A DNA stretch of 64,000 bases, taken from contig OZ245002.1 of assembly GCA_965223415.1 (NCBI GenBank), forward strand, positions 3,392,001 through 3,456,000. Direction: 5' to 3'. This stretch comes from Myxococcota bacterium. GTDB taxonomy: Bacteria > Myxococcota_A > UBA9160 > UBA6930. The notes beneath the pieces were generated by a model. That model had not been told where the DNA came from, searched no databases, and was given only the letters and a program-made list of their open reading frames with translations. Below, piece by piece: positions 1-64,000 of the stretch (the first letter of the stretch is position 1; each line of letters begins with the position of its first letter). Both the position numbers and the translations under genes were made by a program.

Positions 1-305
1 TAGTCCAGGGCGCCTTCCTTCATGGCCTCGACCGCGTTCTCGAAGGTGTTCTGCGCGGTGATGATCACGACGGCAACGTCGTTGCCGATCGCCTTCACGT
101 GCCGCAGCAGCTCCAGGCCGTCCGGGCCCGGCATGCGGATGTCGAAGAAGGCGATCTGGAAGGGCCCGCTGGCCAGGGCCTCGAGCGCCGCCTCGCCGTT
201 CTCCACCTCCACGACCTCGTGGCCGGCCGCCTCCAGGGTTTCTCGCAGCACGAAGCGGATCGACGGCTCGTCGTCCGCCACGAGCACGCGCGCGCGGTCG
301 CTCAC
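1..305 (-). CDS. ntrC: NtrC-like sigma54-dependent response regulator, N-terminal receiver domain (runs off the window edge)
   Basis: Translated by hand from GTG at 305: MSDRARVLVADDEPSIRFVL...FFDIRMPGPDGLELL...VIITAQNTFENAVEAMKEGALDY. GTGA overlap with the upstream kinase stop; dusB-ntrB-ntrC gene order. Confidence 0.85.
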   Translation of the reverse strand, partial: MSDRARVLVADDEPSIRFVLRETLEAAGHEVVEVENGEAALEALASGPFQIAFFDIRMPGPDGLELLRHVKAIGNDVAVVIITAQNTFENAVEAMKEGALD

Positions 306-1384
306 TCGGGGCTCCTCTCCAGGGGCAGGGCGACGCGCACCCGCGTGCCTGCCCCCTTCTCACTCTCGATGTCCAGGCTGCCCTCGTGCTGGGCGATCCA
401 GTACTCGGCGACGGCCAGCCCCAGGCCGGTGCCGCCGGTCCGGGTGGTGAAGAACGGCGTCGTCGCCTGGCGCAGCTCCTCTTCGTCCATCCCCGCGCCG
501 GTGTCTTCGATCGTCACGGTCACCGTGGGACGGGAGCGGCCGTCGCCGGTGACGAGCCGATGGTCGAGGGCGACGCGGGTGGTGATGCGGATCCTGCCGC
601 CGCTTTCGTCGAGAGCCTGGAGGCCGTTTCGCACCAGGTTCAGGAAGACCTGGGTGAGGCGGTCGCCGTCCGCGAGCAGGTCCGGAATCGAGGGGTCGAA
701 GTTGCGCAGGACCCGGGCGCTGGCGAAGGCCGGATCCATCCCCGCCAGCTCGAGCACGTGGTCGAGCACGCGATGGAGGTTCACCGGCAGGCGATCGAGC
801 CGGTCGCCACGGGCGAAGACCATGAAGTCGTCGACCAGGCCGGCGATGCGGGTCGCCTCGCGCACGACCAGCTCGGAGATCTCGCGGGTCTTCGGGTCGT
901 CGCTGCGCCGGCCCAGGATCTCGCCGGCACCCCGGATGCCGCCCAAGGGGTTCTTCACCTCGTGGGCGAGGCCCGCGGCGATCCGGCCGAAGGCCTCGAA
1001 GCGCTCGCGCTCCGCCTCGAGCTGCTCGAGCCGGTGGCGGGCGCTGCGATCCCGCAACACCAGCACCACGCCGTCGAGCTCGCCTTCGGCGAAGAGCGGC
1101 GTCGCCGCCACGTCCACCCGGGCGTGCTCGCCGCTGCGGAGCTCGATGGTCAGGCGAGCTTCGCTGAAGCCCTGGGCCCGAGCGAGGGCCTTGCGCCCGA
1201 GGCCGGCCACCGCGTGGCCCGGCGTCACGAGCTCTTCCACCGGACGCCCGACCAGGTGCTCCCGCGAGTGTTCGATCAGACGGCACGCGACGGAGTTGAT
1301 CTCCTCCACCCGCCCCTCGCGGTCGAGCACGACCACGCCGGCGGCGATGGCCTCGAGCACGCTGCCGAGGTCACGGGCGCTCAC
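302..1384 (-). CDS. ntrB: PAS-domain sensor histidine kinase, NtrB-like
   Basis: H-box LAHEVKNPLGGIRGA, N-box QVFLNLVRN, G boxes DTGAG and GGTGLGL; N-terminal PAS-like region; lies between dusB and ntrC. Confidence 0.88.
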   Translation of the reverse strand: MSARDLGSVLEAIAAGVVVLDREGRVEEINSVACRLIEHSREHLVGRPVEELVTPGHAVAGLGRKALARAQGFSEARLTIELRSGEHARVDVAATPLFAEGELDGVVLVLRDRSARHRLEQLEAERERFEAFGRIAAGLAHEVKNPLGGIRGAGEILGRRSDDPKTREISELVVREATRIAGLVDDFMVFARGDRLDRLPVNLHRVLDHVLELAGMDPAFASARVLRNFDPSIPDLLADGDRLTQVFLNLVRNGLQALDESGGRIRITTRVALDHRLVTGDGRSRPTVTVTIEDTGAGMDEEELRQATTPFFTTRTGGTGLGLAVAEYWIAQHEGSLDIESEKGAGTRVRVALPLERSPE

Positions 1385-1415
1385 GTCGCCTCCTGCGCCG
1401 GGCGATCGCGGACGC

Positions 1416-2435
1416 TCACGCGGCCCTCAGGAAGCGGCGCGCGAGCTCGACCAGTGCGTCGGCGTCGTCGAGCTGCATGGCCCGGGCGCGGAAGTGGCGC
1501 CCGCCCGGCAGCCCCCTCGAGTAGGCGCCCGCATAGCGGCGCAGCTCGCGGGCTCGCTCGGCGTCGCTGCGCGCCACGCGGGCGACGAGCTCCACGTGTC
1601 GCTCGAGGGCCAGCAGCCGTTCGGCGGCGCTCGGGGCGCCGGCCGCGTCGCCGTCGGCGAGGCGGAGCGCGCCCTCGAAGAGCCACGGGTTGCCGACCGC
1701 GCCGCGCCCGATCATCACGCCGGCGGCCCCCGTTTGGTCGGCCATCGCCCGGACGTCCGCAGGCTTCGTGACGTCGCCGTTCGCCAGTACCGGCACCTCG
1801 GGGACGGCGCGGACGACCGCACGGATCAGCGCGCGGTCCGCCCGGCCGCGATATCGCTGGGCGCGGCTCCGCCCGTGGATGCTGATCAGCTCGGCACCGG
1901 CGTCCACGGCCACCCGGGCCATCTCCGGCGCGTTCAGCGAGCGGGCATCCCAGCCGCTGCGCATCTTCACACTGAGTACGCCGCCGAACTGCCGGCGCAT
2001 GGCCGCGACGATCCGGCCGACGCGGCACGGATCCCGCAGCAGGGCGGCCCCGGCTCCCTTGCGGATGAACTTCGGCACCGGGCAGCCCAGGTTGAGATCG
2101 ACCCAGGCCACACCCCGATCCGCGAGCCGCTCGCAGGCGAGCGCCAGCGGGGCGGGCTCGCCGCCGAAGAGCTGCACGGCCAGGAACTCCTCACCCAGCG
2201 CGGAACCCGTGTGGAGATGGCGGCGCTCGGCGCCGCGCAGAAGGGCGGTGGCGGAGAGGGTCTCGGAGAACACGAGGCCCGCGCCCGCCGCTCGGGCGAT
2301 GAGCCGCGCCGGCAGGGTCGACACCCCCGACATCGGCGCGAAGGCCAGCCGGTTCGGCAGGACCACCCCGCCCACCCGGAGGCTCCGGGCCCAGGCGGGA
2401 GCGGTGGGACGCTTGGGGGAGCTGCCGTCCGGCAA
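1416..2435 (-). CDS. dusB: tRNA-dihydrouridine synthase (DusB/NifR3)
   Basis: FAPMSGVS, DLNLGCPVPK, HGRSRAQRY, ANGDV and GVMIGRGAVGNPW motifs; TTG start with upstream GAGGT. Confidence 0.92.
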   Translation of the reverse strand: MPDGSSPKRPTAPAWARSLRVGGVVLPNRLAFAPMSGVSTLPARLIARAAGAGLVFSETLSATALLRGAERRHLHTGSALGEEFLAVQLFGGEPAPLALACERLADRGVAWVDLNLGCPVPKFIRKGAGAALLRDPCRVGRIVAAMRRQFGGVLSVKMRSGWDARSLNAPEMARVAVDAGAELISIHGRSRAQRYRGRADRALIRAVVRAVPEVPVLANGDVTKPADVRAMADQTGAAGVMIGRGAVGNPWLFEGALRLADGDAAGAPSAAERLLALERHVELVARVARSDAERARELRRYAGAYSRGLPGGRHFRARAMQLDDADALVELARRFLRAA

Positions 2436-2452
2436 GCGGGGGACCTCGGCGC

Positions 2453-2469
2453 TGCCTAGAAAGTAGGCA
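2453..2469. promoter_or_regulatory. 17-bp palindrome TGCCTA-N5-TAGGCA, candidate NtrC-family binding site
   Basis: TGCCTAGAAAGTAGGCA fits TGC-N11-GCA; immediately upstream of dusB-ntrBC and next to a minus-strand TAGCGT -10-like hexamer (2474-2469). Confidence 0.55.
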
Positions 2470-2548
2470 CGCTAGCGGCGGGCACCGGCGGCGTCGAGCC
2501 AGGCCCGGGGAAGCGAAAAAGCGGAGCGGAAACGGTAAGGTCGCGGGG

Positions 2549-3802
2549 ATGGAGACGGGGATCTCGGTCGAGGAGGCGCGCCGCCGGGTGCTCGAGGCGG
2601 CCGTTCCCCTGCCCGCCGAGATCGTGCCGGCGGGGGACGCCCTGGGTCGCGTCCTGGCCGAGAGCGTCCGCTCCGGTCGCACCCTCCCCCCCGCCGACGT
2701 CTCCGCCATGGACGGCTACGCCGTGCGGGCGGAGGACCTGGCCGACGCCTCCCCCAGCGCTCCCCGAGCGCTGGCGGTGGTCTTCGAGGTGGCGGCGGGA
2801 GGCCAGGGCGAGCGGCCGCTCGCGGCCGGGGAGGCGGCGCGGATCTTCACCGGCGCGCCGGTTCCGACCGGCGCCGACACCGTCGTGCGTCAGGAGGACG
2901 CGGAGGCGGTGGGCGGGAGCGTCCGCATCGGCATCGCGCCACCGCCCGGCGACCACGTGCGCTCGGCCGGGGAGGACGTGATGCTGGGCGACGCCGTGCT
3001 CGCGCCCGGTGCGCGCATCGGCCCTGCGGAGGTCGGCATGCTGGCCTCCCTCGGGCGCACCCTCGTGCACGTCCACCGCCGGCCGCGGGTCGCCATCGCC
3101 TCGGGCGGCGACGAGCTGGTGGAGCCCGACGCCGATCCCGCCGGCGGGCGCATCGTCGCGAGCAATGCCTACTCCCTGGCGGCCCAGTGCGCGGAGGCTG
3201 GCGCCCTCGCCGTGAACCTCGGCATCGCCCGGGACACGCCGGAAGACCTGGCACGGGTGTTCCGGGCGGGGCTCGGCGCCGACCTGCTGGTGAGCTCCGC
3301 GGGCGTGTCCGTCGGCGATCATGACCACGTACGGCCGGTGCTCGAGCAGCTCGGCTGTCGGCTGCGCTTCTGGGGCGTCCGCATGAAGCCCGGCTATCCC
3401 CTGGCCTTCGGCCGGATCGGCGATGACGGGCCCTGGGTCTTCGGCCTGCCCGGGAACCCGGTCTCGGCGATGGTTACCTTCGAGCAGTTCGTGCGTCCGG
3501 TGCTGCTGCGTATGGGAGGGCACGAGGCGTGCTTCCGGCCGGTAGTGACGGCGACGCTCTCCGAGCCTCTCTCGAAGAAGGCCGGGCGCCTGCACTTCGT
3601 CCGCGTTCACCTGAAGCGCGACGGCGACCGCATCCTCGCCAGCAGCACCGGCAACCAGAGCTCCGGCGTTCTGCGCTCGATGACCCTGGCCCAGGGACTC
3701 CTGGTCTTCCCCGCCGAGGCCACCGAGCTCGCCGCCGGCGAGGAGGTGCCGGTGCAGGTGCTCGACGAGCGCTTCTTCCGCACGAGGGAGCCGCCGGCTT
3801 GA
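2549..3802 (+). CDS. moeA: Molybdopterin molybdotransferase
   Basis: SAMDGYAV, IFTGAPVP, GDEL, SAGVSVGDHD, KPG and LPGNPVSA motifs. Confidence 0.95.
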   Translation: METGISVEEARRRVLEAAVPLPAEIVPAGDALGRVLAESVRSGRTLPPADVSAMDGYAVRAEDLADASPSAPRALAVVFEVAAGGQGERPLAAGEAARIFTGAPVPTGADTVVRQEDAEAVGGSVRIGIAPPPGDHVRSAGEDVMLGDAVLAPGARIGPAEVGMLASLGRTLVHVHRRPRVAIASGGDELVEPDADPAGGRIVASNAYSLAAQCAEAGALAVNLGIARDTPEDLARVFRAGLGADLLVSSAGVSVGDHDHVRPVLEQLGCRLRFWGVRMKPGYPLAFGRIGDDGPWVFGLPGNPVSAMVTFEQFVRPVLLRMGGHEACFRPVVTATLSEPLSKKAGRLHFVRVHLKRDGDRILASSTGNQSSGVLRSMTLAQGLLVFPAEATELAAGEEVPVQVLDERFFRTREPPA

Positions 3803-4434
3803 GCGACCCCCTCGCGGATCCCATCGCCGTCGGTGCGGATCGCTTCGCCGACGTGACCGGCGCCGTCTTGCTGGGCGGCGCTTCGTCTCGCATGGGCGAA
3901 GACAAGGCACGCGTCGCTCTGGGCGGTGTGGCCGCCGCTACGCGCGTCGCTCGCCTGCTCGCCGGGCTCTGCGGCGAAGTACTGCTGGTCGGCGGCGACC
4001 CGCCGGCGGACGCGCCGGGGCGGCCGGTGCCGGATCCCGAGGGGCCTCCGTCGGCTCTCCGCGGGCTCGTCGGCGCCCTCGCGGCGGCGCGCACGGAGAA
4101 GGTGCTCGTGCTCGCGACGGACTACATGGCCGTCACCGGCGATCTCCTGCTCGGGCTGCTCGCCTATCCGGAAGCCGACGCGGTGGTGCCCCGCGGCACC
4201 GAGCATCCGCATCCGCTGTGCGCCCTCTACCGGAGGGGTCCGGCGCTGGCTGCCGCCCAGGCGGCCCTCGCCGGAGGCACCCTCGCGCTCCGGCCCGTGC
4301 TCGATCGGCTCTCGCCCTGTTGGCTCGAGGGGGCGGACCTCGAGCGGCTCGATCCGTCGGGCACGGCGCTCGCGAACGTGAACACGCCGACCGAGCTCGC
4401 GGCGCTGCGCGCTGCTCTCGAGGCCGGTCCATGA
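3799..4434 (+). CDS. mobA: Molybdenum cofactor guanylyltransferase
   Basis: LLGGASSRMGEDKA, HPLCALY and NVNTP motifs; TTG start at 3799 overlaps the moeA stop (TTGA). Confidence 0.88.
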   Translation: MSDPLADPIAVGADRFADVTGAVLLGGASSRMGEDKARVALGGVAAATRVARLLAGLCGEVLLVGGDPPADAPGRPVPDPEGPPSALRGLVGALAAARTEKVLVLATDYMAVTGDLLLGLLAYPEADAVVPRGTEHPHPLCALYRRGPALAAAQAALAGGTLALRPVLDRLSPCWLEGADLERLDPSGTALANVNTPTELAALRAALEAGP

Positions 4435-4811
4435 GCGAGCCCTCTCCCCTGGTCCGTCGGGCACGCAGCTTCCGCTACGCCTTCAAGGGAGTGGCCCAGC
4501 TCTTCGCGACCCAGGCCAACGCGAAGATCCACGCGGCGGTTGCGGTCGCGGTGCTCGTGCTGGCGGGCTTCCTCGGTCTCCCCGCCCGCGATTGGGCGCT
4601 GCTCGCGCTCGCGATCGGCGCCGTGCTCACCGCCGAGGCGCTGAACACCGCCCTGGAGGCCCTGGCGGATCGGGTGGCGCCGGATCACCACCCCCTCGTC
4701 GCGCGCTGCAAGGACGTGGCGGCCGCCGCGGTGCTGCTCGCCGCCGGCTCCGCCGCGATCGTGGGCCTGCTCCTGCTGGGGCCACCGCTCCTGGCGCGGA
4801 TCGTCGGTTGA
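4431..4811 (+). CDS. dgkA: Diacylglycerol/undecaprenol kinase family membrane protein
   Basis: SFRYAFKG, EALNTALEALAD and KDVAAAAV motifs; ATGA overlap with the mobA stop. Confidence 0.88.
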   Translation: MSEPSPLVRRARSFRYAFKGVAQLFATQANAKIHAAVAVAVLVLAGFLGLPARDWALLALAIGAVLTAEALNTALEALADRVAPDHHPLVARCKDVAAAAVLLAAGSAAIVGLLLLGPPLLARIVG

Positions 4812-7399
4812 TGCGCGCGATCCTGGCGAGTCACACCCACTGGGACCGGGAGTGGTACCGCACCTTCCAGGGCTTCCGCGCGCGGCTGGTGGATACGGTC
4901 GACCGGGTGCTCGACCTCTGCGCCGCCGATCCCGCGTTCCGCTTCGTGCTCGACGGCCAGTCGGTGGCCCTCGAGGACTACGCGGAGATCCGCCCCGACC
5001 GGGTGGAAGAGCTGCGCCGGCGCTGCGTCGAGGGACGCCTCGCGATCGGTCCCTGGTACGTGCAGCCGGACTCGCTGCTTCCCGCTGGCGAGGCCCACCT
5101 GCGCAACCTCCTGGAAGGACGGCGTGCGGCGGCCCGCTTCGGCCCGGTCTCGGAGGTGGCCTACACGCCGGACTCCTTCGGCCATCCCGCCCAGTTCCCC
5201 CAGCTCTTCGCCCGCTTCGGCCTGCGCGCCTTCGTCTACTGGCGCGGTCACGGCGACGAGTGGGGTCGGCTGCCCGCCGAGTACGACTGGGTGGGGCCCG
5301 ACGGAACGGCGATCCTCGCCTGCCACCTGGGGCGCGGGTACTTCTCCGCCGCCAGCGACGTGGGGAGCGAGCTCACGGAGATCGTGCCGCCCCTGGCGGA
5401 GACCGCCAAGGCCCTGGCCGCGCGCACGCAGAGCGGGGTGATCCTGCTGATGAACGGCATCGACCACCAGCCGCCCGACCCGCGGGTGGCCGAGCTGGCG
5501 CGGGAGCTCGCCGCCGCTACCGGGCTCGAGGTGAAGCGAGGTCTGATCGACGAGTTCGTCATGGAGGTGGAGGAGTCCGGTGCCGCGCGGCCGCGCTTCG
5601 AAGGCGAGCTGGTGGGAGCGCGGGTGGCGCCGCTCCTGCCCGGCGTGTGGTCGACCCGAAGCTGGATCAAGCTGGCAAACCGCGCGGCGGAGACGGCGCT
5701 CCTGGGCTGGGCCGAGCCCTTCGCGGCCCTCGGCGCAGGGCTCGGGCTGCCCGACGAGCGCCCCGCCCTGCGCCTGGCCTGGCGCTCGCTGCTGGTGAAC
5801 CAGGCCCACGACTCGATCTGCGGCTGCTCCCGGGACGAGGTCCACGCGCAGATGGCCGGCCGCTTCGACACCGCCCGGGAGCTCGCCTTCGAGACGACGA
5901 CGCGCGTGCTCGAGCGCGTGGCCGGGCTCGATCCCGTGCGGCGCCCGCCCTGGGACGACGAGCTCGACCTGGCGGTCTTCAATCCGTCGCCGGTTCCGCG
6001 TACCGATCGGGTGCGCTTCGTCTTCGATCCCCACCCTTGGATGGTTCCGTCGCCGGACCCGGCGCGGATGATCCATCCCACCCGGCTGCGCGACCTGGGC
6101 GAGGCCAGCTACGCCGTGGACGGGGAGCCCGCCCGGTTCACGCCGGTGGACGAGCCCGGGGGCGTGGTTCTCCTGCCCGATCGGCGCGTGCACGCTCTGG
6201 AGTTCGTGGCCCGGGACGTGCCGGCGTTCGGGTGGAAGCGCGTCCGCGTGCGGCGCGCCGAGGCTCCCGCGCCGGAGGAGCGGGAGCCGGTGACGCCGGG
6301 CGCCTCCGGCGCGGCGATCGAGGCCGATGGCCTGCGCGTGGCCCTCGCCGAGGACGGCACCCTCGACGTGGTGATGGGGAGCCGCTCCTTCGCCGGGCTG
6401 GGAGAGCTCGTGAGCGAGGGCGACCGCGGCGACAGCTACGACTTCGATCCCCTCGACGGGAACGTGCGCGGCGGCGACGTGGTGCACGCCGAAAGGCGCG
6501 TCCATCCCTCCGGGCTGCAAGAGCTCGTGGTGGATCGGGTCCTGCGGGTTCCCGCGGGCCTCGCTCCGGATCGCGAGCGGCGCGCCGACGCCCTCGTCGA
6601 CCTGCCCGTGCGCACCCGCATCCGCGTCGCCGCCGGGGTGCCGCGGGTCGACCTCGATCTCCACGTCGAGAACACCGCCCGGGACCACCGGCTCCGGATC
6701 GGCTTCCCGGTCCCGGAGGCGGACGGCTGCCAGGCCGCGACCACCTTCGACGTGGTTCCGCGCGCCGCCGAGCCCGTTCCCGACGAGCAGTGGGTGCAGC
6801 GGGCGCCGCGCACCTTTCCCCACCAGGGCTTCGTCCACGCCGGCGGCCTCAGCGTGCTGGCGCCGGGCCTTCCCGAGGCCGAGTGGGACGGGCGCCGGAT
6901 CGCCATCACCTTGCTCCGGTCCGTCGGCTACCTCTCCCGCCACGATCTGCGGAGTCGTCCCGGGCCCGCCGGCCCGAGCACCCGCACGCCCGGCGCCCAG
7001 TGTCCGGGCCCCCTCGCGGCCCGTCTCTCGCTCTTCGCCGGCCTCGATCCGGCGGAAGCCCGGGCCGCCGAGCTGGGCCTGCACGCGGTTCCGGCTGGCC
7101 CGGAGCCGCTCGCCCCGGCGGGCGAAGCGCTGCTCGAGCTGGCGCCCTCGGCGCTCCTGGTCTCCGCGCTCAAGCCCGCCGAAGACGGCGAAGGCTGGAT
7201 CCTGCGCGTCCTCAACCCGACCGATGCACCCGAGGATCTGGAGCTCTGCCTCGGTCGCGCCCTGCGCGGTGCCGTCGACGCCGCCCAGCCCGTGCGGCTG
7301 GACGAGACCCCGAGCGGCCCCGCGCTGCCGCTCCGCGGAGGGACCCTCTCCACCCCCGTGGCGCCGCGTGCACTCGTGACCCTGCGCTTCCAGGGCTAG
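4811..7399 (+). CDS. GH38 alpha-mannosidase / mannosylglycerate hydrolase-like
   Basis: N-terminal HTHWDREWY, FVLDGQ, IGPWYVQPD, PDSFGH and AHDSICGCS motifs; ATG at 4811 in a TGATG overlap. Confidence 0.9.
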   Translation: MRAILASHTHWDREWYRTFQGFRARLVDTVDRVLDLCAADPAFRFVLDGQSVALEDYAEIRPDRVEELRRRCVEGRLAIGPWYVQPDSLLPAGEAHLRNLLEGRRAAARFGPVSEVAYTPDSFGHPAQFPQLFARFGLRAFVYWRGHGDEWGRLPAEYDWVGPDGTAILACHLGRGYFSAASDVGSELTEIVPPLAETAKALAARTQSGVILLMNGIDHQPPDPRVAELARELAAATGLEVKRGLIDEFVMEVEESGAARPRFEGELVGARVAPLLPGVWSTRSWIKLANRAAETALLGWAEPFAALGAGLGLPDERPALRLAWRSLLVNQAHDSICGCSRDEVHAQMAGRFDTARELAFETTTRVLERVAGLDPVRRPPWDDELDLAVFNPSPVPRTDRVRFVFDPHPWMVPSPDPARMIHPTRLRDLGEASYAVDGEPARFTPVDEPGGVVLLPDRRVHALEFVARDVPAFGWKRVRVRRAEAPAPEEREPVTPGASGAAIEADGLRVALAEDGTLDVVMGSRSFAGLGELVSEGDRGDSYDFDPLDGNVRGGDVVHAERRVHPSGLQELVVDRVLRVPAGLAPDRERRADALVDLPVRTRIRVAAGVPRVDLDLHVENTARDHRLRIGFPVPEADGCQAATTFDVVPRAAEPVPDEQWVQRAPRTFPHQGFVHAGGLSVLAPGLPEAEWDGRRIAITLLRSVGYLSRHDLRSRPGPAGPSTRTPGAQCPGPLAARLSLFAGLDPAEARAAELGLHAVPAGPEPLAPAGEALLELAPSALLVSALKPAEDGEGWILRVLNPTDAPEDLELCLGRALRGAVDAAQPVRLDETPSGPALPLRGGTLSTPVAPRALVTLRFQG

Positions 7400-7406
7400 A
7401 CGAGCG

Positions 7407-9560
7407 CTAGAACCGGAACGTCCAGGACACCTTCCCGATCAGGTTCGTGCGGGTGCTGCGCAGGTCGTAGTTCGCCGTGTCGAAGGCCTGGTTGTAGACG
7501 AAGACAAGCTCCTCGCCCGGGCGCAGGATCCAGCGCAGTCGGCTGTTCCAGCCCATGCTGTTCGAGAGGTTGTCGAACTGGAGGAAGGTCTCCCAGGAGA
7601 GGTCCGGCGTGAAGACCACGTTCGCCCGGACGCGGCCGAGGCGCGTCGTGAAGTTGCCCTCCGGGAGCCGGATCGAGTTCTGGATGTACTCCAGCGATGC
7701 GAAGAAGTGCTTCGACGCCCGCCACTCGAGGAGCGCCGTGCCGGTGCGGATGTGACCGGACCAGAAGGAGCCGGTCTCGAAGGAGAGCTGGGTCGCCAGG
7801 GTGCGGGAGGTGGCGGTGCCGAGCAGGAGCTTCGCCCGGGTGAAGTCGTAGCGGTCCTTGGGCAGGGCGATGCCCGGGAGGATCCGGAAGGGCTCCTCCA
7901 GCACCTCGGTGACGACGCGTCCCTCGAGCTGCAGGTAGTCGCCCGCGTGATTCTCGAGGCGAGCGGTCGGCAGGAAGAAGAGGCTCTCGAGATCGTTGCC
8001 CAGGTCCGTCGTCATCAGGCCGAAGACCTGGAGATCGGCCAGGCGCACGGAGCTCCCGGCCGGACGCCAGCGCCGGCGCAGGAACGCGGAACTCTGGCGG
8101 CTCGCCAGGCGGTTCGCGAAGCCCAGGGCCGGGTGGAAGTTCTCGCCGATCTGCTTGACGTCGAGGCTCCAGTTCCACAGATCGTTGGGATAGGCGAGGC
8201 GCACGTTCCAGGCGGTGTCGTCGCCGGTCGGCCCGGAGGTGGTGGTGTGCTGGAGCCAGCTGCGGAACTCGAGGATGCGGCTCCCGAAGAGCCGGCTCGT
8301 CCGCAGGTTCAAGTCGCCGCCGACGAGCGTGTTCGAGCCGTTCGTCGCCGGGTCGCCGTGGGTCGCGACCAGTCCGATGAAGCTCTCCTCCCCCACGTTC
8401 AGCTTCATGCGTCCCGCCGAGAGGTTCTTGCCGTCGACGCCGTCGTAGCCGGCCATGTGAACGTTCAAGGCGGCGAAGTTCACGGGGCCCGTGCGTCCGG
8501 TGACCTTGGCGCCGAGGCGGATCGGGATCACCTCTCCGTCGTCGGAGATGCCGATCCGTCGCGAGAAGAAGGGAATGCCGTTCGTCGCGGCGGAGCTGCC
8601 CACCGGGAAGTCGTAGATGCCCGCGTCCTGCAGGAAGAAGTCCCGGGTCTCCGGGAAGAAGAGGGCGAAGCGGGAGAGATTCACCTGGCGGGCGTCGACG
8701 GCCGCGTCCGAGAAGTCCGTGTTGGCAGTGAGGGCCGCGGTGACCGAGGGCGTGACCTTGTAGAAGAGGTCGACACTCGGGTCGACGTTGGCGTGGTGGC
8801 GATCGCCGACGCGGTCGCCCGTCCAGCCCAGCGCGCCCGAGGGCTTCAGGTCGAGGCCGATCCCCTGCTCGAGGCCGCGCAACCCGTGGAGATCGCCCGC
8901 CTCGGACACGTCGATCAGGAACTTGTTCTGCTTCGCTGACGCCCAGCGGTTCTCCTCGTTGTGCCGCCGCACGTTGCGCAACAGGTTGAAGCCCCAGGTC
9001 GTGCCGGTGGGGTCGAAGGAGAGGGTCTTGAAGGGGATCGCGAACTCGCAGGTCCATCCCTCGGCGTCCAGCCGGCTCTTGGCGTACCAGATGCCGTCCC
9101 ACTCGCCCTTGAAGGAGAGGTTGTTCTCGACGATGCCGTCGAGCCGCGCGCCGTTCGGGTTGGTCGAGAACAGGAAGGCATTGCGGTGGTCGTGGAAGGT
9201 GTCGAAGAGGATGCTGATGCGATCGTCGGGGGTGAGGCTCGCGTCCCGGCGCATGCCCCGGGCGATGATGCGGTCGGGCTCGCGGTCGTGGGCGCGGACG
9301 CCCACGTAGATGGCGTTCGCGTCGTAGGTGATGCGCACCTCCGTCCGCTCGCTCGGCGCGTCGCCCTCGACCGGGATCACCTGGGTGAGCGGGCTGAGAA
9401 GCGCGGCGTCGGCCCACGCCTCGTCGTCGAGCGCGCCGTCGATGGTGGGCGGCGCCGTGCCCTCGGGCAGCGGCCGCAGCTCGGCGGAGGGAGGCTCCGC
9501 CAGGGCCGCGGAGGATGCCCAGAGCAGGAGCAGAGCGAGCCAGAGCCCCGGACGGGTCAT
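7407..9560 (-). CDS. Secreted/outer-membrane protein, CBM9-like plus DUF5916-type
   Basis: Signal peptide, PTIDGALDDEAW, NTDFSD...QVNLSRFALFFPETRDFF, FFSRRIG; C-terminal aromatic ending WTFRF typical of beta-barrels; start taken at ATG 9560. Confidence 0.75.
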   Translation of the reverse strand: MTRPGLWLALLLLWASSAALAEPPSAELRPLPEGTAPPTIDGALDDEAWADAALLSPLTQVIPVEGDAPSERTEVRITYDANAIYVGVRAHDREPDRIIARGMRRDASLTPDDRISILFDTFHDHRNAFLFSTNPNGARLDGIVENNLSFKGEWDGIWYAKSRLDAEGWTCEFAIPFKTLSFDPTGTTWGFNLLRNVRRHNEENRWASAKQNKFLIDVSEAGDLHGLRGLEQGIGLDLKPSGALGWTGDRVGDRHHANVDPSVDLFYKVTPSVTAALTANTDFSDAAVDARQVNLSRFALFFPETRDFFLQDAGIYDFPVGSSAATNGIPFFSRRIGISDDGEVIPIRLGAKVTGRTGPVNFAALNVHMAGYDGVDGKNLSAGRMKLNVGEESFIGLVATHGDPATNGSNTLVGGDLNLRTSRLFGSRILEFRSWLQHTTTSGPTGDDTAWNVRLAYPNDLWNWSLDVKQIGENFHPALGFANRLASRQSSAFLRRRWRPAGSSVRLADLQVFGLMTTDLGNDLESLFFLPTARLENHAGDYLQLEGRVVTEVLEEPFRILPGIALPKDRYDFTRAKLLLGTATSRTLATQLSFETGSFWSGHIRTGTALLEWRASKHFFASLEYIQNSIRLPEGNFTTRLGRVRANVVFTPDLSWETFLQFDNLSNSMGWNSRLRWILRPGEELVFVYNQAFDTANYDLRSTRTNLIGKVSWTFRF

Positions 9561-9585
9561 TCCTGCCTCGGGCCCGACCGGCCCG

Positions 9586-10761
9586 TCAGTCGAGGCGCTC
9601 GATGATCGTGCCCGTGCCGAGGCCGCCGCCGCAGCACATGGAGACGAGACCGTAACGCCCACCGCTTCGCTCCAACTCATGGAGGGCGGTGGTGATCAGG
9701 CGGTCGCCGGTGGCGCCGGTCGGGTGGCCGAGGGCGATGGCGCCACCGTTCGGGTTCACCCGCTCCAGGACGGGCTTGCACTCGAGCTGCCAGGCCAGCA
9801 CCACGCTCGCGAAGGCCTCGTTCACCTCGTAGGTGTCCATGTCCTCGATGCCGAGGCCTGTCTTCGCCAGCAGCTTCCGGGTCGCCGGGCTCGGGCCCTT
9901 CAGCATGGTGACCGGGTCGACGCCCACGATCGTGCTGTGGACGATGCGCGCCCGCGCCGTGAGGCCGAGGCGCGAGACCGCGTCCTCCGAGGCGAGCAGC
10001 ACCGCCGACGCGCCGTCGGTGATCTGGGAAGAGCTGCCCGCCGTGTGCACACCGTCCTCCATCACGGCCTTCAGCGCGGCGAGTTTCTCGAGGGAGGTCT
10101 CGCGCAAGCCCTCGTCGCGGGTGACGGTGACCGTCTCCTTCGTCGGCTGGCCGTCTTCGGCGAGGGTCGGTGCCTCCATTGGCACGACCTCCCGGTCGAA
10201 GCGCCCCTCGCTCCAGGCCCGTGCGGCGTTCTCCTGGCTGCGCAGGCCGAAAGCGTCGGTGTCCTCGCGGGTGATGCCGTACTCCTTGGCGATCATCTCC
10301 GCGCCCTGGAACTGGGACTTGAAGGCGTAGCGCTCGAAGTAGGAGCTCGGCACCGGGCGCCCCAGGTTCTTGTCGGAGAAGTTCGCGCCGAGGGGAATGC
10401 GGCTCATGCACTCCACGCCACAGGACAGCACGAGGTCCTCGAGGCCGGAACCGACGAGCCCCGCCGCCAGGGTGCTGGCCTGCTGGCTCGAGCCGCACTG
10501 GCTGTCGACGGTGGTGGAGGCGACCTCCAGGGGCAGCCCGGCCGAGAGCCAGGCCGTACGCGCCACGTTGAAGGACTGCTCGCCGACCTGGCTGACGCAG
10601 CCGCCGACCACCTGGCCCACTTCCGCCGGGTCGACACCGGCGCGGTCTACCGCCGCCTTCATCACGTTCCCGAGCAGGTCCGCCGGGTGGAGGGTGGAGA
10701 GACTGCCGCCCCGTCGTCCCAGGGGAGAGCGCGCGGCCTCGACGATGTAGACGTCACCCAT
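9586..10761 (-). CDS. Thiolase (acetyl-CoA C-acyltransferase), FadA5-like
   Basis: QCGSSQQA, NEAFA, NGGAIALGHP and MCCGGGLG motifs; ATG at 10761. Confidence 0.92.
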   Translation of the reverse strand: MGDVYIVEAARSPLGRRGGSLSTLHPADLLGNVMKAAVDRAGVDPAEVGQVVGGCVSQVGEQSFNVARTAWLSAGLPLEVASTTVDSQCGSSQQASTLAAGLVGSGLEDLVLSCGVECMSRIPLGANFSDKNLGRPVPSSYFERYAFKSQFQGAEMIAKEYGITREDTDAFGLRSQENAARAWSEGRFDREVVPMEAPTLAEDGQPTKETVTVTRDEGLRETSLEKLAALKAVMEDGVHTAGSSSQITDGASAVLLASEDAVSRLGLTARARIVHSTIVGVDPVTMLKGPSPATRKLLAKTGLGIEDMDTYEVNEAFASVVLAWQLECKPVLERVNPNGGAIALGHPTGATGDRLITTALHELERSGGRYGLVSMCCGGGLGTGTIIERLD

Positions 10762-10763
10762 GT

Positions 10764-11243
10764 CTAGCGATGCTCCATCTTCACTTCTTCGGTGGCTTCG
10801 GTCTTCCCGCCAGCCTTGACCCAGGCCTTGAAGACGCGTCCCGCGTCCCGGGCCGGGTTGTAGATGTCCTCCTCGGATGCCCACAGGCCGTTGCCGCCGT
10901 AGACCAGCCGCGTCCAGTTCGGGAACGCGAAGGGCGCGCCGTTCTCCTGGAAGGGCTCCGGGAAGGAATTCTGGCAGCAGAAGACGATCGCGCCGCGCTC
11001 TTCGTCGAGGACCCACCAATCCTGGGGGAAGGTCATCGTCGGGTACGGCGCCATCACGCCCTGGATCCACTTCTCGATGGCGTCGCGTCCCTGGAACTCG
11101 CCGTAGGCGTGCTCGATGTAGTGGGCGTCCTCGGTGAAGACCGCCGCCCAGACGCTCCAGTCGCCGGTGCGGGAGGCGGTGTCGCGCGCCTGCTTGTAGC
11201 GGTCGAAGGCTTCGAGGATCTCTTCGCGGGAGTACTGACCCAT
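10764..11243 (-). CDS. SnoaL-like / NTF2 family protein
   Basis: WAAVFTEDAHYIEHAYGEFQGRDAIEKWI; upstream of and co-oriented with the thiolase. Confidence 0.8.
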   Translation of the reverse strand: MGQYSREEILEAFDRYKQARDTASRTGDWSVWAAVFTEDAHYIEHAYGEFQGRDAIEKWIQGVMAPYPTMTFPQDWWVLDEERGAIVFCCQNSFPEPFQENGAPFAFPNWTRLVYGGNGLWASEEDIYNPARDAGRVFKAWVKAGGKTEATEEVKMEHR

Positions 11244-11302
11244 GACGGACTCCGAGGTTTCGGGACCGCGGAGCGTAGGCCAACCGGGCTAGGCTCCGCA
11301 CC

Positions 11303-12199
11303 ATGGGCGTGCGTGTCGGCGTGGGGATCGGCTCCTTCGGCTTCGAGGAGGCCTCCGGCTGGTTCCGCTTCGTAGAGCGCCTGGAACGCGCGGGCGTCGA
11401 CTCCTTCTGGCAGACCGATCGGCTGGTCTCCCGCGAGCCCTACCTGGAGGCGATGTCGGCGATGGCCGCCCTGGCCGGCGCGACGGAGCGCATCAAGTTC
11501 GGGATGAATGCGGTGGTGATCGGGTTCCGCGATCCCCTGCTGCTGGCGAAGCAGTGCGCGACCATCGACTATCTGTCCGGCGGCCGTCTGCTGCCCGTGT
11601 TCGGGGTGGGTGCCGACGGCGCGCCGGAGTGGCAGGCCACGGGTCGGAGCCCGGCGCGCCGGGGCCGCTGCGCCAACGAGGCCCTCGCCCTGCTCTCGCG
11701 TCTGTGGTCCGAGGAGTCGGTGGACTTCGAGGGCGAGTTCTATCGCTACGAAGGCGCGCGTATCGAGCCGCGCCCGGTCCAGCAGCCGCTTCCCCTGTGG
11801 ATCGGCGGCAGTAGCAAGGCGGCGATCCGCCGCACGGCCCGGCTCGGCACCGGCTGGCTCGCCGGCATCACCGCACCGGGCCTGGTGGGCCCGGTGATCC
11901 GCTCGATCCAGGCGGAGGCCCGGGCCGTCGGCCGCACGATCGCCACGGACCACTTCGGCGCCACGATCCCCTTCCGTTTCGGCGGTGCCGACGACCCCAT
12001 GGCGAAGCGCCTCGCCGCGCGGGCCGGCGACGCCCTCGTGATCGGGACCCCCGCCGACCTGATCGCCCGGGCTCGCGCCTACCAGGAAGCCGGCGCGTCG
12101 AAGTTCGTCATGCTCCCCCTTGCCACCGGCGAGCACGACATCCTCCAGCAGACCGCTCCTCTCCTCGCCGAAGTCATCCCCCCCCTCGAATCCGCCTGA
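11303..12199 (+). CDS. LLM-class flavin-dependent oxidoreductase
   Basis: GVDSFWQTD, DPLLLAKQCATIDYLSGGRL, PRPVQQPLPLWIGG. Confidence 0.88.
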   Translation: MGVRVGVGIGSFGFEEASGWFRFVERLERAGVDSFWQTDRLVSREPYLEAMSAMAALAGATERIKFGMNAVVIGFRDPLLLAKQCATIDYLSGGRLLPVFGVGADGAPEWQATGRSPARRGRCANEALALLSRLWSEESVDFEGEFYRYEGARIEPRPVQQPLPLWIGGSSKAAIRRTARLGTGWLAGITAPGLVGPVIRSIQAEARAVGRTIATDHFGATIPFRFGGADDPMAKRLAARAGDALVIGTPADLIARARAYQEAGASKFVMLPLATGEHDILQQTAPLLAEVIPPLESA

Positions 12200-12213
12200 C
12201 CGACCGGCTGAGA

Positions 12214-12281
12214 GCAAGAGTGGGGACGTTCCTTGCAACTTGCGCAATTGCGCAAGTTGCAAGGAACGTCCCCACTCTTGC
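12214..12281. repeat. 68-bp perfect loopless palindrome, REPIN-like family A (GGGGACGTTCCTT core)
   Basis: 34-bp arm GCAAGAGTGGGGACGTTCCTTGCAACTTGCGCAA followed directly by its exact reverse complement; between convergent genes. Confidence 0.95.
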
Positions 12282-12292
12282 GTTCTTGGGGG

Positions 12293-13018
12293 TCAGGCCT
12301 GGCGCAGGTGGGCGGCCATGCGGGTGCGGACGCGGTTCGCGAGCTCTTCCGGGTCGGTGCCGAGGGCGGTGGCGGGGATCTCCTCGAGGATGTCGACCCG
12401 GATCGGGTGGCGGCCCTGGAGGACGAAGCCACGCTTGGGGAGCGCGTCACCGCTGCCCTGGATGGTCATCACCAGCAGCGGCTTCTGGCAGCGGATGGCC
12501 AGCTCGAAGGCGCCGTTCTTGAATGGGCGGAGCTTGCCGTTCACCGACCGGGTGCCTTCCGGGAACATCATGATCGAGCTGCCCTCGTCGAGGGTCTGCT
12601 CGCAGGCGCGGAACATCTGGAGGACGCTCGAACGCTCCCCGCGGCGGATCTCGACGTAGCGATTGAGGCGCATGTTCCAGCCGATGAACGGCAGCCGGAA
12701 GTTCTCGATCTTCGACACCCACTTGAAGTGGGTGAAGAGGCGGAACAGGACGAGGATGTCCACCAGCGAAAGATGGTTCGAGACCATCACGTAGGTCTCG
12801 CGCGGCCGGATCTTCTCGCGCCCCTCGATCGAGACGTTCCACGCCGGATTGAACCATGTGTAGAGCGACGCCCAGAAGCAGGTGAAGCGGTGCAGCAGGA
12901 CCTTCCGGCGGTCGAACGGGGCGGTGACGGCCCAGACCAACACCGCCACCGGGAAGAGCAGGACCGACGAGATGGTGAGGAAGGCCCAGAAGACGAGGGA
13001 GCCGATGCGACGCGCCAC
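12293..13018 (-). CDS. Lysophospholipid acyltransferase (PlsC family)
   Basis: NHLSLVD (HxxxxD), FPEGTRS and FKNGAF motifs. Confidence 0.92.
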   Translation of the reverse strand: MARRIGSLVFWAFLTISSVLLFPVAVLVWAVTAPFDRRKVLLHRFTCFWASLYTWFNPAWNVSIEGREKIRPRETYVMVSNHLSLVDILVLFRLFTHFKWVSKIENFRLPFIGWNMRLNRYVEIRRGERSSVLQMFRACEQTLDEGSSIMMFPEGTRSVNGKLRPFKNGAFELAIRCQKPLLVMTIQGSGDALPKRGFVLQGRHPIRVDILEEIPATALGTDPEELANRVRTRMAAHLRQA

Positions 13019-13048
13019 GGCCGAGAGATTACCGCGGCCGTCCCCGGG

Positions 13049-14005
13049 CTACTCCAGCTCGAAGGAGCGGGCGTTGTCGCAGGCGATACCCGGATCGGCG
13101 CGAACCGCCTGCGCCCGGGCCCGATCGAGGGCGTCCGTATCCATGCGGGTGGGCAGCTCGTTCAGGTCGGCCAGCAGCGTCAGGCCCTCGGCCCGCGCCG
13201 CCGGATCGTTCTCGGCTTCGCCCAGGCAGACGAGGGCGACGCCGAGCTCGACCCGATAGTCGATCCGGCTCGGCACCACGTCCGCCGCCTGCCGGGCCAG
13301 GCGCACCGCAGCCAGCTTGTCGCCGCGGAAGCCCAGCATGCGCTCGATCCACCAGGTGTCGGGGACCATCCGGTAGTACACCGCCGCGCCGTAGTAGAGG
13401 TTGGCCCGCTCGTGGTTCCACTCGTTGTCGGTCCACACCGAGGGCTCGAGGGCGAGGCACCGCTCGAGCTCGATGCCGGATTCCTTGATCAGCCCGACCG
13501 AGCGCATCGCGCCCTTCACGGTGGCGATCCGGGAGGTGGAGGCGAAGTGGTAGAAGCAGCATTCGACGCAGCCCGGGTCGGCGGCGGCGGCCGCTCCGGC
13601 GCGGGCGCGGGCCTCCTCGAAGATCGCGAGCCGCTGCTCCTTGTCCTCGATCGGCACCGCCTCCCCCACCACCATCAGGTCGCGGGCCAGCCTCCAGGAC
13701 GTGTGGACGTCGCCGGGCTGGAGATCGAGGATGCGCCGCTTGATCTCGGCGGCCCGGCGGCTATCGCCGGTGGCTTCGGCCTCGACGCTGTCGGCCCACA
13801 GGCTCGCCAGGCTCGGATCGCCGAGCAGGTCCGGCGTGCGCAGGGAGGGGGCGATCGCGTCGACCGGCGGCAGGGTCGCCGCCTCGGCCGGAGTGCTGGC
13901 CAGCGCCACTTCCTCGGCGCCGCAGGCGGCCGCCAGGAGCCAGAAGGCGCCGGCCCAGGCCGCGGGCCGGCTTCGACGTAGGAGCAGGAGGAGCATCGAT
14001 CGCAT
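13049..14005 (-). CDS. TPR-like helical lipoprotein (TatT/BstC-like, tentative)
   Basis: Lipobox LAAAC; WRLAR...CVECCFY...YYRMVPD...GDK helical-repeat pattern; start at 14005 or 13996. Confidence 0.55.
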   Translation of the reverse strand: MRSMLLLLLRRSRPAAWAGAFWLLAAACGAEEVALASTPAEAATLPPVDAIAPSLRTPDLLGDPSLASLWADSVEAEATGDSRRAAEIKRRILDLQPGDVHTSWRLARDLMVVGEAVPIEDKEQRLAIFEEARARAGAAAAADPGCVECCFYHFASTSRIATVKGAMRSVGLIKESGIELERCLALEPSVWTDNEWNHERANLYYGAAVYYRMVPDTWWIERMLGFRGDKLAAVRLARQAADVVPSRIDYRVELGVALVCLGEAENDPAARAEGLTLLADLNELPTRMDTDALDRARAQAVRADPGIACDNARSFELE

Positions 14006-14101
14006 GGCTGGATTCCCCGTAGGCGTGGGTGTCCGGCGAGCGTCTGGAGGTGTCAGCATGCCGTGTCCCGCGGGGAATAGCCAGGGAGCGGCGACGAGGC
14101 C

Positions 14102-14128
14102 GTAACCGGCCCCGTGCCCGCCGCGTAG
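14102..14128 (+). promoter_or_regulatory. ECF sigma-type promoter GTAACC-N16-CGTAG
   Basis: GTAACC at 14102-14107, 16-nt spacer, CGTAG at 14124-14128, upstream of the DUF3179 gene; same architecture at 17205-17179. Confidence 0.65.
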
Positions 14129-14149
14129 TCCTGCGCGGAGGCCGGGGAA

Positions 14150-15112
14150 ATGGGCGCATGGGTCCGGGGAAGGGCGGGGCGGCTCCTCGCCGCGGCGTGG
14201 GGCGCGCTGGCGGCCGCTGCGGCCCCGGCCGAGCCGATCCGCAATGGCTTCGACCTCGCGGACGCCGCCGTGCCGGCCGAGGAGATCCTCGCCGGGGGCC
14301 CGGCCCGGGACGACATTCCCGCCCTCGACCACCCCGAGGCCATCGGCTCCGCCGGCGCCGACTGGGACGACGACGTCTTGGTGCTGGGCTTCGCCGAGAA
14401 CGGCGAGGCCCGGGCCTACCCGGTGCCAATCCTCGACTGGCACGAGCTGGTGAACGACACGGTGGGAGGCCGCCCGGTGCTCGTCAGCTGGTGTCCCCTG
14501 TGCGGCACGGGGATGGTCTTCGACCGCCGGGTCGGCGAGGCCGATCGACACTTCGGTGTGTCGGGCCTGCTCTACCGCTCCGACGTCCTGATGTACGACC
14601 GGGAGACCGAGAGCCTGTGGTCCCAGATCTCCTCCCGGGCGATCAGCGGGCCGAGCCGGGGCCGCGAGCTCCGGCTGCTGCGCTCCCGGATGGAGCGCTG
14701 GGGCGCGTGGCGGCTGCGGCATCCCCACACCACGGTGCTCTCCCGGCGTACCGGCCACCAGCGGGCCTACGGCCGCTCACCCTACGCCGGCTACGCCACC
14801 TCGAAACGCCTGCGGTTCCCGACTCCGACCGACGACCGCTACCACCCGAAGATGCCGACCGTGGGGCTGCGCCTGCCCGGCGGCGTCGCCCGCGGCTATC
14901 CGGCGGAAGAGCTGGTCCGGGCCGGTGGATTCGCGGAGGAGGAGCTGGCCGGCCACCGGGTTCGCGTCCGCTACGACGACACCGCCCAGACCTTCGACGT
15001 CGAGGCGCCGGAGGGGGTGGAGGTGATCGAGGGGTTCTGGTTCGCCTGGGCGGCCTTCCACCCGGACGCCAGTGTGTTTCGAGTCCCAGCTTCCGGAGGA
15101 ACGCTCCCATGA
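14150..15112 (+). CDS. DUF3179-family secreted CxxC protein
   Basis: Signal peptide, GGPARDDIPALDHP, ARAYP..IL.WHELVND, WCPLCGTG, FGVSGLLY, MYDRETESLWSQ, FWFAWAAFHP. Confidence 0.88.
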   Translation: MGAWVRGRAGRLLAAAWGALAAAAAPAEPIRNGFDLADAAVPAEEILAGGPARDDIPALDHPEAIGSAGADWDDDVLVLGFAENGEARAYPVPILDWHELVNDTVGGRPVLVSWCPLCGTGMVFDRRVGEADRHFGVSGLLYRSDVLMYDRETESLWSQISSRAISGPSRGRELRLLRSRMERWGAWRLRHPHTTVLSRRTGHQRAYGRSPYAGYATSKRLRFPTPTDDRYHPKMPTVGLRLPGGVARGYPAEELVRAGGFAEEELAGHRVRVRYDDTAQTFDVEAPEGVEVIEGFWFAWAAFHPDASVFRVPASGGTLP

Positions 15113-15837
15113 CGAAGATCGCCAACGTCCTGTCCTGCATCGCGCTCGCCACCCTGCTCGCGGCGCCGGCCGCCGCGGAGAACCCCTGCAACCCGTGCGC
15201 GGCCAATCCATGCGCCGAGAACCCGTGTGCGGCGAACCCCTGCGCGGCCAACCCGTATGCGGCGAACCCCTGCGCGGCCAACCCGTGTGCGGCGAACCCC
15301 TGCGGCGGCAACCCCTGCGCCGCCCCGAACCCGTGCAATCCCTGCGGCGGAAACCCCTGCAATCCCTGCGGTGGCGGAACGACGGACGCCTCGCGCTTCG
15401 TGCAGCCGAAGGGCGCCGCGCTCGCCAGCGCCGACGCGGCGACGCTCAGGGCCGAAGGGGAGACGCTCTGGAACGACAAGTCGCTCTCGAAGAGCGGAGC
15501 GCTCTCGTGCGCGACCTGCCACGTCGGCGGCACCACCCAGATGAACGCCAGCTTCGGTGCGCCCTATCCGCATCGGGTGGCGATGCCCCACCAGGCGGCG
15601 GGCGTGGAGGAGGTGAACGCCGCCGAGATGGTGCAGTTCTGCATGGTCACGCCGATGGCGAACGAGCCGCTGCCCTGGTCTTCCCGCCAGCTGGCGGCCC
15701 TGACGGCCTACGTCGAGAAGCTGCAGGAGGGCTTCGTCGCGCCGGCCGCCGGTACAGGTGCGGGGGTAAACCCCTGCAATCCCTGCGGAGCGAATCCCTG
15801 CGCAGGCGGGAACCCCTGCAACCCGTGCGGCAACTAA
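15109..15837 (+). CDS. Secreted monoheme cytochrome c (SoxA/TsdA-like domain) flanked by Asn-Pro-Cys repeats
   Basis: ATGA overlap with DUF3179; signal peptide; 13 NPC plus 1 NPY N-terminal repeats; CATCH heme motif; EMVQFCMVTPMANEPLPWSSRQLAALTAYV segment; 5 C-terminal NPC repeats. Confidence 0.85.
   Translation: MTKIANVLSCIALATLLAAPAAAENPCNPCAANPCAENPCAANPCAANPYAANPCAANPCAANPCGGNPCAAPNPCNPCGGNPCNPCGGGTTDASRFVQPKGAALASADAATLRAEGETLWNDKSLSKSGALSCATCHVGGTTQMNASFGAPYPHRVAMPHQAAGVEEVNAAEMVQFCMVTPMANEPLPWSSRQLAALTAYVEKLQEGFVAPAAGTGAGVNPCNPCGANPCAGGNPCNPCGN
15181..15369 (+). repeat. Coding tandem repeat array of NPC(xx) units, including three near-identical 30-bp units at 15220-15309
   Basis: Units close to AACCCGTGTGCGGCGAACCCCTGCGCGGCC; the middle copy has TGT>TAT (Cys>Tyr) and the third ends GGCGGC. 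Confidence 0.92.
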
Positions 15838-15958
15838 TCCGTACGAGTGCACGCGCCGGGCGGTCGGCACCCGTCGCCCGGCGCCAACGTTTCGCCCCAT
15901 CCAGGCGAATTCGGGGACCGACAGCGACCCCTCCTGCTGTCGGTCCCCACCCCTGGCC

Positions 15959-17170
15959 TCAGCGCGGCCGACGCAGCTCCGCCAGCACGTAGGACGAGCG
16001 CCGTGTCCGCTCCAGCGCGTCGGCGATCAGCGCCCGGGCTTCCTCGTCCTCGAGCCGCGGCAGGTAGCGCTCGAAGACGCCCCGGTAGTGGAAGTCCGGG
16101 TCGACGGTCACCCGCCCGACCAGGCCCGCCGCCTGGGGCTCGAAGGGGAGCTCGTAGGCGAGGCGCGCCGTTCCACCGGCCGGCACCCGGGTGTCGAAGA
16201 CGTCCTCGCCCTTCCGGAAGTCGACCTTGCGGCCGATGGTGTGCTCGCGACGCGTGTCCCGGATCTCGGCCCCCGCGCCGTCGACCTGCCACACGGCCAT
16301 CACCACGCGCGGCGTCACGTAGGTGGGGAACGCATGGCCGACGCCGTGAGCGGTCACCACCAGCACAGGCGCCTCGCCCGGGGCCCAGGCGACGTCCACG
16401 CCGGCGGCGACCATCTCCCGGTCGTGGATGCCCCGCCAGAGGTGGCGGCGGTCGGGCATGTGGCAGCTCTGGCAGGTCTGGCCGCGGGCCGCATGGGGGC
16501 TCTCCTGCCATTCGAAGAAGGTGTTCTGCACGTTGATGCCCTTGCGATCGAAGAACTGATGGCAGGGGGCGCAGAAGCGCGACTCCTGGAAGTCGGGGCG
16601 AGCCTCGAAGCCGCCGTGGGGCAGCGCTTCGGGAAGCGGCGGCAGCTCCGCGCGGCGCGGCGGGCCGAGACGCTGGTGCGCTCGCACGTGGCAGCCGGCG
16701 CACACCAGGCCCTGGGCGCGCAGGTCCGCCCGATGGTCCGGGCGCGGCTCGTGGTCCGGCCCCGGACCGAAGGGCTGCTGCTCCTCGAGCGGCGTGTGGC
16801 AGCGCTGGCAGCCGCGCAGCGCGTGGGGCCGGGCGTTGGCCCCTTCGATCAGCTGGCCGGCGAAGCCCGGCGAGAAGGCGTCGGCGTGCAGGGACGTCTC
16901 CCAGTCGGCGAGCTGCTGCGGGTGACAGGCGCCGCAGTCCTTCGGGTCCAGGGACGCCTCGAGCGGGCTCCAGCCTTCCGGTGCCGGGCCCTGGGCGGCG
17001 ACCGGGCGCTTCCAGTGGGCCTCCAGGAAGGGTCCCAGGGCCCGCTCGCGCTGGGTCGGGCGCCCGGCCTCCCCGGGGTCGGGGGAAGGCGGGTCCATCG
17101 GGCCCGCCGACTCCTCGCCCTCGCAGGCGGGGAGCAGCAGGACGAGCAGGGCGAGCGCGTGCCACCTCAT
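15959..17170 (-). CDS. Pentaheme c-type cytochrome lipoprotein (c554-like multiheme family)
   Basis: Lipobox LPAC; CGACH, CQRCH, CAGCH, CAPCH and CQSCH; GHAFPT motif in the C-terminal region. Confidence 0.88.
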   Translation of the reverse strand: MRWHALALLVLLLPACEGEESAGPMDPPSPDPGEAGRPTQRERALGPFLEAHWKRPVAAQGPAPEGWSPLEASLDPKDCGACHPQQLADWETSLHADAFSPGFAGQLIEGANARPHALRGCQRCHTPLEEQQPFGPGPDHEPRPDHRADLRAQGLVCAGCHVRAHQRLGPPRRAELPPLPEALPHGGFEARPDFQESRFCAPCHQFFDRKGINVQNTFFEWQESPHAARGQTCQSCHMPDRRHLWRGIHDREMVAAGVDVAWAPGEAPVLVVTAHGVGHAFPTYVTPRVVMAVWQVDGAGAEIRDTRREHTIGRKVDFRKGEDVFDTRVPAGGTARLAYELPFEPQAAGLVGRVTVDPDFHYRGVFERYLPRLEDEEARALIADALERTRRSSYVLAELRRPR

Positions 17171-17178
17171 CGCCGCTC

Positions 17179-17205
17179 CTACGCGAGGCGGCCTGCGGCG
17201 GTTAC
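17179..17205 (-). promoter_or_regulatory. ECF sigma-type promoter GTAACC-N16-CGTAG
   Basis: Minus strand GTAACC (17205-17200, contains the DoxX TAA stop), 16-nt spacer, CGTAG (17183-17179), 8 nt before the multiheme ATG at 17170. Confidence 0.65.
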
Positions 17206-17600
17206 TCCGGGCCTTCCGCGCGGGCGCCGTCCACGCTCCAGAGGCCGGCGCCCTTCGCGGCGATCAACAGGAAGACCCAGCAGTAGGCGATGGAGAGCTC
17301 GCCCTGGTTCAGGATCGGGAAGAACTCGCCGGACTGCCCCCAGTGGGCCATGAAGTAGGCCACGGCCATGGTTCCGCTGGAGAGGAAGGCGGCCGGCCCC
17401 GTGAAGAGGCCGATCGCGACTAGCGCCCCGCACACCAGCTCGATGCCGCCGGCGCCGTAGACGATGAAGGCCGGCGCACCGTCCGGCGGGCCGCCGAAGA
17501 GCCCGAAGACCTTCTGCAGGCCATGCTGGAGGAAGAGCAAGCCGATCAGGATGCGCATCGCGGCGTAGATCTTCTCGGTGTGCGGTCGAAGGAAGTCCAT
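17202..17600 (-). CDS. DoxX family membrane protein
   Basis: [55 protein letters not shown]. Confidence 0.9.
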
Positions 17601-17666
17601 CTCGTCTCCTCGCTGGGGCCCCCGGGGCGGGCTGGGACCATGGCTGCCGCGAGTCTACCCTGGCTC

Positions 17667-17696
17667 GCAACCACGGGCCGGGTCGGGCATCCCAGG
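17667..17696 (+). promoter_or_regulatory. Candidate ECF-type promoter GCAACC-N15-CATC upstream of msrP
   Basis: Shares the 13-mer CGGGCATCCCAGG and the spacing with the site at 28403-28432. Confidence 0.4.
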
Positions 17697-17709
17697 TCCG
17701 AGGAGCGCC

Positions 17710-18678
17710 ATGAGGATCTTCCGTCCCGCCCCGATTCCCTCTTCCGAGATCACCTCGGAGAAGCAGTTCCGCGAGCGCCGCGCCTTCCTGCGCGCGGCTG
17801 CGGGCGGCGCCGCCGGCCTCGCGTTGCCCGGCTGCTTCGACGCCGGCGAGGTGGAGGCGGCACCTCGCCGCGAGCCGACGCCGCTCTCCGGCGTCGCTCC
17901 CGGGCCGAAGGAATTCCAGACCGACGAGCCCCACACGCCCTTCGAGGACGCCTCCTCGTATAACAACTTCTACGAGTTCGGCACCGACAAGTCGGACCCC
18001 AAGCGCTACGCCGGGAGCCTGCGCCCGCGCCCCTGGTCCGTGGCGATCGAGGGGGAGGTCGGCCGGCCCGGGCGCATCGACCTGGACGACCTGCTGCGTC
18101 CCCACACGCCCGAGGAGCGGGTCTACCGGCTGCGCTGCGTCGAGGCCTGGTCGATGGTGATCCCCTGGCTGGGGATTCCCCTGGGCGAGATCCTGAAGCG
18201 CTTCGAGCCCACGTCGAAGGCGAAGTACGTGGCCTTCGAGACCCTGGTCGATCCCGAGCAGATGCCGGGCCAGAAGCGTCTGGTGCTCGAATGGCCGTAC
18301 CGGGAGGGCCTGCGCATCGACGAGGCCATGCAGCCGCTCACCATCCTCGCCGTCGGCATGTACGGCAAGGAGCTCCCGAACCAGAACGGGGCTCCGCTGC
18401 GGCTGGTGGTGCCGTGGAAGTACGGCTTCAAGAGCATCAAGTCCATCGTCACGATCCGACTCACCGAGACCCAGCCCGTGACGACCTGGAGCCAGGAGAA
18501 CCGGCGCGAGTACGGCTTCTTCGCCAACGTGAACCCCGAGGTCTCCCACCCGCGCTGGAGCCAGGCGCGGGAGCGGCGCATCGGCGAGTGGAAGAAGCGG
18601 CCGACCCTCATGCTCAACGGCTACGCCGACCAGGTCGCCTCGCTCTACCGGGGCATGGATCCGAAGAAGCTCTACTGA
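17710..18678 (+). CDS. msrP: Protein-methionine-sulfoxide reductase catalytic subunit (Mo, Tat-exported)
   Basis: SEIT..RRAFL Tat signal, [50 protein letters not shown]. Confidence 0.96.
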
Positions 18679-19271
18679 GGAGAAGCGCCCTGCTGCACCG
18701 GGCCGTCGTCGGCCTCCTACTCCTCCCCCTCGTCGTCGTGACGGTCGGCGCACTCACGGACCGGCTCGGGGCGAACCCGGTGGAGCAGCTCACCCACGCA
18801 ACCGGTGAATGGGCGCTGCGCTGTCTGCTCCTCTGCCTCGCGGTGACGCCGGCGCGCCGCCTCTTCGGGTGGACGCGCCTGGCGCCCTACCGGCGGAGCC
18901 TCGGGCTGCTCGCCTTCACCTACGCCGTGTGCCACTTGGCCGTGTTCCTCGTGTTCGACCTCGGCCTCGACCCGGGCTTCCTGCTCGAGGAGATCGCCGA
19001 ACGTCCCTACGTCACGATCGGGTTCGCGTCGTTCCTGTGCATGACGCCGCTCGCCATCACCTCGACCCGCCGCTGGCAGCAGCGGCTGGGGCGTCGGTGG
19101 ATCGCGCTCCATCGCCTGGCCTACGCGGCCGGGGTGTTGGGCGTCCTGCACTTCCTGTGGCTGGCGAAGGCCGATCTCGTGGCACCGGGGGTCCACGCGG
19201 CCCTCCTGGCGCTCCTGCTGACGCTGCGTCGCTGGAAGTGGCCCGAGAACGCCGCGAAAACGGGGATCTGA
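18675..19271 (+). CDS. msrQ: Heme-binding membrane subunit of MsrPQ; start probably CTG (18675 or 18690)
   Basis: [44 protein letters not shown]...W..LHRLAY; directly after msrP. Confidence 0.9.
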
Positions 19272-19336
19272 GCCGCCCCGGGAGCCCTCCGCGCGCGATG
19301 CCGTTATGATGTGGCCCGTTCATCCGAGGGGGAACC

Positions 19337-20437
19337 GTGGGTCGACATCCGCTCATCGAGCGCGCCAATGACAAGCTGGTGCGTCAGGCCAAGGGCTTCC
19401 AGGAGGCCGCCGCCCAGCTGACCGGCGACATCCTGTTGGCGGAGTACGAACGCGAGCGGGACGCCGCGCCGAGTCGCGCCGAGGCCGGCAAGAAGTACCT
19501 AGTCGCGTACAACAGTCGGCTCGCATCCGAGCCGAAGGCGGGACGCGAGGGCGAGCACCTCTGCATCGCGCTGGCGCGGCGTCACAAGGACGGCGGGCCG
19601 CCGCTCCTCATGGCGGACGAGGAGGGGCACTTCGAGGCCCTGCATCCCCTCGTTCCAATGCGCAGTGCCCCGGCCGACAAGGCGGCGGGCGCGGACGACC
19701 CGAACTTCGGCCTGGACAAGATCGATCTCGTCGGTCGCGGTCCCGAGGATCGCCTGGTCGCCCTCTCGACCCGTTGGCTTCCGCCCGACGCCGGGCGCGT
19801 CGGCACCGGCGATACGCCGCTGCGTGCGCTGCTCCTCGCCCTCGCCCACGCTGCCGTCGCGGAGGCGAACGCCTCCGCCCTGACCGAGGAGCTCGGTGCC
19901 ACCACCGAGGGTCCCTTCGCCGAAGGCCACCCGATCGTGCTGCTCGCCGGCAGCCCCCGCTACTGGGAGCTGTGCCGCAAGCGCGCCGCCCAGCGCGGGG
20001 CCGCCTGGATCCGCGAGATGGAGCGGCTCGCGAAGGAGCTCGGCGAGCTCGGCCTGCGGGTCGAATACGTCTCCTTCAAGATGAAGGAGACCCCGCCCTG
20101 GGCCTATGACGACGGCTCCCCCGTCCTCCAGTGCGAGCCGCGCATGGTCGAGGCCTGGGAAGCGAGCGCCGGCCGGCTCAAGCCGAAGCCGAAGCCCCGG
20201 CCCAAGCGGGCGACGGCCCAGCCCGAGAATGAGGTGGTCGAGGCGGATCTCAGCCGGCCCATTCGCAGCTACAGCCTGAGCGAGCACTACGACCCGGGAG
20301 ATCGCATCCAGCATCCGACCCTCGGTCTCGGCGTGGTGCAGGGTGCGGCCGGCCCCCAGAAGATCCGCGTGCTCTTCGACGAGGAGCGCCGCAGCACCCT
20401 CGTCCACGATCGGCCGGCCCCCGCTGCCAGCGTTTGA
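19337..20437 (+). CDS. Hypothetical protein: degenerate PD-(D/E)XK-like region plus C-terminal Tudor/PcrA-CTD-like domain
   Basis: Coding-like 366-aa ORF; KIDLVG..DRLVAL and GDTPLRALL segments; C-terminal YDPGDRIQHPTLGLGVV...KIRVLF. Confidence 0.6.
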   Translation: MGRHPLIERANDKLVRQAKGFQEAAAQLTGDILLAEYERERDAAPSRAEAGKKYLVAYNSRLASEPKAGREGEHLCIALARRHKDGGPPLLMADEEGHFEALHPLVPMRSAPADKAAGADDPNFGLDKIDLVGRGPEDRLVALSTRWLPPDAGRVGTGDTPLRALLLALAHAAVAEANASALTEELGATTEGPFAEGHPIVLLAGSPRYWELCRKRAAQRGAAWIREMERLAKELGELGLRVEYVSFKMKETPPWAYDDGSPVLQCEPRMVEAWEASAGRLKPKPKPRPKRATAQPENEVVEADLSRPIRSYSLSEHYDPGDRIQHPTLGLGVVQGAAGPQKIRVLFDEERRSTLVHDRPAPAASV

Positions 20438-20444
20438 GGCCCTC

Positions 20445-21926
20445 GTGACGCGCTTCTTCCCGCGGACGGTCCTGCTCCTCGCGGCGGCGATGCTCCTCGC
20501 CTGCGCCACGAACCCGGTGACCGGCGAGCGCCAGGTGATCTTCATGTCGCCGGAGCGCGAGGCGGCCCTGGGCCGGCAGGAGGCGGCGAAGGTCGCCGAG
20601 CAGATCGGGCTGGTGGAGACGCCGGCCCTCTCCGCCTACGTCGCCGATCTCGGCGCGAGGCTGGCCAAGCACTCGCCGCGCACCGACGTCCAGTACCACT
20701 TCGCCGTGGCGGACATGGAGGCGCCGAACGCCTTCGCGCTCCCCGGCGGCTGGATCTACGTCAGTCGCGGCCTGCTCGCGATCTGCAACAGCGAGGACGA
20801 GCTCGCCGGCGTGATCGGCCACGAGATCGGCCACGTCGCGGCCCGCCACTCCGCCAGCCGGGAGAGCCGCTCCATCGGCGTCGGGCTGCTCACCCTGCTC
20901 GGCGTGCTCGCGGCCGGCGCCGCCGGCGGTGAGGGCGCCGCCCAGACCGTGGCCCAGCTCGGGCAGGTCGCCGGCGCCGGCTTGATCGCGACCTACGGCC
21001 GCGACCAGGAGCGCCAGGCGGATCGCGTCGGCCAGGAGCTGGCGGCCCGGGCCGGCTACGACCCGGCCGCCATCTCGAGCTTCCTCGGGACCCTGGGCCG
21101 GGAATCGGCCCTGCGTGCCGGCGGCAAGCACCGCCAGCCGAGCTTCTTCGACTCCCATCCCATGACCGACGAGCGCGTGCGCAACACCGAGGCCTTCGCT
21201 GCCAGCCTGGGCCGCGCGAACGTGCCGCCCATCGCACCGGACCGCCCGGCGTTCCTGGCCAGGCTCGCCGGCCTGCCGGTCGGCCCCGACCCCGCCCAGG
21301 GCGTGTTCCGCGACGAGCTCTTCCTGCATCCGGGCTTCGGCTTCGCGCTGCGCTTCCCCGAAGGCTGGCGCACCCAGAACGGCCGGAGCGCCGTGGTCGG
21401 CGTCTCTCCCGAGCAGGACCGAGCCGTCACCCTCGAGGGCGGGCCCGTCACCGAGGCCCCGGCCGACGCCGCCCGTGCCTTCGCCCGGGAGCAGGGCCTG
21501 ACCCTCGAGGACGGACGCCGACTCCAGATCGGCGGCCTCCCCGCCTACCGAGCCCTGGCGCGGGTCCAGGCCCGCGGTGGCTCCCGCATCGTCCTCCTCA
21601 CCTGGATTGCCCACCGCAAGGCCACCTTCCGCATCACCGGCATCGCCGGCGGCCAGGCCACGAACGCAACGCTCCGCGAGCTCGCCGCCGTCGGCGCAAG
21701 CTTCCGCCCCCTCACCCGCAAGGAACGCAGCAGCATCCACGAGCTCCGCCTCCGCGTCGTCAAGGCCCGTCGCGGCGAGACCCTGCGCACCCTCGGCCGC
21801 CGCACGAAGAACGCCTGGAGCGTGGCGGAGACCGCCGTCGCCAACGGCCTCCCGGAGGGCGGGAAGCTTCCGGCGGGGCGGCGGGTGAAGGTGACGCGGG
21901 CGGTTCCCTTCTCGGCTTCGCGGTAG
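20445..21926 (+). CDS. M48-family zinc metalloprotease lipoprotein with LysM-like C-terminus
   Basis: LLAC-ATNPVTG lipobox, PNAFALPGG, HEIGH, E.QAD and SHP motifs; GTG start at 20445. Confidence 0.9.
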   Translation: MTRFFPRTVLLLAAAMLLACATNPVTGERQVIFMSPEREAALGRQEAAKVAEQIGLVETPALSAYVADLGARLAKHSPRTDVQYHFAVADMEAPNAFALPGGWIYVSRGLLAICNSEDELAGVIGHEIGHVAARHSASRESRSIGVGLLTLLGVLAAGAAGGEGAAQTVAQLGQVAGAGLIATYGRDQERQADRVGQELAARAGYDPAAISSFLGTLGRESALRAGGKHRQPSFFDSHPMTDERVRNTEAFAASLGRANVPPIAPDRPAFLARLAGLPVGPDPAQGVFRDELFLHPGFGFALRFPEGWRTQNGRSAVVGVSPEQDRAVTLEGGPVTEAPADAARAFAREQGLTLEDGRRLQIGGLPAYRALARVQARGGSRIVLLTWIAHRKATFRITGIAGGQATNATLRELAAVGASFRPLTRKERSSIHELRLRVVKARRGETLRTLGRRTKNAWSVAETAVANGLPEGGKLPAGRRVKVTRAVPFSASR

Positions 21927-22683
21927 GGGTTTCGCCGATCGCGTCGGGTTGGTGGTGCCGGCTTGGGTTGGGCTGGGACTGGGGCGGCCGTGGAGGTGCG
22001 GGCTGCCTTCTTGTCTGTGGGCGAGGAGGGGGCGCACCGGTTCGGGCGCGGGGCTTGGCCCCGCCCCGCTTCGAGACCGGATCGGCTTGGGGATCGGCCC
22101 CGCGTGCGGGCCCGCACCGGGCAGCCGGGCCGATCCTGGTCGAATGGTTGTTAGGTGTCGCCACGTAGAGAGAAGATCGCTGGATCATCTTCATGGCGCG
22201 ACGCCGATCCCCTTCGCAGATGGAGATCCACTTCCCCTCCTGGGGTGGGAAGCGCGACGGGGCGGGAAGGAAGCCGAACGGACAACGCAGGTGCGGAATG
22301 CCATCCGCTACGTGCTCCTGAACGCGCGGCGGCACCTGCGGCAAACGACCGGGGCCGTGCGGCTGGATCCGGCCTCCTCCGCCCGGTGGTTCGACGGCTG
22401 GAAGCGAGGGGCCTCCGAGCTGATCCGCGAGGCCCGGACCCGCCCGGGCGGCCCCCTCCTGGATCCGGCCGCCACCCCAGGTCGAGCCTGACCGAGCCTC
22501 CGATCCCCGAGCCGACCCCGCTTTCGAAGCAGGGCGGGCCCAAGCCCCGGGCCCGGCCCGGCGCGCCGTCCCCCAAGCCCACAGGCCAGGAGCAGCACCT
22601 CCACGGCCGCCTCCAGTCCAAAGCCGAGCCCAGGCCTCGCGTCGCCGATCAAACGCGATCATTCGTCTTGCGGAAACTGCTAC
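21923..22683. mobile_element. Non-autonomous element: RAYT-like transposase remnant inside long imperfect inverted repeats
   Basis: Arms about 21923-22097 and 22500-22683 are reverse complements (e.g. exact 17-mer 21983-21999 vs 22595-22611); ends read GTAG...CTAC; transposase fragments lie between them. Confidence 0.65.
22193..22491 (+). pseudogene. Internally deleted, frameshifted Y1/HUH (RAYT-like) transposase
   Basis: ATG 22193 gives MARRRSPSQMEIHFPSWGGKRDGAGRKPNG, joined out of frame near 22285 to TQVRNAIRYVLLNARRH...DPASSARWFDGW. These match my recollection of the N- and C-termini of myxobacterial RAYT-type transposases; no HUH motif between them. Confidence 0.7.
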
Positions 22684-23858
22684 CCCGCCCGCGCAGACCC
22701 CGGCAGCAGCCGCGCCACGGCCAACGGCGCCACTCCCAGCCCGACCGCCGCTCCGATCGCCCACGCGAGGGTGGCGTGCTCGAGCAGGGCGCCGACCGTG
22801 ATCGCGACCGCGGCGAAGGCAAGGCGGCAGAGGAGGGACTCGATGGAGAGGACGGTGGCGCGGTGGCGGGGGTCGGGGATGCGGCGGTTGAGGACGGCGC
22901 GCATGGCGACGGGGTAGATGCCCAGGGCGATGCCCTGGATGCAGAAGAGGAGGCTCGCCGCTGGGGTGTGCACGGCGGCGAGGCCGACGAACATCGCGAG
23001 GAGGATGAGGGGGAGGAGGAGCAGGATGCGCTCGGCCGCCGCGCCGGCGGTCACCCGGTGGGATTGCCAGGCGGCGAGGCCGCCGGCCAGGTTGATCAGC
23101 GCGAGCAGCGCGCCCCAGCGATCGATGGGCACGCCGGCGTTCGTGAGGATCGGGTTGTAGAGGAGGATGATCGCGGCGCGGATCAGCACGAAGACGCCGA
23201 CGCTGATGGCGATCCAGCGGGCGACGCCGGGAACTCGGCGCACGTTGCGGAGCGCGGCGGTCGTGATGCCCCTGGCGCTCCGACTCGCGGGGCCGCGGCG
23301 CTCGTCCAGCATCAACGCCAGCACGACACCGACGGCCTGGAAGAAGCCGGTCACGACGACGGCGGCGGTCGGGTCGCCGTCCTCGAGCAGGAAGCGGTCG
23401 GCGAGGGGGAGGCCCACGGCGGTGCTGATCAGCCAGGCAGCCTGGCCGGCGCCCTCGATGCGCGGGTAGTGCTGCTCGCGCCCCTCGGCGGCGAGCCGGT
23501 CGTAGAGGAGCGCGGAGTCGGCGCCGCTGACGGTGGCGGTTCCGACCGCCAGGAGGATCTCGCCCACGGCGAAGGCGGCGAAGCCGTGGGCGACGGCGAG
23601 CACGGCGAAGGCCACGACGTTCGCGACGGCACCGGCCACGAGCAGGGGCTTGCGGCCGAAGCGGTCGGCCAGGACGCCCGAAGGGACCTCGAGCACGACG
23701 ACGCCCAGGTAGAAGATCCCGCTGATCCACCCGAACTCGGTCGGGCTCAGGCCGCGCACCGACGTCGCGAAGTGGAAGAACCAGGGCGCGCTCAGCATGA
23801 AGCGCGTGCAGGCCCGGAAGGCCACGAAGACCGCGTCGCTTCGCCTCGCCGAGTCCAT
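22680..23858 (-). CDS. MFS transporter
   Basis: EVPSGVLADRFGRK, SGADSALLYD, RATVLS; about 12 hydrophobic segments. Confidence 0.9.
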   Translation of the reverse strand: MDSARRSDAVFVAFRACTRFMLSAPWFFHFATSVRGLSPTEFGWISGIFYLGVVVLEVPSGVLADRFGRKPLLVAGAVANVVAFAVLAVAHGFAAFAVGEILLAVGTATVSGADSALLYDRLAAEGREQHYPRIEGAGQAAWLISTAVGLPLADRFLLEDGDPTAAVVVTGFFQAVGVVLALMLDERRGPASRSARGITTAALRNVRRVPGVARWIAISVGVFVLIRAAIILLYNPILTNAGVPIDRWGALLALINLAGGLAAWQSHRVTAGAAAERILLLLPLILLAMFVGLAAVHTPAASLLFCIQGIALGIYPVAMRAVLNRRIPDPRHRATVLSIESLLCRLAFAAVAITVGALLEHATLAWAIGAAVGLGVAPLAVARLLPGSARAG

Positions 23859-23901
23859 GGCTGCTCCCTACCCTAGCTGGACCGAGGTGAGCCATCGGCC
23901 C

Positions 23902-24528
23902 ATGCGAACGTCCGCCCTCCACAGGCGAGCCACGACCGTCGGCGCCGCCGTCCTGGTCGGCCTCTCGCTCCTCTTCCTGGGGAAGGCCTGCGTTGCCTGG
24001 CCGCCCCGGGACATCGACGACCTGTGCGCGATGTTCGAGCGGCGGGAGAGCTGGCGGGAGGCCACCGCCCGGAGCCGGGATCGCTGGGGCGTGCCCGAGC
24101 CGATCCAGCTGGCGATCCTGCATCAGGAGTCGCGCTTCCGTCCCGACGCGCGGCCGGGCTGGCGCAGGGTGCTGTGGATCATCCCCGTCGGTCGCCTCTC
24201 CTCCGCCTACGGCTACGGCCAGGTGAAGGACGGGACCTGGTCGGACTACGTGCGGAAGACGGGCAACGACGGGGCCAGGCGCACCTCGTTCTCCGACGTG
24301 GCGGACTTCATCGGCTGGTACGGCGACGTGATCCACCGGGCCGCGGACGTGCCGAAGAACGACGCCTATCATCTCTACCTCGCCTATCATGAGGGCCCCG
24401 CCGGATTCCGGCGCGGCAGCCACCACGACAAGCCTTGGCTACTCGGTGTGGCCCGCAAGGTCGAGGCGCGCGCCGGTCTCTACGCCGCACAGCACGCAAC
24501 CTGCGGCGGGCCGGCTCTCACGCGTTAG
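23902..24528 (+). CDS. Lytic transglycosylase-like (SLT family) secreted protein
   Basis: AILHQESRF..DARP, SSAYGYGQ..DGTW, DFIGWY, LYLAYHEG. Confidence 0.85.
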   Translation: MRTSALHRRATTVGAAVLVGLSLLFLGKACVAWPPRDIDDLCAMFERRESWREATARSRDRWGVPEPIQLAILHQESRFRPDARPGWRRVLWIIPVGRLSSAYGYGQVKDGTWSDYVRKTGNDGARRTSFSDVADFIGWYGDVIHRAADVPKNDAYHLYLAYHEGPAGFRRGSHHDKPWLLGVARKVEARAGLYAAQHATCGGPALTR

Positions 24529-24552
24529 TCAGACGCGGAGCACGCGGTCCCG

Positions 24553-25764
24553 TCAGACGCGGAAGCGCCGGAGCTCGGGCAGTGCCCCCGCCGTGATGCC
24601 CACGGTCGCGAGGCAGGCCGCTCCGCCGAAGAGCACCGAAAAGACCGCACTGGTCAGGGCGGCCAGGAGGCCGGACTCCGCCCGCCCCAGCTCGTTGGAC
24701 GCGCCGATGAACACCATGTTCACGGCGCTCACCCGGCCGCGGAGGGCGTCCGGCGTGGAGAGCTGGATGATCGTCGTGCGCAGCACCATCGACACCTGGT
24801 CGGCCGCGCCGGAGAGGAAGAGGGCGGCGAAGGAGAGCGCGAAGGAGGTGGAGACGGCGAACAGCAGGGTGGCCAGGCCGAAGATCGCGACCGCAGCCAG
24901 GAGGGCGTGCCCGACCCTGCGGATGGGCGGCAGGAAGAGCAACAGCAGGGCCATGGTGAAGGTGCCGACCTGGACGGCGGCGGAGAGCAGTCCGTAGCCC
25001 TCGGGTCCGGCGCCCAGGATGTCCTTGGCGAAGACCGGCAGGAGCGCCTCGACTCCGGCGAAGATCACGGCGAACAGGTCGAGGGCCATGCAGCCGACCA
25101 CGGGCTGGCGGCGCAGCACGAAGGAGAGGCCCTCGCGCACTGCGGCCCAGCTGACGGTCTGGTCCGGGGCGGCGTGCACGCGCCGCCCCATGGCGGCGAG
25201 GGCCACGACGCTCGCGAGCATCAGCCCGGCCTGGAGCGCGTAGGCCGCGGCCGCCCCTCCGCCGGCGATCACGAAGCCCGCGACGACCGGTCCGCTCGCC
25301 CAGGCGGCGTTGCGGGTGGCAGCCACGACCGCGACGGCGGACGGGAACTGCTCACGTTCGACCAGGTTCGGCAGCAGGGCCGACGACGCGGGGTTCTCGA
25401 AGGCGTCTGCCACGGCGCCCAGCAAGGCGAGGGCGAAGAGCGGGAGCACGCCGCCGACCGGCGCCACGGCGAACGCCGCCAGCCCGAGGGCGAACACCGC
25501 CGCCGCACCCTGGGCGCGCTGGACGATGCCCACCCGCTCCCGGGCGTCGGCGATCGCGCCGGCCCACAGGCCGATCGGGAGCACGGGGAGGAACTGGACC
25601 AGGCCGAGCAGACCCAGCAGCAGGGTCGAGTCCCGGAGCTCATAGAGGTGCCAGGCGAGGGTCGCCGCGAGCCCGGTCTGGGAGATCCCTCGCAGGAAGC
25701 GGCTCACCAGGAAGGCCCGGAGCGCCCGGGATTCGAGGACCACGAGCGTCGGGTGGCGGGCCAT
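24553..25764 (-). CDS. MFS transporter (DHA3/EntS-like)
   Basis: LGLLGLVQFLP, LDLFAVIF, TPDALRGRVSAVN.VFIGASNELG. Confidence 0.9.
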   Translation of the reverse strand: MARHPTLVVLESRALRAFLVSRFLRGISQTGLAATLAWHLYELRDSTLLLGLLGLVQFLPVLPIGLWAGAIADARERVGIVQRAQGAAAVFALGLAAFAVAPVGGVLPLFALALLGAVADAFENPASSALLPNLVEREQFPSAVAVVAATRNAAWASGPVVAGFVIAGGGAAAAYALQAGLMLASVVALAAMGRRVHAAPDQTVSWAAVREGLSFVLRRQPVVGCMALDLFAVIFAGVEALLPVFAKDILGAGPEGYGLLSAAVQVGTFTMALLLLFLPPIRRVGHALLAAVAIFGLATLLFAVSTSFALSFAALFLSGAADQVSMVLRTTIIQLSTPDALRGRVSAVNMVFIGASNELGRAESGLLAALTSAVFSVLFGGAACLATVGITAGALPELRRFRV

Positions 25765-25868
25765 GGCCGGCTCAAGGTAGGGCGGACCGGCCATCGGCGT
25801 TCGTGGGTCGATAACCCCTCATTCGACGGGGCTCAGTGAGGTGCGGGATTCGGCCGAAACGTCTCTGG

Positions 25869-27260
25869 ATGCTGAGGGATCACTCCCGCGAGCTGGATCT
25901 GCTGCTGCAGGGGACGGACCTCCTGATGGCGGCGGGGGTGTTCGTGGGCCTGGTCTCCCTGGCGGGGGCCGGCGAGGGCTCGGGCCTGGCGCTGCTGCCG
26001 CTGGGGCTGGTGGCCTCCCTGGTGTGGCCGGTCACGCTGCGCGCCCGGGACCTCTACGCTTCCCAGCGGCGCGAGAGCCTGGACGGAATGCTTCGTGGCC
26101 TGGCGTTGGCTGCGGCCATCGCGATCCTGGCGGAGAGCACGGCGGCCTTTCTCACCCGGGCGCCGGTGCCCCGTTGGCTGCCGATCGCCTGTGGGATGCT
26201 GCAGCTGGTGGGCATCGCCGGCCTGCGGCTGGCGGTGCATGCGCTGCTCCGATCCCTGCGTCTGCGCGGGCGCAACTCGCGCAACGTCCTGATCGCCGGC
26301 AGCGGGCCCCGTGCCGCCTACGTCGAGGAGGTGATCACCCGCCATCCGGGCTGGGGGCTCTCGGTGATCGGCTTCATCGATCAACCGGAGGGCGGGCACA
26401 CGGCGGCCGTTCCCGATGAGCGGGTCTTCGAGCTGGAGCACATGGCCGAGCTGCTCCGCGACCAGGTCATCGACGAGGTGGTGGTCGCCTGCCCTCGCTC
26501 GAAGCTCGACCAGTTCCTCCCGGTCGTCGATCGGGCGACCGCCGCTGGCGTGCCCATCACCCTGCTTTCCGACATCTTCGGCGACCTGCTCCCGACGCCC
26601 CGGATCAAGCGCTTCGGCGCCCTGCCGGCCCTCTCCTTCGCGCCGGTCCATCACAACGTGGTGGGCCTCGCGCTGAAGCGGGCGCTCGACGTGGCCGGCG
26701 CGCTGCTGGGCCTCGTCCTGGCCGCTCCCATCCTCACGGCGGCCGCTCTGGCGATCAAGCTCACCTCGCCCGGGCCCATCCTGTTTCGCCAGGTGCGCTG
26801 CTCCCTGAACGGCCGCCACTTCGTGATGCCGAAGCTCCGTACCATGCAATCGGGCTCCGACGCCCGGAAGGGCGAGCTGGACGGGCTCAACGAGATGGAC
26901 GGCCCGGTCTTCAAGATCCGGGAGGACCCCCGCATCACGCCGGTGGGTCGCTTCCTGCGTCGCTACAGTCTCGACGAGCTGCCCCAGCTCTGGAGCGTGC
27001 TGAAGGGCGACATGAGCCTGGTCGGACCGCGCCCGCCGGTGCCCACGGAGGTGGCCTCCTACAAGACCTTCGAGCGCCGGCGCCTCTCGATGCGCCCCGG
27101 TCTCACCTGTCTCTGGCAGGTGAACGGGCGCAACGAGATCGGGTTCGAAGACTGGGTACGCCTCGATCTGGAGTACATCGACACCTGGTCGCTGGCCGGC
27201 GACCTTCGCATCCTCGCCCGCACCGTGCCCGCTGTCCTGAGCGGCCACGGCGCCAGCTGA
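25869..27260 (+). CDS. Polyprenyl-phosphate priming glycosyltransferase (WcaJ/WbaP-like)
   Basis: KRALDV, KLRTM, DPRITPVGRFLRRYSLDELPQLWSVLKGDMSLVGPRP, PGLTCLWQV, DLEYI. Confidence 0.93.
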   Translation: MLRDHSRELDLLLQGTDLLMAAGVFVGLVSLAGAGEGSGLALLPLGLVASLVWPVTLRARDLYASQRRESLDGMLRGLALAAAIAILAESTAAFLTRAPVPRWLPIACGMLQLVGIAGLRLAVHALLRSLRLRGRNSRNVLIAGSGPRAAYVEEVITRHPGWGLSVIGFIDQPEGGHTAAVPDERVFELEHMAELLRDQVIDEVVVACPRSKLDQFLPVVDRATAAGVPITLLSDIFGDLLPTPRIKRFGALPALSFAPVHHNVVGLALKRALDVAGALLGLVLAAPILTAAALAIKLTSPGPILFRQVRCSLNGRHFVMPKLRTMQSGSDARKGELDGLNEMDGPVFKIREDPRITPVGRFLRRYSLDELPQLWSVLKGDMSLVGPRPPVPTEVASYKTFERRRLSMRPGLTCLWQVNGRNEIGFEDWVRLDLEYIDTWSLAGDLRILARTVPAVLSGHGAS

Positions 27261-27269
27261 GCGCCGACC

Positions 27270-28406
27270 ATGAGCCCCCGCAGACGCCGCTACGAGCTTC
27301 GCGATCCCGATCTGAACGATCAGCTCGAGGCGCTGGTCGGCGCTGCGCTGGAGCACTATGGCGAGCGGCCGGATGCCGACCAGCTGCGGCAGGTGCTGGT
27401 GACGGCGCTCCGCCTGGCCAAGGAATCCTCGAGCGGCGACCTCAAGCTCGTGAACAACGCGCTGAAGGAGCTGCGCCACGCCTTCCGTGTCTTCGCGCCC
27501 TACGCGGAGGTGCCGAAGGTCGCGGTCTTCGGGAGCGCCCGTACCCGGCACGACCATCCGGACTGGGCACAGGCCCACGCCTTCGCCGAGCGGATGGTCG
27601 AAGCGGGCTGGATGGTCATCACCGGCGCAGGCGACGGCATCATGGGGGCGGCCCAGGGCGGTGCCGGCCGCGAGGCGAGCTTCGGCGTCAACATCCGCCT
27701 GCCCTTCGAGCAGAGCGCCAACGCGGTGATCGAGGGCGACCGCAAGCTCGTGAACTTCCGCTACTTCTTCACCCGCAAGGTCACCTTCGTGAAGGAGAGC
27801 CACGCGCTGGCGCTCTTCCCCGGCGGCTTCGGCACCCACGACGAGGGCTTCGAGGCCCTGACCCTGATCCAGACCGGCAAGAGCAGCGTGGTGCCGGTGG
27901 TCTTCGTGGACGAGCCCGGCGGCAGCTACTGGCGCGACTGGCACGAGTACGTGAAGACGCACCTGCACGCCCGCCAGCTGATCAGCGACGAGGACCTGGC
28001 CCTCTACCGCGTGACCGACGACCAGGACGAGGCCGTCCGCGAGATCCTGCACTTCTACCGCAACTACCACTCGAGCCGGTGGGTCGGCGATCGACTCGTG
28101 CTCCGGCTGGCCCAGACGCCGGACGACGCCCAATGCGCAGCGTTGGCCGACGAGTTCGACGATCTCCTGGAGGGCGAGCCCGAGGTGCGGGCGGCGCTCC
28201 CCGAGGAGAAGGACGATGCACCGGACCTGCCGCGCCTGGTCGTCCGCTTCGATCGCCGCCGGGTGGGCCGCCTCCGCCAGCTGATCGACCGCCTGAACGA
28301 CCTGCCCTCCGAGCGGGGGCCCTGGCACGAGACCCTCCCGCCGGAGATCGTCGGCCGGGAGCTCTCCGCCGAGGCGGAGGAGGCGGAGGAAGAGGACGAG
28401 GCGTGA
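27270..28406 (+). CDS. LOG family nucleotide monophosphate nucleosidase (long form)
   Basis: VFGSAR, ITGAG.GIM, YFFTRKVTFVK, PGGFGTHDE. Confidence 0.9.
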   Translation: MSPRRRRYELRDPDLNDQLEALVGAALEHYGERPDADQLRQVLVTALRLAKESSSGDLKLVNNALKELRHAFRVFAPYAEVPKVAVFGSARTRHDHPDWAQAHAFAERMVEAGWMVITGAGDGIMGAAQGGAGREASFGVNIRLPFEQSANAVIEGDRKLVNFRYFFTRKVTFVKESHALALFPGGFGTHDEGFEALTLIQTGKSSVVPVVFVDEPGGSYWRDWHEYVKTHLHARQLISDEDLALYRVTDDQDEAVREILHFYRNYHSSRWVGDRLVLRLAQTPDDAQCAALADEFDDLLEGEPEVRAALPEEKDDAPDLPRLVVRFDRRRVGRLRQLIDRLNDLPSERGPWHETLPPEIVGRELSAEAEEAEEEDEA

Positions 28407-28435
28407 CCTGCCCTCGGCGCGGGCATCCCAGGCGC

Positions 28436-29176
28436 ATGAGAAGTGTGCTCGTGTCGATCGTCGCCCTGCTGGCCTGCGCGGCTTCCCCGGCCGGCGGGGA
28501 CCCCTGGCCTCTCTGGGGGACGCTCCTGGAGCGGCACACGGTGGAGACCGCGGACCTGGCGCAGACCCGGGTCGACTACGAGGCGCTGCGCGCCGAGCCG
28601 GACTGGCCGCGGCTGCTCGCCGCCGTCGCCGAGTCCGATCCGGCGGCCCTTCGCGAACCGGCCGAGCGGCTGGCCTACTGGATCAACGTCTACAACGTCT
28701 TCGCCGTCGACGTGGTGGTGCAGGGCCGTCCGGCCGAGAGCATCCGCGACCTCGGCTCCTTCCTCCGGCCCGTCTGGAAGCGGCCCGCCGGGACGATTGG
28801 CGGCCGCGTCTACACCCTCGACGAGATCGAGCACGGGATCCTGCGGCCCCTGGGCGATCCGCGCATCCATGGCGCGATCGTGTGCGCCTCGCTCTCGTGT
28901 CCCCCGCTCGCGCGGGCGCCGTACCGGGTGGAGACCCTCGATGCCCAGCTCGAGGGGAACCTCCGGCGCTGGCTCGCCCACCCGGACAAGGGGGCCCGTT
29001 TCGACGGTGCCTCCGGCACGCTTCACCTCTCCAGCATCTTCGACTGGTTCGAGGACGACTTCGACGACCAGGGCGGTGTGCTGGCCTTCGTGAGGCGCTA
29101 CGCCAGGTTCGGGCGCGACCCGGACCGGATCGCCTACCTCGACTACGACTGGCGGCTCAACCGGGTCGCTCCGTAG
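28436..29176 (+). CDS. DUF547-family secreted protein
   Basis: LAYWINVYN, TLDEIEHGILR, DPRIHGAIVCASLSCPPL, LSSIFDWF.DDF, YDWRLN. Confidence 0.9.
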   Translation: MRSVLVSIVALLACAASPAGGDPWPLWGTLLERHTVETADLAQTRVDYEALRAEPDWPRLLAAVAESDPAALREPAERLAYWINVYNVFAVDVVVQGRPAESIRDLGSFLRPVWKRPAGTIGGRVYTLDEIEHGILRPLGDPRIHGAIVCASLSCPPLARAPYRVETLDAQLEGNLRRWLAHPDKGARFDGASGTLHLSSIFDWFEDDFDDQGGVLAFVRRYARFGRDPDRIAYLDYDWRLNRVAP

Positions 29177-29248
29177 CGACGTCGCAACGCCCGCGTTGCA
29201 GTCCTGCATCGCGGCACACGGCTCTCCCCGTCAGCCGGAGCGAGAGCG

Positions 29249-29264
29249 TGGCACGCGGTCTGCA
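29249..29264 (+). promoter_or_regulatory. Sigma54 (-24/-12) promoter candidate
   Basis: TGGCACGCGGTCTGCA (GG-N10-GC) 34 nt upstream of the GST ATG; inverted repeat GCAACGC-CC-GCGTTGC at 29184-29199. Confidence 0.6.
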
Positions 29265-29298
29265 GTCCCATCGGACAATGCGCCCGCGGAGGAAAGTC

Positions 29299-29940
29299 AT
29301 GGAGCTCTGGTCCGGTGTGTTGAGTCCGTTCAGCGCGAAGGTCCGCATCGTCCTGGCCGAGAAGGGCCTGCCCTACGAGCTGCGGGAGGTGCCTTGGACC
29401 CGCGAGAACCTGTGGGGGCCGAAGCCGCCGGCGTTCCTTGCAGTGAGCCCGCGGGGGGAGGTGCCGGCGCTCGTCGACGGGGATACGAGCGTCTACGACT
29501 CGACGGTCATCGTGGAGTACCTGGAGGATCGGTATCCGGAGGCGCCCATGCTGCCGTCGGAGCCGGCGGACCGTGCGCGCTGCCGGCTCGTCGAGGACGA
29601 GGCGGATCGGGCGATGCAGGTCGCCGTGACGTCCCTCATCCAGGAGGTGTTCATGAAGCCCTCCGGCGGGGGGCGGGACGTGGAGCGGCTCGCCCGGGCC
29701 AGCGAGGCCCTGCACCGGTTCTACGACGGCCTCGAGGCGGAGCTCGACGGGCGCGAGTGGCTCGGCGGGAGCTTCGGCGTCGCCGACGTCGCCGCCTTCC
29801 TGGTGATCGGCTTCGCCTCCACCCTCGGCGTGCCTCCCAAGGAAGGCACCCGCCTTCACGGCTGGGTGGCGCGGGCCGGGGCGCGGCCTACCGTCGCAGC
29901 CGAGCTCGAGGCGATTACGAAGGCCGCGGCCGCGGCGTGA
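29299..29940 (+). CDS. Glutathione S-transferase family protein
   Basis: SPFSAKVRIVLAEKGL, SPRGEVPAL, DSTVIVEYLE, FGVADVA. Confidence 0.92.
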   Translation: MELWSGVLSPFSAKVRIVLAEKGLPYELREVPWTRENLWGPKPPAFLAVSPRGEVPALVDGDTSVYDSTVIVEYLEDRYPEAPMLPSEPADRARCRLVEDEADRAMQVAVTSLIQEVFMKPSGGGRDVERLARASEALHRFYDGLEAELDGREWLGGSFGVADVAAFLVIGFASTLGVPPKEGTRLHGWVARAGARPTVAAELEAITKAAAAA

Positions 29941-29957
29941 GGGCGGAGGCGAGACGA

Positions 29958-30377
29958 ATGAACGAGCTGCCCGAGGCTGTCCGGAAGCTGGTCGACCAGG
30001 CGATCGTGCGCTCGCCGTACGGCCGCCTGATCGGCGCGGAGCTGGCCGCAGCGCGAGCGGACGAGATCGCCGTGCGGCTGCCCTACCGGGAGGAACTCAC
30101 GACGATGGGCGACCTGGTGCACGGCGGCGTCATCGCCGGCCTGATCGACATCGCCGCCACCGCCTGCTTCTGGGCCCACCCGGAGGTCGGGGAGAACGCC
30201 CGCGGCACCACCGTTGGCTTCAGCGTGAGCTTCCTCTCCGGAGCCCGCGGGAGCGACCTCCTCGCCACGGCCCGGGTGCGCCGGCGAGGCCGCTCCATCA
30301 GCACCGGCGACGTCACCGTCACCGACGCGGACGGCACCGAGGTTGCCGCCGCCATGGTCACCTACAAGCTCAGCTGA
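29958..30377 (+). CDS. PaaI-family thioesterase
   Basis: HGGVIAGLIDIA hot-dog fold motif. Confidence 0.9.
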   Translation: MNELPEAVRKLVDQAIVRSPYGRLIGAELAAARADEIAVRLPYREELTTMGDLVHGGVIAGLIDIAATACFWAHPEVGENARGTTVGFSVSFLSGARGSDLLATARVRRRGRSISTGDVTVTDADGTEVAAAMVTYKLS

Positions 30378-30458
30378 AGAAACGGGGCCAGAGTTAAGAA
30401 TTCAGTTACGCCCCTTGGGGCGTAACTGAATTCTTAACTCTGGCCCCGTTTCTTCAGC
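30373..30458. repeat. 86-bp palindrome (42-bp arms, TT loop), REPIN-like family B
   Basis: GCTGAAGAAACGGGGCCAGAGTTAAGAATTCAGTTACGCCCC-TT-reverse complement; includes both flanking TGA stops. Confidence 0.95.
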
Positions 30459-31887
30459 CGGAGATGGGCGGGCGGCGGCCGAACCAGGGACGGGCCTGTT
30501 CGAGCTGGCCGGCGAGGCGGAAGAGGGTGCCCTCGTCGCCGAAGCGGCCGGCGAACTGGATGCCGATGGGGAGGCCGGCCTCGTTCCAGCACAGGGGGAC
30601 GGACATGGCCGGGTTGCCCGACGCGTTGAAGAGCTGGGTGAAGCCGACGGTCTGCAGCAGGGCGCCGATGTTGGCGCCGGGGTTCGGGTTGGAGAGGCTG
30701 AGCGTGCCGAGGGTCGCCGGCGGCACGCCCAGGGTCGGCGTGAGGATCACGTCGACGTCGTTCATGAAGCGCGCCACCTGCCGGCCGACCCGGTGGATGC
30801 CCTTCACCGCGCGCACGTAGTCGGCGGCGCTGCGCGACCGCGCCGCGTTGGCCATGCCCCAGGTGCCCGGCTCCACGTCGCTCTCGGCGAGGGGGCGCCC
30901 GAGGGCCTCGGCCCGGTCCTCGAGGGATACGAGCAGGTTCGTCGGGATGATCGTCATCGACGCGGTGCGCATCGCGTCCTGATCCACCTCCAGCGTACGC
31001 TCCAACACCTCGTGGCCGAGCTTCTCGCACAGGCGCGCCGCGTCCTCTACTGCCGCCACGCAGTCCGGGTGGGTCGGTGTGCCGTTCCAGGTCGCGCGCT
31101 GGAAGGAGATGCGTAGGCGTCCCGGCGGCCGCCCCACCTCGTCGAGGTAGGGGCGCACCGGCGGCGGCGCCACGTAGGGCGCGCCAAGGTCCGGGCCGGC
31201 GGTGGCGTCGAGCAGCGCCGCGTTGTCCCGCACGCTCCGGCTCACCGCGTGCACGATGCTCATGCCCGCCCAGCCCTCGCCGACATCCGGCCCCATCGGT
31301 GTGCGGCCCCGGGTCGGCTTCATGCCGAACAACCCGCAAGCCGCGGCCGGGATGCGGATGGAGCCGCCACCGTCGCTCGCGTTGGCCAGGGGCAGGTAGC
31401 CGGCGGCCACCGCGGCCGCCGCGCCGCCGGAAGAGCCACCGGCGCTGTGCTCCGGGTTCCACGGGTTGCGGGTATCGCCGAACAGCGTCGACTCGCTGGT
31501 CGGCGTGATGCCGAACTCCGGCGAGAGGCTCTTGCCGAAGGTCACGAGCCCGGCGGCCCGGTAGCGCTCGGTCAGCTCGCTGTCGTGGTCCGGCACGTGG
31601 TCGGCGAAGAGCTGGCTTCCGTTGGTGGTGCGCACGCCCTCCCAGAAGAGGTGCAGGTCCTTCAACAGGAAGGGCACACCGGTGAAGGGCCCCTGGGGCA
31701 GGCCCGCCTCGATGGCCGCGCGGGCGTGCTCCACCATCGGGATCGGCACGGCATTGAGGGTCGGCTCGTGGCGCTCCATGCGCTCCAGCGCGGCATCCAG
31801 GAGCTCCTTCGGCTGCACCTCACCGCTTCGCACCAGCTCCGCCAGGGCCAGACCGTCGTGGGACTCGTACTCCTGCACTTCCGTCAC
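30454..31887 (-). CDS. Amidase-signature family amidase
   Basis: PFLLKDL, GGSSGG, SDGGGSIRIPA, LPIGIQ. Confidence 0.94.
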   Translation of the reverse strand: MTEVQEYESHDGLALAELVRSGEVQPKELLDAALERMERHEPTLNAVPIPMVEHARAAIEAGLPQGPFTGVPFLLKDLHLFWEGVRTTNGSQLFADHVPDHDSELTERYRAAGLVTFGKSLSPEFGITPTSESTLFGDTRNPWNPEHSAGGSSGGAAAAVAAGYLPLANASDGGGSIRIPAAACGLFGMKPTRGRTPMGPDVGEGWAGMSIVHAVSRSVRDNAALLDATAGPDLGAPYVAPPPVRPYLDEVGRPPGRLRISFQRATWNGTPTHPDCVAAVEDAARLCEKLGHEVLERTLEVDQDAMRTASMTIIPTNLLVSLEDRAEALGRPLAESDVEPGTWGMANAARSRSAADYVRAVKGIHRVGRQVARFMNDVDVILTPTLGVPPATLGTLSLSNPNPGANIGALLQTVGFTQLFNASGNPAMSVPLCWNEAGLPIGIQFAGRFGDEGTLFRLAGQLEQARPWFGRRPPISG

Positions 31888-31970
31888 CTCCTCGCGTCCG
31901 CTTGCCGACGGCGCGGCCGGGGCAGCATACTCCGGGGGGTAGCGGCCGGCGAACGGCTCGGGAGGACGGC

Positions 31971-33701
31971 ATGAGTGACTCCGCAGGCGACTGGGTGATC
32001 CGCGGGGGAACCGTCGTCGACGGCACCGGGGCGCCGGCTCGCACGGCGGACGTGGCGATCCGCTCCGGCCGCATTGCCGAGGTCGGGCGCGTCGACCTGC
32101 CCGGCGCGCAGGAGATGGACGCCTCCGGCCTGCTCGTCACGCCGGGCTGGGTCGACGTGCACACCCACTACGACGGTCAGGCGACCTGGGACTCGCTCCT
32201 CACGCCCTCGTGCTGGCACGGCGTGACCAGTGTCGTGATGGGGAACTGCGGCGTCGGGTTTGCGCCGGTTCGCCCGGGCACCCACGAGTACCTGATCCGC
32301 CTGATGGAAGGCGTCGAGGACATCCCGGGCACCGCCCTGGCCGAAGGCATCGACTGGACGTGGGAGAGCTTCCCGGAGTACCTGGACGCGTTGGAGAGTC
32401 GCCCCCACGCGATCGACATCGGCGCTCAGGTGCCTCACGGAGCCCTGCGCTTCTACGTCATGGGCGAGCGCGGCGCCGACCACGAAGAGGATCCGACCGA
32501 GGAAGAGATCGCCCGCATGAGTGAGCTGGTGCGGGAGTCCGTCGCGGCCGGCGCGCTCGGCTTCACGACGTCGCGCACGAAGAACCACCGCACCAGCGAC
32601 GGCCGCTACACGCCGAGCCTGACCGCGACGGCTGCGGAGCTGCTGGGGATCGCCCGGGGGCTCGATGCGGCGGGCCGGGGCGTCTTCGAGGTCGTGACGG
32701 ACCACCTCCTGCGCTCGGACGAGTGGGATCTGCTTCGGGACGTCGTTCGCGCGTCCGGCGGGCGGCCGCTCTCGGTCTCGCTGGCCCAGAACGACGCCCA
32801 TCCCGAGGGCTTCCGGGAGCAGCTCCGGCAGCTCGAGGCGTCGAACGACGCGGGGCTGCCGCTCAAGGGGCAGGTGGCGACCCGAGCGATCGGCATCCTG
32901 CTGGGCCTCGAGGCGACCCTGAACCCCTTCGCCTCCCATCCGAGCTACGCCCGGATCGCGGGCCTTCCGCTCGCCGAGCGCGTGGTGCGCATGGGCGAGC
33001 CGGAGCTGCGCCGCGCCATCCTCTCGGAGGAGCCGAGCCCGGGCCTGCGGGCCTTCGCCGCCTTCGACCGGCTCTTCCTGCTGGGCGATCCGCCCCAGTA
33101 CGAGCCCGCGCCCGAGGACAGCCTCGCCGCCCAGGCGGAGCGGCGGGGCGTCGCGCCGGCCGAGCACGCCTACGACCTCCTGCTCGAGAAGGACGGCCAC
33201 GCGCTCCTCTACCGCCCGTTCCTGAACTACGCGGACTCCGATCTCGAGGCGATCCGCGAGATGCTCGTCCACGAGCACACGGTGCCGGGCCTCGGCGACG
33301 CCGGCGCCCACTGCGGCCTCATCTGCGACGGCAGCTTTCCCACCTTCCTGCTGTCCCACTGGGCCCGGGACCGGAGTCGCGGCGAGAAGCTCCCCCTCGA
33401 GGCGCTCGTGAAGAGCCAGAGCCGGGACACCGCCCGCCTCGTCGGCCTGGAGGATCGCGGCACCCTCGAGCCCGGGATGCGCGCCGACCTGAACCTGATC
33501 GACTTCGAGCGCGTCGGCATGCACCACCCGGAGATCGTCCACGACCTGCCCGCCGGTGGGAAGCGCCTCCTGCAGCGCGCGACCGGCTACCGCGCCACCT
33601 TCCAGCACGGCCAGCTCACCTTCCAGGACGGCGAGCCCACCGGCACCCTCCCCGGCCAGCTCATCCGCGGCCCGCAGACCCGGCCCCGGGGACGTTCCTG
33701 A
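31971..33701 (+). CDS. N-acyl-D-amino-acid deacylase family amidohydrolase
   Basis: [34 protein letters not shown]. Confidence 0.92.
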
Positions 33702-33732
33702 ACGCAACACGGGGGGCGGCCCCGTCTCGTGA

Positions 33733-33978
33733 CTACTTCCTCTTGAGCTCGGACTCGTGCTCGGAGATGAAGGCGCGGATGTCGTCGGTCATGCCGAGGA
33801 TGGTGTCCCACTCGTCGGCGTAGAAGGTGATCGGGAAGCGGCGGATGCCGTAGAGGGAGACGGCTCCCTTCTGGCTCACCTGGAGCCGGACATCCTTCTT
33901 CTCCTTGGCCTTGAGGGCTTCGTTCTCGGCCTTGAGCTTCTCCAGCTCGGCACGCAGGTCGGCGTCGTCTTCGCTCAT
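33733..33978 (-). CDS. Small hypothetical protein (coiled coil plus VS.KGAVSLYG..RFP.T.Y..EW)
   Basis: Strong GC3 codon bias, GGAG RBS, 81 aa. Confidence 0.8.
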   Translation of the reverse strand: MSEDDADLRAELEKLKAENEALKAKEKKDVRLQVSQKGAVSLYGIRRFPITFYADEWDTILGMTDDIRAFISEHESELKRK

Positions 33979-34006
33979 CTCGTCTCCGCGGAGGGACCGG
34001 GTCGGC

Positions 34007-35071
34007 TCAGGCTAGCTCTTCCATCCGGATCGGTCGCCGCAAGGCGATGGAGCGCTCGGCGGCGGCCCCCATGGCCACCGCCCGCAGCCCGTCCAGGGCG
34101 CTCACCTCCGGCGGCGTACCCTCGCGGATCGCCCGCAGGAAGCCCAGGTGCTGGTAGTAGGTGGATCCGTGGTGGCCACCGGCGGCCAGGATCTTCTCGT
34201 CGACCGGCACGTGCACGCTCTCCACGCTGCGCGGGCTCCGCCTCGCCATCACCACCTCGCCGGACGGGATGAAGCACTCCAGCTTGCCCTCGTCGCCGGT
34301 CGCGGCGATCTCCTCCTGGTTCCGGGAGGCCTCGGCGAACATGCACAGGTCCAGGAGCGCCCGGCTCCCGTCCTCGAAGTCGACGATCGTGAAGGCGTTG
34401 TCGAGGATGTCCGGCCGCTCGCCGTCGTACTCCTCGTCCAGGTGGTTCACGTCCTGGCCGCCCGAGGCCATCACCTGCGCAGGCTCGCAGCCCACGATCA
34501 GCCGCATCAGGTCGAAAAAGTGACAGCACTTCTCGACCAGGGTGCCCCCGGTGTTGCGTGTGAAGCGGTTCCAGTCCCCGACCTTCGGCAGGAAGGGGAA
34601 GCGGTGCTCGCGGATGGAGAGCATGCGAAGCCGTCCCACGGCGCCGCTGCGCAGCTCCTCGATCAGGCGCGCCACCGGCGGCATGTAGCGGTACTCCATC
34701 GCCGTCCAGAAGATGCCCGGGTGGGCCTCCGCCCGCTCCACCACGCGCTTCGCGTCTTCGACCGTCGTGCAGAGGGGCTTCTCGCACAGCACGTGGAGGC
34801 CGGTTGCGAAGACGTCCTCCAGCACGTCGTGATGGGTGTGGTTCGGCGTGCAGACGACGACCACGTCGAGCGACGCCGCGGCGAGCATCTCCCGGTGGTC
34901 GTCGAAGGCCCGGGGCTCGGGCCCGCCCGTGTCGCGCGCCCACTTCTGGGAGCGGGGGTGCGGGTCGGCCCATGCGGCGAGCTCGGCGCCTTCGACGAGC
35001 TTCAGGTTGAGGATGTGCTCGATGCCCATCATCCCGGTTCCGATGATTCCGTACCGCAGCGTCTCGCTCAC
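34007..35071 (-). CDS. Gfo/Idh/MocA family oxidoreductase
   Basis: GIIGTGMMG, CTPNHTH, CEKPL, EKCCHFFD. Confidence 0.92.
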   Translation of the reverse strand: MSETLRYGIIGTGMMGIEHILNLKLVEGAELAAWADPHPRSQKWARDTGGPEPRAFDDHREMLAAASLDVVVVCTPNHTHHDVLEDVFATGLHVLCEKPLCTTVEDAKRVVERAEAHPGIFWTAMEYRYMPPVARLIEELRSGAVGRLRMLSIREHRFPFLPKVGDWNRFTRNTGGTLVEKCCHFFDLMRLIVGCEPAQVMASGGQDVNHLDEEYDGERPDILDNAFTIVDFEDGSRALLDLCMFAEASRNQEEIAATGDEGKLECFIPSGEVVMARRSPRSVESVHVPVDEKILAAGGHHGSTYYQHLGFLRAIREGTPPEVSALDGLRAVAMGAAAERSIALRRPIRMEELA

Positions 35072-35103
35072 GACGTTCCTCCCGGTCTGGTACCGTACCG
35101 CCG

Positions 35104-36156
35104 ATGGAGGTGTCCTGGTTCTCGGCCCTGTGCGACGACGATTTCGAGTACCTCGGCGTGCCGGAGCCGTCGCGCCGGAGCAGCTGGGCCCACTGCCGCG
35201 AGATCGTCCTGCGCGCCGAGCGCGGCGGCTTCGACAACATCCTCCTGCCCTCGGGCTACGCCCTCGGGATCGACTCGGTGGCCTTCGCCGGAGCCGTCGC
35301 CCCGGAGCTCGAACGCCTGCACCTGCTCGTGGCCGTGCGCTGCGGCGAGCTCTGGCCGCCGATGCTCGCGCGGCAGCTCGCCACCCTCGACGAGCTGCTC
35401 GGCGGCCGCCTCACGATCAACATCATCTCGAGCGATCTCGTCGGCGCCCCCATGGCCTCGGAGCCCCGCTACCGGCGCTCCGTCGAGGTGATGGAGATTC
35501 TGCGCACGCTTCTGGAGGGAAAGCCCGCCGCCCACCACGGCGAGTTCTACGACCTCGAGCTCGATCCCCCGCGCGTCTGTCGGCCCGGCGCGGCGCCGCC
35601 CTTCTACTTCGGCGGCTTCTCGGAGGACGCGCGGGAAGCGGCCGCCCGCGCCGCCGACGTCTTCCTGATGTGGCCGGACCGGATGCCGGCAGTGGAGGCG
35701 GTGCTCGCCGACATGCGCGAGCGGGCCGCCCGCTACGGGCGGCGCCTGCGCTTTGGCTACCGGGTCCACGTCATCGTGCGCGAGACCGAGGGCGAGGCAC
35801 GGGACGCCGCCCGCAGGCTGGTCTCGCGGCTCGACGACGACACCGGCGAAGCGACCCGCCGCCGCTCCCTCGACCACGCCTCCGCCGGGGTGCAGCGCCA
35901 GGCCGAGGTGCGCGCCGCCGCCGACGACGAGGGCTACGTCGAGGAGCATCTGTGGACCGGGATCGGGCGGGCCCGCAGCGGCTGCGGAGCGGCTCTCGTC
36001 GGGGATCCGGACCAGGTGCGCGACAAGCTCCTCGCCTACGAGCGCCTGGGTCTCGAGGCCTTCGTCCTCTCCGGCTACCCCCACGCCGAGGAGTGCGATC
36101 TGTTCGCGCGTTACGTGCTGCCCGAGCTCACCCACGCGCCGCTCCGGGCTTCGTGA
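35104..36156 (+). CDS. LLM-class monooxygenase (SsuD-like)
   Basis: AERGGFDNILLP, LLVAVR, YFGGFS, LWTGIG.ARSGCGAALVGDP, LSGYPH. Confidence 0.88.
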   Translation: MEVSWFSALCDDDFEYLGVPEPSRRSSWAHCREIVLRAERGGFDNILLPSGYALGIDSVAFAGAVAPELERLHLLVAVRCGELWPPMLARQLATLDELLGGRLTINIISSDLVGAPMASEPRYRRSVEVMEILRTLLEGKPAAHHGEFYDLELDPPRVCRPGAAPPFYFGGFSEDAREAAARAADVFLMWPDRMPAVEAVLADMRERAARYGRRLRFGYRVHVIVRETEGEARDAARRLVSRLDDDTGEATRRRSLDHASAGVQRQAEVRAAADDEGYVEEHLWTGIGRARSGCGAALVGDPDQVRDKLLAYERLGLEAFVLSGYPHAEECDLFARYVLPELTHAPLRAS

Positions 36157-37859
36157 CGCGGACGCGCTTCGCCGCGGTCGCGATCGCTGTCGCCGCGTGC
36201 AGCCCTCCGACGCCTCCGCCGGAGAACGCCGCCGGGCGGCTCCTGATCCCCCACGACGCCGTCTGGCGCTTCCGGGCCGACGCCTCGTCGCAGCCGGGCT
36301 GGCTGGCCACGGACTTCGACGACGCCGCCTGGGCGAAGGGCCAGGCACCCCTGGGGTTCGGCGAGTCCGCCCTGCGCACGACCACGCCGAACCCGACGGC
36401 CCAGGAGCCGCCGGGCCAACGCCTTCGTCTGCGCCGCGGCTTCGAGCTCGCGGAAGGGCAAGAGCTCGCGGGCCTGACCGCCCACTATCTCCGGGACGAC
36501 GGGCTCCGGCTCTTCCTGAACGGCGTCGAGGTCCTTCGCCACGGGCTCCCGGCGGGGGAGCTCACCGCCTCCACGCCGGCGGCCCGCTCGGTGCACGGGG
36601 AAGACGAGGATCGCTGGGAGCGCCTCGCGATCCCGGCCGACGCGCTTCGGCCGGGCCGCAATGTCGCGGCGGCCGAGCTCTACCAGGATCGATCGTCCGG
36701 CGGCGATCTGCGCTTCGCCCTCGAGCTTCGCGGGCACCGCGTCGACGATCCGCCGATCCTCACCCGCGGCCCCTACCTCCAGCAGACGAGCCGCACGGGC
36801 AGCGTCGTCCGATGGCAGACGGCCCAGCCCGGGCAGGGCTGGGTCGAGGTCGGGGCGGCGCCGGGCGTTGCGGGAATTCGCATCGAGGAGAGCCGCCCGA
36901 CCCGAGATCACGAGATCGCCGTCCCCCTTCCGGCCGGGGCGCCCGCCTACTATGCGATTGGTGCGGGCGAGACGCGACTCGCCGGCGGCGACGCGCAGCA
37001 CGTGATCGCTCGCGCCGGTGAGGCGGTGCGCGTCTGGATCACCGGCGACCAGGGCTCCGCCGACGAGCGGGCGCGAACCGTCCTGGGCGGCATGCTCGCG
37101 GCGGTCGGAGACCGGATCCCCGGCGCCTGGATCACCCTGGGCGACAACGCCTATCCCTCGGGCAGCGAAGCCGAGCTGCAGGCGGCGGTCTTCGATACCT
37201 ATGCCGATCTCCTGCGCCGGACGACCCTGTGGCCCTCGCCGGGCAACCACGACCTGGTCAGCGCCGCGATTCGCGAGGACGAGGGCCCCTACTTCGACGT
37301 CTTCTCCCCGCCGACCGCAGGCGAGGCCGGCGGCGTGCCCTCCGGTCGCGAGCGCTGGTACGCCTTCGACTGGGGCCCTGTCCACGTCGTCTCCCTCGAC
37401 AGCGTGAGCGGCCACCGGCGGCTGGACTCGCCGATGCTGGCCTGGCTCGAGGCCGATCTCGCCGCAGCGGACGCGCCCTGGATCGTCGCCGCGCTCCACC
37501 ACCCTCCCCACAGCCGTGGCAGCCACGACGCCGAGCGCGAGGTCGCCACCAGCCTCGTGCGGGAGCGCATCCTGCCGATCCTCGAGGCCCACGGCACGAC
37601 AGTGCTCTTCGCCGGCCACAGCCACAGCTACGAGCGCAGCCGTGCCGTCGCCCCGCCGGTCTTCGTGGTGGCGGGCCACGGGAGCATTCCCGGTGACGGT
37701 CCCCTCGATCACCCGCTGATGGAGGTGTCCCGGGGAGGCGAGCTGGGCTCGATCCTGCTGGACGCTGACGCCTGTCGCCTCGAGGTGCGGGCGATCGACG
37801 AGACGGGAGAGGTCGTGGATCGCTTCTCGCTGGAGAAGCCCGCCCCTTGTGGTCGCTAG
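36153..37859 (+). CDS. Secreted purple acid phosphatase / metallophosphoesterase with N-terminal sugar-binding-like domain
   Basis: Lipobox-like VAAC; RGPYLQ, GDQG, LGDNAY, GNHD, HHPP, GHSHSYER; GTGA overlap. Confidence 0.85.
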   Translation: MTRTRFAAVAIAVAACSPPTPPPENAAGRLLIPHDAVWRFRADASSQPGWLATDFDDAAWAKGQAPLGFGESALRTTTPNPTAQEPPGQRLRLRRGFELAEGQELAGLTAHYLRDDGLRLFLNGVEVLRHGLPAGELTASTPAARSVHGEDEDRWERLAIPADALRPGRNVAAAELYQDRSSGGDLRFALELRGHRVDDPPILTRGPYLQQTSRTGSVVRWQTAQPGQGWVEVGAAPGVAGIRIEESRPTRDHEIAVPLPAGAPAYYAIGAGETRLAGGDAQHVIARAGEAVRVWITGDQGSADERARTVLGGMLAAVGDRIPGAWITLGDNAYPSGSEAELQAAVFDTYADLLRRTTLWPSPGNHDLVSAAIREDEGPYFDVFSPPTAGEAGGVPSGRERWYAFDWGPVHVVSLDSVSGHRRLDSPMLAWLEADLAAADAPWIVAALHHPPHSRGSHDAEREVATSLVRERILPILEAHGTTVLFAGHSHSYERSRAVAPPVFVVAGHGSIPGDGPLDHPLMEVSRGGELGSILLDADACRLEVRAIDETGEVVDRFSLEKPAPCGR

Positions 37860-38281
37860 TCGCCGACGGGCGTCTCGCGGCAGTGCAGGCTCGCGAGGAG
37901 GAGCGGCGCCCCGACGGCCAGCGCGACGACGGCGAACGGCATCGGCAGCTCGACGGACACCCCGAAGCCGTGCAGACGCTCGACCAGCCCCGGCACGGCG
38001 CGAACCGAGGGCTCGACGATCCAGGCGTAGTAGGCGGAGATCACGCCTACGGCGAGCCAGGAGCCGCCGCATACGGCGAGCTGGGGCCGCGGCGCGTGTC
38101 GCAGCAGGGCTTCCACAGCCAGGGCACAGGCCGCCGTGACCGCCGCTCCACCGACCATCGGGCCCGCCAGGGCCAGCGTTTCCGGGAGCGTCACCGCCGT
38201 GAGCCCGATCAACCAGCCGAAGGCGCCGATCCACAGGCCGGCCCGCGCGGCGCCGTGCAGCTCCCGGTTGGAGGCTTCCAT
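37856..38281 (-). CDS. Hypothetical membrane protein
   Basis: 141 aa with about four hydrophobic segments; fills the gap downstream of the MFS gene. Confidence 0.55.
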   Translation of the reverse strand: MEASNRELHGAARAGLWIGAFGWLIGLTAVTLPETLALAGPMVGGAAVTAACALAVEALLRHAPRPQLAVCGGSWLAVGVISAYYAWIVEPSVRAVPGLVERLHGFGVSVELPMPFAVVALAVGAPLLLASLHCRETPVGD

Positions 38282-38341
38282 GCCATCGCTTCGGCAGCCG
38301 GTCGCGAGTCCTCGACCCTCCGGGGGGTCGGTGCGCGGGTG

Positions 38342-39682
38342 TCAGCCCGGGTGGACCGGTCCGTCCGTGAGACGGGGGCCGATCACCGCGAGCACGGCGC
38401 CGTAGGCCACGCACAGGGCTCCGCCGAGCCCGATGGTGGCGGCGGTGCCGATCTCCGCCGCCAGGAGCCCCATTCCCAAGCCGCCGAAGGGCACGATTCC
38501 GCCCCAGGCCACCTGGAACAGGCTCATCACCCGGCCCCGCCGCGACTCGTCGACGATCTCCTGGATGAGGCGCTGGAGGTCGGTCATGGTGGCGAAGTAG
38601 AAGTAGCCGACGGCCACCTGCACGAGCAGCGCGACGACGGGCGTCGTGGAGAACGCGAAGCCGATCAGCGTGAGTCCGAAGGCCAGGGCGCGCAGGGCCG
38701 AGCCGCGCAGGGTCGGGAGGTCCAGCTGGTAGCCGCTGGTGAGCGCGCCGGCCATGGCGCCGATGCCGGTGGTGACGACGATCCAGGCGAACCAGCTCGG
38801 ATCCCCGAGCACCTCGTTGGCGAAGATCGGCGTCAGCGCCACGTGAGAGACGCCGAACAGCGACACCCACGCAACGGTGATCAGGGCGGGGAGAGCCGGG
38901 CGCCGCGCGCGGGCATGGGCGAGGCCGCTCTTCAGGCGCGCGAGGATGCCGCCGTCCTCGGCCTCGGGCTCGTAGGGCCGCGGGCGCATGCGGGCCGTGA
39001 GGAGCGCCGCGACGAGGGCCGCCCCCGTGAAGACGCCGAAGGCGATCTCGAACCGGGCGGCGGCGAGGAGCGGTGCGGCAAAGGCGGGGCCGAGCACGCG
39101 GGTCAGGTTGTTCGCCGTCGACTGCAGGGAGACCGCGCTGGAGAGATCCTCCTCGGGCACCGCGTTGGCGGCCAAGGCCATGCTCGCCGGGCCGGAGAAC
39201 GCGAAGCAGAGACCGAGGCCGAAGCCGAAGGCCTGGAGGAGCAGGGGCGTGGCGGCTCCAGACGCGGCGGTGGCGGCCAGGGAAGCGGTGACCACGGCGA
39301 CGCCGGCATAACAAGCCAGCACGATCCGCTTGCGGTCGAAACGGTCCGCCGCGACACCGGCCAGGGGCGCCAGGACGAACGCGGGGATGAACATCGCGAA
39401 GAAGAGCCGCCCCTGCTGGGTGGGATCGCTGGCGGAGAGGTGCGCCATCAGGCCCTGGAGCGAGACGTGGGAGATCCAGAAGCCGGTCTGGTTGACCAGG
39501 AAGGAGATGAAGAGCAGCCGGAAGCTCGGGTTGCGCAGGGCGCGGAAGGCTCGCCAGCGCGGCTGCTCGAGCAGGCGCGGTGCCCGCGCTGCCGGGACGC
39601 CCATCGCCACCGAGTCCGCCGGGTTCAGGGCGGCGTCGCCCGGGTTGGCCCCCAGGCTCTCCTCGACATGCGACTTGACCAC
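38342..39682 (-). CDS. MFS transporter (DUF894/DHA3-like)
   Basis: FRALRNPSFR, AGVAADRFDRKR, RGRVMSL; GTG 39682 with GGAG RBS (alternative ATG 39604). Confidence 0.88.
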   Translation of the reverse strand: MVKSHVEESLGANPGDAALNPADSVAMGVPAARAPRLLEQPRWRAFRALRNPSFRLLFISFLVNQTGFWISHVSLQGLMAHLSASDPTQQGRLFFAMFIPAFVLAPLAGVAADRFDRKRIVLACYAGVAVVTASLAATAASGAATPLLLQAFGFGLGLCFAFSGPASMALAANAVPEEDLSSAVSLQSTANNLTRVLGPAFAAPLLAAARFEIAFGVFTGAALVAALLTARMRPRPYEPEAEDGGILARLKSGLAHARARRPALPALITVAWVSLFGVSHVALTPIFANEVLGDPSWFAWIVVTTGIGAMAGALTSGYQLDLPTLRGSALRALAFGLTLIGFAFSTTPVVALLVQVAVGYFYFATMTDLQRLIQEIVDESRRGRVMSLFQVAWGGIVPFGGLGMGLLAAEIGTAATIGLGGALCVAYGAVLAVIGPRLTDGPVHPG

Positions 39683-40072
39683 GTGGGCTCCGCGAGCACC
39701 GGCTGACGGGCCGGCGCGGGCGGGGCCGGGGTCGGGCCGCAGGGCAGCCTGCCGGAGGGTGCCGGCCGCAACGGGTCCGACCCCCAAAAACCGAGCCGCC
39801 ACTCTAGCGTTCGTGAAAGAACCGGGCCTCTCTGCTCCCTGGGGGGTTGAAACCTGGCGCGAACTGGGTGATCGTGATCCCATCACCGACTCCCGGCTCG
39901 GACCTGGTCCCCGGGGGTGGCCGTGCCACGGGCAATCGGCCGATGGAGATGGGGGAAGTCGAGAGGATGCATACCGGGTGAGGCCATCGGGCCACCCACG
40001 GTTGGCAGATCGCCCGCGCGCTTCGGCGTGGCTGACGGGACGCGTTGCGGCATTGTGCCCCGCGGGTACCCG

Positions 40073-40101
40073 TGAACCACCGAGGGCTCGAGGGCATCTA
40101 A
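40073..40101 (+). promoter_or_regulatory. Candidate RpoE/ECF-type promoter TGAACC-N16-CATCTAA
   Basis: In the long intergenic region upstream of the sigma factor gene. Confidence 0.45.
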
Positions 40102-40255
40102 CGGACCGTGCGTTCGTCCCCAGTGGGCGAGCGTCGGGGCCTGGGGTGGGCCTGCTTCGTCTCGAGCGCCCCTCCGCGAGACGGACTCCCCGCCCCGCCA
40201 GTGATCCCCCAAGACAAAGGAACGACAGGCGCCCCTCAGGAGGGAACGAGGATCC

Positions 40256-41695
40256 ATGAGCCAGAAGCCGAACCAGGCAAACGAGCGACGTCGCCCCCGG
40301 CCCGCCCGGCGCTCCCTGCGCCGAGAGGACCGGTCGGCCAGCGGGCGGGAAGCCCCCGCCCGGCCGACGCGGGCGGAGCCGCCCGCGCGTCCGGTTCCGG
40401 CCCGAGAGGACCGGGACGTACGGCGCGAGCCCCTGGCCGCATACCTCGGCGACATCGCCCACATTCCGACGCTCAGCCGGGAGGAGCAGGTGCTCCTCGC
40501 GAAGGAGCTCGAGGCGGCGACCCACGCCTTCCGGGAGGGCCTCTACGGCCTGCCCTGGACCGCTCACGAGCTGGTCCGGATCTGGAAGGACACCCGCAAG
40601 GGCGGGCGCACCACGAGCCGGCTGTCCGAGTCCTTCGGCGATCGGGCCGCAGAGGCTGGTGAGCGGCTGGACGCGGCGATGGTGAAGCTCGAGCGGCAGA
40701 TGATCCGGCGCGACAAGCTGATGGCGGAGGGCGACGCCGACGAGGCGGTCATGCGCCGGCTCGATAAGCGTTCGGTGAAGCTGCTCCACGAGGCGGATCT
40801 CTCGATCGAGCTGCTGCGCCGCGTGCTGGGCGGCCTCGAGGCCCTGCGCCGCCAGCACCGCGGCCAGACCGGCCGGCTGGCGACCGCCGTGGGGCTCGAC
40901 ACGGCCGAGTACAAGCGGCGGGTCGCCCTGCTCGACGACGCCTTCGACCGCATGAGCGACGCCAAGAACCGCTTCGTCCAGCACAACCTGAAGCTGGTCG
41001 TCGTGGTGGCGAAGGACTTCCGGAACCTGGGGCTCTCCTTCCCGGACCTGATCCAGGAGGGGAACACCGGGCTGATCCGCGCCGTCGAGAAGTTCGACTG
41101 GCGGCGCGGCTTCCGGTTCTCCACGTACGCCGTGTGGTGGATCCGGCAGGCGCTGATCCGCGCCATCCAGAACCACTCGCGGACGATCCGCATCCCGAGC
41201 CATCACTACGACACGCTGCGCTGGTTCGACCAGACCAAGGCGCGGCTGGCGAAGGAGCTCCAGCGCGATCCGACCCACGCCGAGGTGGCCCACGAGATGG
41301 ACATCCCGGTGGATCGGGTCGAGGAGCTCGAGATAATGGCGGCGGAGCCCGTGAGCCTCGATGCCGAGGTGGCCGGCAAGGATTCGAGCCGGCCGCGCCG
41401 ACTCGAGCAGCTGGTGGCCGATCCGAACGCCGGAACGCCCATGGACGATCTGGACCGCAGCCGTCTCGAGCGCACCGCGCTCTCGGCGGTGGAGCGGCTG
41501 CCGGATCGCGAGCGCCAGATCCTGACCTGGCGTTTCGGGCTCGACGGCGGGCGCGAGCACACGCTCCAGGAGATCGGCGACAAGCTCGGGCTCTCGCGGG
41601 AGCGGGCCCGCCAGCTCGAGGCCCGGGCGCTCGCGCGCCTGCGCGAGGGCGACTCGGGGGCCGAGCTCGGCGAGCTGGCGCTCTCGACGGACTAG
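40256..41695 (+). CDS. RpoD/SigA-family sigma70 paralogue lacking region 1.1
   Basis: Region 1.2 [16 protein letters not shown]; region 2 [34 protein letters not shown]; region 4 [18 protein letters not shown]. Confidence 0.92.
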
Positions 41696-41701
41696 CGACG
41701 A

Positions 41702-41729
41702 CCCGGCCCGGGGGCGACCCCGGGCCGGG
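41702..41729. terminator. GC hairpin with GCGA tetraloop between convergent genes
   Basis: CCCGGCCCGGGG-GCGA-CCCCGGGCCGGG; no clear U-tract. Confidence 0.55.
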
Positions 41730-41738
41730 CTCTCGCGC

Positions 41739-42797
41739 TTAGCCCCGCAGCTCCGCCGCTGCGCGGCCCGTCGCCATCGGCAGGTCGAGGTAGCTGCGGA
41801 TGCCCGGCTCCGCGCGGCACGCGTCGGGGATCGCGTTTACGCAGTGCATCGCCGTGGCGATGATCCCGTTGTTCGGGTCGATCTGCTGCAGGTTCGGCGG
41901 GTGCAGGCCGTGGAAGGTGGTCTGGATGGAGGGCGTGCCCTCGATCTCGACCTCGAAGCGCTCGCCTTCCGGACCGAAGGTCCAGGCCGGCTCCAGGTTC
42001 TCCTGGCCCATGAACCAGTTGGTCCGCACGGTGACGGCGGGCTCGCCTCGCACGGTGCCGATCCAGCCGAACTTCTGGGCGGCGATCGTGCCGGTCTCCA
42101 TCGTGCCGACCGGCGTCTCGATCGGCTTCGTGGCGATGGCGATCTCGTGCTCCGTCTGCACCTCCTCGTCGAGAGCCATGCCGAGCGCCTTGGCCACCAT
42201 CTGGATCGACTGCTTGAAGCCGTGGCCCAGCACGCCGACCATCGGGCTCTTCGCCACGTCCTCCGGCGACTTCCCGAACATCATCATCTCCTTCACCACG
42301 AACTCGGTCTGGTAGGTGCGGATGTCCGAGAACTCCTCCGCCCGCACGTGGGTGACGTCGCGGCTCATGGCAGAGATCATCAGCGGGAAGCGCTCGGTGA
42401 TGCCGCCCGGGTGGATGCCCGTGCCGTGCAGCGTGGCACCGCCCGTCCGGCACGCGGCCTCGAGTGCGGCGGTGCCGTCCGACTCCGCCGGGAAGAACCA
42501 GTCGAGGGGCGTGACCACGTTCTTGCCCGACTCGAGCAGGCGGATCACCTCGTCGGGCTTTGCCATCACTGGGCTGTAGAGCACGCAGTCCGCATCCAGG
42601 GCGACCAGCGCGTCGACGTCGTTCGTGGCCGCGACGCCGCAGGGCGGGAGGCCGCAGATCTCCGCCGCGTCGCGCCCCACCTTCGCCTCGCGGCTGACCC
42701 AGCAGCCGACCAGCTCGAGCTCCGGGTGCGCGAGCACCCCTTCGATGCCCTGACGCCCCACGTTGCCCGTCGCCCATTGGATCACGCGATAGCTCAT
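41739..42797 (-). CDS. DapB-like / NAD(P)H-dependent amine dehydrogenase family protein
   Basis: VIQWATGNVG, LESGKNVV, GTGIHPG, ATAMHCVNAIP..C.A.PGI. Confidence 0.85.
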   Translation of the reverse strand: MSYRVIQWATGNVGRQGIEGVLAHPELELVGCWVSREAKVGRDAAEICGLPPCGVAATNDVDALVALDADCVLYSPVMAKPDEVIRLLESGKNVVTPLDWFFPAESDGTAALEAACRTGGATLHGTGIHPGGITERFPLMISAMSRDVTHVRAEEFSDIRTYQTEFVVKEMMMFGKSPEDVAKSPMVGVLGHGFKQSIQMVAKALGMALDEEVQTEHEIAIATKPIETPVGTMETGTIAAQKFGWIGTVRGEPAVTVRTNWFMGQENLEPAWTFGPEGERFEVEIEGTPSIQTTFHGLHPPNLQQIDPNNGIIATAMHCVNAIPDACRAEPGIRSYLDLPMATGRAAAELRG

Positions 42798-42862
42798 GGC
42801 ACGGCCTCCTCGTCTGCGGCCCGCCATGATACCCACGGGGCTGCCGCCTATGCTTGCGGGCC

Positions 42863-44689
42863 ATGAGGCCCGAGGCCGTCGCCGAGATCCTCCTGGTGCG
42901 GGCCGTGGAGGAGGAGCATCCCGCAGCGATCGAGCCGGGCCTGCTGGTGGACGCCCTCGAGGCGGCCGGCTCGCCCCGGGAGCCCCGCAGCTGGCTGGCA
43001 CGCCGGGCCGGCTGGCTCTGCGACCACGCCCTCGGGCGCTTCCATCCGCTCCTGGCCATGCCCCGCGCCGGGCTGGTGGCCGGCCCGCTGCTCCTGGTCG
43101 GGGCGTTCGTCGTGGGCGTGCTGACGAACTCCCTCGGGCCGACCGAGCGCATCCACGTCGTCGCGAACCCGATCGCGGTGCTGATCGTGTGGAACCTTGT
43201 GGCCTACGTGGTGCTGGCGATGGGCGGCCTCGGCCGAATCCTCGGGGCGCTCTCCCTGGGCGGAGCACGAACGCCTCGCGAGCGCCGCCGCCGGCGGGCC
43301 CCGGCCGCCCGTCCCTCCTGGCGGGTGCGCCTGGTGCGTCGGGCCGTGCCGGCCTTGTGGCTCTTCCTCCAGCGCGGCCGCTTCGAGGCCCAGGAGCAGG
43401 GCCGCGTCCTTCGCGACGTGGCCCGCGGCTTCTGGCGTCACTGGACTGAACGCGCCACGCCGGTCTTCGAGTGGAGCACCCGCCGCATCCTGCACATGGT
43501 GGCGATCGGCATCGCGGCGGGGGCCGTGGCCGGCACCTTCGTGCGCGGGCTCTTCTTCGACTACCACGTGGTCTGGCGCAGCACCTTCTTGCGCGAGCCC
43601 GAGGGCGCCGCCCGACTGCTCGACGTGGTGCTCGGGCCCGCCGCCTGGGCGACGGGGCAGGCGCTCCCCGGCGCCGAAGGCGTGCGGGCGATGATGGCGG
43701 CGGAAGGCGTGGACGCGGCGCCGTGGATCGTTCTCTACGCGGTGTCGGCGCTGCTGTGGATCGGCGTTCCGCGTGCCGTCCTCGCGCTGCATGCGAGCTG
43801 GCGCCTCGGTCGCCTCGGAGAGGAGATCGACCTGGGGCTCTCGGACGACTACACCCGGGCCTTGCTCGCCTCGGCGCGCACCCGCCAGAAGGGCCAGGTA
43901 GTCGAGCGCATCCAGGACGACGTCGAGCACCAGAGCCACCGCTTCGCCGAACGGGTGGGTCGCCACGTGGCCGAGTCCCTCTACGACGAGCGGGTCGTGC
44001 CGCGGCTGCGCCGCTTTCGCGAGGAGGGCGGGCGGCTGGCGGAGCTCGAGACCGACGTCGAGGAGCTGGCGCGGGACTACCAGCTGGAGATCGAGGAGTT
44101 CCTCGACGAGGCTCGCAGCGAGTTCGAGAGCCAGCTCGCGAAGGCCGTGATGAAGCGCCTCGATCTGGACGGCCCGGTGATTACCTCGCCCGGGGCGCTC
44201 CATGGCGGGGAGGTCGCGGAGCGCAGCGGCGCGACGGCGCGGGACGTGGGCCATCGGGTGGGCCTGCGGCTGACCGACCTCGTGGCCTCCGCCGTCTCCG
44301 CTGGCGTGGCCCTGGCGGTGGGCAGCTTGAGCGGTGGCTTCGGCAAGGTGCTCGGCACGGCCGTCGTCGTGGGCCTGCTCCACACGACCGGCCCGGTTGG
44401 CTTCCTGATCGGCGCCCTGGCCGGCCTGGTCGGCGCCGGCGGCGCCTACTGGCTGGGTCGCGACCGCGCCGCCGGCGCCGTGAAGCGCATCGCGCTGCCG
44501 GGCCTCGCCGTGCGCGGCCTGCTCGGCCAGGCGCGCTTCACCCGCCTCGTCGACGAAGGCCGCGAGACCTGCCGCCGCGCCGTCCGCGACCTCGTGCAGG
44601 AACGCCTCGACTCCCTCGCTCCGGAGATCGCCGAACGCATCTGGACCGACGTCAAACCCCTCGTCGGCGAACAGGCCCGCCCCGTCTGA
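42863..44689 (+). CDS. DUF2868-like membrane protein with long C-terminal helical extension
   Basis: ILLVRAVEE, RGLFFDYHVVWRSTFL, AAPWIVLYA...VPR; C-terminal coiled-coil-like region and glycine-rich hydrophobic hairpin. Confidence 0.65.
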   Translation: MRPEAVAEILLVRAVEEEHPAAIEPGLLVDALEAAGSPREPRSWLARRAGWLCDHALGRFHPLLAMPRAGLVAGPLLLVGAFVVGVLTNSLGPTERIHVVANPIAVLIVWNLVAYVVLAMGGLGRILGALSLGGARTPRERRRRRAPAARPSWRVRLVRRAVPALWLFLQRGRFEAQEQGRVLRDVARGFWRHWTERATPVFEWSTRRILHMVAIGIAAGAVAGTFVRGLFFDYHVVWRSTFLREPEGAARLLDVVLGPAAWATGQALPGAEGVRAMMAAEGVDAAPWIVLYAVSALLWIGVPRAVLALHASWRLGRLGEEIDLGLSDDYTRALLASARTRQKGQVVERIQDDVEHQSHRFAERVGRHVAESLYDERVVPRLRRFREEGGRLAELETDVEELARDYQLEIEEFLDEARSEFESQLAKAVMKRLDLDGPVITSPGALHGGEVAERSGATARDVGHRVGLRLTDLVASAVSAGVALAVGSLSGGFGKVLGTAVVVGLLHTTGPVGFLIGALAGLVGAGGAYWLGRDRAAGAVKRIALPGLAVRGLLGQARFTRLVDEGRETCRRAVRDLVQERLDSLAPEIAERIWTDVKPLVGEQARPV

Positions 44690-44696
44690 ATGAAGA

Positions 44697-44766
44697 AGCG
44701 GGGCCAGAGTTAAGAATTCAGTTACGCCCCTTGGGGCGTAACTGAATTCTTAACTCTGGCCCCGCT
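44697..44766. repeat. 70-bp palindrome, second copy of REPIN-like family B
   Basis: 66-bp core 44699-44764 identical to 30383-30448; between convergent genes. Confidence 0.95.
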
Positions 44767-44768
44767 CC

Positions 44769-45671
44769 TCAACTCGGGAGGGGGCGGAGGGGGAGGCGGG
44801 GGCCGCGGCGGGGGGCGTGCTTGCCGGCCGCATGGAGCCAGCGGACGACGCGGCCGCGCTGGCCGCGGAAGGGCTCGAGGAGCTCGAGCATGCGGGCGTC
44901 GTCGGCGCGCTCCTCGCCGGCCAAGCGCCAGGCGACGAGGTGCGGGAGGTTCCAGTCGCCGGTGGGGACCTGGTCCGGGAAGCCCAGGCCGCGGCCCATG
45001 ACCGAGGCGGCCGTCCAGGGGCCGAGGCCCGGGAGCGCCGTGAGGCGCGCGAAGGCGGGGTCTTCGTCCATCTCGCCAGCCTCCTCGAGGCGCGCGGCGT
45101 GGGCGCCCACCCGTCGCAGGGTCTCGCCCTGGCGCGCCAGGATGCCGAGGGCCGGGAAGACGGCCGGGGGGAGCCCCCGGAGGGTTTCCGCGGCCAGGGG
45201 TAGCCGCAGCTCGGGGAAGGGGCCCGGCGCCGGCTCGCCGAAGCGGCCGATCAGGTTCCGGAACGCCCGCTTCGCCTCCTTTCCCGAGACCTTCTGCTGC
45301 AGCACCGCCGGCACCAGCAGCTCGACGACCCGGTGCCCCTTCGCGAAGCGGATGCCCGGCCGGTGCCGCGCCAGGCGGCGGATCGGCTCCGGGAACGCGT
45401 CCGGCGGCGGCAGCTCGTCGCCGAGACCGAGCAGGTCCGGTGCCTGCTCGAGCAGCCAGGCCCCACCCGGGCCCCAGGCCCGGCACGCGAGGGTCGCGTC
45501 GCCCTCCCGCATCACGAGGAGCGTCCCCGGGCCCTCCGGCGTGCGGGTCGCGCGGGCCACGCCGGCGGGGCCGATCGCGGTGGTCGGGTCGCCGCGGCCG
45601 GCCGTCATCGGGCCGAGCGTGTTCGCGAAGTCGATCTCGCCGGCCAGCGCCAGGCGTCGCGTCTCGGGAAT
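44769..45671 (-). CDS. HhH-GPD DNA glycosylase (AlkA-like); start ATT 45671 or ATG 45608
   Basis: GDPT, RTPEGP, AVLQQKVSG, FGEPAPGP, LPGLGPWTA...D HhH-GPD motif. Confidence 0.85.
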   Translation of the reverse strand: MPETRRLALAGEIDFANTLGPMTAGRGDPTTAIGPAGVARATRTPEGPGTLLVMREGDATLACRAWGPGGAWLLEQAPDLLGLGDELPPPDAFPEPIRRLARHRPGIRFAKGHRVVELLVPAVLQQKVSGKEAKRAFRNLIGRFGEPAPGPFPELRLPLAAETLRGLPPAVFPALGILARQGETLRRVGAHAARLEEAGEMDEDPAFARLTALPGLGPWTAASVMGRGLGFPDQVPTGDWNLPHLVAWRLAGEERADDARMLELLEPFRGQRGRVVRWLHAAGKHAPRRGPRLPLRPLPS

Positions 45672-45703
45672 CGGAAACCTCCGCGGGCGTCACCGCCCCG
45701 TGG

Positions 45704-47356
45704 TCAGAAGCGGCTCGCGGTGAGCTCCACGTCGGCTCGCGCCCAGGCCTCCCGGAACGCCGCCTGGGCGTCGTCCGACGCCGGATCGCCCTGGGCGGCC
45801 AGGCTCTCGGCCAGGCCGAAACGCGACCATCCGTTGGCCGGGAACTGCTCCAGGTCCTCCCGGTAGACCGCCGCCGCTTCGGCGGCGCGTCCCGCTCCCA
45901 GGAGCACCGCGCCCAGGGCCTGGCGCGTCGGGAAGTACCAGGGCGGCGGCTCCATGTAGACGAGATCGTCCTGCCGACCGATGGCGCTCTCGAGGGCGGC
46001 GACCGCCTCGTCGGTGCGTCCGGCGGCGACGGCGATCTCGCCCTGCAGGTGGTCCACACCGATTTCGAGCAGCGCCCGGGCCGAGGAGGTGCCGCCGGCC
46101 AGGATCAGGCTCTCGCTCTCCGGCTGGGCGGCGCGGGTTCGCAGCAGCGCGAGCTCCGCCCCGGCGGCGTCCAGATCCCCCGTGCGAACCCGGGCGAGGC
46201 CGCGCACGTAGTGCCAGATGCCGGTCATGTAGACGTCCTCCTCCCCCGGCCGGGGCTCGCCCAGGATCGCGTCCCAACGCCCGAAACGGGCGAGGGTGAG
46301 CATCGGGATCGCCATGAACTCCTGCATGAAGTCGAACTCGGCGCGGGCCGGGGCGGTCTTGGCCGCGAGCTTGCGCGCGGAACTGAGCGCGATCTGGCTG
46401 CGGCCCTCCGCGGCCGCTGCGGCCCACAGGAAGTGGATGTTATGCGGATAGTAGGCGGCGCGATAGAAGGCGCCCGGGCTGCACACCGCGAAGAAGGCCT
46501 CGTCCGCCTCGGCGGCGCGCTGGTTGATCTCGAGCGCGTCCTCGTAACGGCCGACCCGCCAGTAGATGTGCGAGGGCATGTGCACGAGGTGCCCGGCGTC
46601 CGGCGCGAGGGGGGCCAGCCGGTCCGCCGCCGCCTCCGCCCGGTGCGGGTGGTACTCCTCCACCGCGTGGATCAGGTAGTGGTTCGCGCCCAGGTGCTCC
46701 GGCTCCCGCGCGAGCACCTCCTCGAGCAGGCGCAGGACCAGGCGGGTGTCGTCCCGGGGCTCGTCCGCGCCGACCCAGTAGCTCCAGGGCATCAGGTCCA
46801 TCAGCGCCTCGGCGTAGAGGGTGGCGGCGTCGGTGTCCGCGGGATGGCGCTCGTGCACGCCGCGCATGGCGTCGGCGTAGGCCCGGTCGAGGGCGTGGCG
46901 ATCTTCCGGCGGCTCCTCCGCGTAGCGCGTGGCCAGGGCGCGGATGTAGTCCTGCTCGACGTCGCTCACGCCCGGCGCCAGCTCGAGAGCGCGCCGGGCC
47001 GCCGCATGGGCCTGCCGACCGGCCTCCGGGCCCATCGGCGCGTTGATGTTGGGCCCGAGCGCGAGACCGACGCCCCAGAAGCACATGGCGCAGGCCGGAT
47101 CGAGCCGGGCCGCCTCCTGGAACGACCGCACCGCCGCCTCGTGGTTGAAGCCGTAGGTCAACGCCAGCCCCTGGTCGAAGTAGGCCTGGGCCTTCGGCGA
47201 CGAGGTGGTGATCGGATGGCGGTGCGCGCCCAGCTCGTCGAGCAGGACCGGCCCCTCGTCCGCGACCTCCGGCGGCGCGCTGGGGGCGCAGGCCTGGGCG
47301 AGGGCGGCGGCCAGCAGGATCGACACGAAGGCGGCGCGGCGGGTTCGATCGGACAT
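45704..47356 (-). CDS. TPR-containing lipoprotein
   Basis: LAQAC lipobox; AQAYFDQGL...YGFNH, HLGANHYLIHAVE, GHLVHMPSHIY, EPPPWY. Confidence 0.85.
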   Translation of the reverse strand: MSDRTRRAAFVSILLAAALAQACAPSAPPEVADEGPVLLDELGAHRHPITTSSPKAQAYFDQGLALTYGFNHEAAVRSFQEAARLDPACAMCFWGVGLALGPNINAPMGPEAGRQAHAAARRALELAPGVSDVEQDYIRALATRYAEEPPEDRHALDRAYADAMRGVHERHPADTDAATLYAEALMDLMPWSYWVGADEPRDDTRLVLRLLEEVLAREPEHLGANHYLIHAVEEYHPHRAEAAADRLAPLAPDAGHLVHMPSHIYWRVGRYEDALEINQRAAEADEAFFAVCSPGAFYRAAYYPHNIHFLWAAAAAEGRSQIALSSARKLAAKTAPARAEFDFMQEFMAIPMLTLARFGRWDAILGEPRPGEEDVYMTGIWHYVRGLARVRTGDLDAAGAELALLRTRAAQPESESLILAGGTSSARALLEIGVDHLQGEIAVAAGRTDEAVAALESAIGRQDDLVYMEPPPWYFPTRQALGAVLLGAGRAAEAAAVYREDLEQFPANGWSRFGLAESLAAQGDPASDDAQAAFREAWARADVELTASRF

Positions 47357-47471
47357 GGATCCCTCCTCGAGCGTTGGGCGACGCCGCAAGCATGCCGGAG
47401 CAGGCCGTCCGGGACAGCCCGGCAGACCTGACCAGATCCTTACCAGAGGGCCGTGGCCCCCGGGGGCTCTC

Positions 47472-48758
47472 TCAGCGAGGCGCTCGGCCGCCGTCCGGCT
47501 CGAGGGCGTCGTTGCGGCAGCCCGGCGGCGCGGTCAGCGGATTGCACCGGGAGGGGGCACCGCCCGGGATCTGCACCTGGTAGCCGGTCCCGAAGGCCGG
47601 GTCGGGCACCGGGTAGTCCGTGCTCACGAAGTGGGCGCCGCTGGCGAGGGCCGCGTCCCGTCGCGTGGTGTCGCCGGTGCGGGCCTGGGCGGTGTCCGCG
47701 TCGGCCCGCGTGCGCACCAGGTAGCCGTCCCGCACGCGATTCTGGATGGCGGCGAAGTCGCCGACCGGGTCGTTCAGCTTCACGAACGCCGCATCCGGGT
47801 CGCCCGGCACGCCGTTGGTGAAGAGCACGCGGCCTTCGAGGCTCGGTCGCCCGGCCCGGTAGTCGTCGCGCTCCGAGCCGCCGTTGTCCATCAGGAACTG
47901 GATGCGCCCGCGTGCCTCGCCGAGGGTGGGCCAGCCGGCGCCGAGCACGCTGGCCTCCAGGGTGGCGCCGGGGCGTCGCACGTCGTCCGGCGTGAGCAGC
48001 TGCTCCGGCGGGAACACGGAGCGAATCTCGGCGTCCAGCTCGTCGAGCTCCGCCCGATCCCACGGCACCGGGATCGCGAAGCCCAGCGGGATCGGGTCCG
48101 GGATCGGGTCGTCCTTCAGCTCGACGAGGACGGCGATCGGCAGGTGCCGTGGGTGCGCATCGGACCAGCCCTTCACCATGAGCAGGCAACCGACGAAGGT
48201 GAGGCAGGTCGTCTCGAAGTCGACGTCCTGTACGTGGAGCACCTTGATGCCGGGCTGGTACATCTCCGGGTCCGGCGACTCGGCCGGTTCGAGCACCGCC
48301 CGTAGGGCGGGTCGGATCGAGTACAGCCCGCCGACCGGGTCGGCGAACACGTCGAGCTCGATCTGCCGCACGCCCTGCTCCTCGAACTGCAGGTCGAGGG
48401 ACCGGTGCGTGTACTCCCAGCCGATGGCCTCGGGGATGAACAGCACGAGCAGGTCGAAGAGCGCCTGGCGCGGCATCACGTGGTAGCTGTTGTGGGTGCC
48501 GAGGGACTGGATCTGGCCCAGATCGAGGCAGGCGTCGGCGTAGCGGGCGGCGAAGCGATCCCGGATGTTCTGCAGGATCGGCACCACCCGGGCGTTGCCG
48601 CCGGGCGCCATGTGGCGGAGCAGGGCGGCCTCGAAGTGGGCGACCTGCCGGGCCTGACGCTGGCAGGCGAGGCTGCGCTCGAAGGGCCCGGTCTCGCCCT
48701 GGGCGAGGGTCGGGACGCCGAGAAGGAGGGACAGCAGGAGGGCAGGGAGCAGGCGCAT
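47472..48758 (-). CDS. Secreted Ca2+-dependent PI-specific phospholipase C family protein
   Basis: Signal peptide; GTHNSYH, GVRQIELDVFAD, KVLH..DVDF.T, GYLVRTRAD, SGAHFVSTDY. Confidence 0.85.
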   Translation of the reverse strand: MRLLPALLLSLLLGVPTLAQGETGPFERSLACQRQARQVAHFEAALLRHMAPGGNARVVPILQNIRDRFAARYADACLDLGQIQSLGTHNSYHVMPRQALFDLLVLFIPEAIGWEYTHRSLDLQFEEQGVRQIELDVFADPVGGLYSIRPALRAVLEPAESPDPEMYQPGIKVLHVQDVDFETTCLTFVGCLLMVKGWSDAHPRHLPIAVLVELKDDPIPDPIPLGFAIPVPWDRAELDELDAEIRSVFPPEQLLTPDDVRRPGATLEASVLGAGWPTLGEARGRIQFLMDNGGSERDDYRAGRPSLEGRVLFTNGVPGDPDAAFVKLNDPVGDFAAIQNRVRDGYLVRTRADADTAQARTGDTTRRDAALASGAHFVSTDYPVPDPAFGTGYQVQIPGGAPSRCNPLTAPPGCRNDALEPDGGRAPR

Positions 48759-48806
48759 CGGGAACCTCCGCATCGCGCAGGGTAGCCCGATTCCCGGCCC
48801 CGAGGG

Positions 48807-49229
48807 CTACTGGACCCCGAGCAGCTCCACCTCGAAGACCAGGGTGGCGTTCGGGGGAATCGGGCCCGACCCCTGCTCGCCGTAGGCCAGGTGCGGCGGG
48901 CAGGTCAGGCAGACCTTCCCGCCTTCCTTCATGGTCTGGAGCCCCTGGGTCCAGCACGGGATGACGCGGTTCAGCGGGAAGGTCGCCGGGCTGCCGCGGT
49001 TCATGCTGCTGTCGAAGACACGCCCGTCGAGAAACTGGCCGTGGTAGTGGACCCGGACCGTATCCGTGGCCGAGGGCGTGCGCCCGGTTCCCTCGGTCAT
49101 CACCTCGACCTGCATCTCGCTCACCTCGTCTCCGGCGCTGCTGCAGGTCGACGAGGCGGCCGGCGTCTCGCTCGGGGAGCAGGCGATGAGGAGGCCGAAG
49201 AAGGGAAGGGCAAAGATGGCGTGTCGCAT
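48807..49229 (-). CDS. FKBP-type peptidyl-prolyl isomerase lipoprotein
   Basis: LIAC lipobox; VHYHG, FDSS, VIPCW, LAYG, IPPNATLVFEVELL. Confidence 0.95.
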   Translation of the reverse strand: MRHAIFALPFFGLLIACSPSETPAASSTCSSAGDEVSEMQVEVMTEGTGRTPSATDTVRVHYHGQFLDGRVFDSSMNRGSPATFPLNRVIPCWTQGLQTMKEGGKVCLTCPPHLAYGEQGSGPIPPNATLVFEVELLGVQ

Positions 49230-49240
49230 GGGCGGGGAGT

Positions 49241-50044
49241 CTACCGGGGAATCGTCTGCCCGCCGTTCGCCCGCCAGATCTGTCCCGTGCAGAACCGCGA
49301 CGCATCGGAGGCCAGGAAGAGCACGAGCCAGGCCTGGTCGACGGCCTCGCCCACCCGACCCAGGGGCGAGATCTCGCGCATGCGCGCCAGGAAGGCCTCG
49401 AGCTTCTCCGGGTTCGGGCGACCGTCGGGCTCGCGCAGGTGGCGATCGGTGAAGGCGGTACGGGTCGCGCCGGGCGCGATCACGTTCACGCGGATCCCGG
49501 CGTCGCCCACCTCCGTCGCCAGGGTCTGGCTCAGCTGGGTGACGCCGGCCTTCGCGATCGCGTAGAGGCCGTAGCCGGGGGTCGGCAGGTCGATGGCGCC
49601 GCTGGCCACGTTGACGATGCTGCCGCCGCCGCCCGCGCGCATGTGGGGGACCGCGGCCTGGCAGCCGAAGAGCGTTCCCTTCAGGTGGATGGCGAGCAGA
49701 CGATCCAGCTCCTCCTCGGCGACGTCACACAGCAGGCCGTCGGCCGGCACGCCCGCCACGTTGCAGAGCACGTCCAGGCGGCCCCAGTGGTCGGCGGCCT
49801 CGTCCACGAGCACTTGGACGTCCCCGCGCCGGGAGACGTCGCAGCGCCGGGCCTGTGCCTGGCCGCCCTCCGCGACGATGGCCGCCGCGGTCTCCTGGGC
49901 GCCCGCTTCGTCCACGTCGCCGAGGGACACCGATGCACCGGCCGCCGCCAGCACCTCCGCCGTCGCCCGGCCGATGCCGCTGGCGCCACCGGTCACCACC
50001 GCGGCACGGTCGTCCAGTCGGAAGGCGTCCAGCGGATCGTCCAT
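49241..50044 (-). CDS. Short-chain dehydrogenase/reductase
   Basis: TGGASGIG, NVAG, YAIAK, IRVNVIAPG. Confidence 0.92.
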   Translation of the reverse strand: MDDPLDAFRLDDRAAVVTGGASGIGRATAEVLAAAGASVSLGDVDEAGAQETAAAIVAEGGQAQARRCDVSRRGDVQVLVDEAADHWGRLDVLCNVAGVPADGLLCDVAEEELDRLLAIHLKGTLFGCQAAVPHMRAGGGGSIVNVASGAIDLPTPGYGLYAIAKAGVTQLSQTLATEVGDAGIRVNVIAPGATRTAFTDRHLREPDGRPNPEKLEAFLARMREISPLGRVGEAVDQAWLVLFLASDASRFCTGQIWRANGGQTIPR

Positions 50045-50099
50045 GCGCGCCATGCTACTCGTCTGCCTCTGGGCCCGCATCGAAGGAGGCGAGGACGAC

Positions 50100-51293
50100 A
50101 TGGCCGATGTCACCCTGCAGGGAGTCTCCCATCCCCGTTTCGAGCGGGTGCGCGAGCACTTCGTCCAGGGCTTCGAGAACGGAGACGAGCTCGGCGCCTC
50201 CCTGTGCCTCACCCTCGAGGGCGAGACGGTCGTCGACCTCTGGGCCGGCCACGCCGACGCCGCCGGCAGCCGCCCCTGGGAGCGCGAGACCCTCGTGAAC
50301 GTCTACTCGAGCACGAAGGGCGTGGTGGCGCTGGCGGCGCACCAGCTCGTCGACGAGGGGCGGCTCGATCTGGACGCGCCGGTCGCCCACTACTGGTCCG
50401 CGTTCGCGGCCGGCGGCAAGGAGCGGTTGCCGGTGCGCTACCTGCTCTCCCACCAGGCCGGAATGGCCGCCGTGAGGAAGCCCCTCCCGCCGGGCAGCCT
50501 CTTCGACTGGGAGGTCATGACCGGCGCCCTCGCCGAGCAGGAGCCCTGGTGGGAGCCCGGCTCCGCCCACGGCTACCACGCCCTCACCTTCGGCTGGCTC
50601 GTCGGCGAGGTGGTGCGGCGGATCACCGGGCAGCGCATCGGCGACGTCGTGCGCGAACGCATCGCCGGCCCGCTCGGCATCCGCTTCGAGATCGGCTTCG
50701 GCCCGGCGCTCGACCCGCAGGTGGCAGACCTGGTGCAGGGGCCGATTCACCCGCCCGAGGGCGACATCGACTTCGACCTGGTGAAGATGATTACCGAGGA
50801 GCCGGAGGGGCTGTTCGCCAAGGCCTTCGCCAATCCGCCGGTGCTCGGAGAGGAGACGGCCAACTCGCGGCCCTGGCGGGCGGCCGAGATCCCTGGCGCC
50901 AACGGTCACGGCAGTGCCGCCGCGCTGGCCCGCATCTACGGCGCCCTCGCGAACGGCGGCTCCATCGACGGCGTGCGCCTGATCAGCGCCGAGCAGATCG
51001 ATCGGGCCCGCGTCGAGCAGTGCCGCGGCAGCGACGCGGTCCTGCCGATGCCCACCCGCCTCGGCCTGGGCTTCTTCCTCCCGACCGACGAGGAGCCCCT
51101 GGGGCCGAACCCACGGGCCTTCTGTCACGGCGGCGCCGGGGGTTCCCTCGGCTTCGCCGACCCGGAGCACCGCCTCTCGTTGGGCTACGCGATGAACCGC
51201 ATGCACCAGGGCGCCTGGCTCGTCGATCCGCGACCGCGTCGCTTCCTGGCCGATGCCTACGCGGTGCTCGGGAAAGGGGGAACCGATGGCTGA
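50100..51293 (+). CDS. Serine hydrolase (beta-lactamase-family esterase)
   Basis: SSTK (SxxK), LLSHQAG, GYHALTFG, HGGAGGS. Confidence 0.92.
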   Translation: MADVTLQGVSHPRFERVREHFVQGFENGDELGASLCLTLEGETVVDLWAGHADAAGSRPWERETLVNVYSSTKGVVALAAHQLVDEGRLDLDAPVAHYWSAFAAGGKERLPVRYLLSHQAGMAAVRKPLPPGSLFDWEVMTGALAEQEPWWEPGSAHGYHALTFGWLVGEVVRRITGQRIGDVVRERIAGPLGIRFEIGFGPALDPQVADLVQGPIHPPEGDIDFDLVKMITEEPEGLFAKAFANPPVLGEETANSRPWRAAEIPGANGHGSAAALARIYGALANGGSIDGVRLISAEQIDRARVEQCRGSDAVLPMPTRLGLGFFLPTDEEPLGPNPRAFCHGGAGGSLGFADPEHRLSLGYAMNRMHQGAWLVDPRPRRFLADAYAVLGKGGTDG

Positions 51294-52092
51294 GCGGCCC
51301 CTCGAGGGGCGAACCGCCCTGGTCACCGGCGCGGCCCGCGGCATTGGCCGTGGCATCGCCCTGGGCCTGGCCGAGGCCGGCGCCGACGTGGTGCTCGCCG
51401 ACCTCGATTCCGACGTCGGCTCCGCCTCGTACGAGCTCTCGGGCAAGGCCCTGCTCGGAGACGCCACGGCCCAGGTGGCGGCGGCGGGCCCCGGCGAGGC
51501 CCTCGCCGTTGGCTGTGACGTCAGCCGGGCCGACCAGGTGGAGGCCGCCCTGGCCCAGGTGCGCGAGCGTTTCGGCCGCCTCGACGTGCTGGTGAACAAC
51601 GCGGGGATCGTCCACTTCCAGCCGCTGGTCGAGTTCGACGAGGCGCGCTGGGACCGGGTGTTCGACATCAACGTGAAGGGCGTGTTCCTGATGAGCCGCG
51701 CGGCGATCCCGCTGCTCACCCGGAGCGGCGGCACCATCGTCAACATCGCCAGCGTCGCCGGCAAGCGCGGATACGCCCTGGGCAGCGCCTACTGCTCGAG
51801 CAAGTTCGCGGTCGTGGGGCTCACCCAGTCCCTGGCGGCGGAGCTCGGCCCCGCGGGCGTACGGGTCAACGCCATCTGTCCGGGCATCCTCCCGACCCAC
51901 ATGTGGACCCACCACCTGGCCTCCGAGGAGCGCGGTGGCGACGCGACCTACCAGCAGATGATCGACGCGTCGATTCCCCTGAAGCGCGAGCAGACGCCCA
52001 GGGACATCGCCGACGCGGTCCTCTACCTGGTCGGCGCATCCAACGTCACCGGCGTGTCCCTCAACGTCGCCGGCGGCATGGAGGTCTGGTGA
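51286..52092 (+). CDS. Short-chain dehydrogenase/reductase
   Basis: TGAARGIG, NNAG, YCSSK, VRVNAICPG. Confidence 0.92.
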   Translation: MAERPLEGRTALVTGAARGIGRGIALGLAEAGADVVLADLDSDVGSASYELSGKALLGDATAQVAAAGPGEALAVGCDVSRADQVEAALAQVRERFGRLDVLVNNAGIVHFQPLVEFDEARWDRVFDINVKGVFLMSRAAIPLLTRSGGTIVNIASVAGKRGYALGSAYCSSKFAVVGLTQSLAAELGPAGVRVNAICPGILPTHMWTHHLASEERGGDATYQQMIDASIPLKREQTPRDIADAVLYLVGASNVTGVSLNVAGGMEVW

Positions 52093-52190
52093 GCGGCCGA
52101 TCGTGCTCCCCGCCGGCCTCGTGAGCGGTCGATCGTGCAGAATCCCGCTGGGCTCGTGAGCGGTCGATCGTGCTGAATCCCGCCCGGCTG
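52089..52190 (+). repeat. Three imperfect 32-35 bp tandem direct repeats spanning the SDR stop and the next start
   Basis: GTGAGCGG(C/T)CGATCGTGC... begins at 52089, 52121 and 52156. Confidence 0.85.
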
Positions 52191-55019
52191 CTCATTCTCG
52201 TCCTCTTCTTCGCCTCCGGCGCGAGCGGTCTCGTCTACGAGATCGTCTGGGTCCGGCAGTTCGGTCTGCTCTTCGGGAGCACCGTCTACTCGGCGGCGCT
52301 CGTCACGGGCATCTACATGTGCGGACTCGGGCTGGGCAGCTTCCTGGCCGGCCGCTGGGTGGATCGCCGCTTCCGGGAGGAGCCTTCGCTTCCGGTCCGG
52401 GCCTACGGCCTGTTCGAGGTGGGGATCGCGGCGCTGGCGCTCCTCATCCTGCTCGTCCTTCCCCAGGTCAGCGGCTGGGTGGCGGAGGTGTCGAGCTACG
52501 TGGAGGCGGAGAACGGCTGGTATCGCCTCTCCCTCTCCGCGTCGCTGCTCCGCTACGGCAGCGCCCTCGTCCTGCTGCTCCCGGTCACCTTGCTGATGGG
52601 AGGCACGCTCACGCTGCTGATCCGCCACCTGGTCGGCGGTGATCTCGCGGGCGCCGGCTGGCACGTCGGCGTGCTCTACGGCGTGAACACCGCCGGAGCG
52701 GCGCTCGGTTGCCTGCTGACGGACACGGCCCTGGTCCCGGCCTTCGGCGTGAGGAACACCCAGCTCCTCGCGATGGGGCTCAACCTGTTCGCCGCTGCCG
52801 GAGCCCTGCTGCTGGCTCGAAGCGTCCCGCCGCCGCCCGAGGCACCGCCCCCTCCGATGTCCGCGCCCGGCGCCTCCGCCCGCGTCGGGTGGGCGAGCCT
52901 CGCCATCGCCCTCAGCGGCTTCGCGGCCATGGCGCTGCAGATCCTCTGGTTTCGCCACCTGATCTCGCTCTTCGGCGCCTATCGTCCGGTCTTCTCGATC
53001 CTTCTCTGCGTGATCCTGGTCGGGATCTGGCTCGGCTCCACCCTGGCCGGCGCCCTGGTGCGTCGCAGCGGCCGGCCGGCCACGATCTTCGTGGTCTGCC
53101 TGGCGGGCTTCGTCCTCTGGTCCCTGGGCGCCCTGTGGAACGTGGAGGCGGACGGCCTCTGGCTCGTGGAGCAGCTGGACCGGGACCCGAAGGCCGGCCC
53201 GATCCCCTTCTACCTCTTCCTGCTCCGTGGCACGGCCTGGGCGGTGGGCCCGCCGGCCCTCCTCTCCGGGACGGCCTTTCCCCTCGCGAACGCCCTGGTG
53301 CAGCGGGCCTCGGCCCACGTCGGGGCGCGTGCGGGTCTGCTCTACCTGGCGAACACCGTGGGTGGCGTGGTCGGCTCCCTCGCCGCCGGCTTCTGGCTGC
53401 TGCCGGCCCTCGGTCTCCAGGCCTCCGTCACCGCCGTCGCGCTCAGCGCCGTGGTGGCCGGGGCCGCGATCCTCGTCGCCGCCCGGGGGGTCGAGCCGGC
53501 GGCCCACGTCCCGCGCGCCGTGGCGCTCGCAGCGATGGCCGGCGCCGTGCTCCTCTGGGCGCGTCTCCCCGACCGGGGGCTCCTCCTGCGCAGCCTTCCG
53601 CAGGAGGTGCGAGCCGGGGAGGAACGCCTGGTCGCCGTGCGCGAGGGCGTGAACGAGACCCTCGCCGTGGCGGATCGCGAGGGTCAGCTGCTCCGGCTCA
53701 TCACCAACGGGCACAACATGTCCGGCACCGGCCTGCCCGCCCAGCGCTACATGCGGGCCTACGTCCACGTTCCGATGCTGCTGGACGCTGGAATCGAGCG
53801 GGTGATGATCATGTGCTTCGGCGTGGGCAATACCGCCAACGCCGCGCTCCTCTACCCCCAGGTCCGGCGGCTGGACGTCGTCGACCTCTCGGCGGATGTG
53901 CTCGAGCACTCGGCCTTCTTCGAGCGCGTCAACGGCCTCCCCCTCGAGGATCCGCGGGTGCGCGTTCACGTGAACGACGCTCGCCAGCACCTGCGCATGA
54001 CGCCCGGGGGCCACTACGACCTGATCACGGGGGAGCCCCCGCCGATCGCTTATGCCGGTGTCGCCAGCCTCTACAGCGCGGAGTTCTTCCGGATCGCGGC
54101 GTCCCGCCTTCGGCCCGGCGGGTTCATGACCTACTGGCTGCCGATCTACCAGGTCGGCCACGAGACGGCGCGCGCCGTCGTCGCGGCCTTTCGCGAGGCC
54201 TTCCCCGGCGCGTTCCTGCTGGTCGGCCATCGTCAGGAGCTGATGCTGGTCGGACGCCGGGACGCCCCGCTCGCCTTCGACCCGGAGCGGATGCGCGCGC
54301 TCCTCGCGGACGTGCCCGGCCTGCGCCGCGAGCTGCGCTGGATCTCCTTGGACCAGCCCTTCGAGATCGCCGCCATGCTGGCCGCAACGCCCGCCGCCAT
54401 CGAGGGTGCCATCGTCGATGCGCCGCCCGTGTCCGACGATCGTCCGGTGCTCGAGTACGGGAGCTGGCTCCTGGGCCGCGACCGGCAGCTGCCGGCGGAT
54501 CTCTTCTCCGTCTCCGGCGTTCGGCGCTGGTGCCCCCGCTGCTACGAGGGTGGCCTGTCCGACGGCGAGCTCCGCGACCTGCGCGGCGCCCTCGAGGTGA
54601 TCGGCGCCTACTACCGGAGTGGACCTTTCCTGAACGTGGTCGGGGCCGGATCCGGCTTCCGTCCGGCGCTCGGCCCCGAGGCGTTGCGGGCCAGTGAGCG
54701 GAGCCTGTACGTGCGCCAGATCGCCGGCCGCGCGTCCAAGCTCTACCAGGACGCCGCCCGCCAGGTCCGCCACGGTCTCCCCGCCGAGGCGGTCGCCAGC
54801 CTGGAGGCGCTGGTGGAGAAGCAGCCGGAGCGCGTCGCCGCGCGCCTCGACCTGGCGGACCTTCATGGCGAGATGGGACGCAGGGACGACGCGCGGGAGC
54901 AGCTGGCCGCGGCGGAGCGGCTGGCCCCGGGCGATCCCGCCGTGGCGGCCGCCTGGGACCGCTACGAGAGTGCAGGCGAAACGCCCGGCCGCTCAGATCG
55001 AAGCGGTCAGGAGCCGTAG
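52170..55019 (+). CDS. Fused MFS-like / spermidine synthase-like membrane protein with C-terminal TPR
   Basis: SGASGLVYEIVW, LMGGT, LYGVNTAGA, LYLANTVG, FGVGNT, NDARQHL, YDLITGEPP, LRPGG. Confidence 0.88.
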   Translation: MLNPARLLILVLFFASGASGLVYEIVWVRQFGLLFGSTVYSAALVTGIYMCGLGLGSFLAGRWVDRRFREEPSLPVRAYGLFEVGIAALALLILLVLPQVSGWVAEVSSYVEAENGWYRLSLSASLLRYGSALVLLLPVTLLMGGTLTLLIRHLVGGDLAGAGWHVGVLYGVNTAGAALGCLLTDTALVPAFGVRNTQLLAMGLNLFAAAGALLLARSVPPPPEAPPPPMSAPGASARVGWASLAIALSGFAAMALQILWFRHLISLFGAYRPVFSILLCVILVGIWLGSTLAGALVRRSGRPATIFVVCLAGFVLWSLGALWNVEADGLWLVEQLDRDPKAGPIPFYLFLLRGTAWAVGPPALLSGTAFPLANALVQRASAHVGARAGLLYLANTVGGVVGSLAAGFWLLPALGLQASVTAVALSAVVAGAAILVAARGVEPAAHVPRAVALAAMAGAVLLWARLPDRGLLLRSLPQEVRAGEERLVAVREGVNETLAVADREGQLLRLITNGHNMSGTGLPAQRYMRAYVHVPMLLDAGIERVMIMCFGVGNTANAALLYPQVRRLDVVDLSADVLEHSAFFERVNGLPLEDPRVRVHVNDARQHLRMTPGGHYDLITGEPPPIAYAGVASLYSAEFFRIAASRLRPGGFMTYWLPIYQVGHETARAVVAAFREAFPGAFLLVGHRQELMLVGRRDAPLAFDPERMRALLADVPGLRRELRWISLDQPFEIAAMLAATPAAIEGAIVDAPPVSDDRPVLEYGSWLLGRDRQLPADLFSVSGVRRWCPRCYEGGLSDGELRDLRGALEVIGAYYRSGPFLNVVGAGSGFRPALGPEALRASERSLYVRQIAGRASKLYQDAARQVRHGLPAEAVASLEALVEKQPERVAARLDLADLHGEMGRRDDAREQLAAAERLAPGDPAVAAAWDRYESAGETPGRSDRSGQEP

Positions 55020-55175
55020 CGTCAGGTTCGCCAGAGCGACCCCGCCGATCACGGCCACGGCGGTCCGACGCCAGCGGGGTCGATCGCGCAGGAGCTGGCG
55101 GAGGCCGCGGGGAGGGCGCTTCTCGCCGCTGCCAGCGGCGGGCGGACCTTCGAAGGTGAGCGCAACCTCGGTCAT
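54993..55175 (-). CDS. Possible 60-aa small protein with a C-terminal hydrophobic helix
   Basis: ATG at 55175 with GGAG RBS; fills the gap downstream of GH15; 27-nt tail overlap with the convergent gene. Confidence 0.35.
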   Translation of the reverse strand: MTEVALTFEGPPAAGSGEKRPPRGLRQLLRDRPRWRRTAVAVIGGVALANLTLRLLTASI

Positions 55176-55280
55176 CGTTTCTCCCACGGCCGGAGTGGCT
55201 CCGCGGCCCGAAGCGTGGCACCAGACCGTGCCCCTGCGAGGGCCCGGCCGCGCGTCGCGCTAGGACGGTGGCCCCTCGGC

Positions 55281-57065
55281 CTACAGCGCTTCGTGCCAGC
55301 TTCGCGAGAGGCGCATGGCACAGAGGATCAGCCCGACCATCGAGTAGGTCTGCGGGAAGTTGCCCCAGAGGGTGCCGGTCTCGATGTCGAGATCCTCCGA
55401 GAGCAGGCCCAGGTGGTTCGTGCGGCGGAGCATGTTCTCGAAGAGGTCCCTCGCCTCGTCCGAGCGGCCCAGGGCGCACAGGGCGTCGATGTACCAGAAG
55501 GTGCAGATGTTGAAGGCGGTGCGCGGCTCGCCGAAGTCGTCGGCGGCGTGGTAGCGGAAGAGGTAGGGGCCGCGTCGGAGCTCCGTCTCGATGGCTTGCA
55601 CCGTCCCGACGAAGCGCGGGTCGTCGGCGGGCAGGAAGCCCACGTGCTCGATGAGCAGCAGGCTCGCGTCCAGGTCGTCGCCGTCGAAGCTCTCGACGAA
55701 GCTCCCCCGCACCTCGCTCCAGGCCCGCTCACAGATCGTGCGATGGATGTGATCGGCCTGGTCCCGCCAGTAGCGGGCCCGGTCCGGGCGGACGAGCTTC
55801 GCGGCGATCCTGGCCAGCCGGTCGGTGGCCGCCCAGCACATGAGCGAGGAGAAGGTGTGCACCCGGGCGCGGGTGCGCAGCTCCCACAGCCCCGCGTCCG
55901 GCTGGTCGAAGAGCTTGACCGCCTGCTCGCCGACCCGCTCGAGGCGCTCGAACAGCTTCTCGTCGCCGGGTGCCTGGAGCCGCCGGTCGAAGAACGCCTG
56001 GGTCGCGGCCAGGACGACGCTTCCGTACACGTCGTTCTGGATGTGCTCGTAGGCCTGGTTGCCCACCCGCACCGGTCCGTGGCCGAGGAAGCCGGGCAGG
56101 CTGTCGACCTGCCGCTCGGTCAGGCGCGCCTCCTGGCTGACGCCGTAGACCGGCTGGAGGTGGCCGTCCTCGGAGCTGCGCACCAGGTTCGTGATGTAGC
56201 GGAGGAAGCCCTCCATCGTGCGCGTGGCACCGAGGCGGTTGAGGGCGTCGATGGTGAAGTAGGCGTCGCGCAGCCAGCAGTAGCGGTAGTCCCAGTTGCG
56301 CTCGGTGTCCTCGGCCTCGGGGATCGAGGTGGTGACGGCGGCGACCACCGCCCCGGTCTCCTCGAAGTTGCACAGCTTGAGGGTGATGGCGGCGCGGATC
56401 ACCGCGTCCTGCCAGTCGAAGGGGATGGAGAGGGTCCGGGACCACTCGAACCAGTAGTTCTGGGTCTGCTCGAAGCTCCGCCGCGCGAAGCGGGTGACCG
56501 CCGTCTCGAGGGACTCGTCCGGTCCGAGCACCAGGTCGATGTCCTCCTCGAGCACGAAGGGGCGCTCTTCGAGCACGTAGCTCACCGGCGCGTTGGTCGT
56601 GAGGCGGATCGCCTGGTCCGCCAGCAGGTAGCGGATGTGGTTGCTGCCGTAGGTCGTCTGGGCTGCTCGCGCCGCGTAGTCGACGGCAGGGCGCAGCCGG
56701 ATGCGGATGCGCGGATCGCCCGAGACCCGGCGGATCTGACGCACGAGCATGAGCGGGCGGTACATGCGCTCCCGGTCCCGGTAGCGTGGGGCGAAGTCGG
56801 TGATCTCCACGATGCCGCCGTTGCCGTCGTGGAGCCGCGTCACCAGGATGGCGGTGTTGCGCAGGTAGGCCTGCTCGCTCGACGTGAAGCCCTCGAGCAC
56901 CACCTCGAAGAAGCCGTGGTCCGGCTCGCCCTCGCCGGCCAGCAGGCTCGAGAAGACCGGGTCGCCGTCGAAGCGCGGCAGGCAGCACCACACGTTGCGA
57001 GCCCGGTCGTCGACCAGCGCCGCGAAGCTGCCGTTGCCGAGGATGCCGAGATCGAGCTGGGCCAT
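55281..57065 (-). CDS. GH15 glycoside hydrolase (trehalase/glucoamylase-like)
   Basis: CLPRFD, AAVTTSIPE, RNWDYRYCWLRDA, PDAGLWE, HLGLLSED, GNFPQ. Confidence 0.94.
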   Translation of the reverse strand: MAQLDLGILGNGSFAALVDDRARNVWCCLPRFDGDPVFSSLLAGEGEPDHGFFEVVLEGFTSSEQAYLRNTAILVTRLHDGNGGIVEITDFAPRYRDRERMYRPLMLVRQIRRVSGDPRIRIRLRPAVDYAARAAQTTYGSNHIRYLLADQAIRLTTNAPVSYVLEERPFVLEEDIDLVLGPDESLETAVTRFARRSFEQTQNYWFEWSRTLSIPFDWQDAVIRAAITLKLCNFEETGAVVAAVTTSIPEAEDTERNWDYRYCWLRDAYFTIDALNRLGATRTMEGFLRYITNLVRSSEDGHLQPVYGVSQEARLTERQVDSLPGFLGHGPVRVGNQAYEHIQNDVYGSVVLAATQAFFDRRLQAPGDEKLFERLERVGEQAVKLFDQPDAGLWELRTRARVHTFSSLMCWAATDRLARIAAKLVRPDRARYWRDQADHIHRTICERAWSEVRGSFVESFDGDDLDASLLLIEHVGFLPADDPRFVGTVQAIETELRRGPYLFRYHAADDFGEPRTAFNICTFWYIDALCALGRSDEARDLFENMLRRTNHLGLLSEDLDIETGTLWGNFPQTYSMVGLILCAMRLSRSWHEAL

Positions 57066-57068
57066 GGC

Positions 57069-58643
57069 TCACTCATCGGCCGGTCGGGCCATTGCCTCGA
57101 CCAGGGCGTGGTAGAGGTAGTGCTGCTCCCTGACGCCGTGGAAGAGGCCGGCACCGGGTCCGTCGGCGAAGACCGGAACGTCCTCGCCGCTGTGGGTGCC
57201 GGAGTAGCGCGGCACCAGGGCCTCCTGCAGGTAGCCCGGGGCCGCCGTGTCCACTTCCGACAGGTCCGGGCGCCCCTCCGCGGGCGCGAAGGCCCCGGGC
57301 TCGAGGTGGGGGAAGGTCTTCGGGCCCGCGGGCTGGCGCTCGCTCGCTCCGGTGTTCCCCGGACCGAGCCCGTAGCCGAGGGTGGTGTAGGGCAGGCCGG
57401 CTGCATCCTTCGCCTGCATCGGCTCCGCCGCACCGAAGGGCCGCTCCTTCACCTTGCCGAGGATCGGGTTGCCCCGGGTCACGTAGCCGGCCAGGTGAAG
57501 GGGGTGGCCGTGGTCGGCGGTCACCACGAGCAGCGTGTCCTCGCGACTGGTGCGCTCCTGGGCGACCTGCACCGCCCGGGCGAACTCGACCGTCTCGACC
57601 AGGGCCCGGTGGGCGTTGTTGGCGTGGTGGGCATGGTCGATGCGTCCTCCCTCGACCAGTAGCAGGTAGCCGCTCTCGGATTGGCGCAGCAGGTCGATGG
57701 CCTTGGCGGTCATCTCCGAGAGGGAGGGCTCGCCCCCGGCGTCACCGGCCCGATCCAGCTCGAACTCCATGTGGGCCGGATCGAACAGGCCCAGGAGCTT
57801 GCGCGTGCCGCGGGGGTCCACGGCGGCGAACTGCTCCCGGTTCCAGACGACGCGGCCCCGCGGATACCGCTCCTGCCACTCGGCGACGAGGTCGCGCTCG
57901 TCGAAGCGGGTGCCGGCGAGCTCCGGCTCCTCCGGATCCTTGCCGTTCCGGGGCAGGAACATCGCGCGCCCGCCGCCCAGCACCACGTCGATGCCGTCGC
58001 CATGGGGGAACTCGACGAGCTGGCGGGCGAGGTCCGGGAAGTCGTTCTTGCGGGCCTCGTGCTCGAGCAGAGCGTCGGTCTCCCAATCCCGGTGGGGGGC
58101 GTGGGCGTAGCAGGCGGCCGGCGTCGCGTGGGTGATGCGGGCGGTGGTGACGATGCCCGTGGCCAGGCCGCGAATCTCGGCCTCCTCGAAGAGGGTGGGG
58201 ACGCGGGCCCCGGCGACGCTCTTCCAATCCCCGACCACCACCGCGTCGCTCACGCCCAGCACCCCGGCCTTGGTCTTCACGCCGGACACGATGGCCGTCA
58301 TCGTTCCCGCCGAGTCCGGCACCTGCTGGTTCGTGTTGTAGGTCTTCGCGAGGGCGGTGTGGGGGAAGCGCTCGAACGAGAGCTGGTGCTCCTCGCCGCT
58401 TCCGCCGGCCTCCTGCCCGGCGAAGATGCGGGCGGCGGTGATCGTGCTCATGCCCATGCCGTCGCCCAGGAAGAGGATCACGTTCCTGGCCGGCGGCGTC
58501 GCGCCGATTCGCGAGCGGGCCTGCGCCACCGCCGCACGGCCGGACTGGAACCAGGGGTCGGTCTCCCTCGGGTCCGCGCCCCGGGCGGGCGACGCCAGGA
58601 GCAGCAGCGCGAGTGCCGTCGCCCCTCGTGCGCGGCGACTCAC
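57069..58643 (-). CDS. Secreted alkaline phosphatase
   Basis: FLGDGMG, PDSAGT, THATPA, EGGRIDHAHH, TADH, HSGEDV. Confidence 0.94.
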   Translation of the reverse strand: MSRRARGATALALLLLASPARGADPRETDPWFQSGRAAVAQARSRIGATPPARNVILFLGDGMGMSTITAARIFAGQEAGGSGEEHQLSFERFPHTALAKTYNTNQQVPDSAGTMTAIVSGVKTKAGVLGVSDAVVVGDWKSVAGARVPTLFEEAEIRGLATGIVTTARITHATPAACYAHAPHRDWETDALLEHEARKNDFPDLARQLVEFPHGDGIDVVLGGGRAMFLPRNGKDPEEPELAGTRFDERDLVAEWQERYPRGRVVWNREQFAAVDPRGTRKLLGLFDPAHMEFELDRAGDAGGEPSLSEMTAKAIDLLRQSESGYLLLVEGGRIDHAHHANNAHRALVETVEFARAVQVAQERTSREDTLLVVTADHGHPLHLAGYVTRGNPILGKVKERPFGAAEPMQAKDAAGLPYTTLGYGLGPGNTGASERQPAGPKTFPHLEPGAFAPAEGRPDLSEVDTAAPGYLQEALVPRYSGTHSGEDVPVFADGPGAGLFHGVREQHYLYHALVEAMARPADE

Positions 58644-59338
58644 CGGACGACGAAGCTGGCGAGATCCGCCTCGAGACCCGAGCGCATGCGCTCCACCGTG
58701 TCGGCCCGGAGCCGGCGCTTGGTCTCGGCCAGGGCGTTCGGGTGGAGCTCGGTCAGCCGGTGCGCCTCGGCCACCGCCGTGCTCGCGACCGCGTCGGCGT
58801 CGACCACCCGATCCAGGTAGCCGGCGTCGACGGCGCGGGCCGGATCGTAGATCTCGGCCTGGGCCGTGGCCCGCAGCAGGTGGCGGCGCGAGAGCCGCTC
58901 CTGCGCCAGCTCGACGGCGAAGCGCGGGAGGGTCATGCCGATCGCCACCTCGTTCAGACCGAGCTTGAAGTTGCCCTCGGCGCCGACCCGCAGGTCCGAA
59001 GCCAGCAGGAGGAGCGAGCCCATGGCCAGGGCGTGGCCGGTGCAGCCGGCGACGATCGGGAGCGGGCTCCCCGCCATGCGCGCCAGGAGCTCCGCTCCGC
59101 CACCCACCAGGCTGCGGGCGGCCTCGGGGCCCTCGCGCATCACCGACAGATCGAAGCCCGCGGAAAAGCGCCCGGGCCGCCCGATCAGGGCGACCGCCTT
59201 GGCTCCCTTCTCCGCGCGGTCCAGCGCGGCGTTCAGTGCCTCCAGGGCCGCCGGCGAGACGGCGTTGGCCTTGCCGTCATCGAAGTGCAGGGCCGCCACG
59301 TCGCCGTCCTGCTCGAAACGGAGGATCTCGTCTGCCAT
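58640..59338 (-). CDS. Crotonase / enoyl-CoA hydratase family protein
   Basis: DDGKANA, FSAGFDL, GHALAMG, GLNEVAIG. Confidence 0.92.
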   Translation of the reverse strand: MADEILRFEQDGDVAALHFDDGKANAVSPAALEALNAALDRAEKGAKAVALIGRPGRFSAGFDLSVMREGPEAARSLVGGGAELLARMAGSPLPIVAGCTGHALAMGSLLLLASDLRVGAEGNFKLGLNEVAIGMTLPRFAVELAQERLSRRHLLRATAQAEIYDPARAVDAGYLDRVVDADAVASTAVAEAHRLTELHPNALAETKRRLRADTVERMRSGLEADLASFVVR

Positions 59339-59358
59339 GGCGCGGAAACGTAGCAGGG

Positions 59359-59431
59359 GTGAGACAAGGGGACGTTCCTTTCTGTCTCACGGCAAAGCCG
59401 TGAGACAGAAAGGAACGTCCCCTTGTCTCAC
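59359..59431. repeat. 73-bp palindrome (35-bp arms, AAA loop), REPIN-like family A
   Basis: GTGAGACAAGGGGACGTTCCTTTCTGTCTCACGGC-AAA-reverse complement. Confidence 0.95.
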
Positions 59432-60165
59432 TACAGCCGGAGGCGCTCGTCCCGCTCCTCCACGAAGCCGCGGATCTGGTCCTCGCTGTCCTGGTCGAGG
59501 CCGCTCCAGCGGACCGCCATGCCGATCGGCAGGTTCTTCTTGACCAGGTTGCCCGGCACGTTCGTGGCGACCACCTCTCCCGACACCCGCACGTCGCCTT
59601 CGGGAAGCGGCAGGGTCAGGTGCACGACGGCCTTGGGCATCGACGGCCGCGGGGTGGCCAGGTAGGCGCCTCGCGCCGAGAGGGAGTAGAGCTTGGCCGG
59701 CTTCTCGCGGCCCCCTGCGTGGATCTCGACCGGCCAGTTCGTCGGGACCCGCGGCGCCCGGCGGGTGGCCACCATCGGGCCTCCGCCGGACAGCGAGCGG
59801 TTCATCTGGAAGCGCAGGGTGTTGTCGTCGATGGGGCTCCAGAGCCCGTAGTCGACGGAGGCCCGGCGCAGGCGGCCGCGTTGGTCCGCGTCGGGGCGCT
59901 CCCCGAAGACGACGATCGGCAGGGCCGGCACCCGGTCCGGCTCCACCATGCGGAGGGCTCGCAGGGAGCGCTCCAGGTCGACCACCGCCAGGTCCGGCGG
60001 GATGACCACGCAGCCCACCTGGAAGCGGGGATCCGAGAGCGCCTCGAGCCCCTGGTCCATGGTCTTGGCCCGCACGACGTGGAAGTCCATCTGACGCAGG
60101 CGCAGGGAGAGGGCCTCCATGCTGGTGGAGCCCGAATCGACCAGGAGCAGGGTTCGCCGTTCCAT
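59431..60165 (-). CDS. Pseudo-receiver plus PilZ domain protein
   Basis: N-terminal LLLVD receiver-like region without an evident phospho-Asp; RRAPR and SLSARGAY PilZ motifs, GMAVRW. Confidence 0.75.
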   Translation of the reverse strand: MERRTLLLVDSGSTSMEALSLRLRQMDFHVVRAKTMDQGLEALSDPRFQVGCVVIPPDLAVVDLERSLRALRMVEPDRVPALPIVVFGERPDADQRGRLRRASVDYGLWSPIDDNTLRFQMNRSLSGGGPMVATRRAPRVPTNWPVEIHAGGREKPAKLYSLSARGAYLATPRPSMPKAVVHLTLPLPEGDVRVSGEVVATNVPGNLVKKNLPIGMAVRWSGLDQDSEDQIRGFVEERDERLRL

Positions 60166-60384
60166 CGTGTCCGCCTCGCGTCCAGCCCGCCGTGGAGGGG
60201 CGGACGCATGGACCATCGGCAGGGAGGGTCTTCGGCCGGAGCGCCGCCGCTGCCGGGTGACGGGGGTCACGAAGGGGGACTCACGATATTCTCACGAGAG
60301 CCGATATACTGTAGGCAATTCCCTTCCCTCTCCTCGCCTGGGGAGCCCCGAGGGCCCTCAAGGCAATGTGGAGGACCCCCCAGC

Positions 60385-60924
60385 GTGTCCGATCCCGCCT
60401 CCGATCTGCGCGCCTCCCTGGAGCGCGCTGCCGCCGCCTGCGCCGAGCTGTTCCGCCAGCCTACCCTGGGCGGCCTGGGCCGGGTGCGATCCTGCCGGCT
60501 CGCGGCCTTTCCCGACGAGGGGCTCGTGCCCGGCGACGACATGACCGCCAGCCTGGTCCTGCCCGTCGCGGGCCCGTTCCCCGCCACCGCCGTCCTGAGC
60601 TTCGAGCCCGAGGCGGCCCTCCGCCTGATCCGCAGCGCTTCCGGTCCCAGCGAGGCCGAGCCCCTGGCGCGCTTCACTTCCCTCGGGCGGGCCATGATGG
60701 AGCGCATCCTGGGCGAGTTCGGAAGCGATCCGGCGAGCCTCGGCAGCGTGCACCTGGAGGAAGGCGCCGTCGTCTCGACGCTCCTCGCGACCCACGCCCC
60801 GCCGGACACCGCGCTCCTGTGCGCGGAGCTCGTGCTCGCCGACGAGGACGCAGCGGCGGGCGGCGTGCTCTACCTGCTCGGCGACGCCAAGGGCCTGGCA
60901 TGGCTCGGTGCCGAGGCCGCCTAA
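60385..60924 (+). CDS. CheC/CheX-like fold protein, degenerate (tentative)
   Basis: GTG 60385 after GGAGG; V.GPFPATAVLSFEPEAALRL...GGVLYLL pattern; no E-x-x-N motif. Confidence 0.5.
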   Translation: MSDPASDLRASLERAAAACAELFRQPTLGGLGRVRSCRLAAFPDEGLVPGDDMTASLVLPVAGPFPATAVLSFEPEAALRLIRSASGPSEAEPLARFTSLGRAMMERILGEFGSDPASLGSVHLEEGAVVSTLLATHAPPDTALLCAELVLADEDAAAGGVLYLLGDAKGLAWLGAEAA

Positions 60925-62279
60925 CGAACCTCGGCGCCCAGGAAGGCCTCTCGCCCGCGCCGCAGGATCCACACCACCAGGCCGACGGCCACCACCAGGA
61001 GGCCGAAGGCCAGCCCCCACCAGAGCCCGGGAAGCCCGGCCTCGGTGCGCAGGGCGAGCCAGACGCCGATCGGCAGGGCGAGGACCCAGTAGCCGACGAG
61101 GTTGAAGACCGCGGCGGGCCGGGGGCGCCCCATGCCGCGCAACACGCCGCAGGCGACCGCCTGGGTGCCGTCGAAGATCTGGAAGGCGCCGGCGATGGGG
61201 AGGATCGTGGCGGCCAGGGCGATGACCGCCGCATCCGGCGAGTAGGCCCGCGGCAGCAGCTCGCGCAGCAGCACGAACAGGCAGGCCGAGACCGACATCA
61301 CCGCCGCTCCCATGCCGATCCCCACCCAGGACGCCCGTCCCGCGCGCTCCGGCTCACCGGCACCGATCAGATTGCCCACCCGCACGGCGGCGCCCTGGGC
61401 GATCCCGAGTGGCACCATGAAGGTGAGGGAGGCCAGGTTCATCACGATGGTGTGGGCGGCCAGCGAGGTGGCCCCCAGCCAGCCCGCCACCAGGTTCGAG
61501 CTGCCGAAGGCCCACATCTCGAGGCCCATCTGGAGCGAGATCGGGATGCCCAGGGCGAGCATGTGCCGCAGCCCGGCCGGGTCCCAGGCGCCGCGGCTCC
61601 AGCCCGCCCAGCCGCCCTGGTGGTAGCCGCGGGCCCAGACCAGGCCCACGAGGGCCACGGCCGAAAGGATCCGGGTGATCGACGTCGCGATCCCCGCCCC
61701 CTCGAGGCCGAGGGCCGGCGCGCCCAGGTTCCCGAAGATGAAGACCCAGTTGAAGAAGACGTTCCACAGGTTCGCGATCAGCACGACCCACATCGCCGGC
61801 CGCACCAGCTCGCGCGCCTGCAGGTACTGGCGCAGCGCCGCCGTGCCGAGCAGGAAGGGCACCGCCGGAAGCTGCACGCGGGTGTAGGTGTGGGCCTCCG
61901 CGGCCAGCTCCGGCTGCTGGCCCAGGCCAAGCAGCACGCTGCCCGAGAGCGACCACAGCAGGATCACCCCGATCGACAGAACGCCCGCCAGTACGAGGCC
62001 CTGCTGGAGGGCCAGGCCGGCGCGCTCGCCGTCGCCGGCCCCGTGGGCCTGGCTCACGATCGGGTCGAGGGCGAACAGCACGCCGGTGGCGGCCTGCAGC
62101 GTCGCGAAGATCCAGAAGTTGCCGATCGCCGCCGCCGCCAGAGCGTCCACGCTCACCCGCCCGACCATCAGCGTGTCGACGAAGCCCATCAGCATGTTGC
62201 CGAGGAGCGCCGTCACCACGGGTCCGGCCAGGCGCAGCAGGTGGCGGGCCTCGCGGCCGAGCGTCTCCGGAGGCGTCAT
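60921..62279 (-). CDS. MATE efflux transporter (NorM-like)
   Basis: GFVDTLMVG, DPIVSQAHGA, NWVFIFG, AVRVGNLIG, FQIFDG.Q....GVLRG. Confidence 0.93.
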   Translation of the reverse strand: MTPPETLGREARHLLRLAGPVVTALLGNMLMGFVDTLMVGRVSVDALAAAAIGNFWIFATLQAATGVLFALDPIVSQAHGAGDGERAGLALQQGLVLAGVLSIGVILLWSLSGSVLLGLGQQPELAAEAHTYTRVQLPAVPFLLGTAALRQYLQARELVRPAMWVVLIANLWNVFFNWVFIFGNLGAPALGLEGAGIATSITRILSAVALVGLVWARGYHQGGWAGWSRGAWDPAGLRHMLALGIPISLQMGLEMWAFGSSNLVAGWLGATSLAAHTIVMNLASLTFMVPLGIAQGAAVRVGNLIGAGEPERAGRASWVGIGMGAAVMSVSACLFVLLRELLPRAYSPDAAVIALAATILPIAGAFQIFDGTQAVACGVLRGMGRPRPAAVFNLVGYWVLALPIGVWLALRTEAGLPGLWWGLAFGLLVVAVGLVVWILRRGREAFLGAEVR

Positions 62280-62292
62280 GCGGGGCCTCGGA

Positions 62293-62922
62293 TCAGCGGA
62301 GGTCGATGCCGACCAGCTCCGAGAGGGCAGCCAGGGCCGGCTCCGGGGCGTCGACCTTGATGGTCTGCATGCCCAGGGTCCGGGCGGTCTTGAGGTTGCG
62401 CCCGATGTCGTCCAGGAACACCGCTTCCTCGGGTCGGATATCGAGCGCCCGGCAGGCGTGCTCGTAGATGCGCGGGTCGGGCTTGCGCAGGCCCACCTTC
62501 GCGGACTCCACGACGACGTGGAAGAGGGCGTGGAGCTCGTGGGGGGCATCCGGGTCCGCTTCCTCGTCCACCCAGTTGTTGGTCAGGGCGGCGACCCGCT
62601 TGCCCGCGTCGCGCAGACGCTCGATGGCGCGCAGCATGGCGGGCCGAGGTCCGCACTCGCCGATGCGCCGCATCATCTCTCCGGCCGAGAGCGCGTGGCC
62701 CGCCGCGCGGCACTCGGCCTCGAAGTCCCGCTCGAATACGTCGCGGCCGATCTCGCCTCGCTCCAGCCGCGACCAGGCCCCCCCCGGGCCGCGCTCGACG
62801 ACCAGCCGGTTCACGAAGCCGTCCGGGATGCCGAGGTCCCGCTCGTAGCGGGCGATGGCGTGGAGCGGAGAATCGACCACGACCCCGCCCAGGTCGAAGA
62901 TCACGGCCCGGAGCGTCGACAT
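62293..62922 (-). CDS. HAD-family hydrolase (ACAD10/epoxide hydrolase N-terminal-like)
   Basis: FDLGGV, LTNNW, GLRKPDPRIY, FLDDIGRN. Confidence 0.92.
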   Translation of the reverse strand: MSTLRAVIFDLGGVVVDSPLHAIARYERDLGIPDGFVNRLVVERGPGGAWSRLERGEIGRDVFERDFEAECRAAGHALSAGEMMRRIGECGPRPAMLRAIERLRDAGKRVAALTNNWVDEEADPDAPHELHALFHVVVESAKVGLRKPDPRIYEHACRALDIRPEEAVFLDDIGRNLKTARTLGMQTIKVDAPEPALAALSELVGIDLR

Positions 62923-63027
62923 GGCCGGGCACGGTAGCCCAGGCGGCCGCTCCGGGCCGGGCGTCGTTCCCGTCTGGGGGAAACGACCCAGCTCAATCCG
63001 GGCCTGCGATCCGCCGATGACGTCCCG

Positions 63028-64000
63028 GTGAGTGCAGCCGAGCCGGAGAAGGACGGGACGCCGGAGGGCGCTCCGGCGCCGCGCCGTGCCATCCTGCCGC
63101 GCTTCGGCGACTCCCTGCCCGCGCTGGTCCAGCAATTCGGCCACGGCAAGTGCCTGGGCATGGTCGTGGTCGACGGCTCCGGCCTGGCGCCCATCGAGCG
63201 CACCTACGGCGCCGCTGCCGTCGAGGGGACGCTCGGGAACCTGGGTGCCGTCGTCTGGGAGGTGGCCTCCGGGCTGCTCGATGGCGACGAGGTGGTCGTG
63301 AGCGGCGAGACCGGTCGCTTCGAGGTGGTCGTGGCGTTCTTCCGCGGGGAGGGCGACGGCGGCTTCTACCGCAGCGAGCTGCCGACCCTGGCCCGGGGCA
63401 TCGAGAAGGCGATCGAGCGACAGGGGGTGCGGCTCGTCTACCCGTTCTCGCGGCGGGTCCCGCCCCTCTCGGTCGGCTACGCGGCCGTGCAGCGCAATCC
63501 GTTCCACGGAGCCGAGAGCCAGATCCTCGGAGCCGTGGTCGAGGCCCGGGCCGATGCGGAGCTCAACGCCCGCAACGCTGCGCGCCGCCAGCGTCGCGAC
63601 TTCCAGGGCATGCTCCTGGCGGGCGAGGTCTCGTCGGTCTACGAGCCGATCGTCGACGTCACGAGCAAGACCGTCTACGGCTACGAGGCCCTCGTCCGCG
63701 GCCCGGAGGGCACGCCCTTCCGCAGCCCGCTGGCGCTGTTCGACGCTGCCGCGGACGAGGATCTGGTGTTCGAGCTCGATTGCCTGTGTCGGCGCGCCGG
63801 TCTCGACGGCGCCGTGGGTCTGCCCTCGGGAACGGCCCTCTTCCTGAACGTGCGCCCGACGACGATCCACGATCCCTACTTCACGCCCGAGCAGCTGATC
63901 CACACGCTGCGCCGCAGCAAGCTCCAGCCGAGCGACGTGGTGTTCGAGATCTCCGAGCAGGAATCGATCGAGAGCTTCGACGTGTTCCGCGAGATCCGCG
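63028..64000 (+). CDS. EAL-domain c-di-GMP phosphodiesterase with degenerate GGDEF-like N-terminus (truncated by window)
   Basis: Translated by hand from GTG 63028: ...YEPIVD...GYEALVRGP...ELD.LCR...LFLNV.P...VVFEISE; N-terminal IERTYG...GETGRFEVVV region lacks GGDEF. Confidence 0.88.
   Translation, partial: MSAAEPEKDGTPEGAPAPRRAILPRFGDSLPALVQQFGHGKCLGMVVVDGSGLAPIERTYGAAAVEGTLGNLGAVVWEVASGLLDGDEVVVSGETGRFEVVVAFFRGEGDGGFYRSELPTLARGIEKAIERQGVRLVYPFSRRVPPLSVGYAAVQRNPFHGAESQILGAVVEARADAELNARNAARRQRRDFQGMLLAGEVSSVYEPIVDVTSKTVYGYEALVRGPEGTPFRSPLALFDAAADEDLVFELDCLCRRAGLDGAVGLPSGTALFLNVRPTTIHDPYFTPEQLIHTLRRSKLQPSDVVFEISEQESIESFDVFREIR

Follow-up and report, generated by a model that had tools for sequence, protein, structure and literature searches.

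A DUF3179 protein, a cysteine-rich SoxA/TsdA-type cytochrome and a pentaheme lipoprotein form a recurring periplasmic redox set

The window analysed here is a stretch of 64,000 nucleotides from a Myxococcota bacterium (contig OZ245002.1, positions 3,392,001 to 3,456,000). As the original prediction had it, six contiguous genes in this window encode a DUF3179 protein, a cytochrome with NPC repeats, a convergently oriented pentaheme cytochrome, a DoxX-family protein, MsrP and MsrQ. Whether the products are exported or membrane-bound was judged from N-termini read by eye. The features are as follows.

14150..15112, plus strand: DUF3179 protein, 320 aa, Pfam PF11376, hydrophobic N-terminus; core member of the conserved set
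15109..15837, plus strand: NPC cytochrome, 242 aa, ATGA overlap with the DUF3179 gene; core member
aa 1-23 of the NPC cytochrome, plus strand: signal-like N-terminus, read by eye
15181-15369, plus strand: N-tail of the NPC cytochrome, 13 NPC by count
15370-15756, plus strand: haem domain of the NPC cytochrome, PF21342
15508-15522, plus strand: haem motif C134xxCH138, the only CxxCH of the NPC cytochrome
15640-15642, plus strand: invariant C178 of the NPC cytochrome, aligned with SoxA C114
15757-15834, plus strand: C-tail of the NPC cytochrome, 5 NPC by count
15838..15958, no strand: intergenic region between the convergent genes, containing two long G+C hairpins
15959..17170, minus strand: pentaheme c-type cytochrome lipoprotein, 403 aa, from alignment; core member
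17202..17600, minus strand: DoxX-family membrane protein, 132 aa, Pfam DoxX; neighbour outside the conserved set
17710..18678, plus strand: MsrP, molybdopterin catalytic subunit of periplasmic methionine-sulfoxide reductase, NF003767; neighbour
18675..19271, plus strand: MsrQ, haem-binding membrane subunit, NF003831; neighbour

Several details that had been read from the letters were borne out. The TGA stop of the DUF3179 gene overlaps the ATG of the cytochrome gene at 15109-15112, giving the ATGA coupling, the cytochrome carries 18 NPC repeats (13 on the N-terminal side of the haem motif, 5 on the C-terminal side), and the five-heme lipoprotein, with five CxxCH motifs and an LLLPAC N-terminus, is convergent to it (17170-15959, minus strand). 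The promoter motif said to be common to two of the units did not survive. When the upstream region of the DUF3179 gene (14040-14150) was compared with the doxX/msrP intergenic region (17595-17715), the best common word was an 8-mer, and a length of 8 was reached in 164 of 200 shuffles. No repeat was found in 17590-17720, and a scan of 13900-19500 found no sigma-70-like site. The convergent intergenic region 15838..15958 folds with a minimum free energy of -71.5 kcal/mol (z -6.75), which none of 200 shuffles equalled. No T-run terminator site was found in it, and its hairpins are probably the ends of both convergent transcription units. The region consists of three transcription units and is a module in part only.

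The DUF3179 protein matches PF11376 with an E of 3.5e-77 (260 bits; cut-off 27). Its only two cysteines form C115-P-L-C118 (14492-14503), and both are invariant in an alignment of 23 sequences, together with H98, E99, N102 and D103. The AF2 model (pLDDT 88.7) has no whole-fold match in the PDB and a profile search of the PDB found no relative, whereas a part of about 80 residues of the model resembles Rieske ferredoxin (5bok, prob 0.96). Fusion to CcdA, redoxin/thioredoxin or DsbA-type domains was seen in 26 of the 66 long DUF3179 forms, including CcdA-Redoxin-DUF3179 proteins in which DUF3179 occupies the terminal position. The tables of PMC9312934 and PMC13188914 list DUF3179 as a UxxC/T selenoprotein family. 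The proposed role of DUF3179 as a thiol recycler gains support from these fusions and from the Sec listing. No CcdA or thioredoxin was found near the DUF3179 gene of the window; a thioredoxin and CcdA pair adjoins the cytochrome in 6 related loci that have no DUF3179.

The haem domain of the NPC cytochrome matches the SoxA/TsdA cytochrome c family PF21342 over residues 116-208 (35.5 bits; cut-off 27). Its best solved relative is the N-terminal haem domain of Rhodovulum SoxA (1h31_A), a weak match (E 0.0026) in which C178 aligns with SoxA C114, and M174 and M183 with M110 and M119. We take SoxA Cys114 to be the cysteine ligand of SoxA haem 1. A Cys at the position of C178 is retained in 150 of 152 aligned domains, a set gathered by a search that made no use of the Cys motif. 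Judged from its sequence, the NPC cytochrome is a one-haem protein of the SoxA/TsdA type with a Cys at the predicted axial-ligand position of the haem. In this family, as PMC4423706 describes it, S-S bonds are conjugated or cleaved via the cysteine ligand of the haem. The same paper names R109, R119 and S127 as residues of TsdA, where they bind thiosulfate; by spacing from C178, the cytochrome has A164, M174 and P182 at these places, and no TsdA match was found at E up to 1. A single CxxCH is present in all 120 homologues listed. No second haem domain was found and no longer fused forms were seen, although this is weak evidence.

On both sides of the haem domain lie the flexible, cysteine-rich tails. 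The DNA coding for the N-tail is a 15-nt tandem repeat of 8.7 copies. The NPC repeats are not a product of chance, since all 120 homologues listed carry 7-37 NPC around their single CxxCH, and within NPCNPC the letters C-N-P-C make up a CxxC motif. Across the relatives the tails consist of CNPC, KCGAC or CGPC repeats, of His-rich RHHRRHH stretches or of acidic Glu-rich stretches, or are absent. Among 150 representatives, NPC is missing from 66, and 45 contain no more than 4 Cys. The His-rich, acidic and absent tails fit metal binding or a plain carrier better than sulfur carriage.

In the pentaheme lipoprotein the five CxxCH motifs (aa 79, 121, 157, 200 and 233) are invariant in the alignment, as are the non-motif histidines 95, 185, 243, 249 and 279. 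Most relatives have a Cys at the lipobox position, and the protein has no Cys beyond the haem motifs and the lipobox. The top Foldseek match of the AF2 model (pLDDT 79.5) was the penta-heme cytochrome c552 5ze8 (E 1.5e-12, TM 0.51/0.53), and profile searches matched MccSep 9wt8 (3.2e-13) and 5ze8 (1.1e-12). The protein belongs to the MccSep/T. tepidum c552 family, and its score against the NCBIfam ExtKL equivalog, 34.7 bits, is below the cut-off of 250. According to bioRxiv 10.1101/2025.11.18.688581, MccSep is a polysulfide reductase with haem-ligating C239 and U325, and section 4 of that preprint supplied the definition behind the Cys test for the MccSep/pentaheme cytochrome (PHC) family. The catalytic Cys and Sec are absent from the window's protein, where the aligned positions are not Cys.

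The three remaining proteins were assigned to known families. The DoxX protein matches Pfam DoxX with an E of 2e-13 (51.2 bits; cut-off 23.6) and falls below the cut-off of 80 for the HvfX/bufferin-type NF050144, at 32.6 bits; no DUF692- or DUF2282-type family was found among the scanned ORFs of the window. For a DoxD-type subunit of thiosulfate:quinone oxidoreductase (DoxDA), a length of 132 aa would be short. MsrP, with a twin-arginine-like N-terminus, matches NF003767 (3.9e-139, 463 bits; cut-off 207) and MsrQ matches NF003831 (1.5e-51, 175 bits; cut-off 130). The msrQ start is probably a CTG overlapping the msrP stop (CTGA), in the place of which a close relative of the locus, L003, shows GTGA. 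MsrPQ is an ordinary methionine-sulfoxide repair pair and a bystander. DoxX may be a local membrane partner of the pentaheme, though not a conserved one. Apart, possibly, from DoxX, no electron donor for the pentaheme is encoded in the window.

To see which genes travel together, we compared 80 loci with cytochrome relatives; the loci were chosen by the pattern EMV[QN]FCM and are thus a biased sample. The pentaheme is present in 25 of them and absent from 55, and DUF3179 is present in 23 and absent from 57. Where the flank was long enough, the cytochrome gene was immediately followed by a convergent pentaheme gene in 16 of 71 loci and immediately preceded by a same-strand DUF3179 gene in 9 of 68. 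Within the window's clade, 15 of 17 assessable loci have the pentaheme and 11 have DUF3179, which is absent from the other 6, L003 included; L008 and L009 lack the pentaheme despite 9-10 kb of flank. Both partners also occur in betaproteobacterial loci, at positions other than those in Myxococcota-type loci. Co-occurrence elsewhere thus holds for the DUF3179 protein, the cytochrome and the multiheme, which are linked across two deep clades in differing gene orders, and does not hold for DoxX, MsrP and MsrQ, which adjoin the cytochrome in only 1 of the 80 loci (L003). These counts indicate that the conserved unit is DUF3179, cytochrome and pentaheme. A sulfur theme was seen in the related loci, with a YeeE/YedE-type transporter in 25 of 80 and a TIGR01244-type sulfur transferase family in 6 loci.

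The DUF3179 protein, the cytochrome and the pentaheme are a recurring periplasmic redox set, of which our literature search found no description, and the three genes very probably constitute a functional unit. How the set might work we infer throughout, as regards haem ligation, tail chemistry and the contacts among the three proteins. Our best explanation of the whole, put forward tentatively and at somewhat less than even odds, is a thiol/disulfide relay, fed by haem, whose targets are S-S or S-metal bonds borne by the tails. Like a wire lying along the surface of the membrane, the pentaheme would conduct electrons of low potential to the cysteine-ligated haem, and this haem and the CxxC of DUF3179 would switch the cysteines of the tails back and forth between the thiol and S-S states. 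We give such cycling an even chance. Reduced tails would trap thiophilic species, with the bond then being cleaved; sulfane sulfur or polysulfide would be the favoured species and a soft metal nearly as likely, and that the substrate is a sulfur species is itself rather doubtful. The chemistry of MccSep, which combines a Cys-ligated haem, Sec/Cys and a haem chain, would be spread over three proteins. A bolder and more speculative reading sees a "cytochrome-polythiol" machine whose working arm would be the CxxC tails, serving as a built-in sulfane-sulfur carrier or as a redox-switched metal sponge. The state of the tails would be driven by the cysteine-ligated haem, fed by the membrane-tethered pentaheme, and DUF3179, a (seleno)cysteine protein with a fold that has no solved relative, would reset it. 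On the same reading, the proteobacterial version would lie within a larger ECF-controlled set that also includes DUF6969, a YeeE/YedE-type transporter and DUF302.

Among the alternatives, a metal sponge with a haem is possible but on balance unlikely. The periplasmic tails would bind soft or borderline metal ions (Cu, Hg, Cd, Zn, Fe), a low-potential haem fed by the pentaheme would keep the thiols reduced or reduce the bound metal, and DUF3179 would keep the cysteines reduced or hand the metal on. The kinds of tail found in the family match those of metal-binding low-complexity tails, and L072 (4034-4396) codes for a small secreted NPC protein with many His and Met residues. A true MerA adjoins the cluster in L047 and L059, with MerR in L059; TerB, DUF533 and MerR-type neighbours are found in related loci, ECF sigma/anti-sigma pairs in 20 of 80, and the table of PMC9312934 places Sec forms of DUF3179 beside Sec forms of metal-binding proteins. 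Against this, few loci have MerA-type neighbours (6 of 80 contain cluster 34, and of 3 members tested two were MerA and one a glutathione reductase), and the window has no metal-resistance gene. Both cytochromes are homologous to sulfur enzymes rather than metal enzymes. Metal sites in the periplasm are usually built from Met and His, free thiols being oxidised there.

It is improbable that there is no dedicated module at all, with the cytochrome an ordinary soluble carrier, its tails tolerated repeats and its neighbours inherited gene order. The free variation or absence of the tails, the tandem repeat in the DNA with its varying copy number and the 40 of 80 loci with neither partner agree with this view. 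However, the partners recur in distant clades in differing arrangements, with DUF3179 presence changing 13 times and pentaheme presence 14 times on the tree, and of 32 loci whose flanks extend 7 kb or more in each direction, 29 contain at least one of DUF3179, pentaheme and DUF6969. The ATGA translational coupling and a near-invariant Cys at the ligand position, which is atypical of plain class I carriers, also speak against it.

The stress module of all six genes, in which DoxX and MsrQ would draw quinol electrons, is more improbable still. Its strength is contiguity: the six genes adjoin in the window, as do the five other than DUF3179 in L003, the pentaheme gene follows doxX in the same direction after a gap of 31 bp, and doxX and msrP diverge across 109 bp. 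Beyond the single further locus with DoxX and MsrPQ, and with no common promoter motif found, no DoxX was seen beyond the convergent pentaheme in 13 other loci, where the genes vary, and the family is missing from the neighbour clusters recurring in at least 3 loci. As to stress induction, no ECF sigma adjoins the genes in the window, though one does in 20 of 80 related loci. In L023, L058 and L046 a 366-aa unknown gene takes the position of doxX, which looks like a doxX-msrPQ insertion in one lineage. The least probable reading is that the tails undergo post-translational modification, perhaps by FGE-type enzymes such as those encoded next to the cytochrome in other lineages, with DUF3179 acting in maturation. 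In its favour are FGE-sulfatase-domain genes in 17 of 80 loci (often immediately beside the cytochrome gene), one natural DUF3179-FGE fusion (P0134) and the C-x-P contained in NPCNPC. Against it, the window has no FGE homologue, that fusion is the only one among the 66 long DUF3179 forms, and the FGE motif C-x-P-x-R is unmatched, position +4 being Ala or Gly.

The haem-fed relay can be set beside several known systems. The pentaheme resembles MccSep (ExtKL, GSU2937-2936) and c552 in having five CxxCH in the same order and a C-terminal beta domain, and its His 95, 243 and 279 are matched in MccSep. In contrast, C239 and U325 of MccSep have no counterpart, with Asn/Thr-type residues in the first region and a Tyr near the second; the extra invariant His249 is Arg in MccSep and His in c552, and the protein, unlike both, is a lipoprotein. 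If the bolder cytochrome-polythiol reading is true, the polysulfide reductase active site of MccSep is in effect split over three proteins. The NPC cytochrome shares with SoxA and TsdA a c-type haem domain of the same fold family and a conserved Cys about 40 residues past the CxxCH, and resembles the N-terminal (haem-1) domain of SoxA, not its catalytic domain. It differs in carrying a single haem and lacking both a SoxX partner and a second haem domain, in having no Arg where spacing predicts the thiosulfate-binding residues of TsdA, and in its CxxC-rich tails, which are absent from SoxA and TsdA.

The window's MsrP and MsrQ, both above the NCBI equivalog cut-offs and encoded by adjacent genes, correspond to E. 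coli YedYZ (MsrPQ) and are unusual only in the probable CTG start of msrQ. CcdA/DsbD relays run through a thioredoxin-like protein to a terminal periplasmic reductase, for example in fused MsrAB proteins. DUF3179, terminal in its fusions with CcdA and redoxin and with an invariant CxxC that has Sec variants, recalls these relays, whereas in the window it stands alone beside cytochromes. Sulfur-carrier arms and periplasmic Cys peptides are known from the GGCGG arm of SoxY, from Sud and from bufferins, which occur with DoxX and an ECF sigma. By analogy with SoxYZ/SoxAX a flexible Cys-bearing peptide would lie beside a haem enzyme, and by analogy with bufferins periplasmic Cys-rich peptides would be under ECF control. 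Unlike the SoxY arm, that of the NPC cytochrome is an integral part of the haem protein, with as many as 37 repeats.

The open reading frames of the window, whose DNA has a G+C content of about 72%, place six genes in three units between 14150 and 19271:

14150-15112, + strand, DUF3179 gene of unit 1; its stop codon (TGA) overlaps the start codon (ATG) of the NPC cytochrome gene
15109-15837, + strand, NPC cytochrome gene of unit 1
17170-15959, - strand, pentaheme gene of unit 2, convergent with unit 1
17600-17202, - strand, doxX, first gene of unit 2, followed after 31 bp by the pentaheme gene
17710-18678, + strand, msrP of unit 3, divergent from doxX
ending at 19271, + strand, msrQ of unit 3, after msrP

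The original prediction had joined these six genes into one redox module, and all of its family assignments stand in Pfam and NCBIfam. A promoter motif that it had described as common to two of the units did not rise above chance. The promoter scan returned no sigma-70-like sites around the six genes, no repeats were found in the doxX/msrP spacer, no ECF sigma gene adjoins the six genes in the window, and Rfam gave no matches in window 11000-22000 at E up to 0.1. The convergent spacer (15838-15958, 121 bp) holds two long G+C-rich hairpins (MFE -71.5 kcal/mol, z -6.75) without T runs. The remainder of the window consists of unrelated housekeeping genes; moeA lies at 2549-3802, and Pfam detected no sulfur-oxidation or metal-resistance genes among the 33 other window ORFs. 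Divergent from the DUF3179 gene is a gene for a 339-aa lipoprotein-like protein (13049-14068, - strand) with LAAAC near the N-terminus and no family. It is kept beside DUF3179 and a PlsC-type acyltransferase only in L001 and L002, two of the 80 loci that encode relatives of the NPC cytochrome.

The window proteins were run by tblastn against these 80 loci. Matches were found to the pentaheme in 25 and to DUF3179 in 23, followed by a luciferase-like enzyme (6), a 366-aa unknown protein (4), the PlsC-type acyltransferase and a TPR-like lipoprotein (2 each), DoxX, MsrP and MsrQ (1 each) and an M48 peptidase (0). The predicted co-occurrence with the cytochrome is therefore borne out for DUF3179 and the pentaheme and fails for DoxX, MsrP and MsrQ. 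With contig ends allowed for, the pentaheme gene is convergent with and directly downstream of the cytochrome gene in 16 of 71 loci; in 9 of 68 the DUF3179 gene immediately precedes the cytochrome gene in the same orientation. On the core-domain tree the window falls within a clade of 20 loci, which by name are Myxococcota or 'Deltaproteobacteria' MAGs with a few under other labels; of its 17 assessable loci, 15 have the pentaheme and 11 have DUF3179. Across the tree there are 13 changes in whether DUF3179 is present and 14 for the pentaheme, and both also occur in betaproteobacterial loci at different positions and orientations. That this linkage has outlasted rearrangement in each of two deep clades is our main argument that DUF3179, the NPC cytochrome and the pentaheme are likely to work together, an argument drawn from an 80-locus sample that is biased and in which related rows are not independent.

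DoxX and MsrPQ had been assigned to one system with the cytochrome, and this part of the reading must be corrected. In tblastn and phmmer searches of the 80 loci, matches to them occur only in L003, a close relative with long flanks that carries the pentaheme, DoxX, MsrPQ and the 366-aa gene and lacks DUF3179. Pfam, run on 87 ORFs from the far side of the pentaheme gene in 13 other loci and on 73 neighbour-cluster representatives, found no DoxX; the genes beyond the pentaheme in those 13 loci vary, including a cellulase, an Na/H antiporter, a glutaredoxin, the luciferase-like enzyme and DsbH/DsbD_N. The 366-aa protein (window 19337-20437, + strand) has no Pfam or NCBIfam family and is assigned by the Atlas to a Myxococcota hypothetical family. 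Its gene follows msrQ in the window and L003, and in L023 (12016-13131), L058 (11945-13054) and L046 (2025-2120) it immediately precedes the pentaheme gene in the same orientation, at the position that doxX has in the window. By this comparison, the doxX-msrPQ block appears to have entered between the 366-aa and pentaheme genes in a single lineage. MsrPQ is a standard repair system that stands alone, and both it and DoxX should stay outside the system. At the start of msrQ (18675-18740) there is no ATG, GTG or TTG where expected. The codon over the msrP stop is CTG (CTGA) in the window and GTG (GTGA) in L003, and since use of the next in-frame GTG at 18738 would truncate the first membrane helix, msrQ probably uses a rare CTG start.

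Of 5949 candidates from a word-based search, 1007 proteins were related to the NPC cytochrome at E up to 0.001, and all 120 listed of these 1007 have a single CxxCH set between 7-37 NPC tripeptides, 18 in the window protein. The core, some 125 residues long, scores above the cut-off for PF21342, the domain of SoxA/TsdA cytochromes. The best solved structure for the family profile is the N-terminal haem domain of Rhodovulum SoxA (1h31_A, E 0.0026), and in the alignment C178 of the window protein falls on SoxA C114, which we take to be the cysteine ligand of SoxA haem 1, with M174 and M183 on M110 and M119. Because the 80 loci had been selected by a pattern that contains this Cys, EMV[QN]FCM, its conservation was checked independently, by scoring a core-only profile (A4) against 1.84 billion representatives. 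With an E threshold of 0.001 this profile matched 562 proteins (clusters at 50% identity), a number that fell to 244 with a threshold of 1e-10, and in the best 150 of the 562 the ligand-position Cys was kept in 150 of 152 aligned domains. A weak search found no long, fused forms of the core. Hosts of the family include Myxococcota, iron-oxidising Gallionellaceae, methylotrophs and marine Gammaproteobacteria.

The tails of the core relatives are hypervariable and mostly rich in CxxC. Among the same best 150 of 562, which include fragments, 65 have at least three NPC, 66 have none and 45 have at most 4 Cys. Some of the 150 carry repeats of KCGAC or of CGPC/CDPC, and the tails of some are His-rich or Glu-rich; P0213, P0247, P0192, P0201, P0233 and P0261 show such tails, with KCGAC repeats, CGPC/CDPC repeats, RHHRRHH with GEAEAK repeats, or EAEAE runs. 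Since NPCNPC reads C-N-P-C, most tail types are CxxC strings. The N-tail of the window cytochrome is encoded by a 15-nt DNA tandem repeat. Small secreted proteins with nothing but a signal peptide and NPC(AAK) repeats form cluster 14 and mostly adjoin the cytochrome gene (L020, L024, L026, L028, L031, L032, L039, L044, L045, L048, L059, L066, L067, L072, L075 and L077); the one in L072 (4034-4396) is also His- and Met-rich.

The DUF3179 model is confident (pLDDT 88.7). It has no whole-fold relative in the PDB at E up to 0.001 and no profile match to solved structures at E up to 1, and an Atlas search returned DUF3179 clusters only; a part of about 80 residues resembles Rieske ferredoxin. C115, C118, H98, E99, N102 and D103 are invariant in the alignment. 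The extra domains in 66 long DUF3179 forms include thioredoxin-fold redoxins (22 forms), CarboxypepD_reg-type domains (21), a CcdA-type membrane domain (9), a DsbA-type domain (3) and FGE (1). Architectures were checked for 6 of the 66; natural fusions are DUF3179-FGE-sulfatase in P0134, CcdA-Redoxin-DUF3179 in P0159 and P0169, and, in P0121, two DUF3179 stretches after an AhpC/TSA domain. CcdA-Redoxin-DUF3179 is the layout expected of a terminal acceptor in a periplasmic reducing relay. In the literature searched, DUF3179 appears in tables only, with no function.

In the pentaheme the five CxxCH and five further His (95, 185, 243, 249 and 279) are invariant, and its cysteines are confined to the CxxCH motifs and the lipobox. 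The AF2 model (pLDDT 79.5) matches the penta-heme c552 of T. tepidum (E 1.5e-12), and the profile matches MccSep (3.2e-13) and c552 (1.1e-12). MccSep is reported to be a polysulfide reductase whose active site comprises a C239-ligated haem and U325 (bioRxiv 10.1101/2025.11.18.688581); for c552, which lacks an assigned role, involvement in sulfur metabolism has been proposed (PMC11976967). Unlike MccSep, the window pentaheme has no counterpart of either C239 or U325. His249 aligns with an Arg in MccSep and a His in c552, and may take the place of the MccSep haem ligand.

A wider gene set is found in Proteobacteria. The 4199 ORFs lying no more than 7 kb from the cytochrome gene were clustered without prior labels and the representatives scanned with Pfam and NCBIfam. 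The commonest neighbour in Proteobacteria is DUF6969 (46 of the 80 loci), mostly immediately downstream, as in L068 (8805-9521). It is followed by a YeeE/YedE-type 'sulphur transport' protein (25), DUF302 (23), an ECF sigma with a zf-HC2 or DUF3379 anti-sigma (20), a secreted protein of no family (18), an FGE-sulfatase-domain protein (17), the NPC-repeat proteins of cluster 14 (16), a C92 peptidase (11), CcdA with an adjoining thioredoxin (6) and a flavoprotein disulfide reductase (6). DUF6969, the YeeE/YedE-type transporter and DUF302 occur in none of the loci of the window's clade. These three, FGE, the ECF sigma, C92 peptidase, MerA and CcdA were all absent from the window by tblastn (1e-4) and by Pfam on the 33 other ORFs. 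Two of three flavoprotein disulfide reductases tested are true MerA and one is a glutathione reductase. The true mercury(II) reductase directly adjoins the pentaheme/NPC set in L059 (2480-5299), which also has MerR, and in L047 (2701-4215); the YeeE/YedE-type transporter belongs to the set at these loci, and no merT or merP was noticed in their cluster maps.

The observed composition and conservation of the three-gene set, its residue patterns and its homologies are joined here by a proposed mechanism. The lipid-anchored pentaheme would pass electrons to the putatively cysteine-ligated haem of the cytochrome, and this haem and the CxxC of DUF3179 would cycle the tail cysteines. The tails would bind thiophilic species, whose S-S or S-metal bond would then be cleaved. 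DoxX could act as a local electron donor to the pentaheme. We favor sulfane sulfur or polysulfide as the substrate because both cytochromes descend from sulfur enzymes and because the three proteins jointly hold the parts of the MccSep site. Almost as likely is a soft-metal role, in view of the varied tails and of MerA, MerR and TerB among the neighbours. The idea of an FGE motif in the cytochrome tails is ruled out for the window, as it has no FGE gene. If real, the relay would open a new route by which electrons from respiration enter thiol, sulfur or metal chemistry in the periplasm.

The cytochrome family is sizeable and uncharacterised, with a near-invariant ligand-position Cys, and its conserved partners include DUF3179, a widespread, selenoprotein-capable domain. 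With the three-gene set defined, DUF3179 and the NPC cytochrome can both be examined directly as purified proteins. The literature searched made no mention of DUF6969 or of NPC-repeat cytochromes, the repeat strings leading only to unrelated papers. Each of the parts can be placed in a known superfamily; there appears to be no earlier description of their combination or of the tailed, putatively cysteine-ligated monohaem family. Cysteine-ligated haems are rare, and those that are understood, in SoxAX, TsdA and MccSep, perform sulfur-sulfur bond chemistry.
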